NCBI GenBank assembly: GCA_048013815.1
Contig: CM106586.1
Span: 16,368,001 to 16,432,000 of the forward strand
From: Setoptus koraiensis
Taxonomy: Eukaryota > Animalia > Arthropoda
Length of the DNA: 64,000 bases
Direction: 5' to 3'
Positions 1 through 64,000 of the stretch are shown here, piece after piece. The notes beneath the pieces are model-generated. The model saw only the letters and a list, made by a program, of their open reading frames with translations, did not search any database and was not told where the DNA came from. The translations under genes were made by a program, and so were the position numbers. Each line of letters opens with the position of its first letter. Within the stretch, counting starts at the first letter, position 1.

Positions 1-338
1 GGTCACTTTTACAAACCGATCTATAAATATGGTTATGAAATTATTAACAAACAGACCCACAAGTCATTACTTTCGCAAATCACTGACATTGAAAGTAGAA
101 CACTCAAGTTTCTGAAAAGTTTCTTTCGTGAGCTACAAGAATTGATTACCCTATTTTGAGGCATATAAAGTTTGACAGACATTATCATTATGTGATTCTT
201 CAATTCAATTCAAGTGATTGTTGAATGAGAAATCAAATCAGCATAGAGCAACACCAAAAAGTAGAAAATTCCTAAGAAAAAACTAGATTTTGAAGACGTA
301 GTGCAACTCTCAATCATTAGAAAACTGATTAGATAATC

Positions 339-1817
339 ATGGATAAATCCAAAATCTACATGAAAGTTAATTGCATCATACATAACTCAAACAAAGTTCC
401 ATGTCATATACCTTATTTTCTACATAAGTTTAAAAATATCGCGTCTCTGACATTGCTTTCACTGACCTTCTATTCAATAGCTGAAATTAGTTGTCAGCTG
501 GTGGAACCTGCCAAAACTCATTGTAAAAATGCGGAAACAAGACTGGACCAGTGTAGCCAAAAGGTACGTAAGGAAACTAGTCATGGCTAGTCAAAGGCAC
601 TCTTGACTGAGTAATAATTAAAAATCTAATAACAAGACACACATGAATGTGTCTGATTATATAATTCATGGTCATTAACTCAATAACACGGTAGCTCCTG
701 ATGTTCTACGAGGCTGCACAGTATCCACAAACTTTGTCGCAACTGGATCGAAACTTTTGTCCTACTTTCAAACAGACGACTAGCTGCATAGCTAAATACG
801 AGGATTGTTTTAGGCGCTTCGATCGACAAATAATCAAGTTAGTATTTACATCTACCACATGCGTGTTTATTGTTCCCCTGCGGATTCTACAATAAATCAT
901 CTCTCACAATAATATTCTCACTTCCACAATCTGTTCATGAATGTGAACGAAAAGTTGGGTGCTTACTGCAACGAAGAGACAAAATTATAAGAGGTGCCAA
1001 AACGAGCAGGAAAAGGCAAACTTTGTCAAGCTATCAAATTCTTGCTTGTCAAATGTGAGTACATTCATTAATACCTATTCATCTGATCGAAGTTAGTTAA
1101 AAATAGTTGCTAATCAATACAATATCCACCTCTCATTAGATGAAAAATACAATGAATGACTGTATGGATAGGTACATAGCCGCCTTAGATGCCATTGCTG
1201 ATATGAAGGTAGCCAAAGGCTCACCTAATGATAATCAAATACAGTTATCATGCTGTGCAAATAGGAGATTCAAAGAGGTATTTATCCATTGTTGAATGTT
1301 GTCGCTATTCTCACATCGAGCTGGTGAGAACAGCAGCAGAAGCCACAACAACAACAACTTTTCATTCTAGCAGCTATTTATCGTTAGTTCATATTCAAGG
1401 TTTCTATAATATAGTTAGTGCCTGGAATAGAATGAAGGTCGCATATTCATTATCATCTAAAATCTAACTTTAACTATTATATATTCTCATTAATTTACAT
1501 TTGTCCTTTAGTGTTCAATCAAGCAAGCCGAGCGTTACTGCAGACTCAAGAAATCATTCCGAGAGCCTAGAAAGATCTTATACACTTCGGTTCGGAATGG
1601 GAGACTTTTAAATCAACGAAATCAAAATGCCGATTTACAGATGATTAAGATGCTCGAAGACAATTTAGATGCCATGCATCTGACAGGGCCAGAATTCTTT
1701 TGTTCTAATATAGACGACAATTACTGTAGTGCAAACTACGATAAATCCTATTCCAACTACACTAGACCGTTACATAAATCTATTTTGCCAGCAATGCTTA
1801 AAATATACAGAAGTTAG
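339..1817 (+). CDS. Secreted Cys-rich protein of a type common in mites; 5 exons: ~339-563, 695-837, 955-1054, 1140-1277, 1512-1817 (start codon uncertain)
   Basis: All four GT..AG introns preserve frame, giving ...HCKNAETRLDQCSQK/LLMFYEAAQYPQTLSQLDRNFCPTFKQTTSCIAKYEDCFRRFDRQII/NWVLTATKRQNYKRCQNEQEKANFVKLSNSCLSN/MKNTMNDCMDRYIAALDAI...LSCCANRRFKE/CSIKQAERYC...KSILPAMLKIYRS*. A hydrophobic stretch IASLTLLSLTFYSIA precedes the first Cys. Confidence 0.65.
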
Positions 1818-1970
1818 TGATGAGATAAACAGTCATACATGTAAATACATAGATATGTATTTATATATAGATAGACATATCGCCAGTCCCCAAAAAGTCT
1901 ATTTATTCAATAAATAATTATTAATGATCCCAAAAGCTCGATATGCCAGTTGATTTGCCGGAATTCCCAT

Positions 1971-4141
1971 TCAGAGATGCTTCAGAATGAATTGAACACT
2001 TATTCCAAGTCCGATGATTATCTAAAACAGTCGAAGGAGAATCATCAGCATCATGAGTTAATTATCGAGATTGTTCCGATCTGGAGACTTTCATGCTTTC
2101 TTCCTACTTACAAATGTCACAGACGTTGAAGTTACTATGACACCAGGCGTTAATTCGATTCCATAGTGTTGCGAATCCTTCATATCCTCGACCAATTGAC
2201 GCAAACACTCGCGATGATATCCATCTCTAGGTCCGCATGCTATCAGTGACATCAGCGGATGATAATTGTTTTTATACTTCGTTTTGGAATAGTGGTTGGA
2301 TTTTTGAATCTATCATTAGATACGCGTTGAGAGCTGAAAAATTTGAGCTATCCAATTAATTATTAGTGACAACTGCTCACCTTAGATTCGATGAGGGTAG
2401 CTTTCTGAACGCAAAAGATCATTACAAACAACATGTAAATGGCAGCTGCAGTGAATGTTATATTAGTTACCAAATCTCCTTGACCTTTGATCAAATTCAT
2501 TGTGGTCATCATGACTTGTATAGCTCTTGGAACTATCTCACATCTAAGCAAGCAGGCGAAAAAGTCTGAGACATCCTGGTGATTGACTCTTAAAACTCGA
2601 AGCGCGGTAATGATGAGTTGTACTCTATTTTTGACTATAATGTCGTAATCATCAGTCATTTTTTCTTCTTTCGAGGATGACATATGATGAACTGATTGTT
2701 TTTCACGTTCGCTTGGACTTTCCAACGGATTAAATGGATTGACAAGCTCGCTCGCATCCAATGATGATATACTGGATTGTTGACTGCTTGCAGCCAAATC
2801 TGAGCCATTTTTACTCGCTGGTGAAAATTGATTATTGTATATGGGTCCTGTCATACCAACTGTTCTGCCATAACGCTGATAAGTGTTGCGATTCTTTGTC
2901 ATGGATGGCATATATTTTATTCTCCTACCACCGTTATTGTCTGTCTCTTTGAGTAACAGTCCAGGTTCTTGATCATCCGATCTGATGAGTATTGATCTTG
3001 CTCTAATACGACAAATCTCGTTAGTGTGATTGATGTATTCATAAACTACACCGGACATAAAGGCTAAATATTGACAAGCGATGCTGTAGTGTGTCACATT
3101 GAATAAATAGCTTGTAAATAATATGGTCGTAATAAAACCTAAAGTCACAACAAAACCGACACTAAAAGAGCTGAATTTATACTCTCCATCTTGCTGAATG
3201 TGTTGTCTATAAAGTATGGATACTAAACAAGAAAGCGATACACTTGATATCACGAATACCGATGCCAAAAATGACATGGTTGTCGCAACGGTCGCATACT
3301 GCACTATTGGCTGTAGTTTCGGGTTGAATTCTTCATTTTGTTCGAGATTAGCAGTGAATTGTGCTCTATGCCATGAAGGATATCGTTGTATCATGGATAA
3401 TAGTGACCTATTGAGCTCCCGATCTTTTGTTTTCCATGCCATGAATGCACCTTCTCCCGTTATTACATCTTTATGATTGTCTTTGGGAGGATTGTTAGCG
3501 AGACCCAGTACAGTCTTGATGCCCTCGATGGGACCAATATTCAATATTTCCAGATGACGCACCAATAGCATGCACAAACTTGTTGAGCGATCTTTGCGAA
3601 ACAACATACAAAATCTAGATAGAATCATAGGTAATAACATTAATAAACCATATGAGGATGCCGTCTCTCCCACGACATTGTGCATTCTAACTAAGTCTCT
3701 TAATGCCGAAACAGGTAAATCGTCAACATTTCGGGAGTATTTAGCTGAGAAGGAGCACGAAAACACTGTGTACATATCGAAAATAATCAACAATACCAAC
3801 CATATTGACTGCAACAATGTAAGTCGTCTGAATATGTTGCGACTTCCGCCAAGGTCATTAGTAACAATAAATTCACTCTTGCTGTCAGTGGTTCGCCTCC
3901 GATCACGGCCTAGAGATAAAGAGGTTGTCGAAGAAAGATTGCTGTCGTGTTGCGGCTCGATTACTAAACCTTCGATGGCGAAGTCCGTTAATGTGTCGGC
4001 GCGCTCTATTTCCGACTGTTTTTTCCCGTTAGTCTCTTGTGATGCACCACCATTCGGTAACAAAATATTGCTTTCTACAAAGCCAAAGTTGACCAAATTT
4101 AAGTAGCCACACAGGAAATTCATGAAGGAGAAGATGTTCAT
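1971..4141 (-). CDS. Gustatory-receptor-like 7TM protein (~669 aa); exons 4141-2381, 2309-2112, 2021-1971
   Basis: Several hydrophobic helices. AAG|GTGAGC donor at 2380. A 66-codon exon ending GIELTPGVIVTSTSVTF and a terminal exon IIIGLGISVQFILKHL* reproduce the GR TM7 region and its C-terminal phase-0 introns. Confidence 0.7.
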
Positions 4142-4900
4142 TTTTGAACCACTTGTTCTGTTTTGACTAGTCCGGTTGTGTGTGTCCTAAATGACCAAAC
4201 TAATTTTCTACCTATTTTCTGAGAGACCAATCGATTCCATCATCACTTTGCATGGTAGAAATGTTGTCTAGTTGCAGTCTATTACTAAGAGACTATTAGT
4301 GCGTGCCACATACAGTTTCAATTGTCAGTTTTGACAGAAATCAAGGGGTGTCATAAATTATTCATGAATGACAATGACTTCATCTGTGGCACAAATTCTT
4401 TCAATTCATTATTTCCGATTCCGTGTTTGATTAAGTGACATGAAATCCGTTGCATACCGTGTGCATACTACTGGTAAGCGACGGAAGATGAAAAAAAAAG
4501 ATCAACTTTCGATCAGAATACTCGCAACTTATCCTTGCTTGGGGTCGAATTTCCTTACGTAAGCGCGAATATTGCAAGCAATTGTAGGACGTGGGGAGGG
4601 GCCCATTTCCACCTCCCCGCATGCGGAATGGAATACCTCACTTCGAAGGCGGAGTTCCCGATGACCAACTGAAACCAACAATAAACGACCCCCATGACTT
4701 TGAGTGGATTAATTGATATCTCCAGTGTAAGGCGAGTCTACTAGCAAACAAGTCGTTTCGTATTTGATATTTGGCTGCAATTATCTGCGTATTCACAGTT
4801 CAAAAAATTCAGTATCAGTGTTAGGTACCAAGAAATACCAAAAATACCTTAGTCGCTCAACCGCGAAACATGTTCGGCATGGAGCACGAACGGCACACGG

Positions 4901-4926
4901 GCTGTTGGGCAGCCCTGCCCAACAGC
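4901..4926. repeat. Perfect 12-bp inverted repeat (hairpin)
   Basis: GCTGTTGGGCAG-cc-CTGCCCAACAGC. Confidence 0.9.
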
Positions 4927-5768
4927 TGCCCTGCCCTTGCCCTCAGTTCTAGTCCCCACGTAATGTGGCCAACAAACTATGATGCCGATTCTAGGACGAC
5001 CAAGAAAGAGACTTTCTAGAGAAGGACAACACCATATGAATAGAGGCGAGGAAATGACAAAAGATCAGAGGTTCTCATCGTGATCCAGGCCACACCATAA
5101 TCCATGTGGAACAGCAACTTTGTATCATCACCTGTGCAAAATAAATTATAATCTTTACCATATTCAAATTCACCCGCCTTTAGTCCAATCGCTACTTTGC
5201 CCAGCATCACACTTTTGTTTTTTCCTTCATTTCACTTTGACGACACTCATGCCCAACCATCGATACCATTTGTATCATAAAAATATTGTTTATTAAATTG
5301 TTGATACCCATACATGATCGTCTAATAAGTCCCAGCTCAACTATCCCACAGTGTTGATGACAAGTTTTAAATTTATCCATCTATATTTCGTCGATAATAC
5401 TGGTGTCAATTGAAGAGCATTTATTTACATGCAACAATGATCAAATTCTTGAAATCTGTGTCTAATATCACAAGCAACTGCTCCATGTGCGACCTAACAC
5501 AACGTGAATAAAATGAGTTGTATATTTTAGAACATAACTGTCCTCATAATCAAATGATCTATTTTCTCGTAACAAATAGAGATAAGGATAGGCCAAACCA
5601 AGTTACTAATACGAACGACTGCGCACTTACAATTCGACACAAGACTCGCATCATAGTTCTTTAAAATGTTATAATTCCTCATACCTAGGATATTTGAATA
5701 AATTCCTGGACCTCAGACTTAAGATTTATTATCAATAACAAGAATCGGATATAGACTATATTGTAACT

Positions 5769-7502
5769 ATGTCTCTTAACGAAGCAGTTCTCGAAAAGAA
5801 ATTCAACACGATATCGGGCTCCCAGGAGAGTATACAATCATTAAGCCAAATTTGTTTAAATTATAAAAATCAACATAGGAGGATTGCACAAATATGGTTG
5901 AAATGCTTGCAGAAGGCGAAAAGTTCGCACAGATTGACTCTTATCTACCTAGCTAATGACATTGTGCAAAATGCCAAACGAAAACATGCAATATCTTTTA
6001 TTAGCGACTTCAGATTGATCATGAAAGATTCAATTCCCTACTTGAAAGATGCAAAAATCAAATCGTCTGTTGAAAGGGTATTCAATATATGGCGTGATAG
6101 GAATGTTTACGACACCAAATTTACAAATGAACTGTTAGGCGCGTTAAACAGCACGACCCCAACAACTGGTCAGACAACAGCCACATTTAAAATAGTAAGC
6201 GAGTTCAAACATAATGAATTGTTGAATAAACTGAGCAGCTTGGATAAGTTTGAAAATAATACCAAGGCCAAGAGGACGTTCTATGACGAAAAAAGACATC
6301 TTCTAGAACAGGACGAGGCATCCCTAATTAAGAGCAAAGGAGATACACCCATGAGTAAACTAATTTCAGACTACGATGATGCTATAGAAACCTTGCAATC
6401 TTTTATAAAAGCCCAGGAAAAAGAACGGGCCTTTCGTAAGGATCTCCTGGAAAACCTTGGCAAAGCGAAAATTTATCATGACGCTAAGCGTGCCGAGGCC
6501 AAAATAGTTCACGATGCCTACAAAAAGTACTCTACAAAATTATCGACTGTTAGAGCTAAAGTTCAAGAATTGTCAAAAGCATCAATCAATGATGATAGAA
6601 CCAATTCTAAAGAAGCTTCTATTACTACATTCAACAGTGATCTCAGTATACCACTACCAGAGCAGAAGAATACACTCGACGACAAGGCGCAACCAGCGAC
6701 AAGTTTGGATAAAAGGCTATCAGAGTTACTCAAGACCTTGCCTAGCTTGAGCCAACTTTGTGCTGGTAATCAAGATACCAACCAGCAGCCTGTTAGGCAA
6801 GATCAAAGCAGACCATCACAACAACAACAGCATCAGCACCAACAACAGTACTGGTATGCTCAAGAAGATACAAATCAAAATAGTGCCGGATACTATAACC
6901 CCAGTAATTATTTGAATGCGCCTCAGCAAAAGCCACCTATTTTACCACCTAATTTATCTGTACCGCCACCACCTATGATGGCTATGCTTGGATATCCCCC
7001 TCCCCCCATAGTGCCAGATCCAAAAATGCAGCCACCTATATCTTCGATGATGAGTTCAGATCAGGTGAATAATAATCAATCTAAGTTAAATTACCCTCAC
7101 AATCACAGCGAAAATCACGAACCAGCCGATATGGATCTTAGCGACCCTGAGGATGAACATATTGGTGGGTCTAGTAATGTAATACCCATGGTTGCTGCAG
7201 CTATGCAATCTGGTGCGGGAGGTCACCAGAATAGCACGCCAAGAGATAGATACACGAGTAGTAGAGGACCACCTCAGTTAGTAGCTTCTCCGGCCATATC
7301 TTTAAACCGTTATGCCTATGCACCTCATACCACCCTACCTTTTGATCCGAGTATTATGGACCATGGAAGGGACTCTACCAGCAGCCGAAGTCGCGTTGTT
7401 GATAGTAAACGCTCTTCAAGTAGTGGAAGTAGTCATAGATACAATAGACATCACGGCTCTGCAGACAGGAAGCACTCGTCATCTTCCGGACGGAGGAGGT
7501 AA
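5769..7502 (+). CDS. RPRD1/RPRD2-family CTD-interacting (CID) domain protein, single coding exon
   Basis: N-terminal CID (SQESIQSLSQ...RLTLIYLANDIVQNAKRK...VERVFNIWRDRNVY), coiled-coil CREPT-like region, Q/P/S/R-rich tail. Confidence 0.88.
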   Translation: MSLNEAVLEKKFNTISGSQESIQSLSQICLNYKNQHRRIAQIWLKCLQKAKSSHRLTLIYLANDIVQNAKRKHAISFISDFRLIMKDSIPYLKDAKIKSSVERVFNIWRDRNVYDTKFTNELLGALNSTTPTTGQTTATFKIVSEFKHNELLNKLSSLDKFENNTKAKRTFYDEKRHLLEQDEASLIKSKGDTPMSKLISDYDDAIETLQSFIKAQEKERAFRKDLLENLGKAKIYHDAKRAEAKIVHDAYKKYSTKLSTVRAKVQELSKASINDDRTNSKEASITTFNSDLSIPLPEQKNTLDDKAQPATSLDKRLSELLKTLPSLSQLCAGNQDTNQQPVRQDQSRPSQQQQHQHQQQYWYAQEDTNQNSAGYYNPSNYLNAPQQKPPILPPNLSVPPPPMMAMLGYPPPPIVPDPKMQPPISSMMSSDQVNNNQSKLNYPHNHSENHEPADMDLSDPEDEHIGGSSNVIPMVAAAMQSGAGGHQNSTPRDRYTSSRGPPQLVASPAISLNRYAYAPHTTLPFDPSIMDHGRDSTSSRSRVVDSKRSSSSGSSHRYNRHHGSADRKHSSSSGRRR

Positions 7503-7971
7503 TGAATTAATTCCGTCTTTGTTATACACAGCTGTTAATGTTTGCTTTGAGCACGATAAACAATCTGTCACTTCGGATAAATCAATCCATAAGTGAGCTA
7601 CATCAAGTCGCAGCTTGTTTTTATTAAGTCAGTCTTTGAGATCATCAACCATACAAGTCTAAATCTGTCTTTGTTTCGTGACTGCACTTGCATCCTCACT
7701 GTCTATGGATATCGTCGATAATTATCCGTCATTATCATTTCAACTTTAGGTTTTTGAAGTAATTATAAGGTATAGTTATATTGAGACTAATTTATCGACT
7801 GTGGATTGGATTTGTATCAATTGATAATTATAACAACTAGCCTGTTTGTTGGTGGAATATACTTGTAAAAGATTCTGCAAGGAATAGTGATGAGTTTGAG
7901 AAGAGTCTAGATCTATGTTAGCGGCAAATATTTTATTTTATAAACATCACATGAGGCTTAATATTATAGTT

Positions 7972-10900
7972 TCATTTTCTCACAGGTGCAACGGCTCGTT
8001 GCTTATTAAAGTTGCTTAACATCAAACCTATGTAAGATGTTAAGAGGTCGTCCATTTTGTAACCCTAGAGGATGATAAATTTTGAGAGATAATTTTGTAA
8101 GCTTTCTGAAACGACAGTTTTCTTTCTAGACTGGTCTTTTGAAGGGATTATGAGTGAGACAGGTTTCATTGAGTCGATCGATTGAATACTTACTAAAGGC
8201 GTTTCACACAACAATTTGCCTGCATTGACTAAATTGCCAATAGTCATGTGAAAGTAGGTGTTGCCACTGCTCCAATTGGAAATCTTATTGAATGGATGAG
8301 TGACATAGATCTCTTTCGTGGTTTGATCAATCAAACTTACTCCGTGCCTGTTGATGGCGACGAGCAGTCTCTCTGGATATTTTGTATCACCATTTTGCTG
8401 TTTAGATGAGATGTGAAGGGACGTTAATTGTATGTTTCAACTAAGGAGGATTAGTTGAATCAACTCTTGATAATAGTCAGTCATCTAAATTACTTACTCT
8501 TACTTCGAAGAAAGCCGATCCAAATGTCGGCCATTTATAAACAGTTCTGAGGAATTCAGTTTTTGCTCCGTCTTGGCTCATCCCGGAATGTTCATTGTAG
8601 TATGCCATGATAGCCTGTTATTTGGAAGAATTATAATAATAAAATACATTAATGTCAAACACACATGAACTGTATGATATTTAGTCGGAAGTTGCAATCT
8701 TCTACACGCACCTTGCGCCATTCGCTGGCCGGTTGCACTTTAACGAGGTCCACTGGTACAAGTTCCATAACCTTATGCTCCGGGATAGGTGGGGCGTCAT
8801 CACCATTTCGTGATCGGTACATGAGCGCGGCAAGTTTGGCCGCATTATCTATTGAGCATGCATGATAACCTCGTAATAGTTTGGGCACCTCTTGGTGGAA
8901 GTGAAATATGGTATCGGCGTTGTGATCTTTGCCCGGAACTGTGCTCGTCCATAATTTTTTCATAAAGAATACTTGATATGTGAATTGGTTAACTAATGGG
9001 TCTCCCCGTGGCCTAGCCTTACGTATCCAGTCAGTGAGGTGGCGCACAAAATCGAAAAAGAAATCATTTTCCGGCACGCTTATCACTTTGTCTGAAATTT
9101 TCACAAATAAACTAAATCCTTCTGCGGACTTCAGATCAAGCCTATGCGCAATATCTTTGCAGAAATCTTTGGCACGAGTACTTGAGTCTACTTCAAAAGC
9201 GTCGTCTGTGTCATCCGGAAAATACACTTTGTGGAATATTTGTGTCTTTTTATGCTGAATCGCTTCAACTTCAACCAAATGCGGAGGGTACTTCCTCTGA
9301 CCGTTGCGCATTTGCTTATGTAATCTCTGTAAAGAGTCCATCGCTATAGGGTGACGACGACTACGTAAAAACATGGTCAATTCTTTGATTAGATCCTTGT
9401 TACTAGGAGAGAATAAGCCAGTCACTAGCCACATCAACTCCCAGCCCCGTTCTTCGCTCAGACGGTTCTTGTTGTCTGTTAATTGTTTCATTATTTGACA
9501 ATAAATCTCATCACGCAGTGGTTCTTTTTGTAGTGGATTTGCGAATATTTGGTCCGTCAATTCATTACCACTTCTCTTTGAAGGCAAATCACCCATATAC
9601 TTGAGAATATTCGTAAATGCTTGGCATGCCTCTTGTCCTAGCTCCTCTTTATCGGCAAGTTTCTTCAGTAAGGGCTGTCTCAGAGGCTCACGAGAGCACT
9701 TCCATGTAATCCCTTGATTTGAATTATGTCGACGTCTGGCAGAGGCAAAGCTCAAAGTTCCTTGCAGCGTTCGTTTGGGTGAACTTTTGAATTGATCTAC
9801 TAGTTTTGTCTTCTGATCACCTCTTGGTCTAAAATAATCTCTAGCGTAATCTTCAAGAGTGTGTTCTAGTTCGTTAGAAACAAGTCCATGAGTTGAATTC
9901 TGATGACCAAATGTGGCCAGGTTTGAGGTATCCATGCTCATTCGACTAAACAAATCAATAAGAGCTTGGGGTGGTGCTGTTAGTGTGGGTAAAATATAAA
10001 CAATATTTTCTGTCGGAAATTCACCTATCTTCTCGGTCCTTACTAGTTGACCCTGGCACCAACTTTGCTTCTCCAATGTTTCACCACAAATTCCATCTGC
10101 CAAAACAATCAGATCTCCTTGTTGGAAAGACAAATAGCGAGGATGTTCGCCCACATAGTCTTGTAAAGCTATCACATATTTAGAGCGTTTCTTCAATCCA
10201 TCTAGAAAATAGTTGACCAATTGACATATATCCTCGGAATTAGGTGACTGGAACGTAAACTCTTCCAAACGAATAGTTGTAAGTACGAAGTTGTGCATCA
10301 TTGGAGTCCGTCCGGTCTTGATACTATGCATCAATGTTATTTCAGGAAAAGATAACTCGAGCAATACTTGCTCTTGATCGTCAACAAGATACACACCGGT
10401 CCAATTTATGGCAATGATGACATCATTCTTGGCTAATGTGGGTCCTGAAATTAAAAGGGCCTCGTAGAAACGAGAAAATAATAGAGGCCATTTATATTTT
10501 GCATATTCTACAACATCTTCTTTGACTCGCAATGCTGGTGTGTTCTCCTTAAAGAAATAACTATTCAAATAGGCTGAACGTATGTCGCGTGTCCATCTTT
10601 CGAGACTGCGTTCACTGTTCTTGAGATAGTGATCCGGAACGTAAAGTTTTACAGACTTCACTAAGGCGTCTATATCTATATGATTGCCATTTTCTACGTA
10701 GTATTGATGCGCTACGATTTTAGCCAAACCTTCATCGTTATCGCATCTATATTCACCGAATTTCACTCCTCTTATAACCTGTTGATAGATCAAATTAGTA
10801 GCTTTTGCATCTAAGCTAGCTGAATGCCATGGAGCGAAGATTTCTTTTCTGAAGAACAATCGCCAAGGGGCCCTTTTCTCATGCTGGCCTTGTTCTTTGG

Positions 10901-13900
10901 CATACTGCTCGCACTGACTGATTGCATCCATAACGTGCTCACCGCCACTACCCAACGAGGATACTTTGTCGAACAGCGCAATATATAACGAGAACCCAAA
11001 TTTGTCTTTCAATGGGATTTCTGCCGACAGGTACTCGCACAACTCATATGCAGTGGTTGCTGAGTCAGCCGTCGCTCCAATTTGATGGCCGTCCATAAAG
11101 GTTATCGGCAGTATCAGTGAATGCTTCTGTTTGACTGCATATAACTCTAACCATGCGGGTGGTTGTCCACGGGTCCCATTCGCGAAAGTTCTTCTGAGTC
11201 TAGTTTCACAATATAGCGCCCAATCACCGCCTTGGCGTATAAAGTTCAACAAATACTTTACAAAGCGATCCGATGGCGCAAAACATCCTACGCATAATGC
11301 CAATAAAATCCAACCAGTAGCATCAGATTTTTTATCGGGGTTGTTCGTTAATTGTTTGCATATTTGGCAGTAAATCTCATCACGCAATTCTTCGCGCAAT
11401 ATACCATGTCCTATGATAAAATGCAATTTCTCTAAAGCCGTTGTTGGTCTACCATCAATCCAATTACTATATGTATCGGCTGCAAGCTCTTCTTCTTGCA
11501 ATCGCCTACGAACGTCTTCACTCAACTTATTCTTCTTTTTCAATGTTAGAGAAACTAGTTTGTTGCGTATACTCCTGACTTTCGTTTTACCTGAAGGTTG
11601 CTGATCTCCATCCTGAGCCGGAGATTCCTTTCCTGCCTCTTGGAGTTGCATTTGAGCTTGTGCTTCCTGAAATTCTTTACTTTTGATGAAGTTTCTGCCT
11701 AATGTTGCAGTAACTTTACTCATTACAGAGGCCGAATCTCCAGGAGGCTCGCGAAATTCTTCTGGTTCTTTCGCATCCCCCATGAATCTTGTTATTGTGA
11801 TCCATAAGGCAATGGCGGCCATACAATCACCTTGAGTCTGTAGAGGTAACAAAGGATGTTTCATATCGTATTTTCGCTGATAGAAAAAGGGCACGTTCCC
11901 TTGGAAATAAGTGGTGGCGAATTTTTGAAATTTGTAGTCGCTTAGATCTTCATTCTCCTCCTCGGGCAAGGCTGGGACCGCCAAATTTCCAATGTCGTTG
12001 TTATCTACTTCAACCCCATAGGCACCGATCGCATGGCCATTCTGATGGTAAGCTCCATTAGAGCTGACCTCTACATTGTTGTTGTTCATGCAGTCCAAGT
12101 CTTTGAATGCCGAGGGTCCATCTCCAGATGATAACATACCATTAAGAGTGTTCGGACTCGTATCAAGGAATTGAAATATGGTGTCGACCAAATTTGAAGG
12201 ATCCACTTGTCGATCCTGTCGCGAGGCAGCTTCGACCATCATGGCTTTTTTCTCCTCCAATTGACGCTCTTCTGCAAGTTTTTCCTGCTTCTTACGCGCT
12301 TCAAACTCGCTCAATCGTTCGATATATTTCTTTTCCGCAATTTCTTGCGCCTTCTTAGGATTCACATTCTGTTGGCATAGTAGTTTCTCCTCTTGTTCCC
12401 TAAGACGTTTGGCCTCTGCTCTTCTGTTCAATTCTAATTGCAACTTCTGCATTTTCTTTCTCGCTATAAAGGCACGAACAAATCTCTGAATCTTTAGTAT
12501 AGCATGACGTTTGATCATGGCTTCTTTGCGCAACAAGTGTCCTCTACACCTGGCCTGAAGGGCAACTATATGCTGTCGCAAAAGTCTGAAATGGTTAGTG
12601 AACACCCTAGATCTTATGAGAGCCTGCAGCCTCTGGAAACCTGTCACCATTTCTCTGTATCTTCTTTTTTGTACGTGGGCTCGCCACCGAGATTGAATGA
12701 TGATTGCACTATCTCTCATTTTGTTGTACCTTCTTCTATGGTACCATCCTCGTATTGCCCTTTGTAAAGTTACTATATTACTAGTTATTACTCTATCACG
12801 TTCTTGTTCCAAGAATAAGTCATGAGCATCCTTGAGAAAAACCTTGCTGTTTCCGAGTTGATAGTCTTCTAAACCTAATTTAGTTCTGCAGATACGGGAC
12901 GCGGCCTCCTTCAAGTCGGAAACTTTGTGAGGAGGCCCTATCCCAGGTAATAAATAACGATATCGTTCAATAAATTCTTTGTATGTATGGCGTATCGGGT
13001 AGCCAGCTCTCCTAATTCTAATTGTTTCCATCATTCCCGAATACCTCAATTGCTTGCAACATAATTCTCTGTCAAACAACATAGGTTTCTTCATTTCATT
13101 AGGTTTTATGCATCTAATGAAGAATGGATGACATTGGCTGAGTTGCCTCATCAATGAATCGAGAGATTTCTTAAATTGAGCACTCAGTGTTAGTGTTTTC
13201 TTGCGCGTATCGGTTCCCATGCCTATGTCGTCATGAAATAGATTTTGCAAAAAGCTATTCTTGCTTACTTGTATTAGTTGTAGTAAATCAGCGTTGAAAG
13301 TATCTCGATTTTTCTCGAGGAAGCCTCTAGTTTCATAATAGACTTTACCAGCAAAGTGACTAAGACCAAATGAGGTATTGATATCTGACACATGCTTCAA
13401 GTAGTTCTGATTATTCCCGTGAGTTTTGTGCAACTTGTTTAATAGTGTTATGTCGGTACCTTGTGGGAATTTGCTCTCTTCATCTATCAACGCCATTATA
13501 TTCATCGGTTTGACTGCTATAAGATCGAGTGCATCTTGATTATCTATAAATTCAATGTGCTGCCAATTAATGTGTTCAGTATTATACTCCTCTTGCTCTA
13601 ACTTGAATATATGCCTAACAAAGAATTGCTGAAGATTTTCGTTTGCATAGTTTATACAAAATTGTTCAAAGCTATTGATGTTGAAATTTTCAAATCCAAA
13701 TATATCTAATACACCGATCGAAGACCTAGATTCTCCGCTGGGTGGCTTATAAATTGCTGAATTAATTTTTCGAACAATCCAAACAAACATCTTGCCATAA
13801 ATTCCTTTAACAAACGCGTCTCTGACATCTAATGATTGTTGTGAGCTCATTGTCGAGACAACTGTATCACCGTGGGCAAAGATTGTTCTGGTGGTCAAAG

Positions 13901-15005
13901 CTTCAATGAGATGTTGTTGGTCAACTTTGAGGAGTCTTGAGGCTACACTTGCGCTGGGTGCACTTGAATCAGTGAGTTCTGTTGCATCAAGATTATCTAT
14001 GACCGTCGCTTTATAACGTATATTACCTAGATGTAATAATGAGGCTAATATCATAAGTAGTTCCCAGACTTCAGCATCATCGAACATGAGAATTTTCATG
14101 GCGTTGCGAATGTCAAGGAATTCATGCTTGTCATTTCTACCATCACAGGATATGCAACCGCCTTGAGTGAGATAAAAAAATTCTGATGCGTCGACGAGAT
14201 CTAATTTGGCTTTTTCCTCTAAACTCATACCTGCTAACATACAATAAAATATATGGTAATTCCTCTCTTGTGCTGCTTGGCAGACTATTCTTGATTTTTC
14301 TAATAGATATTGATCAATTTTTGCTCCTTCAATCACACCTTGCTTATTAAAATGTATGTCAATATATTTACCAAAGCGACTAGAATTATCGTTGCGAACT
14401 GTTTTCGCATTTCCGAATGCCTCTAAAATAGGGTTTGCTTCGATAATTTGAGTTTGTATCCAAGAATGTTGGACGCTTATAGCTGCTAGGTATTTTAAAA
14501 TTAGTTTAGTTGATTCTGTTTTACCCGAGCCAGACCAACCGCTAATAACAACACACTGATCTTGGCCATATCTGAGCATATTAGTATAGGCATTATCGCC
14601 GATGGCAAATATATGAGGCGGTAATTCACCGATTTTTCTATCTTTGTACAACTTGGTTTGCTCGGCGTTATATATAGGAAGTATTTGATAGGGGTTGACT
14701 GCAACTAATATCGATCCTGTGTAGGTATATATAAGTTTATCTCTGTAACGAATGAGTAAATTTCGCAAAATTCCAGCTTCGTGCAAATCTCCGAGGGATA
14801 TCATGTCTTCGACCCCTTTAAGGGAGGACGGGTGCATGCACCTGATCCTTCTGGTTGGGGCGAGAGAGATCTCATTGCCCTCATCGGTGAGCACTTGTAT
14901 TTGTCTGCCATTGCTAGACAGAACACATGCTCCTATGGCAACATCGAATTTTCGGTTGCTGTCCTGCTCCAACCAAATAAATTCCCCTTTCGTGACAATA
15001 ACCAT
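7972..15005 (-). CDS. ck: Myosin VIIa (crinkled orthologue), ~2235 aa; exons 15005-8712, 8614-8498, 8397-8194, 8064-7972
   Basis: N-terminus MVIVTKG...[24 protein letters not shown], motor domain ([16 protein letters not shown]), IQ motifs, MyTH4-FERM-SH3-MyTH4-FERM tail. Spliced C-terminus ...[12 protein letters not shown]...[21 protein letters not shown]...[12 protein letters not shown]...*; all exon lengths fit the frame. Confidence 0.96.
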
Positions 15006-17112
15006 TTTTAGAGTTCTCTTGTGGCTATGCTGTAGATGTGAGAATTAATCAGATTTTGAAGTCTCTTCTTTATGATTAGATGGATATGAAAGGTAGTTTT
15101 TGAGTCTCTAGAGTATTGGATTATAAAATATTGAAATAGATTCATTTCAAATAATACTATATTTTCATTTCAGATCGTTGTATTCTTGTTGTCGCCTAAT
15201 GCCTTGCCGAACACGCAAGACTGAATTATGGTTGATGAAAATACAAATCTTAGTGGTCCTGTTCTCCTGTTCGATCTATGAAGAAATTGATTGATATGCA
15301 ACTATGGTTGTTTCAAAATTCCAGAGTATATCCCTCAGGAGCAATGTTTATATAATTGTTCGTTTGAATTGTATCGTATTATTTTTGGACACGTTGTGTG
15401 ATGATGGACAACGACCGCCGACAAGGTTAAGAATAGCTCAAACAGAATAGAACGAGACTACAATTTCCAAGAAGTTGTGCGACAACAAACAGTGTAGTAG
15501 TTCGAATGAGTGGAATTCGAGTATTCGTTCTATTACTTGTGGTATAAGTGACAGCAGCAGCAGCAACAGCAGAAGTCATAGCGAACTGGTCCAAGCACCT
15601 GTTGTTGTTGTTGTTGTTCCTGTTGCTGTTGCTGCTGTTGTTACTATTGCTGCTGTTATAATCAGTCGTGTAATGAAAAGTCTCTTATTGTTGTTGTCGT
15701 CATTGGTCGGTGTGTGTGTGGGTGTGGTGGAAATAATAATCTTTAGAAATGCCACACAGAGTTTATCTAATTCGTTACTGGTTTGTTCGTGAGTTGTCCT
15801 ACAGTGGCACAAGCGATAGTTATGGCGGCGGCTACGGTGGTGGTGATGGTGGTAGTTGTGGTAGTAGTGGTGGTAGTGGTTGTAGTGGTGGTGGTAGTGG
15901 ATAGGAGGAGGACGATGACGAGGACGACGACGACGATGAGCTTTTCGACCACTACTACTTAAATGGCGCTTAAACCGCGACGAGAACAATAATCGATACC
16001 GATGTTGCAGATGATGATGTCGTGATCATTGTATTCAATTTGGGACCACTAAATGTATAACAAATGTTTGTACAAATGTGAGCTTCGGGCAGGTTATGGA
16101 CATTTTCGGAAAGAGAATGGAATAAAAATGATGCTTTAAGAACCGGTGTTTGTTTGTGCGTGTGTGTGTGAGTGTAGATATTGTCACACAATTAACTTTT
16201 CAGGATGTTGCACTAATGGCGCATTGATGCCTACTAAATATGTATTGTCTTGCGCGAACAATTGCTGACAGTGTGTGACAAAAACGGCGGATGTAACTCA
16301 TTTAGGTTTGCAATTTTGGTTGTTGTTGCTCGCGTTGTTGCTGTTGTCTCGTTTTCATTATCACTGGGCTGGCTGTAGGTGCACTGGGCAATATGCTCGA
16401 TGGTGACGAATTAGTTATTCGCCGACAAAGTCAGACAAATTGACACAGTCCGACTATAATTGAATTTATTATTGCTGGATAATCGTGGCTAATCGCTGAC
16501 GACGACGGTGCGATTGGCTCGTTGATTGGCTCGGCTCGTAGATTGGCTCGGCTTGTTGATTGGGCTCGGCTGGTGCGACGCGACAACAGGGTGGCTGGTC
16601 TTGAGACACAAAACATTGATTGGTGCAATTACAAAATGATGAATTTGTCGCTCGACGAACAATGGCGGCGATCCTGCGCTGGAGCTGGCATGAGCGGCCT
16701 GTGGGGCATCTAAGTGTCGCGCAACAATTAACAGTGATACGGCGATGATAATGATTTTGAATTAATTTGTTGCAGTTGCCACCGATAATGAGCAGCCGAT
16801 GATAATTTGCAATTAGTCGAGTCTAATATGCGTTTATTTGCAAATGTGTGATATGTAGTGTGTGTGATGATAACAAAATGGTAACAATTTTGTTGGCGTC
16901 GGTGCGCAACAATTCGGCGGCGGCGGCGGCGGACGAGCGAATGTGAGACTGCAATAGAACAAAATATATAATAATAAAACAGAGAATGGCTGCCATCGAG
17001 CGAAGACACACACACTCAGTCGCCGAACAAACGAGAAATGGTGCTCATTCTGTGCTCGCCATTCTACGCTCGCTCGCTCGCAGTATGCAGTTCCCCTGTG
17101 TAAGCAGCCAGC

Positions 17113-17149
<37 letters not shown>

Positions 17150-18383
17150 CGAGTGTCTGGCACTGGTGGTAGCGGCAGCGACGGCGACAGCGACGTCGAT
17201 CAATTAGCTCACACTCACACACACTCGCTCGCAGGTTCGTCAGTGGCCGCTCGAAATAGCAGAGAGCGGCCCGAGGGGGCAGCAACAGGCTGTGTTGCAT
17301 GCGCGCCGGAGGGGCCGCGCCAGCTTGCACAACAAAGTTGGCTTATCGTGTGTCCACTCGCACACTCTGCCCGGCGCACTCCTGGGCAAGCGAACGCTCG
17401 CCAGGCACCGAACGAGACTCACACACACACACACACACATACTCAGGTTCGCAACTCTTGAATCATTCGAGTTGAATGCAACTCGCAAGTTCGCTGGCCG
17501 ACAGTGTGTTGCCGCGGCAGACTCAAGTTCGCCAATCAAGCCGCTCAACAGGCGAGTGTGTGTGTGTGTGTGTGTGCGTGTGCTTGTGTGCGGTGTGCTT
17601 GTGTGTGTGTGTGTGCTTGTTGGCCCATTTTCACGGAGAGAAAAAACACCAACAAAAGTATAGGGTGTCTCGAGAGCAGCTCGAGCAGGTGGTCAGTGCG
17701 GACGGCGCTGTGCGGCGCGCAACCGCGCGCAAGTCCGCCGGATCTGACAATTGTGACTCACAAATTGCGAGTGTGCCCAGTCGGTTGCCATGGTTGCCCG
17801 CTCGCCCGTCGGCTCAGTGCGCGCCGGCCCGGAACAGCCGCCGCTCGTTCGTTCCATGAACCTCATAGGTGCATTGCGCAAGCCACTGCGGCCGCCGCCA
17901 TCGTCACCTCGAGCGGCCTTTTTATCCAGTGACACCCTATATGTCGGTGTGTGCACCGAACACAACACACGATTGTGTTTCGTTCTCGCTCGTCGTCACA
18001 CTAACTATGCGTGGGCAAGCTCGTTTGTTTGTTTGTCCGTTTGTCCGTCCGCTTGACGCTGCGTCCGTATGTGTTGTTACCGGCCTCGGCCTGGGAGACG
18101 GAGGAGAGTTCGCAAACTCTCGTTCTCTGTCAACCTGGCTCGCTCGTTGCATCGTTTTTGCACTAATCAGTGTGCAACGGCTATTAGACATTTGTAGCCA
18201 TCGCTGACGCAAGCCCGGCTTGCAACAAACGTTCGTTCGGCCGGCGGGACTCGATTCGGTTGCTGTATATGTATTGCTGCAAATGTATTGCTGTACATAC
18301 TGTATATGCAGATGTGTACAAATGTTCTGTCCACCCAAGCGCCTGCGTTATTAGCGATAAAGCACTTGTTGCCGTTGTTGTTG

Positions 18384-18422
<39 letters not shown>

Positions 18423-20356
18423 TTGTTGTCCGATGACTCGGAGTCGGTCGGTCGCTATTACGTAACGCTGGTCGGCGGCTCATCGACATACCCGAGCCAG
18501 TTCATCGCTGTTGCGTTGCTACGGCCAGCGCCGGTGCTGCCACCACACGTAGACCGGCAGCACAGTGACAGCGCAACGAACGAGGCGTCCTTTGTTCGCA
18601 GTGGCCGCCCGTCTAAATAAATTATCTGGGATGATCTGAATGATGATCATTTCTGAGACAGTTGTGAGTTGTCAACCGACGTTCGCATAGATCACACGCC
18701 GATTGTTGTGCAGCTTGCCAGACAGCGCCGGCCCGACAGTGCCGGCCAGACACTGATGGTCGATGTGCGCGCCTGATTGACTCGGCTCACAGGTGACTCA
18801 AGATCAACAACTCGAGCTCGTCTGCCACAACTAATCACTATCTAAACAACAATGGTCGTCACAACGCTCGCTATGTGACATCTCTCTGACTGTGACACAG
18901 ACTGTGACACAGACTGTGTTTGTGTCGGGCGCGTCAGGTGACGCAACGAGCCACTACGTTGGCTCGGTTATTCGGTATATTGGGCCAATAAATCGCGCAT
19001 CGGCAAGAATTATTGTTTTGACGTTGCGCAACGTTGTATCACACACACACACAAGTTGTGTGACATAACACATTGGCTGCAAGCTACAAATTTACAGTTG
19101 ATTGATAGATCGGTATTGGCATTGTTGTTAACGACTACTAGCGCAGCCGATAAAATGAAGACATTTATTCTGTGTTTAATCTTTTTTCTTGGCCACCGTT
19201 TCCATTGTGCTGGCGCGCAGTGTCCAGCGCGCATCGGCCCTAAACGTACGGCTGGCCAATTCATTTATATGGAGATAAAACCCGATAAATGCCAGCAGCA
19301 GCCGCATTCTATATGGCTGGCCATTCGACTTTGCTTACATAAGCTCCACACAAGCCTTGAAATGTGTGTGTGTGTGTGTCAGCTCAAGCAAAACAGCAAC
19401 TGGCTCGGTGTTGCGACTGGCATATAGTGGCTGCTGCTGCCTAATAGCGCCATTGTGTATGACATGAGCGATAAATGTTGTACAGTTCATCTAACAACAA
19501 AGTTGATATCTTTTGAGAGAATTGCCATGGAGTGATAGAATGATAATGCTGTAATAATGACAATCGCTAGACAAATACACAACTCAATGATATCTTCTTT
19601 TTTCTCCTTCTTCTTCTGCCTTTTTTATCCCCCGTCTTGCTGCGTCTCGGCTTGCATACCTCGGCTAAGCCAGGTCGCTGCCATGGACGGGCCAGAGTGA
19701 GCTGGCAGCAGCAGCGGCAATTACTAGCGCCGAGCAGATAAATAGTGCAGTGCCAGAAGTAGGGGCAAGTTATACATGAATGGCCGCAGACAGGCCCTGG
19801 TGTTCGGTCGCACTAGGCACTATGATAGTGGCACTGTGCTCACCTGGCGACGCTGACTCTCTGTCAAGCTGTCGCAACTGTCGCTCCACGACACTGTCAC
19901 AAGCCGGCCGCATAATAATATTAGGCCTTTTTTATTGGCAGCGCACTCAACATGCCGGAGCGAGTGTGTAGATTCACTTTCAATTACTACTGCTGCTGCT
20001 GCTGCTGCTGCTCAGATCAGATCAGATTGAGCGCCATCAAGACGAGAATCAAGACGACGAAAATTGTCACCAGTGGTACCTGTCGCATCTGCTGCATGCG
20101 GCTCATTAGGCTGTTCACACTGGGCGCAGCCAGTTAATCGTGGGCTCGGGGCAATAATCGTCGCTTGCATGGCGCTAATTCTTCGTGTTGTTGTTGTTGT
20201 TGCACTCACTTAAAACAGCAACAGTGACTGTTGAACAGTCACTCGTTGGAGCGACTCATTTCATGCCATTTATGTATTATGCTGGCTGTTACTATTATTG
20301 CAAATATTAATCAATATGTTCATCAGTTCATGCTCGCTCGCTCCATGCTCCGCCAA

Positions 20357-20434
20357 ACAGATACACAGCCCGACAGGTACACAGCCCGACAGGTACACAG
20401 CCCGACAGATACACAGCCCGACAGGTACACAGCC
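20357..20434. repeat. 16-bp tandem repeat ACAGRTACACAGCCCG x~4.9
   Basis: Read directly from the sequence. Confidence 0.92.
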
Positions 20435-20777
20435 AGCAGCCAGTGAGTATGATGTAATGGGGTTTAAGTTGATGTGCGTCCAGTTACGGTTGCGGCCGTG
20501 TAGCGGCCTTTATTGCGGCAATAACAGTGACACCGGCGACTAATGCTCTAATGACCATTGACGAGTCGCCTGTTCGGCCGCAGCCAGTTTTGAATTTAAA
20601 TTGAGCCCGTTTAAATTAACTGCTACCTGTGTGAGTGACAGGCCGGCGGAATGTCACTCGAGAGCTCGGGAGCCCGAGTGCTCGAGCACGAATGTCCGAA
20701 GGGGACCCGCTGGCCGCGGTTCGGCGACCGGCGAGTAAAAGTTTAGCCGCTCCGTTGTTTGTCTCTCGGCCCGAGTC

Positions 20778-20834
20778 TCGGGTATGTTTGTCGGGCATGT
20801 TTGTCGGGTATGCTTGTCGGGCATGCTTGTCGAG
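20778..20834. repeat. 13-bp tandem repeat TCGGGYATGYTTG x~4.4
   Basis: Read directly from the sequence. Confidence 0.9.
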
Positions 20835-23800
20835 TATCACTGCTCGCCGGTATCACTGCTGGCCGGTATCACGGCCACACATAGGCCATCGGCGGCGACC
20901 GGCTGGACATGGCGCGCCGTGTGCGAGAGGCACATCCAGCGGTAATTACTTTCTGGCTTGTCGAACTGGTGGCTTGTTGAGCCGGTGGCTTGTTGAGCTG
21001 GCCAACGCCAGCGAATGAGCCAGAGAGCCACTCGACAAGCTAATGCCGGCGCTCATCAGTGTTGATCGCAGTCAAAGTAATCATTTTCATCGGGCTCGTC
21101 ATCGGCGTCGGCGTCGTCGTCGTCGGCGTTTAATAACAATCAGCAACGTTCGCCGGCAGCGGCAATTGTCTATAGTCATGATATAACAAACAGAGCGGCC
21201 ATTGTGTGGTCGGCGCCGGCCGGCCAGGTCTGGATGGCGAGCGGCACGCAACGGATCGCCCTGTTTGTCATTAGTTGGCAACATGACTCTTGAGCCAAGT
21301 GGCCACAATATACCGTTGGGCCATCATGCATCGTTGGCGCAATTGTGAGAGCCCTTGCTGCGACCACTTGTTAGCGCTCAGCGCACTTGTTACAGCGCAC
21401 TTGTTGGCATCATCGGGTGAGAGTGGCGAGCGGGCGAGCGGCCAAGCGAGCATATTGTTTGCTAATAGAGGCTATTCGTTAGTGCGCAAAGGCCACCGTT
21501 TGCAACGGCAGCAGCAGCGGCAGCGGCGCCAGAAGCGCCAGCAAATGGTCCGAATAAGACACTGGCAATCGGACACCGACGCTCAAGCCGGCCAGACCGG
21601 CCAGACGCCGGCCAATGGCCGGCAACGCAATGAGCGGCGATGTTTACTTAGTTGAAACGGGTCAGACCATTACCGGCCGGCCAAGCGGCTCTTACGGCAA
21701 CAGCCGGCCGCTGTCCACTGTTGGCAGCCGAGGCAGCGGTGCGGCTGGGCCCATGTTGGCGCAAGTGTGTGTGATGGATGAACTGCGCGCAATAATGGAC
21801 GAAGAAAAATGACTCTGTTGTGAAACTCTTCATCTGATCTGACGTAATTTATACTAATGGATAAATACCACCAATGGACTCGGCGGCAATAGTGTGTGTG
21901 TGTGTGTGTGCGTCTATTCTATTAGCGTCTGTGTCCCGTCCACGTTGAGCATGTCGATCGAGAGCTCACAGTGACTGTAATACAGTCGTCGTCGCTGTTG
22001 TTGTTGCTGCCGCTGCCGCTGCTGCTGATGTTGTTGTTGTTGTTGTCGTTGTTGTTGCTGATGTTGTTGTTGTTGCCGCCGTTGTAGGAGATGGCACCAT
22101 TACACAGACGGAGCTAGCATGGAGTCTGTTTTTTGGCTGTTGTTGTTGTTGTTGTTGCTGCTGTTGATGCTGCCGCAAACGGGGCCGTTCGCAAAAAAGA
22201 AAAGGAAACCGAAATAGCTTGTCAGTTTCATAGCTGATAATGATGATGATTGCATGATTGAATGGCGCAAGCGGCCACTAGTTGTTGCTGATCATCTCTC
22301 GTCAGCGTGCCGTGTTGAGCCAAACACAAATGATACTTTTATCAACTGGCACACATGCCCGTATATTCGCATATCTATCTCACTATTCTACTTGCTCGCC
22401 CATTCGCTGACCGTTGACCGCCGCCCGGGCCGTTGCGTTGCCGGCTGTACAATCATAAGCTGCCGTCATAAGCTGCCGATTGATGCCGTTGCTGCTATTG
22501 TCGGACACACAAGCTTACACCGGACACCGGGCGCACACACTGGGCGCCGCCACAACAGCAACAAAGCCGCAGGCCGTCTCGACAAGACCCTTCGCGATAT
22601 TCGCCAAGATATGGCGGCGCAAGTATTAATTGGCACCGCCATCTGGCCTTTATCTAGTTCATTGACGGCTCATCGGCCGTTATTGGCGGCCATTAGTGCC
22701 GGCCTGGTGGCGCCTTCGGGCCTCACAACAGCAACAGCAACGACAACACTGACAGCGCCGACAACACCGACAACGGCGACAACGGCGACACCGGCACACC
22801 GTGCACGCTTGATTGTCCTTCGCTCCAGCGATACAATCTCCCGTTTGTCCTTCGACGCTGCCCTGTCCGATGGGCAGGCCGCAACTCTTTCGCTGGCTTC
22901 GCCCGGCCGCCGAGGCGGCCGGCGAGCGGCCAGTTGGAAGCTCTCGCAGTCGCCGGTCCGGCCGATTCGGCTGATTCGGCCAGTCGGGCCAGTCGAGCCA
23001 ATTCGGCCGGTCCGGCCAGCCAGTGCCCAGAGCGCACACATGCACCGGCTCCGTGAGGCATGTCGATGTGTGTCTCTGCAAATTAGTGTCCCGCCGGCCG
23101 ATGTTGCCCCTGCAACAATTTGCTGCACTGCGCTCAATTGGTCCGGTCGCTCGCACAATTTGTCCGGCCGGCACTACTATGCTACTATGTGTGCTATGTG
23201 TATTAACTTGCGATGTGTTATGTGGCGCGCCGAGATGCGCCACAATAACTGTTGCCTGTTGCACGCCGCTCACCTGTGCGCTCAACGCTCAACACTCAAC
23301 GCACTGACCACTGGCGCAACAACAATAATGAACTCTGCTAATCGAGTTACTCACACACACACAATCGATGATGGATTCGAATCAAATTGAACCCTCGCAA
23401 CTTGCCAGTCGCAAGCCAGATATCGATTGCGTTCCGACATGAGTGATTGCCGTCGACGATGGCGCGCCGCAACTCGGACCGCGGCAGCGACAACAACAGC
23501 AGCAGCAACAACAACAACAACACTGTAACACATTGGCTAATTTGCATTTGCTTGTGAGCCCATTTAAGGTGTCATACTGCACTCCTGTTGCTGGCCATTG
23601 TTTCGGCCGGTCAGCTCTTTGTTTTTCGCTCGTCTGTCGTGTTGCTTGCCTGTCAACTGGTGGCCCGATGTTGGCAGCCAAACAATTTACGTAACGCACA
23701 GCCGAGCTCACATTACATAATGCAAAACACAGCGCGCGCGTTGTCTCGCTCACTGACAGAATGACCCAATGAGTCATCATATTCCGCTGATACGCTCAGC

Positions 23801-24528
23801 AACACCTGAGCTCAACCACGACGACGCCCCGACCGGCGCTGTCCATCGCGCTCGCCTTGCCGAGCTCGCCTTGCCGCGCTCGCTGGTCGGCGGCCCAGCG
23901 TGATACTGCCGGCCGCTGGTCGGATCACACTCGCTCGAGCCGCTCGACCGTCAGCGTATATGTGCGATACGATTTGACTACGACATCCAATCACACCGAT
24001 GGGAGAGGCCGTTTTGTGGGCAAACGCGAGCCAGACAGCAAACCGGGCATGTCGTGTCAGCTCGGCTCGGCGTTTGTGCCGCTGTCCGCCAGGCTGCCGC
24101 TGCTGCTGCTGCTGTCGCATTCTTTGCCTGTCAAGCGCCACGGCCGTCGAGCGATGTTGCCGTCAAACGTTATTGTTATCAAACAACCGCTACTGGCCAC
24201 AATGTCCAACCGACCGCAGAGTCAACAAACAATGGCCACTGGTCACTCAATTAAATTGCTACACGACGCCAGGCGAGTAGCCAGCGAGCGAGCGGCCACA
24301 CTTGGGTTATTATCAACTTATTTATAATAAGGTCCAGTTAGCTGGAAATCAATTCGATACGGTGACAGCACTAATTGTTGGTTGGCCCGGCGCGCATGAC
24401 AATCCAGAGTCAGTCTATCAAGACCACTGCGGCAAGACAAAAACGGTTCCTAATTAGTGTGACTTCGGGCCGGTTGTGTGGCATCATGTTTTGATCGGGC
24501 ACGATGATTGATACGATCAACAACGGCA

Positions 24529-24625
24529 ACAACAGTGACAACAACAGCGGCGGCAACAACGGCGACGGCAACAACAGTGACAACAACAACGGCGGCAACA
24601 ACGGCGACGGCAACAACAGTGACAA
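24529..24625. repeat. 42-bp minisatellite x~2.3 built from CAA/CGG triplets
   Basis: caacaacagtgacaacaacagcggcggcaacaacggcgacgg repeated with one substitution. Confidence 0.8.
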
Positions 24626-25800
24626 GTGTGCATTGTGTGTCGCATCGCGCCGATGACCATTGTTGTTGTTTCTGTTTATGATTATGTAACTATGTGCGCC
24701 GCCGTGCGCACAACATGAGCGGCCGTCATGAGAGTTCAACAAACAACGTTCGTTGGCCCATGGCAAACCTGTTACTATTAAATTGGCGGTACCAATCAAA
24801 TTAACCACCAACTATCTGGCAATATTTCACCGCCGAGCATTATTGCTCGGCTGAGGGGCGCACAGCACTCAAATCGATCCATTGAACACTGCAAGCTGAT
24901 AGACACAACGATGATAGCAATAACAGCAAAGGAATAATTGGCGAATTCTCTCGGCGGCTCTCTCGCTCTATACACTTCGAATGCACACTTCGAAGTTGCA
25001 AGAGTCTTTATTACATATTACGCAGGCCATACAATATAACTAAAGCCAGTGCACCCGCTGTTTGGCCAATTATTGGTAATCCTTTTACTTGGCTCGCGAA
25101 CTCAACCGAATAGGAAATGGCTTGCGTGACGACACGATGGCCTCCATCCATCTATCTCTGTCCGCGCTTATTGTTGCTGTTGGTATCATCAGTCAGCAAA
25201 AATATAACGGTGTGGCGGCAAAATATAACGGCACAATATTGGCTAACCATCGTAACGCAAAGGTTGCTGGTCGGCATAATTTCTGCACTCGATCGTTTTC
25301 AATTGTGAGCTTATTGTGTGTGTATTGGCACTTGTGTAACAACGGGCAAGTTGTAACAAAATATACGAAAGGCAACAAAATCAATAATATCACAAATAAT
25401 TACAGCACACACACACACACACACAGATACAAAATGGCTGGCCCAACGAGCTTGTGCGATCAAATGGAATGCCCCGGCTAATTTAATTCATAATTCGCTG
25501 TGGCTAGAATGGCAAATTTCAAATTTCGAACTGCCAAGGTGAAGGATATTCGTTCGAACATCGTTGATACCGCGTTGAAAGAACGAACCGAGCCATCAAC
25601 AACCGCGCAGACAGGTGACGGCCTCTATCGTTGGCGTATCAAACTGGTCGCCGAATGTATGTATATTTGCTACATTTTTATTTGTACATTTACATTTGTA
25701 TCATCAATCTGTTGTAATCTCAGCAGTATTACAGTGCACGAAATTATTGCAGAGAATCGCATTGCCACCCCAGCAAGCTCATGAATCGCCTGCCTTTTTG

Positions 25801-26064
25801 CTATTTATTCCCTGAGTAAACCGTGGTCTCCGCATTGTACGCCGCAGACGCCTCATCAGCCATAGTTGTGTATCTGGCCCGTTCTTGTTCGCTCATACTT
25901 TTCCATTTCTCGACGCAACCCTTAGAAAATTCAACAAAATTTATGCTCTTGTCGGGATGATCTCTCTGGTGCTCGAGCCGGCATTGTTGAACGAAAAATG
26001 CGTACCCCAACATCGTTCCGGTTGGCCGTTCCGCCGGTGAATCGCGTTGCTCGTTGTCGGACAT
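25801..26064 (-). CDS. Single HMG-box protein resembling HMGB/DSP1 box A (87 aa)
   Basis: RPTGTMLGYAFFVQQCRLEHQRDHPDKSINFVEFSKGCVEKWKSMSEQER aligns with HMGB1 box A ([50 protein letters not shown]). ATG in cccaccATG context at 26064. Confidence 0.78.
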   Translation of the reverse strand: MSDNEQRDSPAERPTGTMLGYAFFVQQCRLEHQRDHPDKSINFVEFSKGCVEKWKSMSEQERARYTTMADEASAAYNAETTVYSGNK

Positions 26065-26669
26065 GGTGGGCACGTACGGTGACAGTTTGGTCTATCAGAC
26101 GGACAGGTTTCCTTGTTGGTGCAAATTGAGCTATTTTTTCATGGGCTTTTTATAGGTTACGAGAAGATGAGGGGGTTTATTTTGAAAATTTGTAACATTT
26201 CCTCGGAAAACGGTCGTTAAGAGCAGACTATGATTACTCACCGTTTGCTAGTCACCGATCGACTGTCAACGATTGAAACAAAAGATAAAAACACGTGCAA
26301 GACGGCAAACGACTCGCTTGTACCAGCGTGAGTGATTAGAATTTCATTCGAAATCCAAAATGTCCAAATGTGCCGAATATTCCGGATGAGTCACGCGTAT
26401 GAATGAAATGCTCGATTTGTACAGCTGACAGTGCGATAACAATCACATTCATTGACAACATGACATAATAACCAAAGAGATTCAGCTGATTGATGCCGTC
26501 GCTTTATACCTGATCCACAGTAAAGCCAGCCGTGCAAACTGCTGCCGTAACCGCGACACTACTGTTTCAACCGGAAAGCGGAAACAGCAGGGGGCCACCG
26601 ACGGTTGACCAAGCCACTGTCTATTAATATTAGTAATGGCGCTGCTGAATCGATGATATCCATGCATAG

Positions 26670-27460
<791 letters not shown>

Positions 27461-27838
27461 TCAAAACGAAAACCGTTTTTTGTTTAAATACCATAACTGG
27501 CCAAAGGCTAGTCGTATTCGCGACCAACTCCTTTATGAACATATATCTTAGATGTGAATACGTCGGAAAGAAAAGAAAACAATACGTTTAAGTTATTGTA
27601 TTGGTTGTAAAAATAAAATTCACGTCGTTGATTGATTCTGTAAAGCATAAATAAAAAAAAAGCTCACGCATGCCGGTCATACTGAAGGTACCGACATGGC
27701 GGCAACAATTGAGAACGATTTATGAGAGAGGGAGGAATTTTAATCTGACCAGTGGTGAAACGTTTATATTTGCTCAAAAGCTAGAGATGTTGCTCTTTAT
27801 TGGGTGAAATTCAATTCACAATTCGTAAGGCGAGCATG

Positions 27839-29038
27839 TCATTTTGCTCTGGCGAAACCCATTCGCTTGTTGCCGTAATCGAAAATACTATAGTAGGGTC
27901 TTATGAAAGTGTCGCCGAGGATCCACATTTGTGGGAACGAAAATATTCCCAAAAAACTTGATGTGCACGCCGGATTGCCTTTGGCATCAACATTACTGTC
28001 GCTGACCGACACATACTGTTCTGGTGTCAAATTGAATTGAACACCACCCATGCTTAGTACAACGTCGGGCAGATTTTCTGTGGCACAATCAGGTATATAC
28101 CACAATCCGTCTGTTGTGTTCCATTTGGCCCCAATTACCTCGTTCAAATGTTTCATTTCATCCAGACCACCTAAAATGAGCGCAGTGCCCGTGTCAACGA
28201 TAACGTCAAAGCTGCGAGCCACAATGGGTTCGTCTTCTTTTCCTTCGACAAATAACGAATCTACTTGTATTGTCCAAAAGCCAGTGCTTTGAATGCTTAA
28301 GGGCACATAATAGATTGGCTCAATGTAGTGATTTTCGTCTACGCCGCCAAAAATAAGCTCTCCACTTGGCGAAGCCTTTTGATCTTTGTTGAGGTAGAAT
28401 GAGAAAATGGGTTTCTCAAGCAGCCCTTTCTCGACCATATTTTCAAATGGTGTCTTTAGAACATCCGTCGTTTGTGGAAAGCCCAAACCGAACACTCCGT
28501 CGAACTGCTCCTTGAATATGTCACCTTCCTCATCAGTTGATTCGCCAAACTTTTGACCTTCGATAATGAGCCCACTAACATTCACTGAGTCCGAACTCAA
28601 AAATCCATTCATGGTCCCTGCCGCGTATCCAATCTCGATTGGGGTTCCATCTGCCTGATATGTTGAAGATTTAGATGAGTTGTACCTCTTGTGCGCCTTG
28701 CAAATTTCATTCTGGCATTTGGCCGACGGAATCCAGAGATCGGTGGAACCTGTGTCAAAGACAACAGTAAATGGTTGTGGTGGACTTCCTATGCCTATCA
28801 CGCCTCGATATTCTTCGCCCTGGTATCCGGATAATGGCTCCACGGGGTAAAATAATGGTGACAGGTGTCTTGTTGCTGATATTGCACTTCCTTGAGCACT
28901 TTTACTGATTGGCACTCTGTACGTTTTTCGACTAGCATTGCTTTCACCATAATGATCGTCTCTCTGTTTGACACTACCAGAATGAACTGCCACCACGGCA
29001 GTACAAACGGCTATAACCACAAGCAGCCTAGAGTACAT
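27839..29038 (-). CDS. Secreted A1 (pepsin/cathepsin D-like) aspartic protease, intronless
   Basis: Signal peptide; both catalytic motifs (FDTGS, VDTGT); flap Tyr (IGYAAG); WILGDTF. Confidence 0.95.
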   Translation of the reverse strand: MYSRLLVVIAVCTAVVAVHSGSVKQRDDHYGESNASRKTYRVPISKSAQGSAISATRHLSPLFYPVEPLSGYQGEEYRGVIGIGSPPQPFTVVFDTGSTDLWIPSAKCQNEICKAHKRYNSSKSSTYQADGTPIEIGYAAGTMNGFLSSDSVNVSGLIIEGQKFGESTDEEGDIFKEQFDGVFGLGFPQTTDVLKTPFENMVEKGLLEKPIFSFYLNKDQKASPSGELIFGGVDENHYIEPIYYVPLSIQSTGFWTIQVDSLFVEGKEDEPIVARSFDVIVDTGTALILGGLDEMKHLNEVIGAKWNTTDGLWYIPDCATENLPDVVLSMGGVQFNLTPEQYVSVSDSNVDAKGNPACTSSFLGIFSFPQMWILGDTFIRPYYSIFDYGNKRMGFARAK

Positions 29039-30466
29039 TTCGTCCGGATGAGTTGGGTATCAGATATTATCCTTCTATGATGTGGATGTATAATTTTTTG
29101 TGAGCTATCCAGAAACTACTGCAACCATGTTGGCGACATATCACCTGTCGCTTCTTTTATACTGTGTTGACAATCAGGAAAGCCATCGTGGTCGATAGTG
29201 CTCTCTCACGCATAGAGCATTGAGTCTACTATAGCGATAAATCCACATCGATCTGGGCAATCTTATCAAGATAAACTAACTTCATCAAGTCAAATATGAT
29301 GATTTGGATCCAAATGAGTGCTTACATCATTGCTTTTCTGGCTTCGTATCGACTGATTGAGAGAGGGTTTAGGTGATAGATACTGAAAACTTTGTGTCAC
29401 TATAATCATGACATCCCATACAAGTCCAGCTACTGTCTACTAACTCACTTGTTTTATTTGATGGACGAAACATTCGAACTCCATGAAATTAGATGACGCC
29501 AGTGCAGAATTAGCTCTGCTGATCACGCTTAATCCACATGGCTAGGTAACTTACAGACAGTAATGTTCTTTTCCATATAATGCTGGTCGCGATAATCGGC
29601 TTGTTTAACCCCAACGAATCCAGTGCGTGACAGCCTCACTTTTCAAATGATTTATTGAAATTAAGTAAGAAATTCAAAACATTACCAGCCATAATAACTA
29701 TCTCGTACGCGAACGAAAGAATAGACTGGCCCGCTTCTTCATACTATTGCCGTCAAGTTGCTCCAAATATACGATATCCTCAGAAGGGGCGCCTCGAAAA
29801 TTCGGGTTCCAGTTTGTCGTGAGAGCTCAATAAAACAATCATGATCGACAGGTTATTTGCTGTTGTTTTATCTCATTCATTTGGCTAGTGTTGCGACTGC
29901 TTTTGCTTTTCTTTGAACTGACGTTGTCATCGAAATGATTGGAACGCCAGCAAAAGCTATCGCTCAACCCAAGTACAACCCTGGTGCAACATAATATGTT
30001 GCGAGGATGCGACATACCAGACAATAACAGTCCCAAAATAGAGACACTCGCGTTGGCCTCCCCAATCAGGCAGTGATCAACGGCTTAGCATGGTGCTATC
30101 ACGTTCTCATCGGGTTGTGATTTTGTATTTATAGCGCCCAAGGGTTCAAAAATAGTTCATATGTGCTGGGTAACTCTGTTAGACGTGGAGTATGTCTGTC
30201 TCCATGCATGTCTGGACTCAGACATTGTATCAAACGCAAGGTCTGTGTGTAGTCAGTCGCCGTTTGGTATAACCTCTGTCTGACAGGCTTACTCATTGTC
30301 TTGAACTGCCCGATAAACGACAAGTTGGGAGCGTGATCCACTCACCTGAATTTCCAACTGATTGATCCGTTCTCTGAAAAATTTACAATAGTCAGTTTGA
30401 ATATTGTGTATTTTTGTGTGCGAGACAGCAATAAAGTAGAGGCTTAAAGGAACATTCACTCACACG

Positions 30467-31408
30467 ATGCTGTTTGCAAACTTTCGCACTTTGTTGCTAA
30501 TTTTCTGCCTAGTATGTTTTAGCGGATCGTTGTTTGTTAGCTGTTTCTATGGTGCTCTAAAATGCAAACTGAGCGAAGAAAATTGTCATCTAACCAAAGA
30601 TGAATGCAGAGAAACATTCAGAAGAATTGTGACCATTTCAGATTTTCAGTATTACACTGAAAATATTATACCAGAGCCAGATGATCCACCATTGAGCGAA
30701 GCAAAGTTGAAAATACTGAACAAATGTATGCATAGTTCGGAAGGCTTGGAAGATCTTAAAATCATCAAGAAAGTGATTGAACAACTACCAAAAACGCGTC
30801 ATGTTTGTGGAACGGAGTACGCCCATCAATTGTCGGAGTTCTACAAGCGAATCATAAACAATGTTGCCCATGGAAAAATACTTTTTGTCACTCACAAACA
30901 TGAACATGTACTGTCCAACTTTTTCAATTCATTTTCCAAGCACGTGTTGCAGATTTGTAACAGACTGCTAGAACAAAAGCTCGGCTCGGCCGAATCAAGA
31001 GATTCGGTGCTGGCCGACAGTCTCAACAGAATAATCGAGTTGGCAGTAAAAACGGAAATAGAAACGAAAGCGAAAAACGATATACAGTCCGGCACGGGTG
31101 GAAACTTCAGAAATCTTTTGGTCAAAGGCAAGCGCAAAATTTTACCCAAATTAAAGAAGATTAGATTTGGCAGAAGGAAAAACAAGATAATGTCAGAGGC
31201 TTTCGATCCGAAACGCGCTTGTGCTTTGATCAGCAACTACGCTCAAAACACTGCCCAAGCTGTTGCCAAGTCAGAATGGAGAGGTCACATAAGCGGCGTC
31301 ATGGAGCTCGGCGCAATCAACCCAAAATTTCACTCTCAATATACAGAGCCCGACATTCAGATTCAGAAATGGATCAAGGCCGAGCAATATTGTCGAGATA
31401 TCCGATAA
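30467..31408 (+). CDS. Orphan secreted protein (313 aa), unknown function
   Basis: Long non-repetitive ORF with a hydrophobic N-terminus (LLLIFCLVCFSGSLFVSC) and spaced cysteines; no family recognised. Confidence 0.7.
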   Translation: MLFANFRTLLLIFCLVCFSGSLFVSCFYGALKCKLSEENCHLTKDECRETFRRIVTISDFQYYTENIIPEPDDPPLSEAKLKILNKCMHSSEGLEDLKIIKKVIEQLPKTRHVCGTEYAHQLSEFYKRIINNVAHGKILFVTHKHEHVLSNFFNSFSKHVLQICNRLLEQKLGSAESRDSVLADSLNRIIELAVKTEIETKAKNDIQSGTGGNFRNLLVKGKRKILPKLKKIRFGRRKNKIMSEAFDPKRACALISNYAQNTAQAVAKSEWRGHISGVMELGAINPKFHSQYTEPDIQIQKWIKAEQYCRDIR

Positions 31409-31574
31409 ACCAGTGTGTGTGTGTAAAATAAAAATTAAACTTTTGAAAAATAAGATGCGCTTGTTTCAGTAATCATCTGTTGACACTGTCAAATTTCAAT
31501 GTAGCAATTGTGTTTATTCACTCGAACGAATCAGTTAAGCTTCTCTGAAGTGACGGAAGTTGTCCGAGCTCGGC

Positions 31575-33679
31575 TCAGCCGCGCCTGTAGCCAGATAGAA
31601 GGAGACATATAGAGCACAACCATGTCATAGACTGCGACAAGAAGAGGGACAAATTGAAAAAAGTTACTAATTAGGGATTTGTGACAAGATCACTCGTGGT
31701 GATTTTTCATAGAAGGCCAAGCTTACTTCGATATAGGTAGACCAAGATACGTTGAAGATGTGAAAGGCAGTGTAGCTACACCTGACCGGATGGGTGAACC
31801 AGAAATCTGCTATCGCTTCCCAGATTTTCGCGCTTTTTCCAATAGCAGCTTGGTAACAGATTGTATTCCAAACTAGATAGTTCAGTTTGCCTGACTTTAA
31901 CAGAGATGATGGACAACAATTTACAGGTTAGAATCGGGCATGAGGGAATTGTGTGATGAAGGGTGAGCATACAGTTTTACCTACGATTGCATTCAGAATT
32001 GCGCTACCAGTACAAATGAGAGTCATTACAACGAATGCAATGAACACGCAAAATAGCGCCATGATATTCTTGGGTTTATTCGATGGGGACAATTCGTCTT
32101 TCGTTATCAATATGCTATAACAGAAGGCTAGAATAGACGATCCATTGATGATAGACATGAAGTTGTCGTTGTTCCTAATTTCAGAGAGAAATTCAACTAA
32201 TTCATTTTGCAACGATAGAGTATCAGAAAATAATCGTCCAAGTATGATTGTCCGTTCGCCAACTGTGTAATAAGGATGAGCGCTAGAAATCAATTTGTTC
32301 ACGTAGGAATGATTGTCTGTATCGAAGCCAAAATCTGTTGACTCTCTTGCTTGTTTGGAAATTTCTCGAAGAAGATAATGTTCACTTTCGAGCTTGATTT
32401 GAGGGTTCTCTCTGTCTGATTCGGTCACTTGTTTCATCAAATTACTATAGCCATAGCCGCGCCAAGCAACGAACGATAACTTAGGCCTATCTTGGTTATT
32501 GATCAGTTGATAGCTATCTAGATGACATAAATAATAAGCCGTCTTAGATCTGAGGCTCAATTCTCTCAGTTTCTCTCTCATGCTCTGATACCACACAGCA
32601 ACGTCGTGATGTACCACCAAACCTATCACCCACAGTCCCGTAATGGACAGAGTGAAATCGATTTCTGTGATACATATCTCTATTAAATTAATTATTTTCA
32701 CTGGCAAACTCACAGGATTTTCACATTTTGAATCGAATAATGAATCGAGAAAATTGTTGAGACCGAACAAAGTGATAATGTCTTTAAATTTGCTTATGAA
32801 TAGAGGTGTTATCGTTATGAAGCAGAACATATTCACCATACCGAGGCTCAGGCAGTATGTACATAGAAATATAGTATAATACTTGAGTGCCCTGCTGTAG
32901 TTGACCCATTTGTCTATCGTCCTAGAATTTTGCGATTGATCAACCACAACCAAATTATCCATAATTTCCCTTCTTGACAATTTCTTTTGTCCACTCTGTG
33001 ATATTCTTGATTTACAGCCTAATGTCGCCTGAAACCATTCTCTTCCGTTGAATTGACCTTCCTTTTCATTTGGCATATCTATCTGAGCGGCATTATTACA
33101 GAAATAACAGTTACTCGTTTTGATAAAAGTTGTATACTTTTTCGTTCCGCCCGGTTTATTTTTGGAGCAAGTGCATTCATAATTACTGATGAATATATTG
33201 CGGTCATTGTTTAGCAAAAAATTGAGCACCTTAGGAATTTGATTTTTCCCCGATATGCCCGCATATATGATTGTCAAGCGAACAAATAACAAGAGAAAGT
33301 TACTCAATGCCCCTATTTGGTAAAAAATCTTCCTTTGTGGCCCGAAATATGTCAGTGAATCGCCCAAATAATAGGCCAATTTCTTGTATCGACAATCTTC
33401 CGCAACTGTCAGAGATATCAGGAAATACTTCAACAGTATGTAGGTTGTAATTAGTAGCCACACATATTGATATCTCTTTAAAAGTTTTCTTCTATTGTAT
33501 ACTCCAACACTACTTGAAGGTACATTTGAGAGGTCAAGGAATAGAATTGTGCAAAAAATCATTAGTATTCTTCTGTTTGATCTTGATAGACTGTCAAGCT
33601 CTTGTGCTGTTTGCTGAGCTTCTGTACTAGCCTGTTTAGTACAATCATAGTTGCCACTTCTTTGGGAGCTTCGAAACAT
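31575..33679 (-). CDS. Gustatory-receptor-like 7TM protein (~639 aa); exons 33679-31985, 31894-31727, 31631-31575
   Basis: Multi-TM profile. Phase-0 introns in the same layout as the first GR. Penultimate exon ends YTAFHIFNVSWSTYIE and last exon is SMTWLCSICLLLSGYRRG*, a GR TM7-like region. Confidence 0.72.
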
Positions 33680-34044
33680 GTTGGTTTTTTCGATGTCATC
33701 AATTAAAATAGAAACGTAACTATTGATTCAATTTCGAGTACGTAGAAATTGAAACTAATTATTTGGATCATTGGTCCACATAAATAGTTCATTTGTATAC
33801 CACAGTGCCTCAACTAACAGCAATGGAACGTGTCTGTCCAATTGTATATTATTCGTATACACATTTGCACTACCAATGGGACGTTTTTGTTTTTCGAAAT
33901 GCCTCACGCGATTATGTAACTTTAAGGACGATAAAGTTCGCATGAGTAACCTCTAATAAAGATATTGTGAAAGCAAGTAACACCACCGAAATCCTTGGTT
34001 AGACTGCACGGGCACTGACACGAAATCCATGACAATCATCAATT

Positions 34045-34047
34045 AGA

Positions 34048-34088
<41 letters not shown>
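34045..34088. repeat. (GA)n microsatellite
   Basis: Read directly from the sequence. Confidence 0.95.
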
Positions 34089-34090
<2 letters not shown>

Positions 34091-34529
34091 CCGAATATTC
34101 CCATGATTCTACGGTGCTCGGGACAAAATTTAGAATCTGCGTTCAGATAGAATGGTAAGAATATATGGTGAAATGTGCTCACTATAAAAAAAAATAAATA
34201 AAAAGATAAATGTACTACTACGATGACGCAGTTTCGGTGGCTCTCTTTTTTAACGCGGTTGCAGAATGAACACAACCTGATAACCTGTCGACTAGGTGAG
34301 AAAGCTTTTTGGGTCCAACATTGTAATAAAGAGCAACAATATTTTATTTTGATTGCGTTTGTAATAATAAGATTTAAATTTAAACTTTCAATTTACACTT
34401 TAAGTACAGTCCTATTTACATTCACATATTTTGATTGGCTTAAGTAATTTAGAGAAAAAATTAATAAAAAGGACTCTATTCATTATTTAAATATCTATTA
34501 CTATAGTTGATTTAGTTTGTGTGGGCTTT

Positions 34530-37500
34530 CTAATCTTCGTCCGTCTCTGGAGGACCATAAAGATAAGCTAGTTTTTGAAATCTTGGTCCCCATCTGTTGA
34601 GATAGTCAAAGTTTTGATCTTGCTCGCCTTCGCCAATTGATGCTAATGAGCTTAATGATCCGGCAGTGCTACCGCAACCCTCGTAAGCGTAATTTCTGAG
34701 ATCATCCGAGGGCTGAGATGTTGGATCAAGGTCATCATCGGCATTTATCGCTCTGACTTTAGGATCCATGAGATCAGCTGTTGGGTGGTATTCTTGGGGG
34801 TATCTTGGTCGCATGTCTTTAAGGATACCTGGTTTATTGAATAGTACTTGTTTGCCGCCAGTGGATATTGGCGTTCCGCTGGCATCGACGGGAATTCTTA
34901 GTGGAGTTATGTCATAGGCATGCATGTCGTCTTCTCCTCCACCCTCATCGTCATAGCTAATAATATTCTCGCGAACATCATCGTCGGCGTCGCTTGGCCC
35001 AAACTTTTGATCCAAACGATTACTCCTAGATAAAGTGAATAAAGCTACGAACAGGACTAAATTTTTAAGGGAAAAAGTTTTTGAATTGATTAGTGGTTGT
35101 TGAATAGTGATATAAAAAAGAACTCAATGGTACACACATAGCAACTATAGTACCATCGAGAATTTTAAAACAAGTTTAAAATGAATTGATTTGTTATTAA
35201 TATCTTACGGCTTATTAGTATGCAAATGAGAATCGCCATAATAGCGTTGCCACTTAACGTCAAATTATTTGGCAAAGAACTAAGTATTACTTGAACATCA
35301 CATGTGCAATTGGAACATATTCTATTTTCGGGGGAGGGACAATCACAATAAAAGCCGCCACCATAATCAATATTATGGCAAACACCACCATTACCGCATG
35401 ATTTATCGGTACATTCGTTGTGATCGATACATAGAGGTGCAATATACTCCGGGGCTCTTTTGAGTCCAGGCGGACATCTGGTGATTAGGAGATTTAGGGT
35501 AGTGTGAAATCATAATGTTCAGAAACATGCGTGATTATGCAATATTTGTTAGAGAATAAAATAAATTTGTGAGTAATAAGTAAACGAGGTTAAAAACATA
35601 ATTTTGTGCAAACTTATCAATAACCGATAATACTGGGCTGGGAGTTTAAAGTTTTGAGGTCAGTTAAAGCCAGGGAAGATTTAGTTTTGAAAGAAAGTAC
35701 AGTAAAGATGCAAAGAGAGAACCGCAAATGTCTACTTACTTATAACATTCACTAGAATAACTGCTATGATACCTTGAGCCATCGAACCCATAGAGAGACT
35801 CTTTTCTTGTCTAAGCGCATTACACAAATCTCCAACATATTCCACTGGACACTCACAGTAGAATCCTCGACCATCTTCGAGATTTAAGCATTGCCCCCCA
35901 TTACTGCAGGGATCATTCAGACATTCGTTATCATCTGTACAATTACCATCATCTGTCGGTATCCAACCAGTAGGACACCTTTAGTATAGTACAAATGTTA
36001 TTATAGTAGTGTATGCGAGTAGAGGTGAAATCATGAACAGATAGCGAAAGATATTTAGATGAAGGTAGAGAATGAGAGGGAGAGAGAGAGGATAGTTGTA
36101 GCGAGATAGAAAATAGAAAGATGAACACAGCAGACCCAGCCCGGCAATATTATAAAAGTCATACTTACAGGCACTCAAATTGATTCCAAGTATCAACACA
36201 CACCAACGGTGAAGGACAAGCTGAGCTTTTTGGGTTACAGGAATTGAGTGGATGACAACCGTCTTCTAGATTTCTATATTCAGTGACAGCCGCATTTTCC
36301 GAGCCATTCTCAAGAGGAAGATGCCTTTGGTCTATCCTTATGTCGGATATACAACCTGAATAGCGAGAAAAACCAAGAACTTATCAGTGAAATTCTTCAT
36401 CGTCTGATCTTCTTGTAACGTTCAGTAAACTCGGCAATACTTACTTTCATGAAGTCCATTCTCAACATAATAGGTAGTTGGTCCAATGTAAGAAATATCA
36501 CCTCCTACCGATATACCTTGCTTGTTAACAATAAACAACTGATGGTAGCCTTCGAATTGTGTTGTTTCGTTGTATCTCTTTCCACCACCTCCGTCTAGCA
36601 TTAAGGACGCAGTGCTTCCGAATCTACTTGCTCTGACGGTATGCCACTGACCATCACTGACAATGATATCTTGTAGAGTGAGCTCAATGTCATTGTTAGT
36701 CCTTGTTCGACTATCTAGCTGCATCCTAAAACGAATGCGCCTATCTTTGATTTCGATAATTAAATGTTGATGAGTGCTCTTGCCGGGTATTCTAATCAAC
36801 TCTCCAAGCTTCTGACGTGTTCTAAAGTTCATCTGAATATCAGTTTTGTAAACGTTGGGATCGAATGATAAAGCATAACGCATGTAGCTATTCGATTGAA
36901 ACATCTTAACTGGTGCAGGAGTATCACATCTGGCGCCAGTGTAACCAGGTTTGCATAAGCATGAAGCTGATCGATAATTCGCCTCACACTGACCGTGCTC
37001 GCATTGTTTTGCTACAGCGTCTGCTTGACAACGCTCTAGAGATATTTGGCAAGGTGCTGTGCTCTCGAGAGATCCTCCGGCGGATCCGAGGTCGTACATC
37101 TTAGAGTTATGGATGAGATTTCTGATGCACCCTTTAAAGTGTTCTCGAGTGTGACGATCAACTCGTTTCCAACTGGGAAATGAATCTGCGATACTATCAT
37201 TGTGATATATTCCACCGAGCTGCAACGGCGCATTCAGATTTAAGAATTGATTGTATGGTTCGATTTGAGCTGTTCCTTCGCAATTAGAACGATCCATCCT
37301 GAAGGTGTCATCAGGACTGAAAGAAGCGGTTTCACAATGATCAATGACCATACGGGCTTCCTCTCTAGACCAAAATATGTCAATATGATGCCATTCTCCA
37401 TCATTGATCTCTCGCGCAGCCTCTATATATATTTGAGATGTTCCTGAGCCAAAATCTATTATGAGTTTTGGTTTACCTTGAAACAGTTCTAGAGATATAA

Positions 37501-40500
37501 AATCTTCGACTATCTGAGTGCCCATTAGAGGAGCTGCTATGGGACCGTTATAAAGTATCAAACCATTTGGAGTCTCTGTCATGAATTCCACACTTAAATG
37601 AGAATCTTCACATTGTTCTAGGGGAGGAAACCAGGCCCAACTGCCATCACCAGAGAACGTTCTAGATGTGACTTGACATTGAGGTCCATCAAAACCATCG
37701 GGACATAAACAGGTTGCGATTCGACCTTGCATCACACATCGTCCACCGTTTTGACATATCGAGGGGTAAGCTCTACATCCGATATCTGGATCAACCTCGT
37801 CATAGCTTTTGGCCTTACATCCACACTCAGCCACAATTTTTGAATGAACTCCGACAAAAGATGTTCGGTTAGCATTAACCACATAAGGGTATGGTGCTAT
37901 TTTCAATGTGTTGTAGCAACTTCCATCACACTTGTCATTAGCTTCTATTAGGCATTCGTCTATGTTGACCATGGTGATATTGATTCCTAACTCTTGGGAA
38001 ATTGCGTGAATATTGAGACCTACGTAACCATCTAAGAATGTTGATTTATGGTATGGTGAACCATGTGCTGCGAACCTGACATCCGTTTCCGGTCCAACAC
38101 CCTTCCGGTAAGTTGTCATTACACTAAATATGTCAATATTATCCGTTGACTCTTTCAGAATCTTAGAAAGGGTCTCTCGCAGTTGGTCATACTTGCTTTG
38201 GACTTGTCGTTGAGATTTCCAGTCCCAGACTCTGATAAAATCTTCATCAGTGATACCTGATATTCTGATAGATCCGGAATTATGCACTGCCTCTTCGGGA
38301 AGATTTCGTACGATTACAGTCACATTTGCGGGTACGTCAAGGGTGTGCATCTTGTCTACTACATGAAATCGTAATAAAAATACACCCTCAGTGACATTCT
38401 TCATGATGATGGTACCATTGTTATGCGATAAATCAAAGTTAGGATGTCCTGTATTCTGCCATCGAAACGATTTGTCTGGTAGATCCCAATCGTCAGCGTC
38501 CTCGACATGAACACGACCGATCGGAATATTCCTGTAGTTGGCTCCTTGATAGTTATAGACAAATATAGTTTTACTTCCGGGGTGCATTTTGTTATCGTTG
38601 ATATCTCCGATGACAACTGTAAGAGTGCTAGTTCCCGTCAGCGCACCAGGATCCCGACCAAAATCTTTGACGACGATAGGTATATGATACTCTTTTTGAA
38701 CCTCACGGTCGAAACTCACTTTAGATATTACTGTAGCTGTTCCTTCGGCACCATGACTATTATCATGGTATACTTCAAAGCTAGATTTGATTATATCTGG
38801 TGCAGTTGGATCTAATGAGTAGTGAAAGGGTGGCCCGTTACCAGCTGCTCTATCGTCAGGATCAGTGGCCAGTATACCTTCTAAACGCTGACCGGGTGGT
38901 GAATGTTCCTTGATGACCATCCTATCATCTTTCGATAGTCGAGGTGCATTATCATTGATGTCAGTAACAATGACTGTGAGCGAGGCAGTTGCTGTTTTAG
39001 ATGGAACACCATCATCTATTGCGAATACTTTCACATTGTGTCTACTAAAGGTCTCACGATCAAGCATCCTTTGGATCTTTACGTATCCTCGAAGTTGGTC
39101 GATGGAGAAATGTTTCTCCCTGTCTGACGAGCGATCAATTGCATATCTTACTTTAGATAGTCCTACTTGGTCGGGATCTCTGGCTGTAAAATTTGCCAAC
39201 AATGTCCCTGGTGGGGCGGATTCAGGTACGGATACTTCTATGGCGGGTTGATCAAATACCGGCTTATTGTCATTGATATCTCTCAATTTGACTCGTACTC
39301 TGGCTTGATCGATATGGTTGTTATCTCCAGGTTCACCACCGTGATCATTCACTTCGATTGTCAAGTTGAAACCATACCGCTGATTCGGATCTTCGAAATC
39401 GAGGGGCTTGGCAACCTTTAAAGAACCAGTTCCATCAGTATTAGTAACCATCGTGAATTTATCATGACCACTATCTTTATCGAGAATCCTGTAGGTGAAC
39501 CTGTTAGTCTCCAGAAGATCTCCATCGTTAACGGTGACAACAAGAATAGGTAGTGTTGGCAAATCATCTCCGTCGGTTTCGTCAACCTCCACGCTGAATT
39601 CTTTCTTTGCAAAACTTGGTGGCATGTCATTGATATCCCTGACCTTGATTATAGCTTGCACACTTCCAGCTTGATTCCCTCCATCAGTCGCCGTCACCTT
39701 GATGGAATACTCTGGGTTTGTTTCTCGATCTAGACAACATACAGCCGTTTGTATAACACCAGTATCCTCATCAATCTTAAATATAAGCTCATTATTTTCA
39801 TTAACTTGATTTTGTTCAATAGCATATCTTAGTTTGGCATTTGTGCCTTCATTCGGATCATCGTAATCTATCGCTGACATAGTCATTACTGTTTGGCCTG
39901 CAGTTGCATTCTCAGTGACATTGCCATAATATACGGCGTTCTGAAAAAAAGGTGTATTGTCGTTGATATCCTTGAGGTTGACTAGAACATCCGCATAACC
40001 AACCAAGCCATTTTTACCACCCTCATCCTCAGCATATACCGTGAATCTCCATTGAGGCCTGCCTTGAGGTGCGTCCCTATCTAAAGGCTTCTCTACATAT
40101 ATCTCTCCTGTGGATGAGTTGATAGAGAAGTATTTAGATCCTTTATCTTTCTCTGGCCCTGATTTTGAGTCCTGGTCAGTTCCGAGAAAATAGACAATAT
40201 TCTGTTCCCTATCTCTATCGCCATCAGTGGCAACAACCTAATGAATAAAGGTGATGAAAGTGTTAAGAATATCAGTATCGCCGGTTCTATGCTTGCTTAT
40301 AAATCTAGTATTTGGCATCTGGACTATTTAAAAGGTATCTGACCAAATAAATGTAAGTAAAACTTAAATATTTCGATCAATTAAAATGTATTTTTACCTT
40401 AAGAATTAAGAGGGGTGTTCGGTTTTGTTCTTGAATAGAAGTTACGTATGTCTGTTTCTCAAACTTAGGAGGCAAGTCGTTGACATCTTTGATGCTTATT

Positions 40501-43500
40501 TTGACTTGTGTGCTATTTTCATGCAATCCATCTGACGCAACTAAAGTTAAATAAAACTAATTGAGGCATGTAACGGAGGGGGTTTAATGGATTTGAAATA
40601 AAGGAGGATAATTATAATAAAATATATTAGGTTTTTCATGTCATTCACGCAAGGCGTTTGAAGACAGCTTTCGAAGATCGAGTATTAGTTGAGAATATGA
40701 GTTGAACAGTTCAGAATGAGAGTTAAAATTTAAAGCAAAGTGGTTATAACTAAAGTGGTGTATTGACCGAAACTGAAACATAGCGAGTAAACAAATTGTG
40801 AAAAGGAGGGTCAGATAACCTTTCTATAGCCAATATATCAATATTGACCTGCAGTATCTTTTTGGGTAGATTCTTTTCGTCCCCCTCAACAATAGTAGTT
40901 TGATAGATTGGTCTATCAAAAGTTGGTGGATTGTCGTTGACATCTTTATATTATCAAAGCAAGGAAGATCGATTGAATTATCACTATATTGAATGATTCA
41001 TAGAATTGCTAGCATGATAGAATAGGTTGAGAGTTGTTACCTTTAACTCTTATGACAACTGTTGTGAAGTTTTCATTCAAGTTGTCAGAAGCGACTAGCA
41101 CTAGTTTGTACTAGCATTGAAATAGATAATAGTTGGGTTATATGAGTCGAGTTAGATGAGTTGAGTTAGATGAGTTAAGAATTGATTAGATTAGTTAGGT
41201 TAGAACTTTTCAGCTTGTGAAAGGTGGAATTTATGTTACCTCTTTGCGTAGTTCATAATCGAGTGGTCCCGCAACATAGATGGCTCCTGTTTCATTGTTG
41301 ACTGCAAATGCACCACCACCAATATTACCTTTGGTAATTTCATAGCGCAACTTAGAAGATTCATCTTTGTCTTTAGCCGTTACAGTTATCACAGTATGGT
41401 TTATATCTTCGTCTTCATTTACTTCGGCCTCATATAAAGAACGATCGAAATAAGGAGCGTTGTCATTCTTGTCACCAATACCAATCCTAATGTAGTGGGT
41501 CACTGTAACAAATTAGAAAAGTAATTGAGATTAATGATACACATCAACTAGAAAAAATCCACTCGGAGGAAAAAGTCTGAATAAAGTATCCAGGTACCTG
41601 AGTTGGGAGCCTTGTTTCTTCCTGGATTTATATCGGATGGGGCACCGTCAGTCGCAACAACAGGAATGTTGTATGACTGCCGTTCTTCACGATCGAATTC
41701 TGTTTTTGTGAAGAGCTCGCCTGTTTTTCTATCAACGTCGAAATATTTTGTAGCGTCAAATGCTTCAGGACCTACTTTTCCACGAGGCTTTTCCCAGGGA
41801 GAAATACTGTCTTGTTTTGGTTGTTCCAACTCGTAATAAACGCGATTGTTAGGCGAAGTCCCATCACCATCTATAGCTCGTAATGTTGTAACTTTGGTGC
41901 CAGCAGGCATACCCTCCAGAACTGTTTGTTGTTCTTGCTCGGTAAACCAAGGAATTTCATCATTGACATCAATTATCATAATATGAACGGTACACTCGGA
42001 AGCAAGTTGATGTACTCCATCATTCTCAACACGGACGGTCAAGTTATATGAGGTGACAGATTCATAATCTAAATGCTTGGAAGTTTTGATATCCGCCCAG
42101 AATACAGATCCTTCTTTCCTTGGACTCAAATAGAATGTGCCTTTTTTATTTGTAATTTCTGTTCCACCTTTGAGCAATGTATAATACACAGTTGGGTTGT
42201 CCGGTATACCTGAATGAGCTTTGATGGATATGATAGTATTTCCAATGTTTTCATTTTCTTTCACTCTGACTTCATAGAACGATTGATCCCAACTGGGAGG
42301 GTTCGTACCCATGTCTATAACGCTGATTTTAATAGACACCTGGGCCTTGTTAGGCTGCAAACCTCTGTCCATAGCAATAGCTTCCAGATAATAAGTTTTT
42401 TCAATTAATGCTCTCTTCAGTGTGATCCAACCTGAGTCAGGATTGATTGAAAATGTAGACATTGCAGAGCCTCTACCTTGTAAACTGTAAGTGATAGCAC
42501 CATTGGTGTCCGCGTCTTCATCCGAGGCAGAAACGCGAAGTAATTGAGCACCTACTGGTGTGTCTTGATCAACATTTTCTTGGTACTCCTGTCGATCAAA
42601 TAAAGGTGGATTGTCGTTCGCATCTAGGATTTCAACTTTGAATGAGCACACTCCCTCCATAGGTGGAGTACCACGGTCAACCGCTTTGACTGTTATACTG
42701 ACAAACCTACCATCGTCACCCTCACGATCAAAGACTTTGTTAGATCTGACTTCGCCGGTCAACTCGTCGATAGTGAACTTTGTTCCTTTTTGATTTGGTT
42801 GTTGCACTATAGAATATCTGACCATACCATTATGGCCTTTATCTTGATCGTTTGCTTTGACAGTTATGACACTGGTTCCACTCGCTGCTCCTTCGTAGAT
42901 CTGTGGATTATATTTTTCACAATCCTCAAAAATAGGCTTGTTATCGTTGACGTCTGTGATAAAAACTACAACTAATGCGGAGCTCGTATGAATGATGTTG
43001 TTTCCTTTTTCACAACATTTTCCGTCATCTTTTGCTGTAACATTCAGTTCATACTTGTCTCTGTCTAACTGTATTTGTGCGTTGCTTGATAACCTTATCA
43101 CACCAGTACGCTCATCTATCTGAAACATGGGATGTCTGGGTCCAGGCGCAAATCCGAAGATGATGTTGTCACCGTCTTTGTCACTGGCAACGACTGTTGT
43201 CACAAGTGTTTTAGGCCCAGCATTCTCATCGACGTTAGGTGTATATACATCTTGGCTGAACTTGGGAGCTTCGTCGTTGGTATTTTCCGTGTATATTCTT
43301 ACAGTTGCAGTGCCATTCAACGAGGGAGTACCTTTGTCTCTGGCCCTGACGGTAAGAATGTATGTGTTGTTGACGTCGGCATCTAAACGGCGATTTGTAT
43401 TAATATTGCCGTTTTTGTCTATAATAAATTCGCTTCGATCTATTTCATATTCTATTTCCGCATTTTTACCACTGTCTGCGTCGGTGGCTGATATGTGATA

Positions 43501-44304
43501 GATATAACTACCTGGTTTGATGTCTTCTAGGATACCATAGATTTGATAATCTGGGCGTTCAAACTTCGGTGCGTTGTCATTCACGTCCGTAATTTGAATA
43601 GAGAGATCGACACCAGAGGTAAAGCCCCCTGTCTCTTCAGTGGCGTTAACTCTGAGATTGTAAAATCTTGGTTGTCTAGAATCTTCGAAGTCTAATTCTT
43701 TGGCTAATCTGACTATGCCAGTCATTTGATCTATGACAAATGTGCCCGTTCCTTTGCCCTTGGTTTGTAAGGAGTAATGAATAGTTTCTCCTTTGAACGA
43801 TTGAGCTTGAACTCTAGTAACTTCTTGATCTTTTTCATGATTTTCTGGTATAACTTGGGTGTATTTTTCAAGAAGGAACTGTGGCGGCCTGCGGCCGCCC
43901 ATAATGGACAATCTGTGTTCTGGCGTCGACGCATAAGTCCTATCTCCAGTTGGTTTACTGTGATCTTCTGCTTTGACATAGATGACATATTCTTTATCTA
44001 ATTGAAATGGATCGGTGCCTTTAGTTCTAACATCTCCGGTGCGCTCGTCCACCTCGAATCGGCCCCCGGTTCTGTCGCGCACTAGAGAATAGTAGATATT
44101 GTGATTGATTGGTTCTTTAGTTCTGGCTTGCAATTTGAATACATGATGACCTGGCGGTGCCTTTACTGGTACGATTGCCTCGAATGACACAGGTCGATTT
44201 ATGAAATAAATAGAATCCTCCAATTTGACTAATGGCAATATCATTAGTGCTGTTATGGATGTCAACATAAATATTATGTTGTAATAAGTCGGCGGTAGGA
44301 ACAT
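34530..44304 (-). CDS. CadN: N-cadherin (type III classical cadherin), ~2630 aa; constitutive exons 44304-41598, 41502-41240, 40237-36445, 36355-36169, 35056-34530, plus two mutually exclusive clusters
   Basis: EC repeats nearly colinear with Drosophila CadN (RDRTGGRFEVDER, YTPNVDENAGP, QQPNQKGTKF, TAVCCLDRE), then NC/EGF/LamG domains, TM, and a cytoplasmic tail with p120 (YDDEGGGEDD) and beta-catenin (YAYEGCGSTAGSLSSL...WGPRFQKLA) motifs. Exon sum is divisible by 3 with either alternative. Confidence 0.95.
35209..35477 (-). CDS. CadN: CadN alternative exon B of cluster 2
   Basis: CPPGLKRAPEYIAPLCIDHNECTDKSCGNGGVCHNIDYGGGFYCDCPSPENRICSNCTC...NAIMAILICILIS; 269 nt, same phases as exon A. Confidence 0.88.
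35740..35978 (-). CDS. CadN: CadN alternative exon A of cluster 2 (like fly exon 18; EGF plus first half of TM)
   Basis: CPTGWIPTDDGNCTDDNECLNDPCSNGGQCLNLEDGRGFYCECPVEYVGDLC...GIIAVILVNVI; 239 nt, phase 2 in, phase 1 out. Confidence 0.88.
40398..40556 (-). CDS. CadN: CadN alternative exon B of cluster 1
   Basis: ag|FYLTLVASDGLHENSTQVKISIKDVNDLPPKFEKQTYVTSIQEQNRTPLLILK|gtaaaa; 159 nt, phase 0/0, paralogous to cassette A. Confidence 0.85.
40849..41110 (-). CDS. CadN: CadN alternative cassette A of cluster 1 (like fly exon 13), split into exons 41110-41041 and 40943-40849
   Basis: YKLVLVASDNLNENFTTVVIRVK/DVNDNPPTFDRPIYQTTIVEGDEKNLPKKILQ; 165 nt, phase 0 at both ends. Confidence 0.85.
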
Positions 44305-47300
44305 GGCTAGTGGAGTATTCTTTTCTCTTCATTAATAATAATAATTTTCTCTTATTATCGTCATTAATCATTTCTCTTTCATACTATGAATGATTATAAG
44401 TTGTCTGGGTGTCAATAACACAGCTGTATAACTCGGCGGTAGAGTTTGTTGATAAAGCGTTATAAGTTGTCAAGAATCAAACGTTGTTTGGTGGTAGTGT
44501 GGTGTCTTGGCAGATTGATTCTTCTTAGATTCGCTCTTGAAATGCTGAGTTGACAGAACGCACACTTATTTGCTTGGTGTATGTATGATAAACAAATTTA
44601 CATATGTACTAATTGCAAATGCTAATAATTGCTGATAATAATCAGTGCTATAATAATAATAATGTTTTTTTATCTATTGTCATCCGTTTGCGGCAACACT
44701 AACAGTAGAATAATGGATCTATCATGATTGTCCATCCTTGCATGATATGCGCTGAAGTGGCGAAATTAATGACTCCTGAGAACATCCTTTGATATTTGTG
44801 TCTAATTAAATATGTGTAGATGGTTGCAGCAGATAATGATAATGGCAACAATATATTGCTAATGCAAATGTCACTGGTAGTGATCTGAGCAGTGATTGGT
44901 AATGGTCTGCGTGTCAATGTTTATATTGTAATAAATGTGCATATATGTGTGAGATGGTAGAAAAATATCTTTGTTTTGTCTTGATCGCGGCGGTGTTAAT
45001 TGTTGTCTCTTGTTCGACGTGTCCGATCAATTTGTACAAAAATATTGTCCTTGTCGACGTATAATGTACATTTACAGGAATAGTAATAGTATTAATAATA
45101 ATGATAACGCAATGGTAATGATAAATATAGATGTCTATTCGTCTACACGCCAATCTACGAGACGACAAACAGCTATTCTAACTGATGCGATGATGATGGC
45201 CACAGGCTGAGTCGTTATCGTGGCCGTAAATGTCTATTAGCTATTGCAAGGCTTCTGATTCGAAAGAGCTCTTGTGTGTGTGTGTGTGTGTAAGTTCGTT
45301 GATGCTGGTGCTGCTGCAGCTTTATTTTTGGTTTAGCGACCGCAATTCCCTGTGAGCTAGCTCAAGTGCTGCCACTGCTCAGTTCAGTCGTTCTATTTGA
45401 GTTCGCTAGAAGTTCGTTCGCTTCATTATCATCATCATCACCATGAGACCGTCATTTTACTGGTCATAGTCGTCCGGCGCTATGGGATGCGCTGCCATTT
45501 GTTAGTGGTGCGCTGCTATGAGTCGGGGGAAACAACAGAGCCGCGCTGTCTATGTGTAGCACTCACCACGAGGGGCAAGCAACAAACTCTCATCGGTCAG
45601 TTTGAGTCAGAGAGTGCGTGTATGGGGTTGCCCCTTGTCGTCGTCGTCGTCATTGTTGTTTCTGTACAGTTGTAAATAGTTTCGCGCATTCAATTGCGAG
45701 TGCCGTTGCATATCGCATCCTCTGCACTGAATTCGCACAAACTCCAGCTCTGTGCACCATTTGCTTTAAAAAATCTCTACGCACGGTTAGCCAGTGTATA
45801 GGAGTTCCACGAATGAAGCAATGCAACGAAAAGATTCGATCAAGATGTTGCCGTACGCGACTCAACGCCCAGCTTCCCCTAGTTCTTCTGTGCTTGAATT
45901 ACTGTGCACACATTGTGCGCTGCACAAATATTTCATCAGACTCTAGTGTGCTTCGTTGATCACGTTGTGGCAGCCTATCGCACAGTACCACTGCGTTTCG
46001 CACTATTCTTGTGGCGCTCATTTCGAAAGCAGAAAAAAATTCAACGAATTTCCACGAATTTGGCAAGGCACTTGCCAAGCTCGCCAGCGTCGGCATGAAT
46101 CGTTTTATATTTTCCCACAGATGCACAACACAAAAATACACATTTAGATGAATCATAGCTGTGAATCATTGCGATGCTATGTCGCCTTGATCGCATATCA
46201 ATTATGTTTTTATCATGAACGATTACATCATGTAACGATACTCCTCTAGTAAATGATAAACCAATGATGGCAACTTAATTACTTATCGGGCCGGAGCATC
46301 TCTTGGCGATTGTATGTATGGCTCATCATTATGTACGAATTAGTCAGAGCGACTAGTTAGACTAATCTCAATGGAAGTTTAAAGTAGTTAGTCTCGCATT
46401 TGCTCAAGCTCAAGCAACCTTATAACACATGTATTCAGTGTTGGGTTTAACCCGAGTCTCATATTTGTTCCAAGCGATTCACTTTTTTTTCACTACGCTT
46501 ATGTCATTTTGCATGCCGTAAACAAACTCTACTCTAGCAATTGCACTTATCATATTTCTAAACACATCAACGACAACAACAGTGTTCTCATCATATTTTA
46601 CATGTATGGGCAAGCCCTTGGACCTTTCTAGAGGCAACAAGTGCACTTTGCATCAGTTTTTGTCCTTTTATTCTGTTCAATATCGAATAACCCGCTGTTC
46701 ATATGATCATCGTGTTCGATATGATAAATTATTCCAGCAACTATGGCTGAAGAGCTTTCGTCTTCTCTTTGTACACTGTCTATAACAGGTCACGCAGGAA
46801 GTAGTCTACGATACACCATATATGTTGACCGGCTTGAGTCAGTTTAGTTAGCCGAAAGCGTAGAGGTGTTGAGTATCATCACAAAGTAATCATATTAACG
46901 GGAAAGAAGTGTAACTAATAATAGCAAGTAAAAATTGAAATGACTAGGCCGGCTGAAACCGGGACGTACCGTGTATACTGTATATTGCGCACTAGTCGGA
47001 ATAGTTTTCCCCAAAAGGAATCAACTATTGTTGTTTAGTACAAGTTACTAAATGGAAATATTGGCGAAATGATGATCTCGCGAAAATAAATTCATATTGT
47101 TGTTGTATTTTGATAAAGCTAGTAATATTATTGGTTGATTATAATATTAGCTAAACAAAAAATGTTTAGGTTACTATGACCATAAGCTTATGTAAATAAT
47201 AATATTTTGCGAGTTGCAAAGCGACAAGCAGAGGGAATATAGTTGATGCCAATTGATGGCTTCCTTCCTTATTTGAGATGGCACGACACTCTCACTAGTC

Positions 47301-48139
47301 GTGTTTCGCTTTATACCCCTGCAAATAAAACAACATAACCTAATGTCTGATGACAATAGTGGCACACAATATTGGAAAACGTTGCCGTATACCTAGCAAA
47401 GCAATGAATGGCTACAACAAACAAGAGACTAACTAACAATTCTGTATTTGACCCATGAGTGCATTATAAGTAAACTAACTTTTTTCGCATACAGCCAGAG
47501 TTTGATCAATTGAATTCGCGCAGATGTATAAATCATCAAGGATGTCGATAAAACTACTACAACGTCGGATGCCAGTGTAAGCGTATGTTTGTGTTGATGC
47601 TTACAACTAAAACAACACTGCCCTGTCGTATATTATGCACTATAGTAGATATAAATTATATATAATATAATAATAGAGACGGAATTTGTCATATCTCTTA
47701 CTCTTGTTACTGTTCGCTGTGACTCATGCGCGTTTCTGTGTTTTCATGTAATACCATGACTGTGTCAGCTAGCTTAGCTGTGGGTCGTCCGAAATGAGTG
47801 ACTCGCATGATGGAACTGTAATGTACAGTTCAATCATCTAATTGATTATATCAGGTATTTAGTCTGGGAATGAGGGTAAAACTGCAACTAATACATCCAC
47901 ACATTGCAGCCACAATATCAATCGAATATAGCAATGACAACCCCACGTCGCGCCACCATACATGCAATTCTATTTTTATATATATATAACTCAAAGCAAC
48001 TAATTGTAATAGTGGCCACTAATAGATTTCTCAGCTTGAGCTGATTCTCTCTAATGGATTGTTCTCTACCGTTCATTATTGCCATCATCTATTCATCAGT
48101 GTGCACTATGAGACGTTGCCATGTTGCGATTGATGAAGC

Positions 48140-48141
<2 letters not shown>

Positions 48142-48230
<89 letters not shown>
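48142..48230. repeat. (TC)n microsatellite, ~44 units
   Basis: Read directly from the sequence. Confidence 0.97.
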
Positions 48231-48232
<2 letters not shown>

Positions 48233-49901
48233 CCATGTCAGTCAGTCATGGTTCAACTACTGACTGCCACCGGTGATATCGCCCTCAGAGAGGAAACTGC
48301 ATACGGCACACGTATATATGCAGGAATCGAAAATTAATCTAGCCACACATAGAAGCAGCAGGTGCACTGGTCCAACAATTGATCTCGTGCCGTCCGATCG
48401 CCATGATGTGCCCTCCAAGCATGAACTTGAACAATGAATTTGTGGCCATTTATTCATTTGGCCGACAAAAAGAACGAATGACACGGTGCCAGTTTAGAAG
48501 CGACTTGTTTGCGCGAGCTTCTGTTGTTGGCGCAACGATAGCTTGCGCCATAGACACAATCAAAAGTTTCAATCAATTTTCGTCTAGATCAACGATGCTG
48601 CAGCAGCGATAAACATTGTTTTATCAGAGAGAATCATAAATCACCTCACAGTGCACCATTCTCTACATGGGCTCACTCACAGCAGCACAACTGTGAGACT
48701 TGCGTCGTTTGGCGAGGTCAATGATTGTGGGCCATTCGCAAGTACGAAGCAGCAGCAGCATCTCATGACCGCCGACAATTGCCTAGCAAGGGAGCAAAGT
48801 CTGTAGAAGTCTGCAGTAGATGTCAATCTCGCATGCATTAGGCAGCCACCTGTGGAGCTTGTGGCGCAACTCACTGCAGAATTAAGCTGCTGATTGTTTG
48901 CAAACTCGCTAGGGCCTTGTTTCCACTGTCAGACAGTTGTGAACAATGTGAGAGACAGCGCTCAAGTCTTGCGGATTAAAAGCAAACAGCCCTAAAGAGT
49001 AAGCCCTTACAAAGTTGCAATCAACAAAACAGTCTGCTCGCTGTCTTTGAACTGTCTCGTTTGGCTTGCCAGCCAAAGGCACGGTGTCATTACACTAGTG
49101 CGACAGTGTCAACCATAACTGTCGTCGAGGCTTTGTTTCGATCCATTTAATCAAGCCAGATTCTAATTGTAATTCATCATCGCTGCGAACAATCTAACAG
49201 CAACGAGACAACTGAGAGAAAGAGAATAAAACCACTCTACCTTTGTTTCCTTGCCCTGTGTCCGACAAAATCGAGCGAACGATCTGCTTGTGAGGCAGTC
49301 ACGATGAGTCTATAGTTGCGAATGTTAGCAGATTGCTGAAACCGGTTAAACACGTTGTCATTGCATATTGCCTTGAAGTAGTTTGTTATCGGCATGGCTA
49401 GCCTTCACTTGGTCACCTATCATCGACCTATCTGTGCCTATCATCCAGTGAGAACTGCAATGTATTTTTTCTCCTCTATTTCCAAAAAACACACGCAAAC
49501 GCTCGCAGCTCGCTCGCCAGTTGCTATTATTCCGTAAAGCTGAAAAGCTAACAAGTAAGTGGCTCTGGCACTAGAATTAATTTACCCATACAACCATCGC
49601 CAATTCTGTCCATAATGTATAATGCATATGGCCGTGGTGAGTTAAATAGTAATTTTCTTCTTTTTCATCATATTTCTTTCAGCGTGAACGGCGCGGCACA
49701 AACAATAAACAATTAATATTAAATGAGTTGGTTTTCGGCACTACTGGCAGTAGTAGTCTACTGCATCCACAACCAACCACAGTCCACAGTGGACTTGATA
49801 GTGGATAGTCATCCACTATCAAGCTAGCACATATATACAGTAGTGTGCGGGAGGAACAAAAGGCCTACACACATTTCATGTATAAGTCTACTCATTATCA
49901 T

Positions 49902-50016
<115 letters not shown>

Positions 50017-50240
50017 CATGGAGAGATTTGTTTTGATAGATGGACACCGAGTGAGAGGTTTCGTTTCTTAAAAGCAACTATTCGCACCATTCGTAATTGT
50101 TTTCGCGGACCTTATATGATTTAATAGGAAACACACATATTGATCGGAGATTCCTGTTCTTGCTCTATCATCATATTATACATGATTCATATAACATATA
50201 CAGTGGTGTCTAGCAATTATAAGGTGGCTTTGCTTGAATC

Positions 50241-50490
50241 TAGTGACGGGGGAGGAGGAGAACCCATTTCCGGCCCGGGATACACTCTCCGCGGGACGAT
50301 TCTCCCGAGTAAGCGCCCCTAGTCTTTATCTTCCATTTTCCGATATACAAAAGAAAAAGTGAGAAAAACGGAGGAAATGGGAACAGGAGAGATGAGGAAA
50401 CGAGAGGAGCTCTCGTAAAAAATATCTTCGGGGAAGAAATGCCCTTGAACGGGACCGGTCCCGCCTTCCCCATCTCCACCCATCACTCTA
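50241..50490. mobile_element. Putative hAT-type MITE (250 bp)
   Basis: Identical 8-bp direct repeats CTTGAATC at 50233-50240 and 50491-50498. Imperfect TIRs TAGTGACGGGGGAG / TAGAGTGATGGGTGGAG, both fitting the hAT YARNG terminus. No transposase. Confidence 0.58.
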
Positions 50491-50796
50491 CTTGAATCTG
50501 AGAACTTCTTTTGTTCTTTGCTAAATAATAACAGCCTGCTACAAAGGTAATCCCCCTTTGATCTTGTCCATGCCGGGCTCTGCTACAAACAATAGTAATA
50601 TACAAGTAATGTACAAGTGGGAATTCACAAGTATGGTTGATGTGGGGCCTCTCTCTTTCTCTCTGTATTTCGTTTAGTAAATACGTTCTGCGCTATGTGC
50701 TATATTGTTTTTGTTGTTGTTTTGCTTCCTTGATTACTAGTAGCTCAACTACATGGGTGTACATAATTTATTTAATGGGCATGGATGGTAATGCTA

Positions 50797-51117
50797 TTAT
50801 AAATAGAAAATCAAAAATATTAAAACGATTACTACGACAGCCAATATGAGCATCATCTTCATGTCCTTCCACCAGTATTTTCGTTTCAATTTGCCTGCTT
50901 GTTGCTCGAATTGTGAGGCTCCTTGCTGTAGAGCGTCCGCCCTGTCATCTAATTCTGACAGTTTCTGGTCTCTCTCGAGCACTTTCTCAACATTGGTCCT
51001 CATAATACCAACCACCTCGTCAACTTGTGCCTGCGTCTGCTGTAATTTCTTCGAGGCTGCCTGTCTCTGTTGGGCATTGGCCTGTTCCATACTGCTTGGT
51101 TGCTGATTGGAGCTCAT
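50797..51117 (-). CDS. Synaptobrevin/VAMP R-SNARE, copy 1
   Basis: [61 protein letters not shown] followed by a TM helix. Confidence 0.96.
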
Positions 51118-52064
51118 GTTTGCTTGAGTTGAGTTGTAGAGCTGAAAAAGGGGTTCTGATTATCGGTATTAAACAGTTGGATTATGCTGTCGTCACTCAA
51201 AAGGATTGCTTCGCTTTCTTTGTGGTTCCTTGGAAAATATCTTGATATGATGCACACAAACAAACACACGCACACATACAAACATTGACAGATGATTTAT
51301 GACTCCATACTGACGTTGATACAATTGACGTTATATTGATGTTCGAACTAGATAAAGTTGATGAATAACAACAATCAAATCATGATAATGACATGTATAT
51401 TGACATTGTATACCACAAACATGAATATATATCAGTCAAACAAAAATAGTGCAAAAACATCAGCCTGAATGCGTAAATTTCGGCCGGCAGCAAAGGCGCG
51501 AAGTACAAATTTTTTGTAAAAAAAAATGCCTGAAAATGCACATATTCATGAATATTCAACTGCATACTCATCATTCTGGAATCAAGCGCTTTGTCTCTAT
51601 TACTCATCGCACTCTCATGGCGGCCATTTGCTATTGTTGCTGTTACGCTATGAAAGCGACCATATGAGTCAGATGTAATGGGATAACTTGTTTTTGACTC
51701 CAGCTTCTACTCGTTTACATCATCATGTACCTGTATAACTTTTACATTGGTATACGTTAAGATTTTGTTACTCTTCAGTAAACTATCGGTTGTATGGTGG
51801 AAGTGAACCACTACAAACTAGTTATGCGGACTTGGCACGTCTGCTTCTCCATCTGGGCTGTGTCTACGGTACCAAACTAGATGGCAACATTGGTCGGATT
51901 TCAGGCGGTCACATTTAAACTTTTTCTAGATGGATAACAAAAACAAATGTGGATGCAAAATCTGCTGTATTTAATACGGACATTAGACTGGACCGCACGT
52001 CTCGGATATCTAGAGGATCTATATAATAACTATTGTAGAATACCGTCATCGAAAAACAAGCCAG

Positions 52065-52721
52065 ATGATAGCTCCTCCGAAAACATCCAATACAAAATTT
52101 GCTCAAAGCAAACAGGCCTGTCTCAGCAAGAACGATCTCAGTCTCAAAGGATCTGTTGATAAGCCCATAGAGCCCCTAGTTACTTTATTGAATCAATCTG
52201 ATAACTATTACACAAGTTCCTCCTGTTCTGGCAGAATTGCACTTGTCTCAAAGCCACATGGTAAATGTAACATAAAATTAGGATCTAAAATTCTATTGAA
52301 CTACCACGAACCTATAGCCAAGGAAGAATTGATTGACGTCCTCATCAAGGAGCATGCACCATGTTATGATCGACATGGTAGTACACTAGAAACTCACGAT
52401 ATTAACTTGTGTATCTGGCTAAAGTTTGAACCATTCATCTTGCACGTATTTTGCGCTGATTTAGATGGTGCAAAGAAGTTGTTAGAGGCATCTGTTGCTT
52501 GTGGATGCAGAAACTCAGGCCTAACGATGGGAAAAGACGGGAAATATATGGTCGCAATAAGATCAACCTCTTCCATGGAGGTCCCATTAAAACAGGATCA
52601 AAGCTTTAAACTGCCAAATGAATACTACGAGTATGTATGTGACGAGGCCAACGCAAGATTGGAGGCCAACTTTGAAAGATTAGAGAAGTTCTATTCACAT
52701 TGTGTTGAAATTATTAAGTGA
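52065..52721 (+). CDS. TYW3: tRNA wybutosine-synthesizing protein 3 (methyltransferase)
   Basis: KGSVDKPI...YYTSSSCSGRI, LKFEPFILHV, CGCRNSG, MVAIRSTSSMEVPL motifs. Confidence 0.92.
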   Translation: MIAPPKTSNTKFAQSKQACLSKNDLSLKGSVDKPIEPLVTLLNQSDNYYTSSSCSGRIALVSKPHGKCNIKLGSKILLNYHEPIAKEELIDVLIKEHAPCYDRHGSTLETHDINLCIWLKFEPFILHVFCADLDGAKKLLEASVACGCRNSGLTMGKDGKYMVAIRSTSSMEVPLKQDQSFKLPNEYYEYVCDEANARLEANFERLEKFYSHCVEIIK

Positions 52722-52796
52722 TATGTACTAAAAGTCAAGAGAAGACCTTTCTAAGGAGAGATTCAGACAATACAATTGTTGAAGATATAATTTTTT

Positions 52797-53282
52797 TTAT
52801 ACTAATTCTGTCTTCGAATCATCGGCAGTCTTTTTTGGTGGAGAATCAATCACCAGGGTGACTGGACCGTCCAACGATAGATCAATATCCATGTGAGATC
52901 CAAATTTCCCCGTCTGTACCTTGTCGGATTTGTATTCTTTTTTTAAGCGTTCAACAAATTCTTCAAAGAATGGCTTGGATAGATCCCCACTCATACTCAA
53001 ATGAAAGTCTGGCTTGGTGCCTTTGAATGTGTGACATAGTGTGAATTGACTAACAATAAGTAGCTCGTAGTCGGATTCTTTGACACTTTTCATCCACCGT
53101 TTGTTGGGGTCATCACTGAAGAGCTTGAGTGTCAGCAATTTCCTAATTATATAGTCAGAGTCTGCGTGGGTGTCGTCTCGATTAATACCCAACAAAATTG
53201 TTAGACCTTGTTTAATTGAGCCAACCACCTCACCTTCGGCGGATACTTGACCCTTGAGCACACGCTGCACTATTGCTCTCAT
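52797..53282 (-). CDS. DTD1: D-aminoacyl-tRNA deacylase 1
   Basis: MRAIVQRV, SQFTL, GKFG and DGPVT (Gly-cisPro) motifs. Confidence 0.95.
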   Translation of the reverse strand: MRAIVQRVLKGQVSAEGEVVGSIKQGLTILLGINRDDTHADSDYIIRKLLTLKLFSDDPNKRWMKSVKESDYELLIVSQFTLCHTFKGTKPDFHLSMSGDLSKPFFEEFVERLKKEYKSDKVQTGKFGSHMDIDLSLDGPVTLVIDSPPKKTADDSKTELV

Positions 53283-53848
53283 TATCTAATCACAAATACC
53301 GCAGATTTATTCCCAGATATAACAGTTTCTTGTATCGACTGTTTGTAACGTCAATATGTAATATAAAAATAATAATAATTATTATAGTTGCATGTGATCA
53401 TCAGTATTTCGGAATAGAAACAAATGAATAGCGCTACTGCATTGTTTGTTCCTCTACTGCCGAGCACGACAATTTTCTTTGCTTTGTGCTTACAGATGCT
53501 CGCACACAGAAAGTTTGTCATAAGTCAGTCAGTTTACACCCAGTACATGTCATTATCACGAACTGATAGTTAATATATTCGCTGATTCTATAACAGCCAT
53601 AGGCTGTACCATCTACTCGAAATTCGCTTGTGAGCTGATTGCCGGCATCATCATATTTGCCCATAGGATATGACAAAGAAATCATCGTCATTATCCTCCT
53701 AAGTCAATTGGAAATCCAAAGAGAAAAGTAACCACCCCGATTGTGTCTGACACATTCACCCAATACTGCACTATAATTCACAAAGTTTTTATTATTAGCA
53801 TCATCATTCAGCCAACCGATTTCTAGGTATTTAATCACCTGAGCCACT

Positions 53849-54169
53849 ATGAGTTCCAATCAGCAACCAAGCAGTATGGAACAGGCCAATGCCCAACAGA
53901 GACAGGCAGCCTCGAAGAAATTACAGCAGACGCAGGCACAAGTTGACGAGGTGGTTGGTATTATGAGGACCAATGTTGAGAAAGTGCTCGAGAGAGACCA
54001 GAAACTGTCAGAATTAGATGACAGGGCGGACGCTCTACAGCAAGGAGCCTCACAATTCGAGCAACAAGCAGGCAAATTGAAACGAAAATACTGGTGGAAG
54101 GACATGAAGATGATGCTCATATTGGCTGTCGTAGTAATCGTTTTAATAATTTTGATTGTCTATCTATAG
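53849..54169 (+). CDS. Synaptobrevin/VAMP R-SNARE, copy 2 (inverted)
   Basis: Same protein as copy 1 except the last residues (IILIVYL vs IFLIFYL). Confidence 0.96.
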
Positions 54170-54349
54170 AAGACTATTCAATAAATTGCGCGACATCATC
54201 AAATTATCCATTTGAAGTCACTCAATCAAACGATGAAGGAGATCCATGAGTAGAATTTCCTAGTGTAGAAAATTTCAAAATGATGTCAGCCCCGTTGACT
54301 AACATCGTTAGTCAACGATGTTGACGCTAAACTTGTAAGGTGATTTTAT

Positions 54350-56284
54350 TTATAGTATATCTATTGGGTCTATCTTGATATCCTGATCAGCACACCAGTC
54401 GGGTAAGAATGGTATGCAGTCTAAGTATTTGCACCAGGAACAACTGTACACGGGAAATATGTATAATGGCAGGGTCAGGGCAATTAGTAATATAACAACA
54501 GATATTAGGCAAAGCCAAATTTGTATGATTTTGTTTCGCTGATTGTATTCTTTGAATGATAAATAAGGTAGTAGGGCATATGAGAGTAAAAATCCTGTTA
54601 TAAAACCAAATATATGAGCATAGTTGTCGATCCAGGGCAGTAAGCCAATTGTGAGTAAGGCTGAAGCTATAAGTATTAGCTTCATGAGAGCTCCGACTGG
54701 TTTCTCTATAAGGTCCCAACCGTTTATAACTTCGACTATCAAGCTGGCTAAAAGAGCAAATTGGCTTCCAGATGGTCCAACTTGAGTATGATAAGGAACA
54801 AAACTAGCGCTAGCAAGGTAACCCGCTATACCAGACACTATATATATGATAGCCATTCTGAGTGGACCTGTCAGACGTTCTATATCTCTCATGATATAAT
54901 ACTGTAAGGCGACTGTGATGGCTAAGTGTATGACACCAGCATGCAAGAATAGAGCGGTGAAAACTCTGTAAAATTGATCGGGATAATCTCGCGCGTAGAA
55001 TGGTACCATACCACAAACATCCTCCATACATGAAACTTGAGAACATAGAGTAGCTTCAGGATGAAAAGTTCCTCGCAAAAATGCACAATGTTCACTGTTG
55101 ATTATGCGGCATTGACCATGTATACCGATGCAGCATGGCCTTCCAACTAGCTCGCAAGACATGTGGTGAAGCGAAGGGGCGGTCGGAATCTTTTCATTAC
55201 ATATGGGCCACTTCGATATATCATCTTCCCACTCGTGAGGTTTGATTGAAGCAGGCCTCACACAATAAGATGGATCTTGACCACACACCGGGCCTGATGT
55301 GCGTCTTTTACCATTATAAAAAGGCACATCCTTTCTGTCAGCCGTTTCGTTCCAGGATAGCCACTCAGAGTTAAGATAAGAACAGCCCTCCTTTTGGGTC
55401 TGGAGACATCCAGATCGATCAGAACGTCGGCAGCAGCCTGTCGTTCTTTCACCTGCCCTATCTCGATCTATAACCTCGTATATTAGTTTGTCTCTGCGCA
55501 TGCAAGGAGTAAATTTTGCTCCTAGATGTACAAGATCGGCTGCTCTCGGCCCTTTCCAAATATTGTCTCTTTCATAGTAGCCGGTCCATTGCCACGACAA
55601 TGAGGTGACATAGATATTGCCTCTGATCAAGGTGGAACTTATGCCAAAAGGTCCATAACCGTAGAGTACTATTGCTGCTAGAAGCACCACTATTTGTACG
55701 GTTGTCACCCAATAAGTGAAATAGGGTCTGTAGTCGGTGAAACTATAAATAAGATTGCCCTGATCATGAGTGAGGTTTTTCTTGAATTTTCTTTCTAATA
55801 ATCTGCCAACCAAACCGAAACCGAACGGTCTTTTAGCCTCTCGTCGTTCTAGAAATTCATGTATGAATCTGATGATATTTTCCTTGTTGAGATCAGCGTC
55901 AACGTCGTCAACAATCTCTGCTGGTACCATTGAGTCACCATTAGCGCCTGTTGCCGATAAATCATTGTAATTAGTATTTGCCATGGGAAATAAATTGGTG
56001 GCACCCACCATCATTGCTTCGCAATCACAGGAGCGTATGTTTCGATTAGTTCCTTCGCCTATTGCTGAGCGAATTTCGCGCTGTAGTCGTGGTTGTCGTA
56101 ATTGTTTTGGGTCTTTAACACCGCCGCATCTTCTATTCAACAATCTCAAGCGTCTCTGTTGCCAAAGGTTCTGTTGTTTGATATCACGACTATCGTCATT
56201 GTTTGCGGCCACACCAAAAAAATCAGCCACTGCATCACGATATTTACGGTTTGATTTTTGCCCAGGCACTACTGCTACTGACAT
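54350..56284 (-). CDS. Inactive rhomboid (iRhom/RHBDF), single coding exon
   Basis: ADFFGV N-terminal motif, Cys-rich iRhom homology domain, PDQFYRVFTALFLHAG, GPSG (the Pro before the Ser site marks iRhoms), DNYAHIFG. Confidence 0.93.
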   Translation of the reverse strand: MSVAVVPGQKSNRKYRDAVADFFGVAANNDDSRDIKQQNLWQQRRLRLLNRRCGGVKDPKQLRQPRLQREIRSAIGEGTNRNIRSCDCEAMMVGATNLFPMANTNYNDLSATGANGDSMVPAEIVDDVDADLNKENIIRFIHEFLERREAKRPFGFGLVGRLLERKFKKNLTHDQGNLIYSFTDYRPYFTYWVTTVQIVVLLAAIVLYGYGPFGISSTLIRGNIYVTSLSWQWTGYYERDNIWKGPRAADLVHLGAKFTPCMRRDKLIYEVIDRDRAGERTTGCCRRSDRSGCLQTQKEGCSYLNSEWLSWNETADRKDVPFYNGKRRTSGPVCGQDPSYCVRPASIKPHEWEDDISKWPICNEKIPTAPSLHHMSCELVGRPCCIGIHGQCRIINSEHCAFLRGTFHPEATLCSQVSCMEDVCGMVPFYARDYPDQFYRVFTALFLHAGVIHLAITVALQYYIMRDIERLTGPLRMAIIYIVSGIAGYLASASFVPYHTQVGPSGSQFALLASLIVEVINGWDLIEKPVGALMKLILIASALLTIGLLPWIDNYAHIFGFITGFLLSYALLPYLSFKEYNQRNKIIQIWLCLISVVILLIALTLPLYIFPVYSCSWCKYLDCIPFLPDWCADQDIKIDPIDIL

Positions 56285-56849
56285 TGCTCGAAGGATCTAT
56301 TAAAAGCTATTTGGTTCAATCTTGACCACGGTATAACTAAACCTCACGTGTCTCTCTATTTGGTGTTCAATTTGCAAAGCCCAACCGTTGTTAATATTGA
56401 TTCAGTGTTCCCATGTCTGATATGGACGTTGCTTGCGTGCGGAATAAATGCTAGCGATATGGTCAACAATAAAGATAATGATGATATTTGTGGGTATTTG
56501 ATAAGTATGGTGACTGAGAGTCTCGGAGGACAATGTGAGACAGTATTGAGTATAGTGTATAGCGACAAAATTAATTTATTTAACGACGATAATATAATTC
56601 GATGGCCGGCAATTTTGCGGCGGCACCGGTAATGATGCTTACAATTTATTTGCAATGCCGTACTAAACACAGCACACAAACTTTTTGTTATCATACATTC
56701 ATAAGTTGAAATTCGTAACCGATGGTTTTCTGCATGGAACTTCCACTATATAACGTACCCCGCCCGGCGTCGCCGCTCAACACGTACCCGCCATGCTATG
56801 CTGCGTTGCCATCAGTATAAAATCGACTTTTTCTTTTTGATGCATATAA

Positions 56850-56923
56850 GTCAGCGTGGCGCAATCGGCTAGCGCGTTTGGCTGTTAACCAAAAGGTTGG
56901 TGGTTCGAATCCACCCGTTGACG
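56850..56923 (+). tRNA. trnN-GTT: tRNA-Asn(GTT)
   Basis: Cloverleaf: acceptor GTCAGCG/CGTTGAC, D-arm GCGC/GCGC, anticodon arm TTTGG-CTGTTAA-CCAAA, T-arm GGTGG-TTCGAAT-CCACC. T-run terminator follows at ~56929. Confidence 0.96.
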
Positions 56924-57254
56924 ATCTCTTTTTGCCTTATTCTCGCCAACTGATCCTATTCTCCCATGATCGCCACAGTTTCGCCCATTGGACGCTAGGT
57001 GGACTTTGCTAATCTCGAAACCATGTGGCTGCCAATGTTGGCTTGCCATAATCTGTCTCGATCTTTATATAGTGGCCACAGATGTCTTTTTCCTACTCAC
57101 CATCTACCTGTTAACTCATTTATCTTTAATCCACTCAATAGATGAATATTTTTTATAAAATTATGGCATTGTGAAACAGATTTTGCTCCGACAATAGCAT
57201 TACCAGAGTGCATTCGGTTTGAGTGGTACGGCCAAAACAATCCACAACATCAAC

Positions 57255-58273
57255 ATGGACTACGAGGATGAACAGAGGAACGAATTGGAGGCTCTTCAAG
57301 AGATTTACTACAACGAGATTGAGGGTAAATTTCATATTCAGCTAAGCTGATACACAATTGTTGTCAGTTGTCTTCTTTTCTGCCAGCTAACTTTTTCTTA
57401 AACGTTGTTATTGCTTCAGTTCTATCTAGGGAGCCACCGATATCACTGACAATCAAAGTCAAGTCCCGGTCATCGGACTTCCAGGATTCTTTTGGCAGCA
57501 AGGCTGATGATGATACTGGCGATGAGGAAGAAGAGGACGAAGAGGCCTACGATGACTCAGATGACGGAGACGAAACTTTGGATGAATCTGCTCATGATAA
57601 GCCATTACCTATGACAGTGACCTTAAAATTTGAATTACCCCTCAAGTACCCAGATGAAAAGCCATCCATTGAATTGTTGAGCTCACGCAATCTCGATGAT
57701 TACGATCTCAAAGGACTATTGTCTAATCTTCAGGACAAAGCGGAAGAATCTTTAGGATATGTTATGATATTTCAACTAATCAATGAAACCACAGAATGGC
57801 TTCTCACCAAGACAGCACGCATGGAAGAGGAGATTCAAGAAGAAAAAGACCGAAAAGCTCGAGCTGATGAGGAAGAACAAGTGAAGCGACTCGATGGCAC
57901 GAAAGTGACAGCTGCTTCATTCTTGGCCTGGAAGGCGAAATTTGACGCCGAGTTATTAGTGTCTAAAATGGAAAAAAACAAACTTCTTGGCATAGATGAG
58001 GGCCAACTGAGTACAGGCGGTCAGCGGCGTCTTACAGGAAGAGAGATGTTTGAAACAGACAAATCACTCATAGAGTCAGACTTGAACTTTGATGATTTGG
58101 ATCAAAATCAGATTGAGTCGTTGTTGCAAGTTGACGACGACGGCGAAGAACTAGATCCTTCTCAATTTGGCGACATTTCTGAGGATAATGATGAGGATGA
58201 CGAGGATGATGATTCATGTGATGACGATGATGAAAATAGTGCAAAGATTATCGATGAAGAGAAGAAAAAGTAA
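57255..58273 (+). CDS. RWDD1: RWD domain-containing protein 1; exons 57255-57324, 57420-58273 (~307 aa)
   Basis: MDYEDEQRNELEALQEIY, YPDEKP, LGYVMIFQL, DGTKVTAASFLAWKAKFDAE, RLTGREMFETDKSL. The intron preserves frame. Confidence 0.9.
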
Positions 58274-58583
58274 TTTACATCGTGTTTATGTTATATCGTT
58301 TTGTACAATCCAGATGTTATTTTAGTTCCACAAAGATAAAATCGTGATTTTCGCCAAAAATATCAAGAGAAAATCACGCTCGATTTCATAAATTAATTGC
58401 TCTAAGGGCGACGAGATTTAGTTAGTTGTCTTATCCTCGTAGGACAAGGCAATATCTCGACTCCTCACAATTTATTTATCGAGGCAATTGTTAGTATATT
58501 TGTTAGCAAAGTAGATCAAACTCTTGTTTTGACCTACAAAGAATAATCTCGGAATAACAGATTATTTGTTTTTCTGGTCATCA

Positions 58584-61500
58584 TTAGTTGAATTCTGCGC
58601 CGGCCTCTTTAGCATCTGCAATCGCGGGCGAAGGTGGAAATAGGAGAGGATTCAAGAGTGGTTTCTGGCAACTTGATGCATCTCCCTTTTTACATTTCTT
58701 CGATCCCTCGTCGTATTGGCTGCCTTCAGGACATTTCAGTAATTCACCTTTGAGTCCACCGCCAGATTTTGCACAATTGTAGAAATGTTTACAGTCAACT
58801 TCGAACGGTTTAGGGCCCTCCTCTGTGCAAGGGTAAACTCCCAATTGTTCCTTGAAGAAATCTCCGCTAACCTCCTCGGCGGGCTCCTCCTCCTCTTCCT
58901 CACTCTCGTCTTTGCTAGGCATGTCTTCTTCCTTGAAATCTTCCGGTTTCTTGCCTGCTTCGATGCGAGAAATAAATTAACAACAGGAGAGACAAAATTT
59001 ATTAGATTTGGCTAGCGATTGACAAAACAATAACTAGTTAGCTGTTTGATATATTACTTACCAGGCTGATCGGCGGCGCAAGTCGCAATATCTGCTAGCA
59101 TACAGATTTTAGATTTGTCATCAAACTTTTGACCCTCTGGGCACTTATAACCTTTGGACTGAATGTTCGGTCCCTCGCCTGAGCATCGGCGGAATTTCGA
59201 GCAATTGTTTTCGTCCGAGAACCATCCCTCCTTTTCACACTTGGGCTTCTCTTTAAGTTTCTCTTTTTCCCCAGGTTTCGCAGTGGTGCTGTCATCATCC
59301 CCTTTGGGTGTCGTTGATTTATCATCGGCTTTGGGAGTGGTGCTTGCCTCGTCACCTTTGGGTGTTGTGGATTTATCATCTGGTTTTGGTGTTGTTGATT
59401 TGTCGTCAGACTTCGGAGTGGTGCTGGCGTCATCGCCTTTTGGTGTGGTTGATTTATCATCGGCCTTGGGGGTAGTGCTGGCCTCGTCACCTTTGGGTGT
59501 TGTGGATTTATCATCTGGTTTTGGTGTTGTTGATTTGTCGTCAGACTTTGGGGTAGTGCTGGCCTCATCGCCTTTTGGAGTGGTTGATTTATCATCCGAT
59601 TTCGGCGTGGTGCTGGCATCATCACCTTTAGGAGTCGTTGATTTGTCGTCGGGTTTTGGGGTAGTGGATTTGTCAGCTCCATCAGGTTTAGGAGTTGTGG
59701 ATTTATCACCATCGCCCGATTTGGGTGTTGTTGATTTATCATCCGGTTTTGGAGTTGTGGATTTGTCACCCTCGCCAGGTTTAGGTGTGGTTGACTTATC
59801 GGAATCTCCCGATTTGGGTGTAGTGGATCCGTCTTCACCAGGCTTCGGGGTGGTAGATTTGTCATCCGATTTTGGAGTAGTGGATTTGTCACCCGGCTTT
59901 GGTGTGGTAGATTTGTCATCCGATTTTGGTGTGGTGGATTTGTCATCCGATTTTGGAGTGGTGGATTTGTCATCCGACTTTGGTGTGGTGGATTTGTCAT
60001 CCGGCTTTGGTGTGGTGGATTTGTCGTCTCCTTCCGGTTTAGGAGTTGTGGACTTATCACTAGGGGCAGCTTGTTGTCTCGCACTCTTGTTTTCTGGTTT
60101 CTCATCTCCAAAACCCTCGGCCTCTTCTTCTTGGTCTTCCGGTTTAGGTGTCGATTTCTTCTCTCCTTTTTTGGCTTTAGGTTTCGCTTTAGTTGCAGCT
60201 TTTTTGGGTTCCTCTTCCTCCTCCTCTTGCTTCTCTTGTTGATCAGGCTTTGGCGTCGTGGAGGCTGCAGCTTTTGATTTAGCTCTACCCTTGGCTGCTG
60301 GAGACTCTTTCTTCTTCGGTTTACCCGACTCGCCACCACCCTTCGTCGCACCTCCTTTTGTGCCCGCTGATTTGTCTTGTGGATCCTCTTCATCTTGTTT
60401 CATTTGTTCGTCTGGTTTCTTATCAGAACCTGGCTTCTTTTTATCAGATGGTTTTGCCTTACTCTCGTCATCATTTTCATTTTCGGGCTCCTCCTCTTGT
60501 TTTTCCTGTTCTTCGGGTTTAGCTTTGGACTTTTTGTCGTCTTTCTTCTTGTTTTTTGGCTTCTCTGGGTCATCCTCTTTCTCTTGACCCTCGGGTTCCT
60601 CTTCCTGTTTTTCTTGTTCATCAGGTTGTGGCTTAGACTTTTTATCCTTAGATTTCTTATCTTTGTTTTTAGGCTTTTCGGAGTCATCCTCTTTCTCTTG
60701 ACCCTCAGGTTCCTCTTCCTGTTTTTCCTGTTCATCAGGTTGCTGCTTAGACTTTTTATCCTTAGATTTCTTATCTTTGTTTTTCGGCTTCTCTGGGTCA
60801 TCCTCTTTCTCTTGACCCTTGGGTTCTTCTTCTTGCTCGTCAGGCTTTGGCTTCTTATCGTCTTTTTTCTTGTTCTCGGGCTTCTCTTGGTCCTCTTCTT
60901 TTTCTTGGCCCTCGGGCTCTTGTTTTTGTTCATCGGGCTCATCGTCTTTCTTCTTTTTCTTATCTTTGGGTTTCGCTTTCATATCATCTTCGGAGGGTTC
61001 TTCTTTCTGCTCTGGTTCGCCATCTTCTTTTTGTTGCTCATCCGGCTTGTTCTTTTCTTTCTTTCCTTTCTTATCTTTTTTGTCTTTCTTCTTTGGGCTC
61101 TTCTCGGGCTCTTCTTTTTGTTGCTCTTCTGGTTCCTCTTCTTCAGATTTTGTCTGTTCTTCATCTTTTTTCATTTTATCCTTCTTGTTTTGACGGCCCT
61201 TGTTGGCTGGACTGGCCTTCTTGAGGTCGCCCTTGGCTTTCGGCTGAGCGGCGCCCTTCTTTTGTTGCTCTGGTTGATCGGCCTCTTTCTGTTGAGCATC
61301 CTTCTCTTCATCTTGCTCTGGACTCTGTTCGTCGCTCTTAGATTTGGGTTTGGCTCCTTTGCTAGCTGGGCTTGGCTTTGATTTCTTCGGCTTTGGCTGA
61401 CCTTTTGCTGGCGTCGCGTCAGCAGGTTGCTGTTCTTCGCCTTGTTTCATTTCGCCGGATTTCGGTTCCTCGCCAAAGCCTTGATCTGGTTCACCGCTAG

Positions 61501-62819
61501 GTGGCACCGATTCAAGATTCTGCGACTTCTGTTGCTCGACAGGTTGCTCTGGTTCAGGCTGCTGCCTCTGTTGTGGCTGAACACGAGGAGACTTTCGCGC
61601 TTTAGATGGTTGCTGTGGCGCTTGTCGGGGTGCCGGTGGAGAAGCTGGTCGACTTGGTCTGCTGGGGGCCGACTTTCGCTGCTGGGGCGCCTGTCTAGAC
61701 TTCGACGGCAACCTGTTGGGTTGTCGAGCTCTTTGTGGTTTCGGTTGCGGCTGAGCTTTTGGTTCATCTACTGGCGCATCAAAGCCACTTGGCTCGGGGC
61801 CTTGCTGTTGTTGTTGTTGTTGTGGTTGCTGCTGCTGCTGAAGTGGTTGCGGATTTCTCAGTCTCTGAGCCGGACTCTGAAATTGCGGTGTCCGTTGCTG
61901 ATACCTCGGCTGTCCGATCGGCGCATTGGCGGGCCTGCTGTTCGACCAGGGTACCTGATTTCTGTAGCTAGATTGGGGCTGTTGTTGTTGCGGTTGCTGC
62001 CACTGTTGCTGCGGTTGTTGCTGCTGCGGTTGTTGCTGCTGCGGTTGCTGCCATTCTTGTTGGGGATCTTGTGGCTGCTGTTGTGGTTGTTGTTGCTGCG
62101 GTTGTTGCCATTCTTGTTGGGGATCTTGTGGGTGCTGTTGTGGTTGTTGTTGTTGCGGTTGCGGTTGCTGCCACTGTTGCTGCTGTTGTTGTGGTTGTTG
62201 CTGCTGCGGTGGTTGCTGTCTGGGTGCTTTGATCGCCGATGGAGAGCCTTTCTTTTGCTGGCCTGGGGCACTTCTCGTCCCTCTCTTCTGGCAAGGAGAG
62301 TTGTTTTTGATGGCCATTGGCCAGTTGCACACGCTAACAGATTCATCGAATTCGAGACCTGATGGTTTTTTTTTTTCATAGAGAGAGAGGGAGTTAGATG
62401 AGATAGCCAAGCAACGAATAAGTCGATATTAGGGCCAGTGATCAAAAAAATAGACGACAACTAGCGATGACCATGGAGCGACGACTGAGTGAGAGTATTT
62501 CGAGACAGGTTTGATGGAACAGCGTCTCAGATTGTGAATGTCACATGCCAACGTTCTTACATTCGAATGTTTGTTAGTTCGTAACGGAATATGTTGGCCG
62601 CATGATTGCGTATCGAGATCATTACTTACCTCCTGGACATGAGAAATGGAACGGGTGGAAATTGCCATTTTGCCATTGGTCGACGCACCGATAAAACTTT
62701 GAACAATCGGCCGGGTCAACGTGAAAGCCTTCTGATTCACATTGATATGCCGCTAGCGCGTACTGATGGCCAACTAATATGACAAGTGTCACAGAAGTTA
62801 GTAGCTCAAACAGCATCAT
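58584..62819 (-). CDS. Secreted peritrophin-mucin with three CBM14 (peritrophin-A) domains, ~1286 aa; exons 62819-62630, 62358-59062, 58957-58584
   Basis: Signal peptide. Three six-Cys domains (CESEGFHVDPADCSKFYRC...CPGGLEFDESVSVC; CEKEGWFSDENNCSKFRRC...CPEGQKFDDKSKIC; CTEEG...DCKHFYNC...CPEGSQYDEGSKKC). Q/P-rich, K/E-rich and STTPK-repeat linkers. Both introns are phase 1. Confidence 0.88.
59280..60062 (-). repeat. Coding tandem repeat, ~28 units of mostly 27 bp (xDDKSTTPK)
   Basis: 27 STTPK plus one STTAK counted in the translation. Confidence 0.92.
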
Positions 62820-64000
62820 CGTAGTTGATATTGTAGTGCCTGTTTTTGTCGGACTAAATTAACGTCCGTCAATACAGTAAATGATGACCACTGGAGTTTG
62901 TTTAAATCGATAGCTAGCTGAATGATGTTGCCACTTCAACTTTCACTACTTGAATTTGCAATGATTGTGATGTTGTTACTGTGGAGTTGTCGTTAAATGA
63001 CCGATTGATTGCTAGGCTCATTGAGTTGTTGATTGTTTATTTTTCTAACGTGTTTCGTGATTGCACTCATTCATTATGTGAAAAAATAAGTTTGTTCATA
63101 AAAGTTTTTTGCCGATTAGCAAACTTTTCATCGCCGAATATCATCGCCAGCGAATTAGTGAACTATTGAACAATTAGTTTTTGTTCGACTAGTTATTTAA
63201 ACTCATTTCAACCAGAAAAATGTTTCGCTCGCAACAAGTGACTCAGTGGACACAGGGGGAGGGGTTTTGTTTGTTGGTGATGTAAGTATATGTGATACCG
63301 CAGCGAGTAGCTTTTGCAACGAGGCACAATCAAGTACGAAATCCACCTAAAAGACAGAGAGGATTTCGTTGACTTTCAACTGTTAACATTGTTATATAAA
63401 ATGCAGCACCAAAATTAATTTATTCATAGATCAAAAAACAACAACAATCATACACTCACATATATATTTAATATATTTATATGAGTGACTGGAGTTTATT
63501 GTGGCGCTACGTGATATAATAACCTCAGCGGCGCAAACAATCAAGCAATCTCCGTGGTTCTATCGTCATATATCGCCACGGCGATGGGTTATGTCTCTGA
63601 CAGCAGCAATAAGAGATGAGGAGATAAAGGGAACTCGCGATATATTTGCATGCTATTTTGCATGTCGGGATATGTCGATTCGTCTTGCATGCTCATTATC
63701 GACTGACTGTATTGATTTCTTGGAAAGAGTGAGGGGGGGGGGCGTGTGATTGGTGGTGCTTTGAAATAGACGATTCACCTGTGCGTGTGAGTGTGTGTGT
63801 GTGTGTGTGCTCACTCGTTAGCTCGTGATCCGACGAAATCTTGACACGTCTTCCATTCTTTATTCGGTGGTTCCATTGATGGTAGACGAAAACAACCGCC
63901 AATAAGACAAAGACACCACCATTGATAGTTACAGCGAAAGGCAGTTCCCTTTCTCTTTATCAATGTAACATTCGGTGCGACTTTGTGAGGCAACTATAAA

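Follow-up and report, generated by a model that had tools for sequence, protein, structure and literature searches.

A candidate intron-intron RNA pairing at the mutually exclusive transmembrane exons of an arthropod N-cadherin gene

What decides which of two tandem exons enters the N-cadherin message? Three mutually exclusive exon pairs of this gene are conserved throughout the arthropods, and their use is under temporal and tissue-specific regulation. The CadN papers that we found cover the exons, their expression and exonic motifs; our full-text searches returned no cis-acting mechanism for N-cadherin exon choice, and no paper tying CadN/N-cadherin to docking sites, selector sequences or competing RNA structures. 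For the arthropod exon pair ME-18a/18b, the exons and their expression in insects have been described with no cis-acting RNA structure named (Hsu et al., 2009, PMC2655722). Here we consider the corresponding pair, exons A and B, in a window of 64 kb (the whole stretch of DNA that was analysed), where short complementary words lie in the introns on either side of exon A. Our preferred reading, to which we assign a probability of about 0.75, is that a long-range intron-intron helix in the N-cadherin pre-mRNA shifts the A/B choice towards exon B.

The membrane-proximal exon pair of N-cadherin

The gene in the window is N-cadherin, as the initial annotation had claimed: cadherin repeats, laminin-G (Laminin_G) and EGF modules and the PF01049 cytoplasmic domain were all found, in the window and in its relatives. 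It lies on the minus strand and is single-copy (paralogue check, 48.8-Mb genome). Exons A and B are paralogous (Table 1). The transmembrane helix is split between exons: its first half is encoded by A or B, each of which also specifies an EGF-like module, and its second half by the last exon, along with the catenin-binding cytoplasmic domain (PF01049). This is the same gene and the same position as ME-18a/18b, a membrane-proximal EGF/TM pair directly before the cytoplasmic exon; as for ME-18a/18b, the orthologues of A and of B across species are more alike than the A and B paralogues.

The exon model was compared with contigs from the public runs X5 and X6 over 34530-36500, which are not recorded as RNA but are clearly spliced. 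One joint (35477|36169) leads from the upstream exon to exon B and skips I1, A and I2; another (35056|35740) leads from A to the last exon and skips I2, B and I3; a third (35056|35209) connects B to the last exon; and a fourth (36353|36443, +2) reflects removal of the upstream 89-nt intron. The upstream-to-B, A-to-last and B-to-last junctions in the contigs establish the exon model and the existence of both isoforms, and the borders deduced from sequence, including those of the mutually exclusive exons that had been assumed at the outset, match the joints to the base. Exons A and B are tandem, homologous and used alternatively in these RNA-derived contigs, among which no A-to-B joint was seen over 34530-36500. 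Both exons are 2 mod 3 in length, so that the frame is broken if both, or neither, are included.

Table 1. Positions of the cassette and its intronic arms in the window, and of the candidate duplexes in relatives (I1, I2: positions in the respective intron)
Feature	Position	Strand	Description	Evidence or energy
Very long exon	ends 36445	minus	encodes cadherin repeats, EGF, laminin-G modules	
Intron before the 187-nt exon	36444-36356	minus	89 nt	sequence; spliced joint 36353/36443 (+2)
Upstream constitutive exon	36169..36355	minus	187 nt	sequence; joints 36353/36443 (+2), 35477/36169
Donor GT of upstream constitutive exon	36168-36167	minus		
Intron I1	35979..36168	minus	190 nt, GC 0.37, GTAAGT...AAAG	sequence
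Upstream (putative docking-type) arm in I1	36135..36154	minus	15-34 nt after donor	
UAAUAUUGCCGGGCUGGG, word in I1	36152-36135	minus	transcript sense; I1 positions 17-34	
AUAAUAUUGC, AU-rich part of I1 arm	36153-36144	minus		
GGGCUGGG, core of I1 arm	36142-36135	minus		
Alternative exon A	35740..35978	minus	239 nt	translation; joint 35056/35740 (run X5); orthologue in all relatives
Intron I2	35478..35739	minus	262 nt, GC 0.33	sequence; spliced contigs
Downstream (putative selector-type) arm in I2	35626..35642	minus	98-114 nt after exon A donor	
CCCAGCCCAGUAUUA, word in I2	35642-35628	minus	positions 98-112 of I2	
CCCAGCCC, core of I2 arm	35642-35635	minus		
GUAUUAUC, in I2 arm	35633-35626	minus		
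Alternative exon B	35209..35477	minus	269 nt	translation; joints 35477/36169, 35056/35209 (runs X5, X6)
Intron I3	35057..35208	minus	152 nt, GC 0.25	sequence; spliced contigs
Last coding exon	34530..35056	minus	coding part 35056-34533	stop codon 34532-34530
Cluster-1 inverted repeat	40312-40344 / 40809-40841		same gene	
L001, I1xI2	I1 23-43; I2 56-78			-19.4 kcal/mol; 0/200 shuffles
L005, I1xI2	I1 23-44; I2 93-115			-20.1 kcal/mol; 0/200 shuffles
L006, I1xI2	I1 20-42; I2 78-101			-25.4 kcal/mol; 0/200 shuffles
L014, I1xI2	I1 19-41; I2 68-92			-20.8 kcal/mol; 0/200 shuffles
L058, I1xI2	I1 36-60; I2 183-207		about 23 bp	-31.7 kcal/mol; 0/200 shuffles
L057, I1xI2	I1 34-52; I2 119-136			-19.7 kcal/mol; p 0.005
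L011, I1xI2	I1 26-46; I2 57-78			-17.3 kcal/mol; p 0.015
L008, I1xI2	I1 18-41; I2 75-99			-14.7 kcal/mol; p 0.02
L023, I1xI2	I1 45-64; I2 39-58			-17.2 kcal/mol; p 0.025
L009, I1xI2	I1 28-41; I2 103-116			-15.0 kcal/mol; p 0.085
L010, I1xI2	I1 32-51; I2 about 91-110		by hand, from conserved I2 word	-17.3 kcal/mol
L003, I2xI3				-23.3 kcal/mol
L005, I2xI3				-21.2 kcal/mol
L010, I2xI3				-21.5 kcal/mol
L016, I2xI3				-20.1 kcal/mol
L058, I2xI3				-28.3 kcal/mol
L018, I2xI3			low-complexity CT/GA duplex	

Complementary words on either side of exon A

The upstream word, UAAUAUUGCCGGGCUGGG, starts 16 nt past the constitutive donor, and its partner CCCAGCCCAGUAUUA belongs to an I2 arm that is separated from the acceptor of exon B by 148 nt. 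Both words are present where the initial annotation had placed them, and the verified arm and exon coordinates confirm that the duplex arms flank and enclose exon A. GGGCUGGG and CCCAGCCC form eight perfect pairs, and UAAUAUU and AGUAUUA contribute seven more (one G-U) across a 3-nt GCC bulge, which is the structure that had been claimed; by RNAduplex its energy is -20.0 kcal/mol when the words are taken alone, or -21.8 kcal/mol if a further flanking nucleotide is included. The AU-rich part can pair in two to three registers of similar energy, which leaves the 8-bp GC helix as the dependable part of the duplex. An inverted-repeat search recovered the same repeat independently, and an Rfam scan of 34400-36600 (E <= 1) matched no family.

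For introns of this length (190 and 262 nt) and average composition, an 8-mer complement is nothing unusual, but a GC-rich 8-mer such as this one is rare in the window, where both introns are AT-rich, as had been pointed out: GGGCTGGG occurs three times on either strand of the 64 kb, and two of these occurrences are the arms themselves. We assessed the pairing with a compact-duplex statistic, in which each 5-bp Watson-Crick seed is folded with +/-10 nt and dinucleotide shuffles of both introns provide the null. The observed value of -21.8 compares with a shuffle mean of -11.6 +/- 2.2 and was reached by 1 of 3000 shuffles (Gumbel tail about 0.002). In the same kind of comparison, the I2xI3 and I1xI3 duplexes of the window were not significant (p 0.93 and 0.16). 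The whole-intron RNAduplex energy, for which long loops are allowed, was not significant against shuffles either (p about 0.39), a measure that is uninformative here because many weak helices are summed across long loops. Across 2.2 kb of pre-mRNA the two arms are reciprocal best partners, and no second selector was found over that length. Next after the I2 arm among the partners of the I1 arm comes a site in the 5' portion of exon B (-19.9 kcal/mol); it involves large loops and was judged to be background. No competition between pairings, be it among several selectors or between a stem I and a stem II, was found in the window. Each of the eight core pairs has a probability of 0.86-0.94 in a partition function computed for a 1365-nt stretch.

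Pairing between introns I1 and I2 in relatives

Relatives were found with the last-exon protein, which retrieved many Logan and metagenome proteins of 50-68% identity. Their contigs yielded a sample of 15 more species in which the cassette is complete, in every case in the order upstream exon, A, B, last exon and with canonical splice sites. In a tree of the exon translations, built without L057 and L058 (added afterwards), the window branches as the sister of ten relatives that form a clade, and L016, L018 and L023 are the outgroup. Otherwise unalignable, the introns of these species nevertheless contain an I1xI2 duplex in 11 of the 15 (Table 1), with an I1 arm that starts 18-45 nt after the donor, in introns 121-251 nt long, and that lies within 18-64 nt of it. 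The duplex is not indispensable, since four relatives (L002, L003, L016 and L018) are without one; at the more distant loci L024 and L026, which have longer introns and less exactly placed exon borders, no I1xI2 duplex reached significance. An I1xI3 control run identically gave roughly uniform p-values across the relatives, apart from L002 (0.015), L010 (0.025) and L018, the last a pairing of CT and GA microsatellites.

Eight relatives share a common core, GAUAAUGC in I1 and GCAUUAUC in I2, and variants of it occur in L010 (GAAAAUGC) and L006 (GAUGAUGC). Donor/splice and branch-point words aside, the arms are the only intronic 7-mers common to many species. In the window the core is degenerate: AUAAUAUUGC is homologous to the relatives' GAUAAUGC, and GUAUUAUC agrees with GCAUUAUC at 7 of 8 bases. 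MAFFT, applied to I1, exon A and I2 as one stretch, misplaced the I2 arm of the window and the I1 arm of L005; this alignment was set aside, and pairs were for this reason counted in a core-anchored register. In that register, changes on both sides of the helix are seen at four positions, k=-6 (AU/GC), k=-5 (UA/AU), k=-4 (CG/UA) and k=+5, the last being a G-C pair of the relatives that is A-U in the window; the first three separate L006 from L005 and L014. At k=+6 the relatives' C-G has become U-G in the window. The helix is extended on its 5' side in L001, L005, L006 and L014, and on its 3' side in L011 (CAAAUG/CAUUUUG), L057 (GGUC/GACC) and the window (GGGCUGGG/CCCAGCCC). Sliding the partner by 1-3 nt lowers the share of pairing cells from 69% in the true register to 25-46%. 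In L058, L009 and L023 the arms at this place are complementary too, but their sequences are unrelated to the shared core. Taken from sequence comparison, these patterns argue that it is the pairing that evolution has kept, and not a motif alone. Conservation had been named in the initial annotation as a check on the pairing, and the relatives bear it out with same-place pairing in 11 of 15 species, lineage-specific extensions and three non-homologous replacements.

Five or six relatives also possess strong I2xI3 duplexes, which would enclose exon B and are found besides or in place of the I1xI2 duplex (Table 1). Both stems are present in L005, L010 and L058, with an arm order that we write as Ud-A-Us-Ds-B-Dd. 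Within I2 of these three species, read 5' to 3', the arm of the downstream stem comes first and that of the upstream stem second, and because of this order the two helices would cross, so that only one could form without a pseudoknot. The window has the equivalent of the upstream stem (stem I) only, without a stem II.

Exon choice and competing readings

We propose that the I1 arm, just past the upstream constitutive 5' splice site, would act as a docking site, and the I2 arm, in mid-intron between exons A and B, as its selector. The helix would confine exon A, together with its splice sites, to a loop of about 490 nt; the exon B acceptor, 691 nt from the constitutive donor, would then effectively lie about 180 nt away from it. 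With the helix formed, choice would shift towards exon B, as is the case for stem I of serpent; with the arms open, the proximal exon A would be used. What the data show is a complementarity beyond chance, kept at one place through evolution, and two isoforms; that the helix forms in vivo, and which way and how far it shifts the choice, we infer, the direction towards exon B by analogy with serpent stem I and the docking/selector system of Dscam1 exon 6. Since the reading frame already enforces exclusivity, the helix most likely tunes the A:B ratio and does not create exclusivity.

The pairing could be real and selected and yet serve an end other than the A/B choice, which we consider unlikely. 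In one form of this explanation, exon A would be back-spliced into a circular RNA; in others, the helix would speed removal of the long I1-A-I2 segment, or a local hairpin would gate the upstream 5' splice site. Flanking intronic complementary sequences promote exon circularisation elsewhere, and inverted complements around a single internal exon have the geometry of circRNA-promoting repeats. The arms are much shorter than is typical of such repeats, and the contigs contain no back-splice joint, though this is a weak test as contigs drop rare forms. For the gating form, the MFE fold of the 1365 nt is of interest, in which the I1 arm pairs locally with the upstream 5' splice site (36172-36161 with 36150-36139); this fold is 0.4 kcal/mol better than the best fold with the long-range helix, at a length that makes predictions unreliable either way. 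The alternation of I1xI2 and I2xI3 stems in serpent-type order among the relatives is a better fit to exon choice.

The most serious non-RNA explanation is that the conserved words are DNA-level or protein-binding motifs and form no RNA helix, specifically inverted sites of the GATA-factor consensus WGATAR (TGATAA / TTATCA). The 8-nt core GATAATGC/GCATTATC is almost invariant in the eight relatives and GATAA is found in both of their arms; near-invariance of the core alone does not discriminate between an RNA helix and a conserved motif. Against a motif stand the surroundings of the core: its flanks are complementary within each species and different between species, the two words are inverted in every case, and the first of them is never far from the donor. 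The I1 arm of the window has lost GATA (UAUAAU) yet has gained an adjoining 8-bp GC helix, and L058, L009 and L023 carry unrelated complementary sequences at the same place. The maintained pairing thus argues against inverted GATA sites, and we regard this explanation as improbable. Chance complementarity of two AT-rich introns, noticed through reading the whole 64-kb window, is the least credible explanation of all and is already largely refuted by the comparative data, the duplex recurring at the same place in most relatives where the I1xI3 control does not.

The arrangement favoured here, in which a helix between I1 and I2 would promote exon B, is of the serpent type, with an upstream docking site and a selector; this kind of mechanism is well known and the N-cadherin case is new. 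Several elements of docking-type systems are found at the locus, namely tandem exclusive exons, a docking element near the donor, a complementary selector upstream of exon B, and evolutionary maintenance. The closest parallel is exon 4.1/4.2 of Drosophila serpent (srp), where bidirectional pairing of a stem I and a stem II has been tested by mutation, the upstream stem I leading to the distal exon and the downstream stem II to the proximal one, with inclusion tracking relative stem strength (Yue et al., 2016, PMC4691838). Like serpent, the present locus is a two-exon mutually exclusive cluster in which the arm after the constitutive exon pairs upstream of the distal exon and encloses the proximal exon, and L005, L010 and L058 add a second stem, from the middle to the last intron, with the same arm order. 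It differs in being another gene in another arthropod lineage, in the window having the stem I equivalent only, and in its shorter arms (8 + 7 bp); moreover, the serpent model is backed by mutations, whereas the N-cadherin pairing is known from comparison and folding.

Other systems resemble the locus in part. In Dscam1 exon 6, about 48 selector sequences compete for one docking site (Graveley, 2005, as summarised in PMC3245913). There too an intronic docking element lies past the constitutive exon, the selector is upstream of the chosen exon and the intervening exon is looped out, but competition is what makes the Dscam1 choice exclusive, whereas the present locus has one selector and owes its exclusivity to the reading frame. 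The downstream docking sites of 14-3-3xi and of Dscam1 exons 4 and 9 (Yang et al., 2011, as cited in PMC4691838) have a geometry opposite to that of the I1xI2 pairing and resemble instead the I2xI3 stems of L003, L005, L010, L016 and L058, and the pairing at cluster 1. Mammalian ATE1 exons 7a/7b are likewise a two-exon mutually exclusive cluster, controlled through conserved intronic complementary elements; in ATE1, two elements compete for a third and an ultra-long-range helix is also involved (PMC7797038), a competition between elements that was not detected in the window.

If the proposed role of the helix is correct and extends to insects, the choice between CadN 18a and 18b, the regulation of which is undescribed in Drosophila, would have its first cis-acting mechanism. 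The locus is compact and lends itself to experiment: with arms of 18 and 15 nt, introns below 300 nt and a cassette below 1.4 kb, it fits a minigene. The relatives offer a natural experiment, as species differ in whether this exon pair has the upstream stem, the downstream one, the two together or no stem, and a comparison of helix strength with isoform ratio across species could test the serpent-type bidirectional model outside Drosophila and in a second gene. A broader and distinctly tentative suggestion is that control of the TM-exon choice by RNA pairing might be old and plastic in arthropod N-cadherin, taking the form of an upstream stem, a downstream stem or both, with the sequences repeatedly replaced.

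Finally, the same gene contains a further inverted repeat at cluster 1 (Table 1), which encloses the downstream alternative exon there, while the cluster-2 pairing described here encloses exon A. The 'opposite geometry' of the two clusters noted in the initial annotation therefore holds as a description.

Predicted pairing between the middle and last introns in relatives

Five related arthropod loci carry duplexes between I2, the intron separating the mutually exclusive EGF/transmembrane exons A and B of N-cadherin, and I3, the intron between exon B and the last coding exon. Their energies lie between -20 and -28 kcal/mol, values that no more than 2 of 200 shuffles reached. If formed, these duplexes would place exon B inside the loop. 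At L005, L010 and L058 the duplex is found alongside the upstream stem, in which I1, the intron preceding exon A, pairs with I2 around that exon, and the arms then follow the serpent-type order (Ud-A-Us-Ds-B-Dd, as in Drosophila serpent).

Duplexes between I2 and I3 in related arthropods, with positions counted within each intron
Locus	I2 arm	I3 arm	Duplex
L003	44-58	52-66	strong
L005	31-55	39-63	strong
L010	20-38	39-56	strong
L016	28-46	115-133	strong
L058	79-98	85-103	strong

At a further locus, L018, (CT)n tracts in I1 (73-93) and I2 (66-90) are complementary to a (GA)n tract in I3 (30-54), with duplex energies of -22 and -27 kcal/mol. This pairing is of low complexity and could either mimic a stem or itself be one.

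Predicted pairing at two 5' splice sites

The minimum-free-energy fold contains a local hairpin in which part of the upstream arm (36139-36150) pairs with the constitutive exon's 5' splice site (36161-36172, minus strand), the strands being GCCUG...UAAGUAU and AUAUU..CCGGGC. The ensemble weight of this hairpin is only about 6%; as modelled, it is a possible competitor that would mask the donor. Within I2, positions 35573-35583 (minus strand) read UUACUUAUUAC, a word complementary to 5' splice sites. A repeat search paired this word with the donor of exon A (35736-35746) over 11 nt at 91%, and when the long-range helix enclosing exon A was forced in the fold its partner was the donor region of the upstream exon (36175-36158).

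Gene structure and neighbouring features

An 89-nt intron (36356-36444, minus strand), confirmed by spliced contigs, separates the long exon from the 187-nt constitutive exon of the window; it is missing from relatives with called genes, where the two exons form one open frame. In contigs L019, L021 and L022, from a 'metagenome' collection, exon A follows the upstream exon directly and runs straight into the last exon, the introns being absent; these contigs are spliced A-isoform transcripts of another species within that collection. The sole 7-mer common to I3 of the relatives is TACTAAC, the canonical branch-point word; seven of them (L002, L005, L008, L009, L011, L014 and L057) have it conserved close to the intron's 3' end.

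Elsewhere in the gene, a 33-nt inverted repeat (40312-40344/40809-40841, 73% complementary) flanks a cadherin-repeat exon (approximately 40377-40526) that belongs to the other alternative-exon cluster. Immediately downstream of the N-cadherin 3' end lies an uninterrupted 583-aa ORF (31928-33679, minus strand) with many hydrophobic stretches.

What the first reader, a model, noticed from the sequence alone, without database searches (positions are those of the whole stretch)
40330..40824. Long-range intronic RNA pairing that would loop out CadN alternative exon 1B (docking-site/selector-type switch)
In transcript sense, GAAAGGUUAUCUGACC (40824-40809) lies ~25 nt downstream of the weak GTCAAT donor of cassette A. 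It is complementary to GGUCAGAUACCUUUU (40344-40330) in the intron after exon B, giving 15 pairs with one bulged U and a terminal G-U. The duplex brackets exon B exactly and would bring cassette A's donor next to the downstream acceptor. This geometry matches the downstream docking-site pairing known for insect mutually exclusive exons such as 14-3-3zeta exon 5. I do not know of such an element described for a chelicerate N-cadherin. The complementarity is seen; the function is inferred.
Basis: partly seen in the sequence, partly recalled or inferred. Interest (0 to 1): 0.8.

Follow-up and report, generated by a model that had tools for sequence, protein, structure and literature searches.

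The report
Conserved RNA bridge choosing N-cadherin exons
Two short intron stretches on either side of one alternative N-cadherin exon can base-pair, and the same long-range pairing recurs at the same place with unrelated sequences in eleven related arthropod genomes, so it is very probably a real RNA switch for choosing between two mutually exclusive exons.

Summary
On the minus strand, 40824-40809 pairs with 40344-40330. The helix extends to about 21 bp (40832-40808 with 40345-40321, -26 kcal/mol). It encloses exon B (40556-40398) of a neural-cadherin gene.

It is not chance. No dinucleotide shuffle of the two introns reached it (0/500). Both arms are 92-100% identical in a close relative whose surrounding introns are only 56-65% identical.

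In eleven species with the same exon layout, the strongest duplex between the two introns always lies in the same place. One arm starts 17-33 nt after the weak donor of cassette A; the other ends 47-83 nt before the downstream acceptor. The arm sequences cannot be aligned between lineages (combined p about 3e-14).

I also found a second, upstream pairing (intron 1 with intron 2) that would loop out cassette A (combined p about 2e-8; the control intron pair gives p = 0.30). The layout matches the tested bidirectional pairing model of Drosophila serpent exon 4. It does not match a strict multi-selector docking site.

RNA contigs confirm the exon B to downstream-exon junction. Use of cassette A and the effect on splicing remain inferred. 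This is a new member of a known kind; I found no report of such a structure for N-cadherin. Earlier scan notes cover only this window.

The parts
41240..41502 (-). Upstream constitutive exon (ends ...CGCAAAGAG|GTAACA)
   Evidence: Translation is 90-99% identical to relatives. An RNA contig joint removes the intron 41597-41503 just upstream of it.
41111..41239 (-). Intron 1 (129 nt, GT..AG)
   Evidence: same position in all relatives.
41210..41226 (-). Intron-1 arm of the upstream stem (intron 1 nt 14-30); pairs with 40834-40817
   Evidence: Energy -13.5 to -14.0 kcal/mol; 14/200 shuffles reach it. The stem is kept in L001 despite 10 substitutions in 28 nt, with a C-G to U-A compensatory change; a random-substitution null gives 1.9%.
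41041..41110 (-). Exon A1 (70 nt), first half of cassette A (a-type, ME-13a-like)
   Evidence: 96% nucleotide identity to L001.
40944..41040 (-). Intron A (97 nt), splitting cassette A; absent in L005, L012 and L013
40849..40943 (-). Exon A2 (95 nt), second half of cassette A, encoding DVNDNPPTF...
40843..40848 (-). Weak donor of A2 (GTCAAT). Position +3 departs from the A of the gene's other donors in all 14 loci read: a pyrimidine in 13, G in L004 (GTGCCT).
   Evidence: The B donors are GTAA(A/T)T, GTACGA or GTATGA.
40829..40848 (-). Predicted local hairpin over the A2 donor (intron 2 nt 1-20)
   Evidence: Present in the MFE and centroid fold. Similar hairpins occur in L001, L004, L006 and L014 but not in all species.
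40557..40848 (-). Intron 2 (292 nt), between A2 and B
40808..40832 (-).
   Evidence: Identity to L001 is 92% (core 100%) against 56% for the rest of intron 2.
40817..40834 (-). Intron-2 partner of the upstream stem (intron 2 nt 15-32); overlaps arm 1 by 16 nt, so the two stems exclude each other in this species
40398..40556 (-). Exon B (159 nt, 53 aa; b-type, ME-13b-like, encoding DVNDLPPKF...)
   Evidence: An RNA contig joins 40398 directly to 40237.
40238..40397 (-). Intron 3 (160 nt), between B and the downstream exon
   Evidence: Removed exactly in an RNA contig of run X4.
40321..40345 (-).
   Evidence: Identity to L001 is 92% (core 100%) against 65% for intron 3 nt 78-140.
40100..40237 (-). 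Start of the downstream constitutive exon (VVATDGDRD...), which runs on into the ORF 40006-36422

Best explanation
The gene is an arthropod neural cadherin (CadN). It carries a pair of homologous alternative cassettes at the position of the insect ME-13a/13b exons: A (split into A1+A2, 55 aa) and B (53 aa). A long-range RNA helix forms between a site 17-41 nt after the weak A2 donor and a site in the middle of the intron after exon B. Formation of the helix puts exon B, with both its splice sites, into a 464-nt loop. It also shortens the effective A2-to-downstream-exon intron from 611 nt to about 100 nt, a normal intron size for this genome. This favours splicing of A2 to the downstream exon and skipping of B. 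A second helix, between intron 1 and intron 2, does the converse: it loops out cassette A and favours B. In this species the two helices share 16 nt of intron 2, so only one can form per transcript, which gives an either/or choice. Shown here: the helices, their statistical excess, their positional conservation with sequence turnover, the compatible and compensatory substitutions, the weak A2 donor, and the B-to-downstream junction in RNA. Inferred: that the helices form in vivo and set the A/B ratio, and the direction of the effect. The direction is taken from the mutational analysis of Drosophila srp exon 4.
For: The exon layout gives in-frame A, B, A+B and skipped forms, so neither frame nor NMD enforces exclusivity. 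The helix reaches -26.1 kcal/mol with 0/500 shuffles as strong and is in the MFE and centroid fold. In 8/8 species folded globally, the intron 2:intron 3 helix is in the MFE with mean pair probability 0.65-0.93. In eleven species (WIN, L001, L002, L004, L005, L006, L011, L014, L015, L016, L017) the top duplex is always at intron 2 nt 17-53 and intron 3 nt 43-115. Shuffle counts are 0, 0, 0, 3, 19, 0, 2, 1 of 500 and 0, 0, 0 of 300. The Fisher combined p is 3e-14, and the chance of the shared position alone is about 7e-7. The introns cannot be aligned between these species, so the arms differ in sequence. WIN and L001 are 92-100% identical in the arms against 56-65% elsewhere, and the changes are G.U to A-U and a helix extension. 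The upstream stem is significant in most species (0/200 in L002 and L004, 2/200 in L011; 0/300 in L016, 2/300 in L015; combined p 2e-8), while the control pair intron 1 x intron 3 gives p = 0.30. There is a compensatory C-G to U-A change in WIN/L001. The A2 donor is weak in every species. The effective intron becomes 66-99 nt. The exon B to downstream junction is present in RNA contigs. Precedent: srp stem II (selector after exon 4.1 with a docking site before exon 5) is required for inclusion of the weak-site exon 4.1, shown by disruptive and compensatory mutants (PMC4691838).
Against: There is no experimental or in vivo structural evidence. No RNA contig covers cassette A, so A usage and mutual exclusivity are not shown in this species. 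The upstream stem in this window is weak on its own (-13.5 kcal/mol, 14/200 shuffles). More distant relatives with long introns (L012, in a spider-like clade; L009) show no significant pairing, so the structure may be limited to compact-intron lineages, or the test lacks power there. Nucleotide-level covariation can be read for only one species pair, because the other introns cannot be aligned.
Confidence: 0.7

Rival explanations
1. The helix is a selected RNA structure, but its role is not choice between A and B. Possible roles are general intron bridging for splicing efficiency, suppression of A+B double inclusion only, a substrate for a double-strand RNA-binding protein or editing enzyme, or timing of co-transcriptional splicing.
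For: Conservation of the structure proves selection, not which function is selected. Only the B junction is seen in RNA.
Against: The arms sit exactly where the tested srp stem II elements sit: just after the distal exon's weak donor and before the downstream acceptor (PMC4691838). The converse stem around cassette A exists as well. A generic role would not predict stems bracketing each alternative cassette together with a consistently weak A2 donor.
Confidence: 0.2
2. The complementarity is chance between two AT-rich introns.
For: An exact 8-bp match between introns of 292 and 160 nt is expected about 0.7 times by chance (own arithmetic).
Against: 0/500 shuffles reach the full duplex. The arms are conserved islands in L001. 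The same position is occupied by unrelated strong duplexes in ten further species. The control intron pair shows no excess.
Confidence: 0.02
3. The two arms are conserved because each binds a protein (a splicing enhancer or silencer), or they are remnants of a transposon's terminal inverted repeats, and the complementarity is incidental.
For: Both arms are conserved blocks between WIN and L001.
Against: Protein-binding motifs would keep their sequence. Here the sequence is replaced in each lineage while the complementarity is kept. The arm is not repeated elsewhere in the window. The enclosed exon B is ancient and shared across arthropods, which does not fit a mobile element.
Confidence: 0.03

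Closest known systems
Bidirectional (dual) RNA pairing in Drosophila serpent (srp) exon 4.1/4.2 (Yue et al. 2016, RNA 22:96; PMC4691838)
   Same: Both are two-exon mutually exclusive clusters. There are four intronic elements: one after the upstream constitutive exon, two between the variable exons, and one before the downstream constitutive exon. The downstream stem brackets the second variable exon and serves the first one, whose splice site is weak. The upstream stem brackets the first variable exon. In several mite species the two stems cross like a pseudoknot.
   Different: The gene and the phylum branch differ (chelicerate-like CadN against a Drosophila GATA factor). The first cassette is itself split by an intron. 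In this window, L001 and L005 (and by 5 nt in L014) the two stems overlap in intron 2, which gives direct competition for one site, whereas the srp elements are separate. No mutational test has been done here.
Downstream docking-site/selector systems (Dscam1 exon 4 and 9 clusters, 14-3-3zeta, Mhc, MRP), as summarised in PMC6071210
   Same: The intron after the last variable exon holds a site that pairs with a site just downstream of a variable exon. This loops out the intervening variant and brings the chosen donor to the constitutive acceptor.
   Different: Those clusters have several selectors competing for one docking site. Here only one partner of the downstream arm exists.
Human/mouse ATE1 exons 7a/7b (PMC7797038)
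   Same: A central intronic element between two mutually exclusive exons can pair with either of two partners. This resembles the intron-2 hub in this window, which pairs with intron 1 or intron 3.
   Different: In ATE1 the competing arms overlap the 3' splice sites and act by masking them, and a further 30-kb stem is involved. Here the arms lie near 5' splice sites and act by looping.
Arthropod N-cadherin mutually exclusive exons ME-13a/13b (Hsu et al. 2009, PMC2655722)
   Same: The position in the protein, the length (54-55 aa) and the DxNDNxPxF motif are the same. Mite A groups with the DVNDNPP type and mite B with the DVNDLPP type seen across arthropods. That paper inferred conserved cis-regulatory elements around ME-13 from low synonymous rates.
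   Different: The paper covers insects and Daphnia only, proposes no RNA structure and names no element. Here the a-type cassette is split by an extra intron in most species.

Membership tests
srp-type bidirectional RNA pairing for mutually exclusive exons | A tandem pair of homologous alternative exons between two constitutive exons | tested here: met
   A (A1+A2) and B are homologous, both are in frame, and both are conserved in all relatives.
srp-type bidirectional RNA pairing for mutually exclusive exons | A downstream stem between the intron after variable exon 1 and the intron before the downstream constitutive exon | tested here: met
   Present in 11/11 short-intron species at the same position; Fisher p 3e-14.
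srp-type bidirectional RNA pairing for mutually exclusive exons | An upstream stem between the intron after the upstream constitutive exon and the intron before variable exon 2 | tested here: met
   Best intron 1 x intron 2 duplexes: 0/200 (L002, L004), 0/300 (L016), 2/200 (L011), 2/300 (L015), 7/200 (L005), 10/200 (L014), 14/200 (WIN), 30/300 (L017). Combined p 2e-8, control pair p 0.30. A compensatory change occurs in WIN/L001. The stem is weak in this window taken alone.
srp-type bidirectional RNA pairing for mutually exclusive exons | A weak splice site on the exon served by the downstream stem | tested here: met
   A2 donors are GUCAAU, GUCAUU, GUGCCU, GUUAUU, GUCAGA, GUUGUU and similar. 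B donors are GUAA(A/U)U or similar.
srp-type bidirectional RNA pairing for mutually exclusive exons | Disruptive mutations change exon choice and compensatory mutations restore it | not testable with these tools
   Needs a minigene or genome editing.
srp-type bidirectional RNA pairing for mutually exclusive exons | Transcripts contain exactly one of the two exons | tested here: inconclusive
   Only the B-to-downstream junction is seen (X4 contig). No contig covers A, and no run is on record as RNA.
Docking-site/selector competition (Dscam exon 4/9, 14-3-3zeta type) | A docking site in the intron downstream of the cluster | tested here: met
   Arm 2 is at intron 3 nt 53-77.
Docking-site/selector competition (Dscam exon 4/9, 14-3-3zeta type) | Two or more selector sequences, one per variable exon, competing for the same docking site | tested here: not met
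   No second partner for arm 2 was found in the rest of intron 3 or intron 2 in any of 11 species beyond shuffle expectation.
Arthropod CadN ME-13a/13b exon pair | 54-55 aa alternative exons carrying DxNDNxPxF, lying before the last five cadherin repeats | tested here: met
   A is 55 aa (DVNDNPPTF) and B is 53 aa (DVNDLPPKF). Five further D(I/V)ND motifs follow in the downstream ORF. The lengths and motif are as in PMC2655722. Both types are seen across arthropod proteins.
Rfam families | Match to a curated covariance model | tested here: not met
   No match at E<=1 in 40000-41600.

The most novel reading that the evidence does not exclude
In this lineage a single 27-nt hub just after the weak A2 donor toggles between an upstream partner (intron 1) and a downstream partner (intron 3). 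This would form a bistable RNA switch that decides between the 13a-like and 13b-like N-cadherin isoforms (neuronal and mesodermal in flies). The switch would work by collapsing a 440-611-nt span to the 66-99-nt intron length that the intron-definition splicing of compact genomes prefers. The architecture would have persisted across deeply diverged mite lineages (63% protein identity) through complete turnover of the paired sequences. That would make CadN ME-13 a natural system for studying how long-range RNA switches evolve.
Probability: 0.4. Interest if true: 0.7.

Novelty: new member of a known kind. Interest (0 to 1): 0.6.

Why it matters
How arthropod N-cadherin chooses between its conserved alternative exons has been open since they were described. 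Hsu et al. 2009 inferred cis-elements around ME-13 but named none. The list of fly genes with reported competing structures (Dscam, MRP, Mhc, srp, 14-3-3zeta; PMC6071210) does not include CadN.

The present data give a concrete, testable element with exact coordinates. They extend the srp-type bidirectional model to another gene and, apparently, to chelicerate-like arthropods. They also supply eleven natural sequence variants of one structure. Finally, they suggest a simple physical rationale: the helix shortens the effective intron to the length typical of the genome.

Tried and rejected
- **Unrestricted RNAduplex.** On whole introns it gives a long global pseudo-duplex and is useless as a statistic. 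I replaced it with a seeded 26-nt local scan, applied identically to real and shuffled sequences.
- **First shuffle script.** It hung.
- **Metagenome scan for more loci.** It returned only 4 loci, of which one duplicated L003, one lacked the upstream region and two were distant. Most loci therefore came from the look-up of encoding contigs, now exhausted (12/12).
- **Cross-species intron alignment.** MAFFT on the L002-type species gave no credible alignment. Nucleotide covariation could be read only for WIN/L001, and I did not build a structure-fitted alignment because it would be circular.
- **Distant relatives.** L012 (spider-like), L009 and L013 have long introns and no significant duplex. 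Exon B of L013 looks disrupted.
- **Second selector.** A search for another partner competing for arm 2 found none.
- **Rfam.** No match.
- **Sequencing runs.** None is on record as RNA. Three low-coverage runs turned out to hold spliced contigs but do not cover cassette A.
- **ESM Atlas.** It gave only 'Arthropoda' for taxonomy, so the label 'mite' is not tested here. The best named relatives are spider CadN at 59%, then Strigamia 55%, Limulus 54% and insects at 53% or less.
- **Whole-stretch fold z-score.** It is unremarkable (-0.14), as expected when one helix matters in 611 nt.
- **Other exclusivity mechanisms.** Steric hindrance (intron 2 is 140-292 nt), U12/U2 incompatibility (all introns are GT-AG and the A2 donor is not U12-like) and frame/NMD (all forms are in frame) were rejected.
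Full report
**What is at the locus**

The minus strand of 36.4-44.3 kb encodes a neural cadherin (CadN). The large downstream ORF finds arthropod neural cadherins, with spiders as the best named relatives at 59% identity. Reading the minus strand and translating candidate joins gives this map:

| Feature | Window coordinates | Size |
|---|---|---|
| Upstream exon | ...41240 | |
| Intron 1 | 41239-41111 | 129 nt |
| Exon A1 | 41110-41041 | 70 nt |
| Intron A | 41040-40944 | 97 nt |
| Exon A2 | 40943-40849 | 95 nt |
| Intron 2 | 40848-40557 | 292 nt |
| Exon B | 40556-40398 | 159 nt |
| Intron 3 | 40397-40238 | 160 nt |
| Downstream exon | 40237... | |

A1+A2 (55 aa...DVNDNPPTF...) and B (53 aa...DVNDLPPKF...) are homologous alternatives. 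The A, B, A+B and skipped forms are all in frame, so neither frame nor NMD can enforce exclusivity. Intron 2 is also far too long for steric exclusion.

Length, motif and position match the ME-13a/13b pair of insect and Daphnia N-cadherin (PMC2655722). Across arthropod proteins the same two exon types recur. Hymenopteran models carry only the DVNDNPP type, in line with that paper's statement that Apis kept only a 13a-like exon. On that basis, mite A is 13a-like and B is 13b-like. This assignment is an inference.

**The observation**

The repeat finder reports them as the top inverted repeat, 464 nt apart. The motif occurs nowhere else in the window.

RNAduplex extends the helix to 6+6+9 bp: intron 2 nt 17-41 (40832-40808) with intron 3 nt 53-77 (40345-40321), at -26.1 kcal/mol. 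With a seeded local-duplex statistic, 500 dinucleotide shuffles of both introns gave a mean of -13.1 (sd 2.2). None reached the observed value. The helix is in the MFE and the centroid fold of the whole 611-nt stretch.

**Comparative evidence for the downstream stem**

A close relative, L001 (95% protein identity), has the same exons. Its intron 2 is 56% identical outside the first 41 nt, and intron 3 nt 78-140 is 65% identical. The differences inside the extended helix are structure-compatible: G.U becomes A-U, and an AA to GU change adds a pair. The energy goes from -26.1 to -29.5 kcal/mol.

Nine further species share the exon layout. They are 62-64% identical to the window's protein and 76-88% identical to each other. 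In every one, the strongest local duplex between intron 2 and intron 3 has one arm at nt 17-53 of intron 2 and the other at nt 43-115 of intron 3. Energies range from -18.4 to -30.1 kcal/mol by the sliding-window scan and the seeded scan; L005 scores -13.4 in the seeded scan used for the shuffles. Examples are a perfect 12-bp run in L002 (the core of a longer helix) and a perfect 15-bp helix in L015.

Shuffle counts for the downstream stem:

| Species | Shuffles as strong |
|---|---|
| WIN | 0/500 |
| L001 | 0/500 |
| L002 | 0/500 |
| L004 | 3/500 |
| L005 | 19/500 |
| L006 | 0/500 |
| L011 | 2/500 |
| L014 | 1/500 |
| L015 | 0/300 |
| L016 | 0/300 |
| L017 | 0/300 |

The Fisher combined p is about 3e-14 over ten independent species. 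The chance that the top duplex falls in this positional window is about 7e-7 over the seven independent species with shuffle positions. The introns cannot be aligned between these species, so the structure is kept while the sequence is replaced. Global folding puts the helix in the MFE in 8/8 species tested, with mean pair probability 0.65-0.93.

**A second stem**

The same scan between intron 1 and intron 2 finds an upstream pairing. The control pair, intron 1 with intron 3, behaves as null.

| Species | Upstream stem energy (kcal/mol) | Shuffles as strong |
|---|---|---|
| L002 | -24.9 | 0/200 |
| L004 | -25.2 | 0/200 |
| L016 | -21.5 | 0/300 |
| L015 | -18.6 | 2/300 |
| L011 | -15.6 | 2/200 |
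| L005 | -14.7 | 7/200 |
| L014 | -13.1 | 10/200 |
| WIN | -13.5 | 14/200 |
| L017 | -15.7 | 30/300 |

The combined p is 2e-8 for the upstream stem and 0.30 for the control.

In the window this stem joins 41226-41210 to 40834-40817, which overlaps arm 1 by 16 nt. Between WIN and L001 the intron-1 arm region has 10 substitutions in 28 nt, yet the stem energy is unchanged (-14.0 against -13.9). The chimera of the WIN intron-1 arm with the L001 intron-2 arm drops to -9.3. Only 1.9% of random substitution sets keep the stem. One change is a true compensatory C-G to U-A.

**Splice sites and geometry**

The A2 donor is non-consensus in every species (GUCAAU, GUCAUU, GUGCCU, GUUAUU, GUCAGA, GUUGUU). 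The B donors are GUAA(A/U)U-like.

The downstream helix reduces the effective A2-to-downstream-exon intron from 440-611 nt to 66-99 nt. That is slightly shorter than intron 1 of the same gene in these species (89-191 nt) and close to the 95-97-nt introns of this window.

**RNA evidence**

No run is on record as RNA. However, three low-coverage runs of a near-identical organism hold spliced contigs. One joins 40398 to 40237, removing intron 3 exactly. Another removes 41597-41503. Exon B and its borders are therefore real. Cassette A is not covered, so its use is supported only by strong purifying selection: 1 amino-acid change in 55 against L001, with most nucleotide changes synonymous.

**Mechanism**

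The best-supported reading is the bidirectional pairing model established by mutagenesis for Drosophila srp exon 4 (PMC4691838). There, a stem between the intron after exon 4.1 and the intron before exon 5 is required for inclusion of the weak-site exon 4.1, and an upstream stem directs exon 4.2.

In L002, L011, L015, L016 and L017 they are separate and cross like a pseudoknot, and in L004 they abut (2-nt overlap), as in srp.

A strict docking-site/selector competition is not met, because arm 2 has no second partner.

**Limits**

- Nothing here shows the helices form in vivo or change splicing.
- Relatives with long introns (L012, in a spider-like clade; L009) show no significant pairing.
- The taxon label 'mite' was not tested.
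- The literature searches found no paper linking CadN exon choice to RNA pairing. They cover open-access text only.

**Verdict**

It is a new member of a known kind and of moderate to high interest.

Noticed in passing
window 40829-40848 (minus strand): The weak A2 donor GTCAAT is predicted to sit in an 8-9-bp local hairpin (intron 2 nt 1-20), in both the MFE and the centroid fold. Comparable donor-covering hairpins are predicted in L001, L004, L006 and L014 but not in all species. The hairpin could add a masking layer to the switch.
   Followed up: partly
window 40944-41040; L005:2455-2619; L012:1110-1274: Cassette A is split by an extra intron (A1/A2) in the window and most relatives. It is a single exon in L005, L012 and L013, so there has been lineage-specific intron gain or loss inside an alternative cassette.
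   Followed up: partly
proteins P0056, P0062, P0048, P0054: Several public arthropod CadN gene models carry the a-type exon end (..VLQ/VLR) directly followed by a b-type exon. Both mutually exclusive exons seem to have been annotated in tandem.
   Followed up: no
proteins P0015, P0036, P0069 and the mite loci: Both ME-13 exon types (DVNDNPP and DVNDLPP) occur in chelicerate-like sequences: spider models use the b type and an Ixodes model the a type. The duplication therefore seems older than the insect-Daphnia split documented in 2009.
   Followed up: partly
window 41503-41597: An RNA contig (run X6) removes a 95-nt GT-AG intron between the 918-aa ORF exon and the next exon. This fixes the exon start at 41502.
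   Followed up: yes
L013:1780-2060: In this more distant relative the exon B region keeps the C-terminal ...RLPKRILK, but the upstream part is in another frame with a stop. This may be a decayed or mis-assembled b-type exon.
   Followed up: no
window 35209-36152: Earlier scan notes on this window report a second mutually exclusive pair in the same gene, with a pairing of opposite geometry. From its position I take it to be ME-18-like, but I did not examine it. The same multi-species local-duplex test could be applied to it.
   Followed up: no
window 40717: The only difference in a 2.8-kb DNA contig of run X2 (labelled as a different organism) is T>C in intron 2, outside both arms.
   Followed up: no

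Follow-up and report, generated by a model that had tools for sequence, protein, structure and literature searches.

Inverted synaptobrevin twins in the mite Setoptus koraiensis: probable old duplicates evolving in concert across the coding sequence

Comparison of two synaptobrevin (VAMP) genes located 2.7 kb apart and in opposite orientation in the genome of Setoptus koraiensis revealed coding sequences that are identical over nearly their whole length and flanks that have mostly diverged. On the evidence of these sequences and of a third VAMP paralogue in the same genome, we consider it probable that the twins are old inverted duplicates that evolve in concert via interlocus gene conversion. 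The genes were analyzed within a 64-kb window (GCA_048013815.1, CM106586.1, positions 16,368,001-16,432,000 of the forward strand), and coordinates refer to this window unless a genomic position is given. The assembly totals 48.7 Mb and consists of two contigs of ~24 Mb each. The locus comprises the following four genes:

50797..51117, minus strand: VAMP/synaptobrevin twin A, an intronless CDS of 106 codons plus stop (Pfam PF00957, E 3e-34)
52065..52721, plus strand: TYW3 (tRNA wybutosine synthesis), intronless, 218 aa (PF02676, E 1.9e-50, nearly full length)
52797..53282, minus strand: DTD1 (D-aminoacyl-tRNA deacylase), intronless, 161 aa (PF02580, E 5.4e-47, full length)
53849..54169, plus strand: VAMP/synaptobrevin twin B, an intronless CDS of 106 codons plus stop (PF00957, E 5e-34)

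The twins enclose TYW3 and DTD1, which are convergent with each other; TYW3 is head-to-head with A and DTD1 with B. The ORFs and Pfam assignments bear out the symmetric layout, <-VAMP TYW3-> <-DTD1 VAMP->, that had been proposed by an earlier sequence-only reading of this DNA. The tRNA-related character of both enclosed genes looks coincidental, a functional tie to the VAMPs being without support. A repeat search delimited the inverted arms to 50798-51124 and 53842-54168 (327 nt, 98% complementary, with 2717 nt between them) and found them to be the sole long inverted repeat of the entire window outside low-complexity sequence. At one end, the arms reach no more than 7 nt from the start codon; at the other, they end at the stop codon.

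Many ORFs of the window are long and unbroken, and the genes of the VAMP locus are all intronless. The adjoining gene (54350-56284, minus strand) encodes an inactive rhomboid protein of 644 aa, whose best named relative, 55% identical over the full length, comes from the eriophyoid mite Aceria tosichella. S. koraiensis is an eriophyoid mite, a group whose genomes are known to be very small and to have shed their introns (PMC7738191; bioRxiv 10.64898/2026.08.24.746826).

Both twins are intact ORFs encoding a full SNARE motif and a transmembrane (TM) anchor. Their PF00957 bit scores are 117.2 (A) and 116.4 (B), and that of the third paralogue, C, is 112.6, compared with a Pfam gathering cut-off of 26.4. 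The SNARE core, including an arginine that we take to be the zero-layer residue, is invariant in 27 relatives; the KRKYWWKD motif is followed by a hydrophobic tail. The closest VAMP relatives, retrieved from the Logan and JGI collections, are 96-99 aa long and 89-91% identical; in these proteins, which carry no species assignment, variation is confined to the N-terminus and the TM tip. Relatives of the locus as a whole were sought in genome contigs, where none was found, and in metagenomes, where the matches listed came nearly all from short contigs of unrelated animals.

Base-by-base comparison of A and B over 321 nt identified five differences in total (given as A/B):

nt 6: codon 2, AGC/AGT, synonymous
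nt 301: F101I
nt 310: F104V
nt 316: L106, synonymous
nt 321: stop codon, TAA/TAG

Between nt 6 and nt 301 lies an identical core of 294 nt, established by the same comparison:

50818..51111, minus strand: identical core in copy A
53855..54148, plus strand: identical core in copy B

Thus, the exact reverse complementarity reported in the sequence-only reading was reproduced with identical coordinates, and its placement of the differences at codon 2 and at four sites in the last seven codons proved right: one is at nt 6 and the rest are in the last 21 nt. If differences were evenly spread, the probability of finding all five within the terminal 27 of 321 nt would be ~4e-6. At the protein level, the twins are distinguished by two conservative residue changes at the tip of the membrane anchor.

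Identity of this kind could be an artefact of assembly or polishing, in which multi-mapped reads had drawn two differing copies to one consensus. The exact A, B, and C proteins have no match in a public collection of 15 billion proteins, so there is no independent assembly for comparison, which leaves room for this explanation. We nevertheless regard it as very unlikely, for three reasons: (i) contigs of ~24 Mb imply long reads, which would span a 0.3-kb repeat lying 2.7 kb from its partner, (ii) the survival of the five end differences shows that no blind merging of the copies took place, and (iii) homogenisation did not extend to the distant copy C.

A six-frame search of the S. koraiensis genome identified exactly three VAMP genes, the twins and the following paralogue:

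G000:C2:16523821-16524135, plus strand: VAMP paralogue C, ~102 kb downstream, an intact synaptobrevin gene of 104 codons

Between paralogue C and the twins, 53 coding positions differ, scattered along the gene. By the Nei-Gojobori method, dS is ~1.2 and dN ~0.064, with 60% of synonymous sites being different. Synonymous sites of these VAMP genes are therefore free to change and, in the comparison with C, are near saturation, and selection at the protein level cannot account for the complete lack of synonymous differences between A and B in 294 nt. Given the 16% core divergence observed between the twins and C, the probability of 294 nt without a difference is ~5e-23. When 20 kb around C was compared with positions 40-64 kb of the window, no homology was detected beyond the VAMP unit itself, and a larger segmental duplication as the origin of C was rejected on this ground. 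The unit common to C and the twin locus extends merely from about -170 to +200 around the gene.

The following flanking elements were found, with positions relative to the start codon (-) or the stop codon (+) in brackets:

53680..53848 (-169 to -1), plus strand: proximal 5' flank of B, homologous to the 5' flank of C and not to that of A
50761..50792 (+5 to +36), minus strand: post-stop block of A, homologous to the 3' flank of C and containing AATAAA
50627..50653 (+144 to +170), minus strand: 27-nt element GAGAGGYCCCACATSAACMATACTTGT in the 3' flank of A, also present at +172 to +198 of C
51365..51397 (about -248 to -280), minus strand: 33-nt upstream island of A shared with B, an inverted-repeat match
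53544..53576 (about -273 to -305), plus strand: 33-nt upstream island of B shared with A, an inverted-repeat match

Over ~170 nt before the start codons, local alignment of B with C yields z = 27.5, with ~77% identity in the block, and the upstream region of C is the only other match to the B upstream sequence in the genome (E 1.7e-10). In the same type of alignment, the upstream region of A scores z = 1.0 against C and 3.5 against B. The 3' flanks show a different pattern. The alignment of A with C gives z = 10.3, and GAGAGGYCCCACATSAACMATACTTGT, searched with at most two mismatches, occurs at two sites in 48.7 Mb, one after A and one after C, on the sense strand at both (a control pattern gave 0 sites), whereas the sequence downstream of B matches neither that of A nor that of C (z < 0; -0.9 against C). 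Adjoining segments of the same gene therefore group differently: B with C in the 5' flank, A with B in the coding sequence, and A with C in the 3' flank. Neither A nor B has both C-like flanks together, so neither resembles the untouched parent of a recent copy. Repeats or transposons as the source of the twin flanks were rejected, as all four flanks are unique genome-wide save for the B-C match.

The flanks of A and B had been described earlier as having no visible similarity, which is nearly right and requires correction at three points: the 33-nt island, a faint similarity near -100, and an AATAAA-bearing island. The first 15 nt of the 33-nt island, TACATGTCATTATCA, have exact matches at those two sites alone in 48.7 Mb. 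Faint collinear similarity between A and B is present near -100, where A also faintly resembles both B and C, and at about -160 to -200. The third island directly follows the stop codons, with AATAAA at +25 in A and at +11 in B. The presence of such islands in both flanks indicates that the duplication is old and took in flanking DNA that has mostly decayed since. With an old duplication that included the flanks, the coding identity of A and B most likely stems from recent or continuing conversion.

A competing history is a very recent duplication confined to the coding sequence, in which an inverted copy of a 327-bp segment was placed 2.7 kb from the original and happened to land where it is expressed, with no conversion at all. 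The extent of the arms, from at most 7 nt off the start codon to the stop codon, and the zero differences in the core are what such an event would leave. We consider it very improbable, since (i) neither twin carries both C-like flanks, and an intact parent is thus missing, (ii) the five differences cluster at the ends (P ~4e-6, as above), where recent mutations would be expected to be scattered, (iii) the A/B islands persist in both flanks far outside the arms, and (iv) a coincidence of breakpoints with the start and also the end of a CDS would be improbable from the outset. An old duplication followed by recent or continuing conversion, as the sequence-only reading had suggested, is thus supported, and within this one genome the case is strengthened by paralogue C and by the conflict between flank and coding groupings.

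We infer both that conversion is the mechanism and that it is recurrent, as opposed to a single event. Repair of double-strand breaks with the other copy as the template would repeatedly overwrite one CDS with the other. Conversion tracts would start and end only in sequence that is still alike and would stop at the CDS edges, beside flanks that diverged long ago. At the extremes of the CDS, nt 6 and the final 21 nt would then escape conversion and retain old differences, and the crowding of differences in the terminal 27 nt would reflect tracts running out of homology there. The 294-nt core would represent the minimum extent of the most recent tract. The outcome would be essentially one protein made from two sets of flanks, and these sets may confer different expression, such as the neuronal and ubiquitous programmes raised as a possibility in the sequence-only reading. 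A signal of GC-biased conversion specific to the twins was not found: GC3 is 0.52 in A and B, lower than the 0.61 of C, and the values of all three VAMPs (0.52-0.61) are above those of the neighbouring genes (0.37-0.44).

The inverted orientation of the twins raises the question of the DNA between them. By gene orientation, the 2.7-kb interior contains both VAMP promoters, and the 3' ends of the two genes lie outside it. The geometry of the flip envisaged in the sequence-only reading holds accordingly: a crossover within the CDS would turn the interior around, so that each promoter came to be paired with the TM tip and 3' flank of the other twin. The inner genes, TYW3 and DTD1, would travel intact with their own upstream regions, and such an inversion should be tolerated. 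We give somewhat less than an even chance to the proposal that the 2.7-kb interior was inverted by a crossover in the course of one or more repair events; this would explain the combination of a B-type 5' flank and an A-type 3' flank in C. The proposal requires C to have been copied from a gene that had these two flanks together. A stronger version, in which the interior has been inverted at least once, C is a fossil of the other pairing of promoter and 3' end, and the two orientations may still recur or segregate, appears unlikely. The coding ends give no guidance on this point, because C is unlike both twins at all the differing sites except nt 6, where it has the A state (AGC), and neither donor and recipient nor a flip can be distinguished there.

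The same mosaic could have arisen by complementary degeneration of the duplication-degeneration-complementation type, to which we assign about an even chance. According to this scenario, the proximal 5' block disappeared from A and the 3' elements from B, with C retaining both. It contests the flip alone, and conversion would still account for the identical coding sequences. With synonymous sites near saturation (dS ~1.2), flank similarities that survive, such as the ~77% identity of the B-C 5' block, are probably constrained elements, and elements of this kind can be lost; flank groupings may then mirror the elements retained and not the order of descent. The faint resemblance of A to B and C near -100, taken together with the AATAAA island shared by A and B, points to common ancestry of the flanks and unequal decay. 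Crossovers are, moreover, expected to be rare with ~300 bp of homology, as is known from recombination work in yeast. On the other side, complementary degeneration needs two independent and exactly complementary losses, whereas one crossover in a recombining repeat suffices, and the inner genes carry their own promoters, which makes an inversion tolerable. The flank mosaic is the remnant expected from one past flip and is fitted equally well by complementary decay.

Concerted evolution via gene conversion, the reading that we prefer for the coding sequences, has close counterparts in Drosophila. The Amy-p and Amy-d genes are linked inverted ('palindromic') paralogues, in which concerted evolution is limited to the CDS and the flanks evolve independently (PMC3924832). 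The mite twins are likewise linked and inverted, with much greater similarity in coding than in flanking sequence, including synonymous sites. They differ from the Amy genes, apart from the host and the gene family, in the far smaller length of the repeat (0.3 kb) and in the presence of two housekeeping genes, unrelated to the twins, between the copies; in addition, the Amy pair is backed by a cross-species test, whereas the mite pair is known from one genome. The Hsp70Aa/Hsp70Ab and Hsp70Ba/Hsp70Bb genes are mirror-image duplicates kept alike via ectopic gene conversion, again with coding sequence as the part that evolves in concert, and for copies in this orientation, repair yields either conversion or, via crossing over, inversion (PMC3924832). 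For the Hsp70 genes, conversion is backed by shared polymorphisms and species comparisons; for the mite twins, it is backed by a third paralogue in one genome.

More than one brevin-type R-SNARE is also present in Drosophila, where the ubiquitous Syb and the neuronal nSyb, presumably under different regulation, are diverged in protein sequence and unlinked. S. koraiensis is similarly an arthropod with multiple brevin-type R-SNAREs. In the mite, however, the protein products of the twins are almost the same, and a division of labour, if there is one, would have to sit in the flanks.

The process that we propose is well known from systems of the Amy and Hsp70 type, and the mite pair adds an example and no new principle. 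The case is unusual in being so clean and compact: a single genome suffices to read it, with C serving as an internal outgroup, and three adjoining segments of ~0.2-0.3 kb each give three different groupings. If the interior does flip, the locus would offer a small natural model of how promoters and 3' ends are reassorted, and if the flip-flop were true, one SNARE protein would be shuffled between two combinations of promoter and 3' flank. For the biology of the mite, the locus means that even a genome among the most streamlined of animals retains two nearly identical genes, set in different flanks, for a SNARE at the core of neuronal and secretory function.

Besides the inverted twins A and B there is a third VAMP/synaptobrevin copy, paralogue C, located about 102 kb downstream from them and followed by a lipoyl/octanoyl transferase ORF. 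Within the window, twin B is followed by an inactive-rhomboid (iRhom-like) gene and, directly past it, a predicted tRNA gene. The features are as follows (G000:C2, contig of the window's genome; L003, the DNA around paralogue C):

G000:C2:16523821-16524135 = L003:1498-1812, (+), paralogue C, intact, 104 aa
L003:2255-3034, LipB/LplA-type lipoyl/octanoyl transferase ORF (PF21948, E 4e-32)
window 54350-56284, (-), iRhom-like gene, intronless, 644 aa
window 56850-56923, (+), tRNA-Asn (GTT) gene, predicted by ARAGORN

The iRhom-like gene is arranged tail-to-tail with twin B, 181 nt from the stop codon of the latter. The closest named relative of its product is inactive rhomboid protein 1 of Aceria tosichella (55% identity), and the product is 90% identical to an unnamed Logan protein. 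At 59264-60890, within long overlapping ORFs (59-62 kb), there are coding-like tandem repeats whose periods are 27 and 114 nt; they probably represent a low-complexity repetitive protein.

Several microsatellites were observed near the VAMP copies. A long (GA)n tract (49882-50021) is situated about 0.8 kb past the 3' end of twin A, and a complementary (TC)n run is located 1.7 kb from it (48142-48246); this pair is scored as many low-complexity inverted repeats. TG/TTTG-rich tracts are present upstream of both twin A (51247-51284; -134 to -168 relative to the start codon) and paralogue C (L003 about 970-1060; -436 to -532); these tracts consist of low-complexity sequence and were not counted as homologous.

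All three VAMP genes (50797-51117, 53849-54169, and L003:1498-1812) are characterized by GC3 of 0.52-0.61, compared with 0.37-0.44 in seven neighbouring genes. This elevation could be due to codon bias, as in a highly expressed gene, or to biased conversion.
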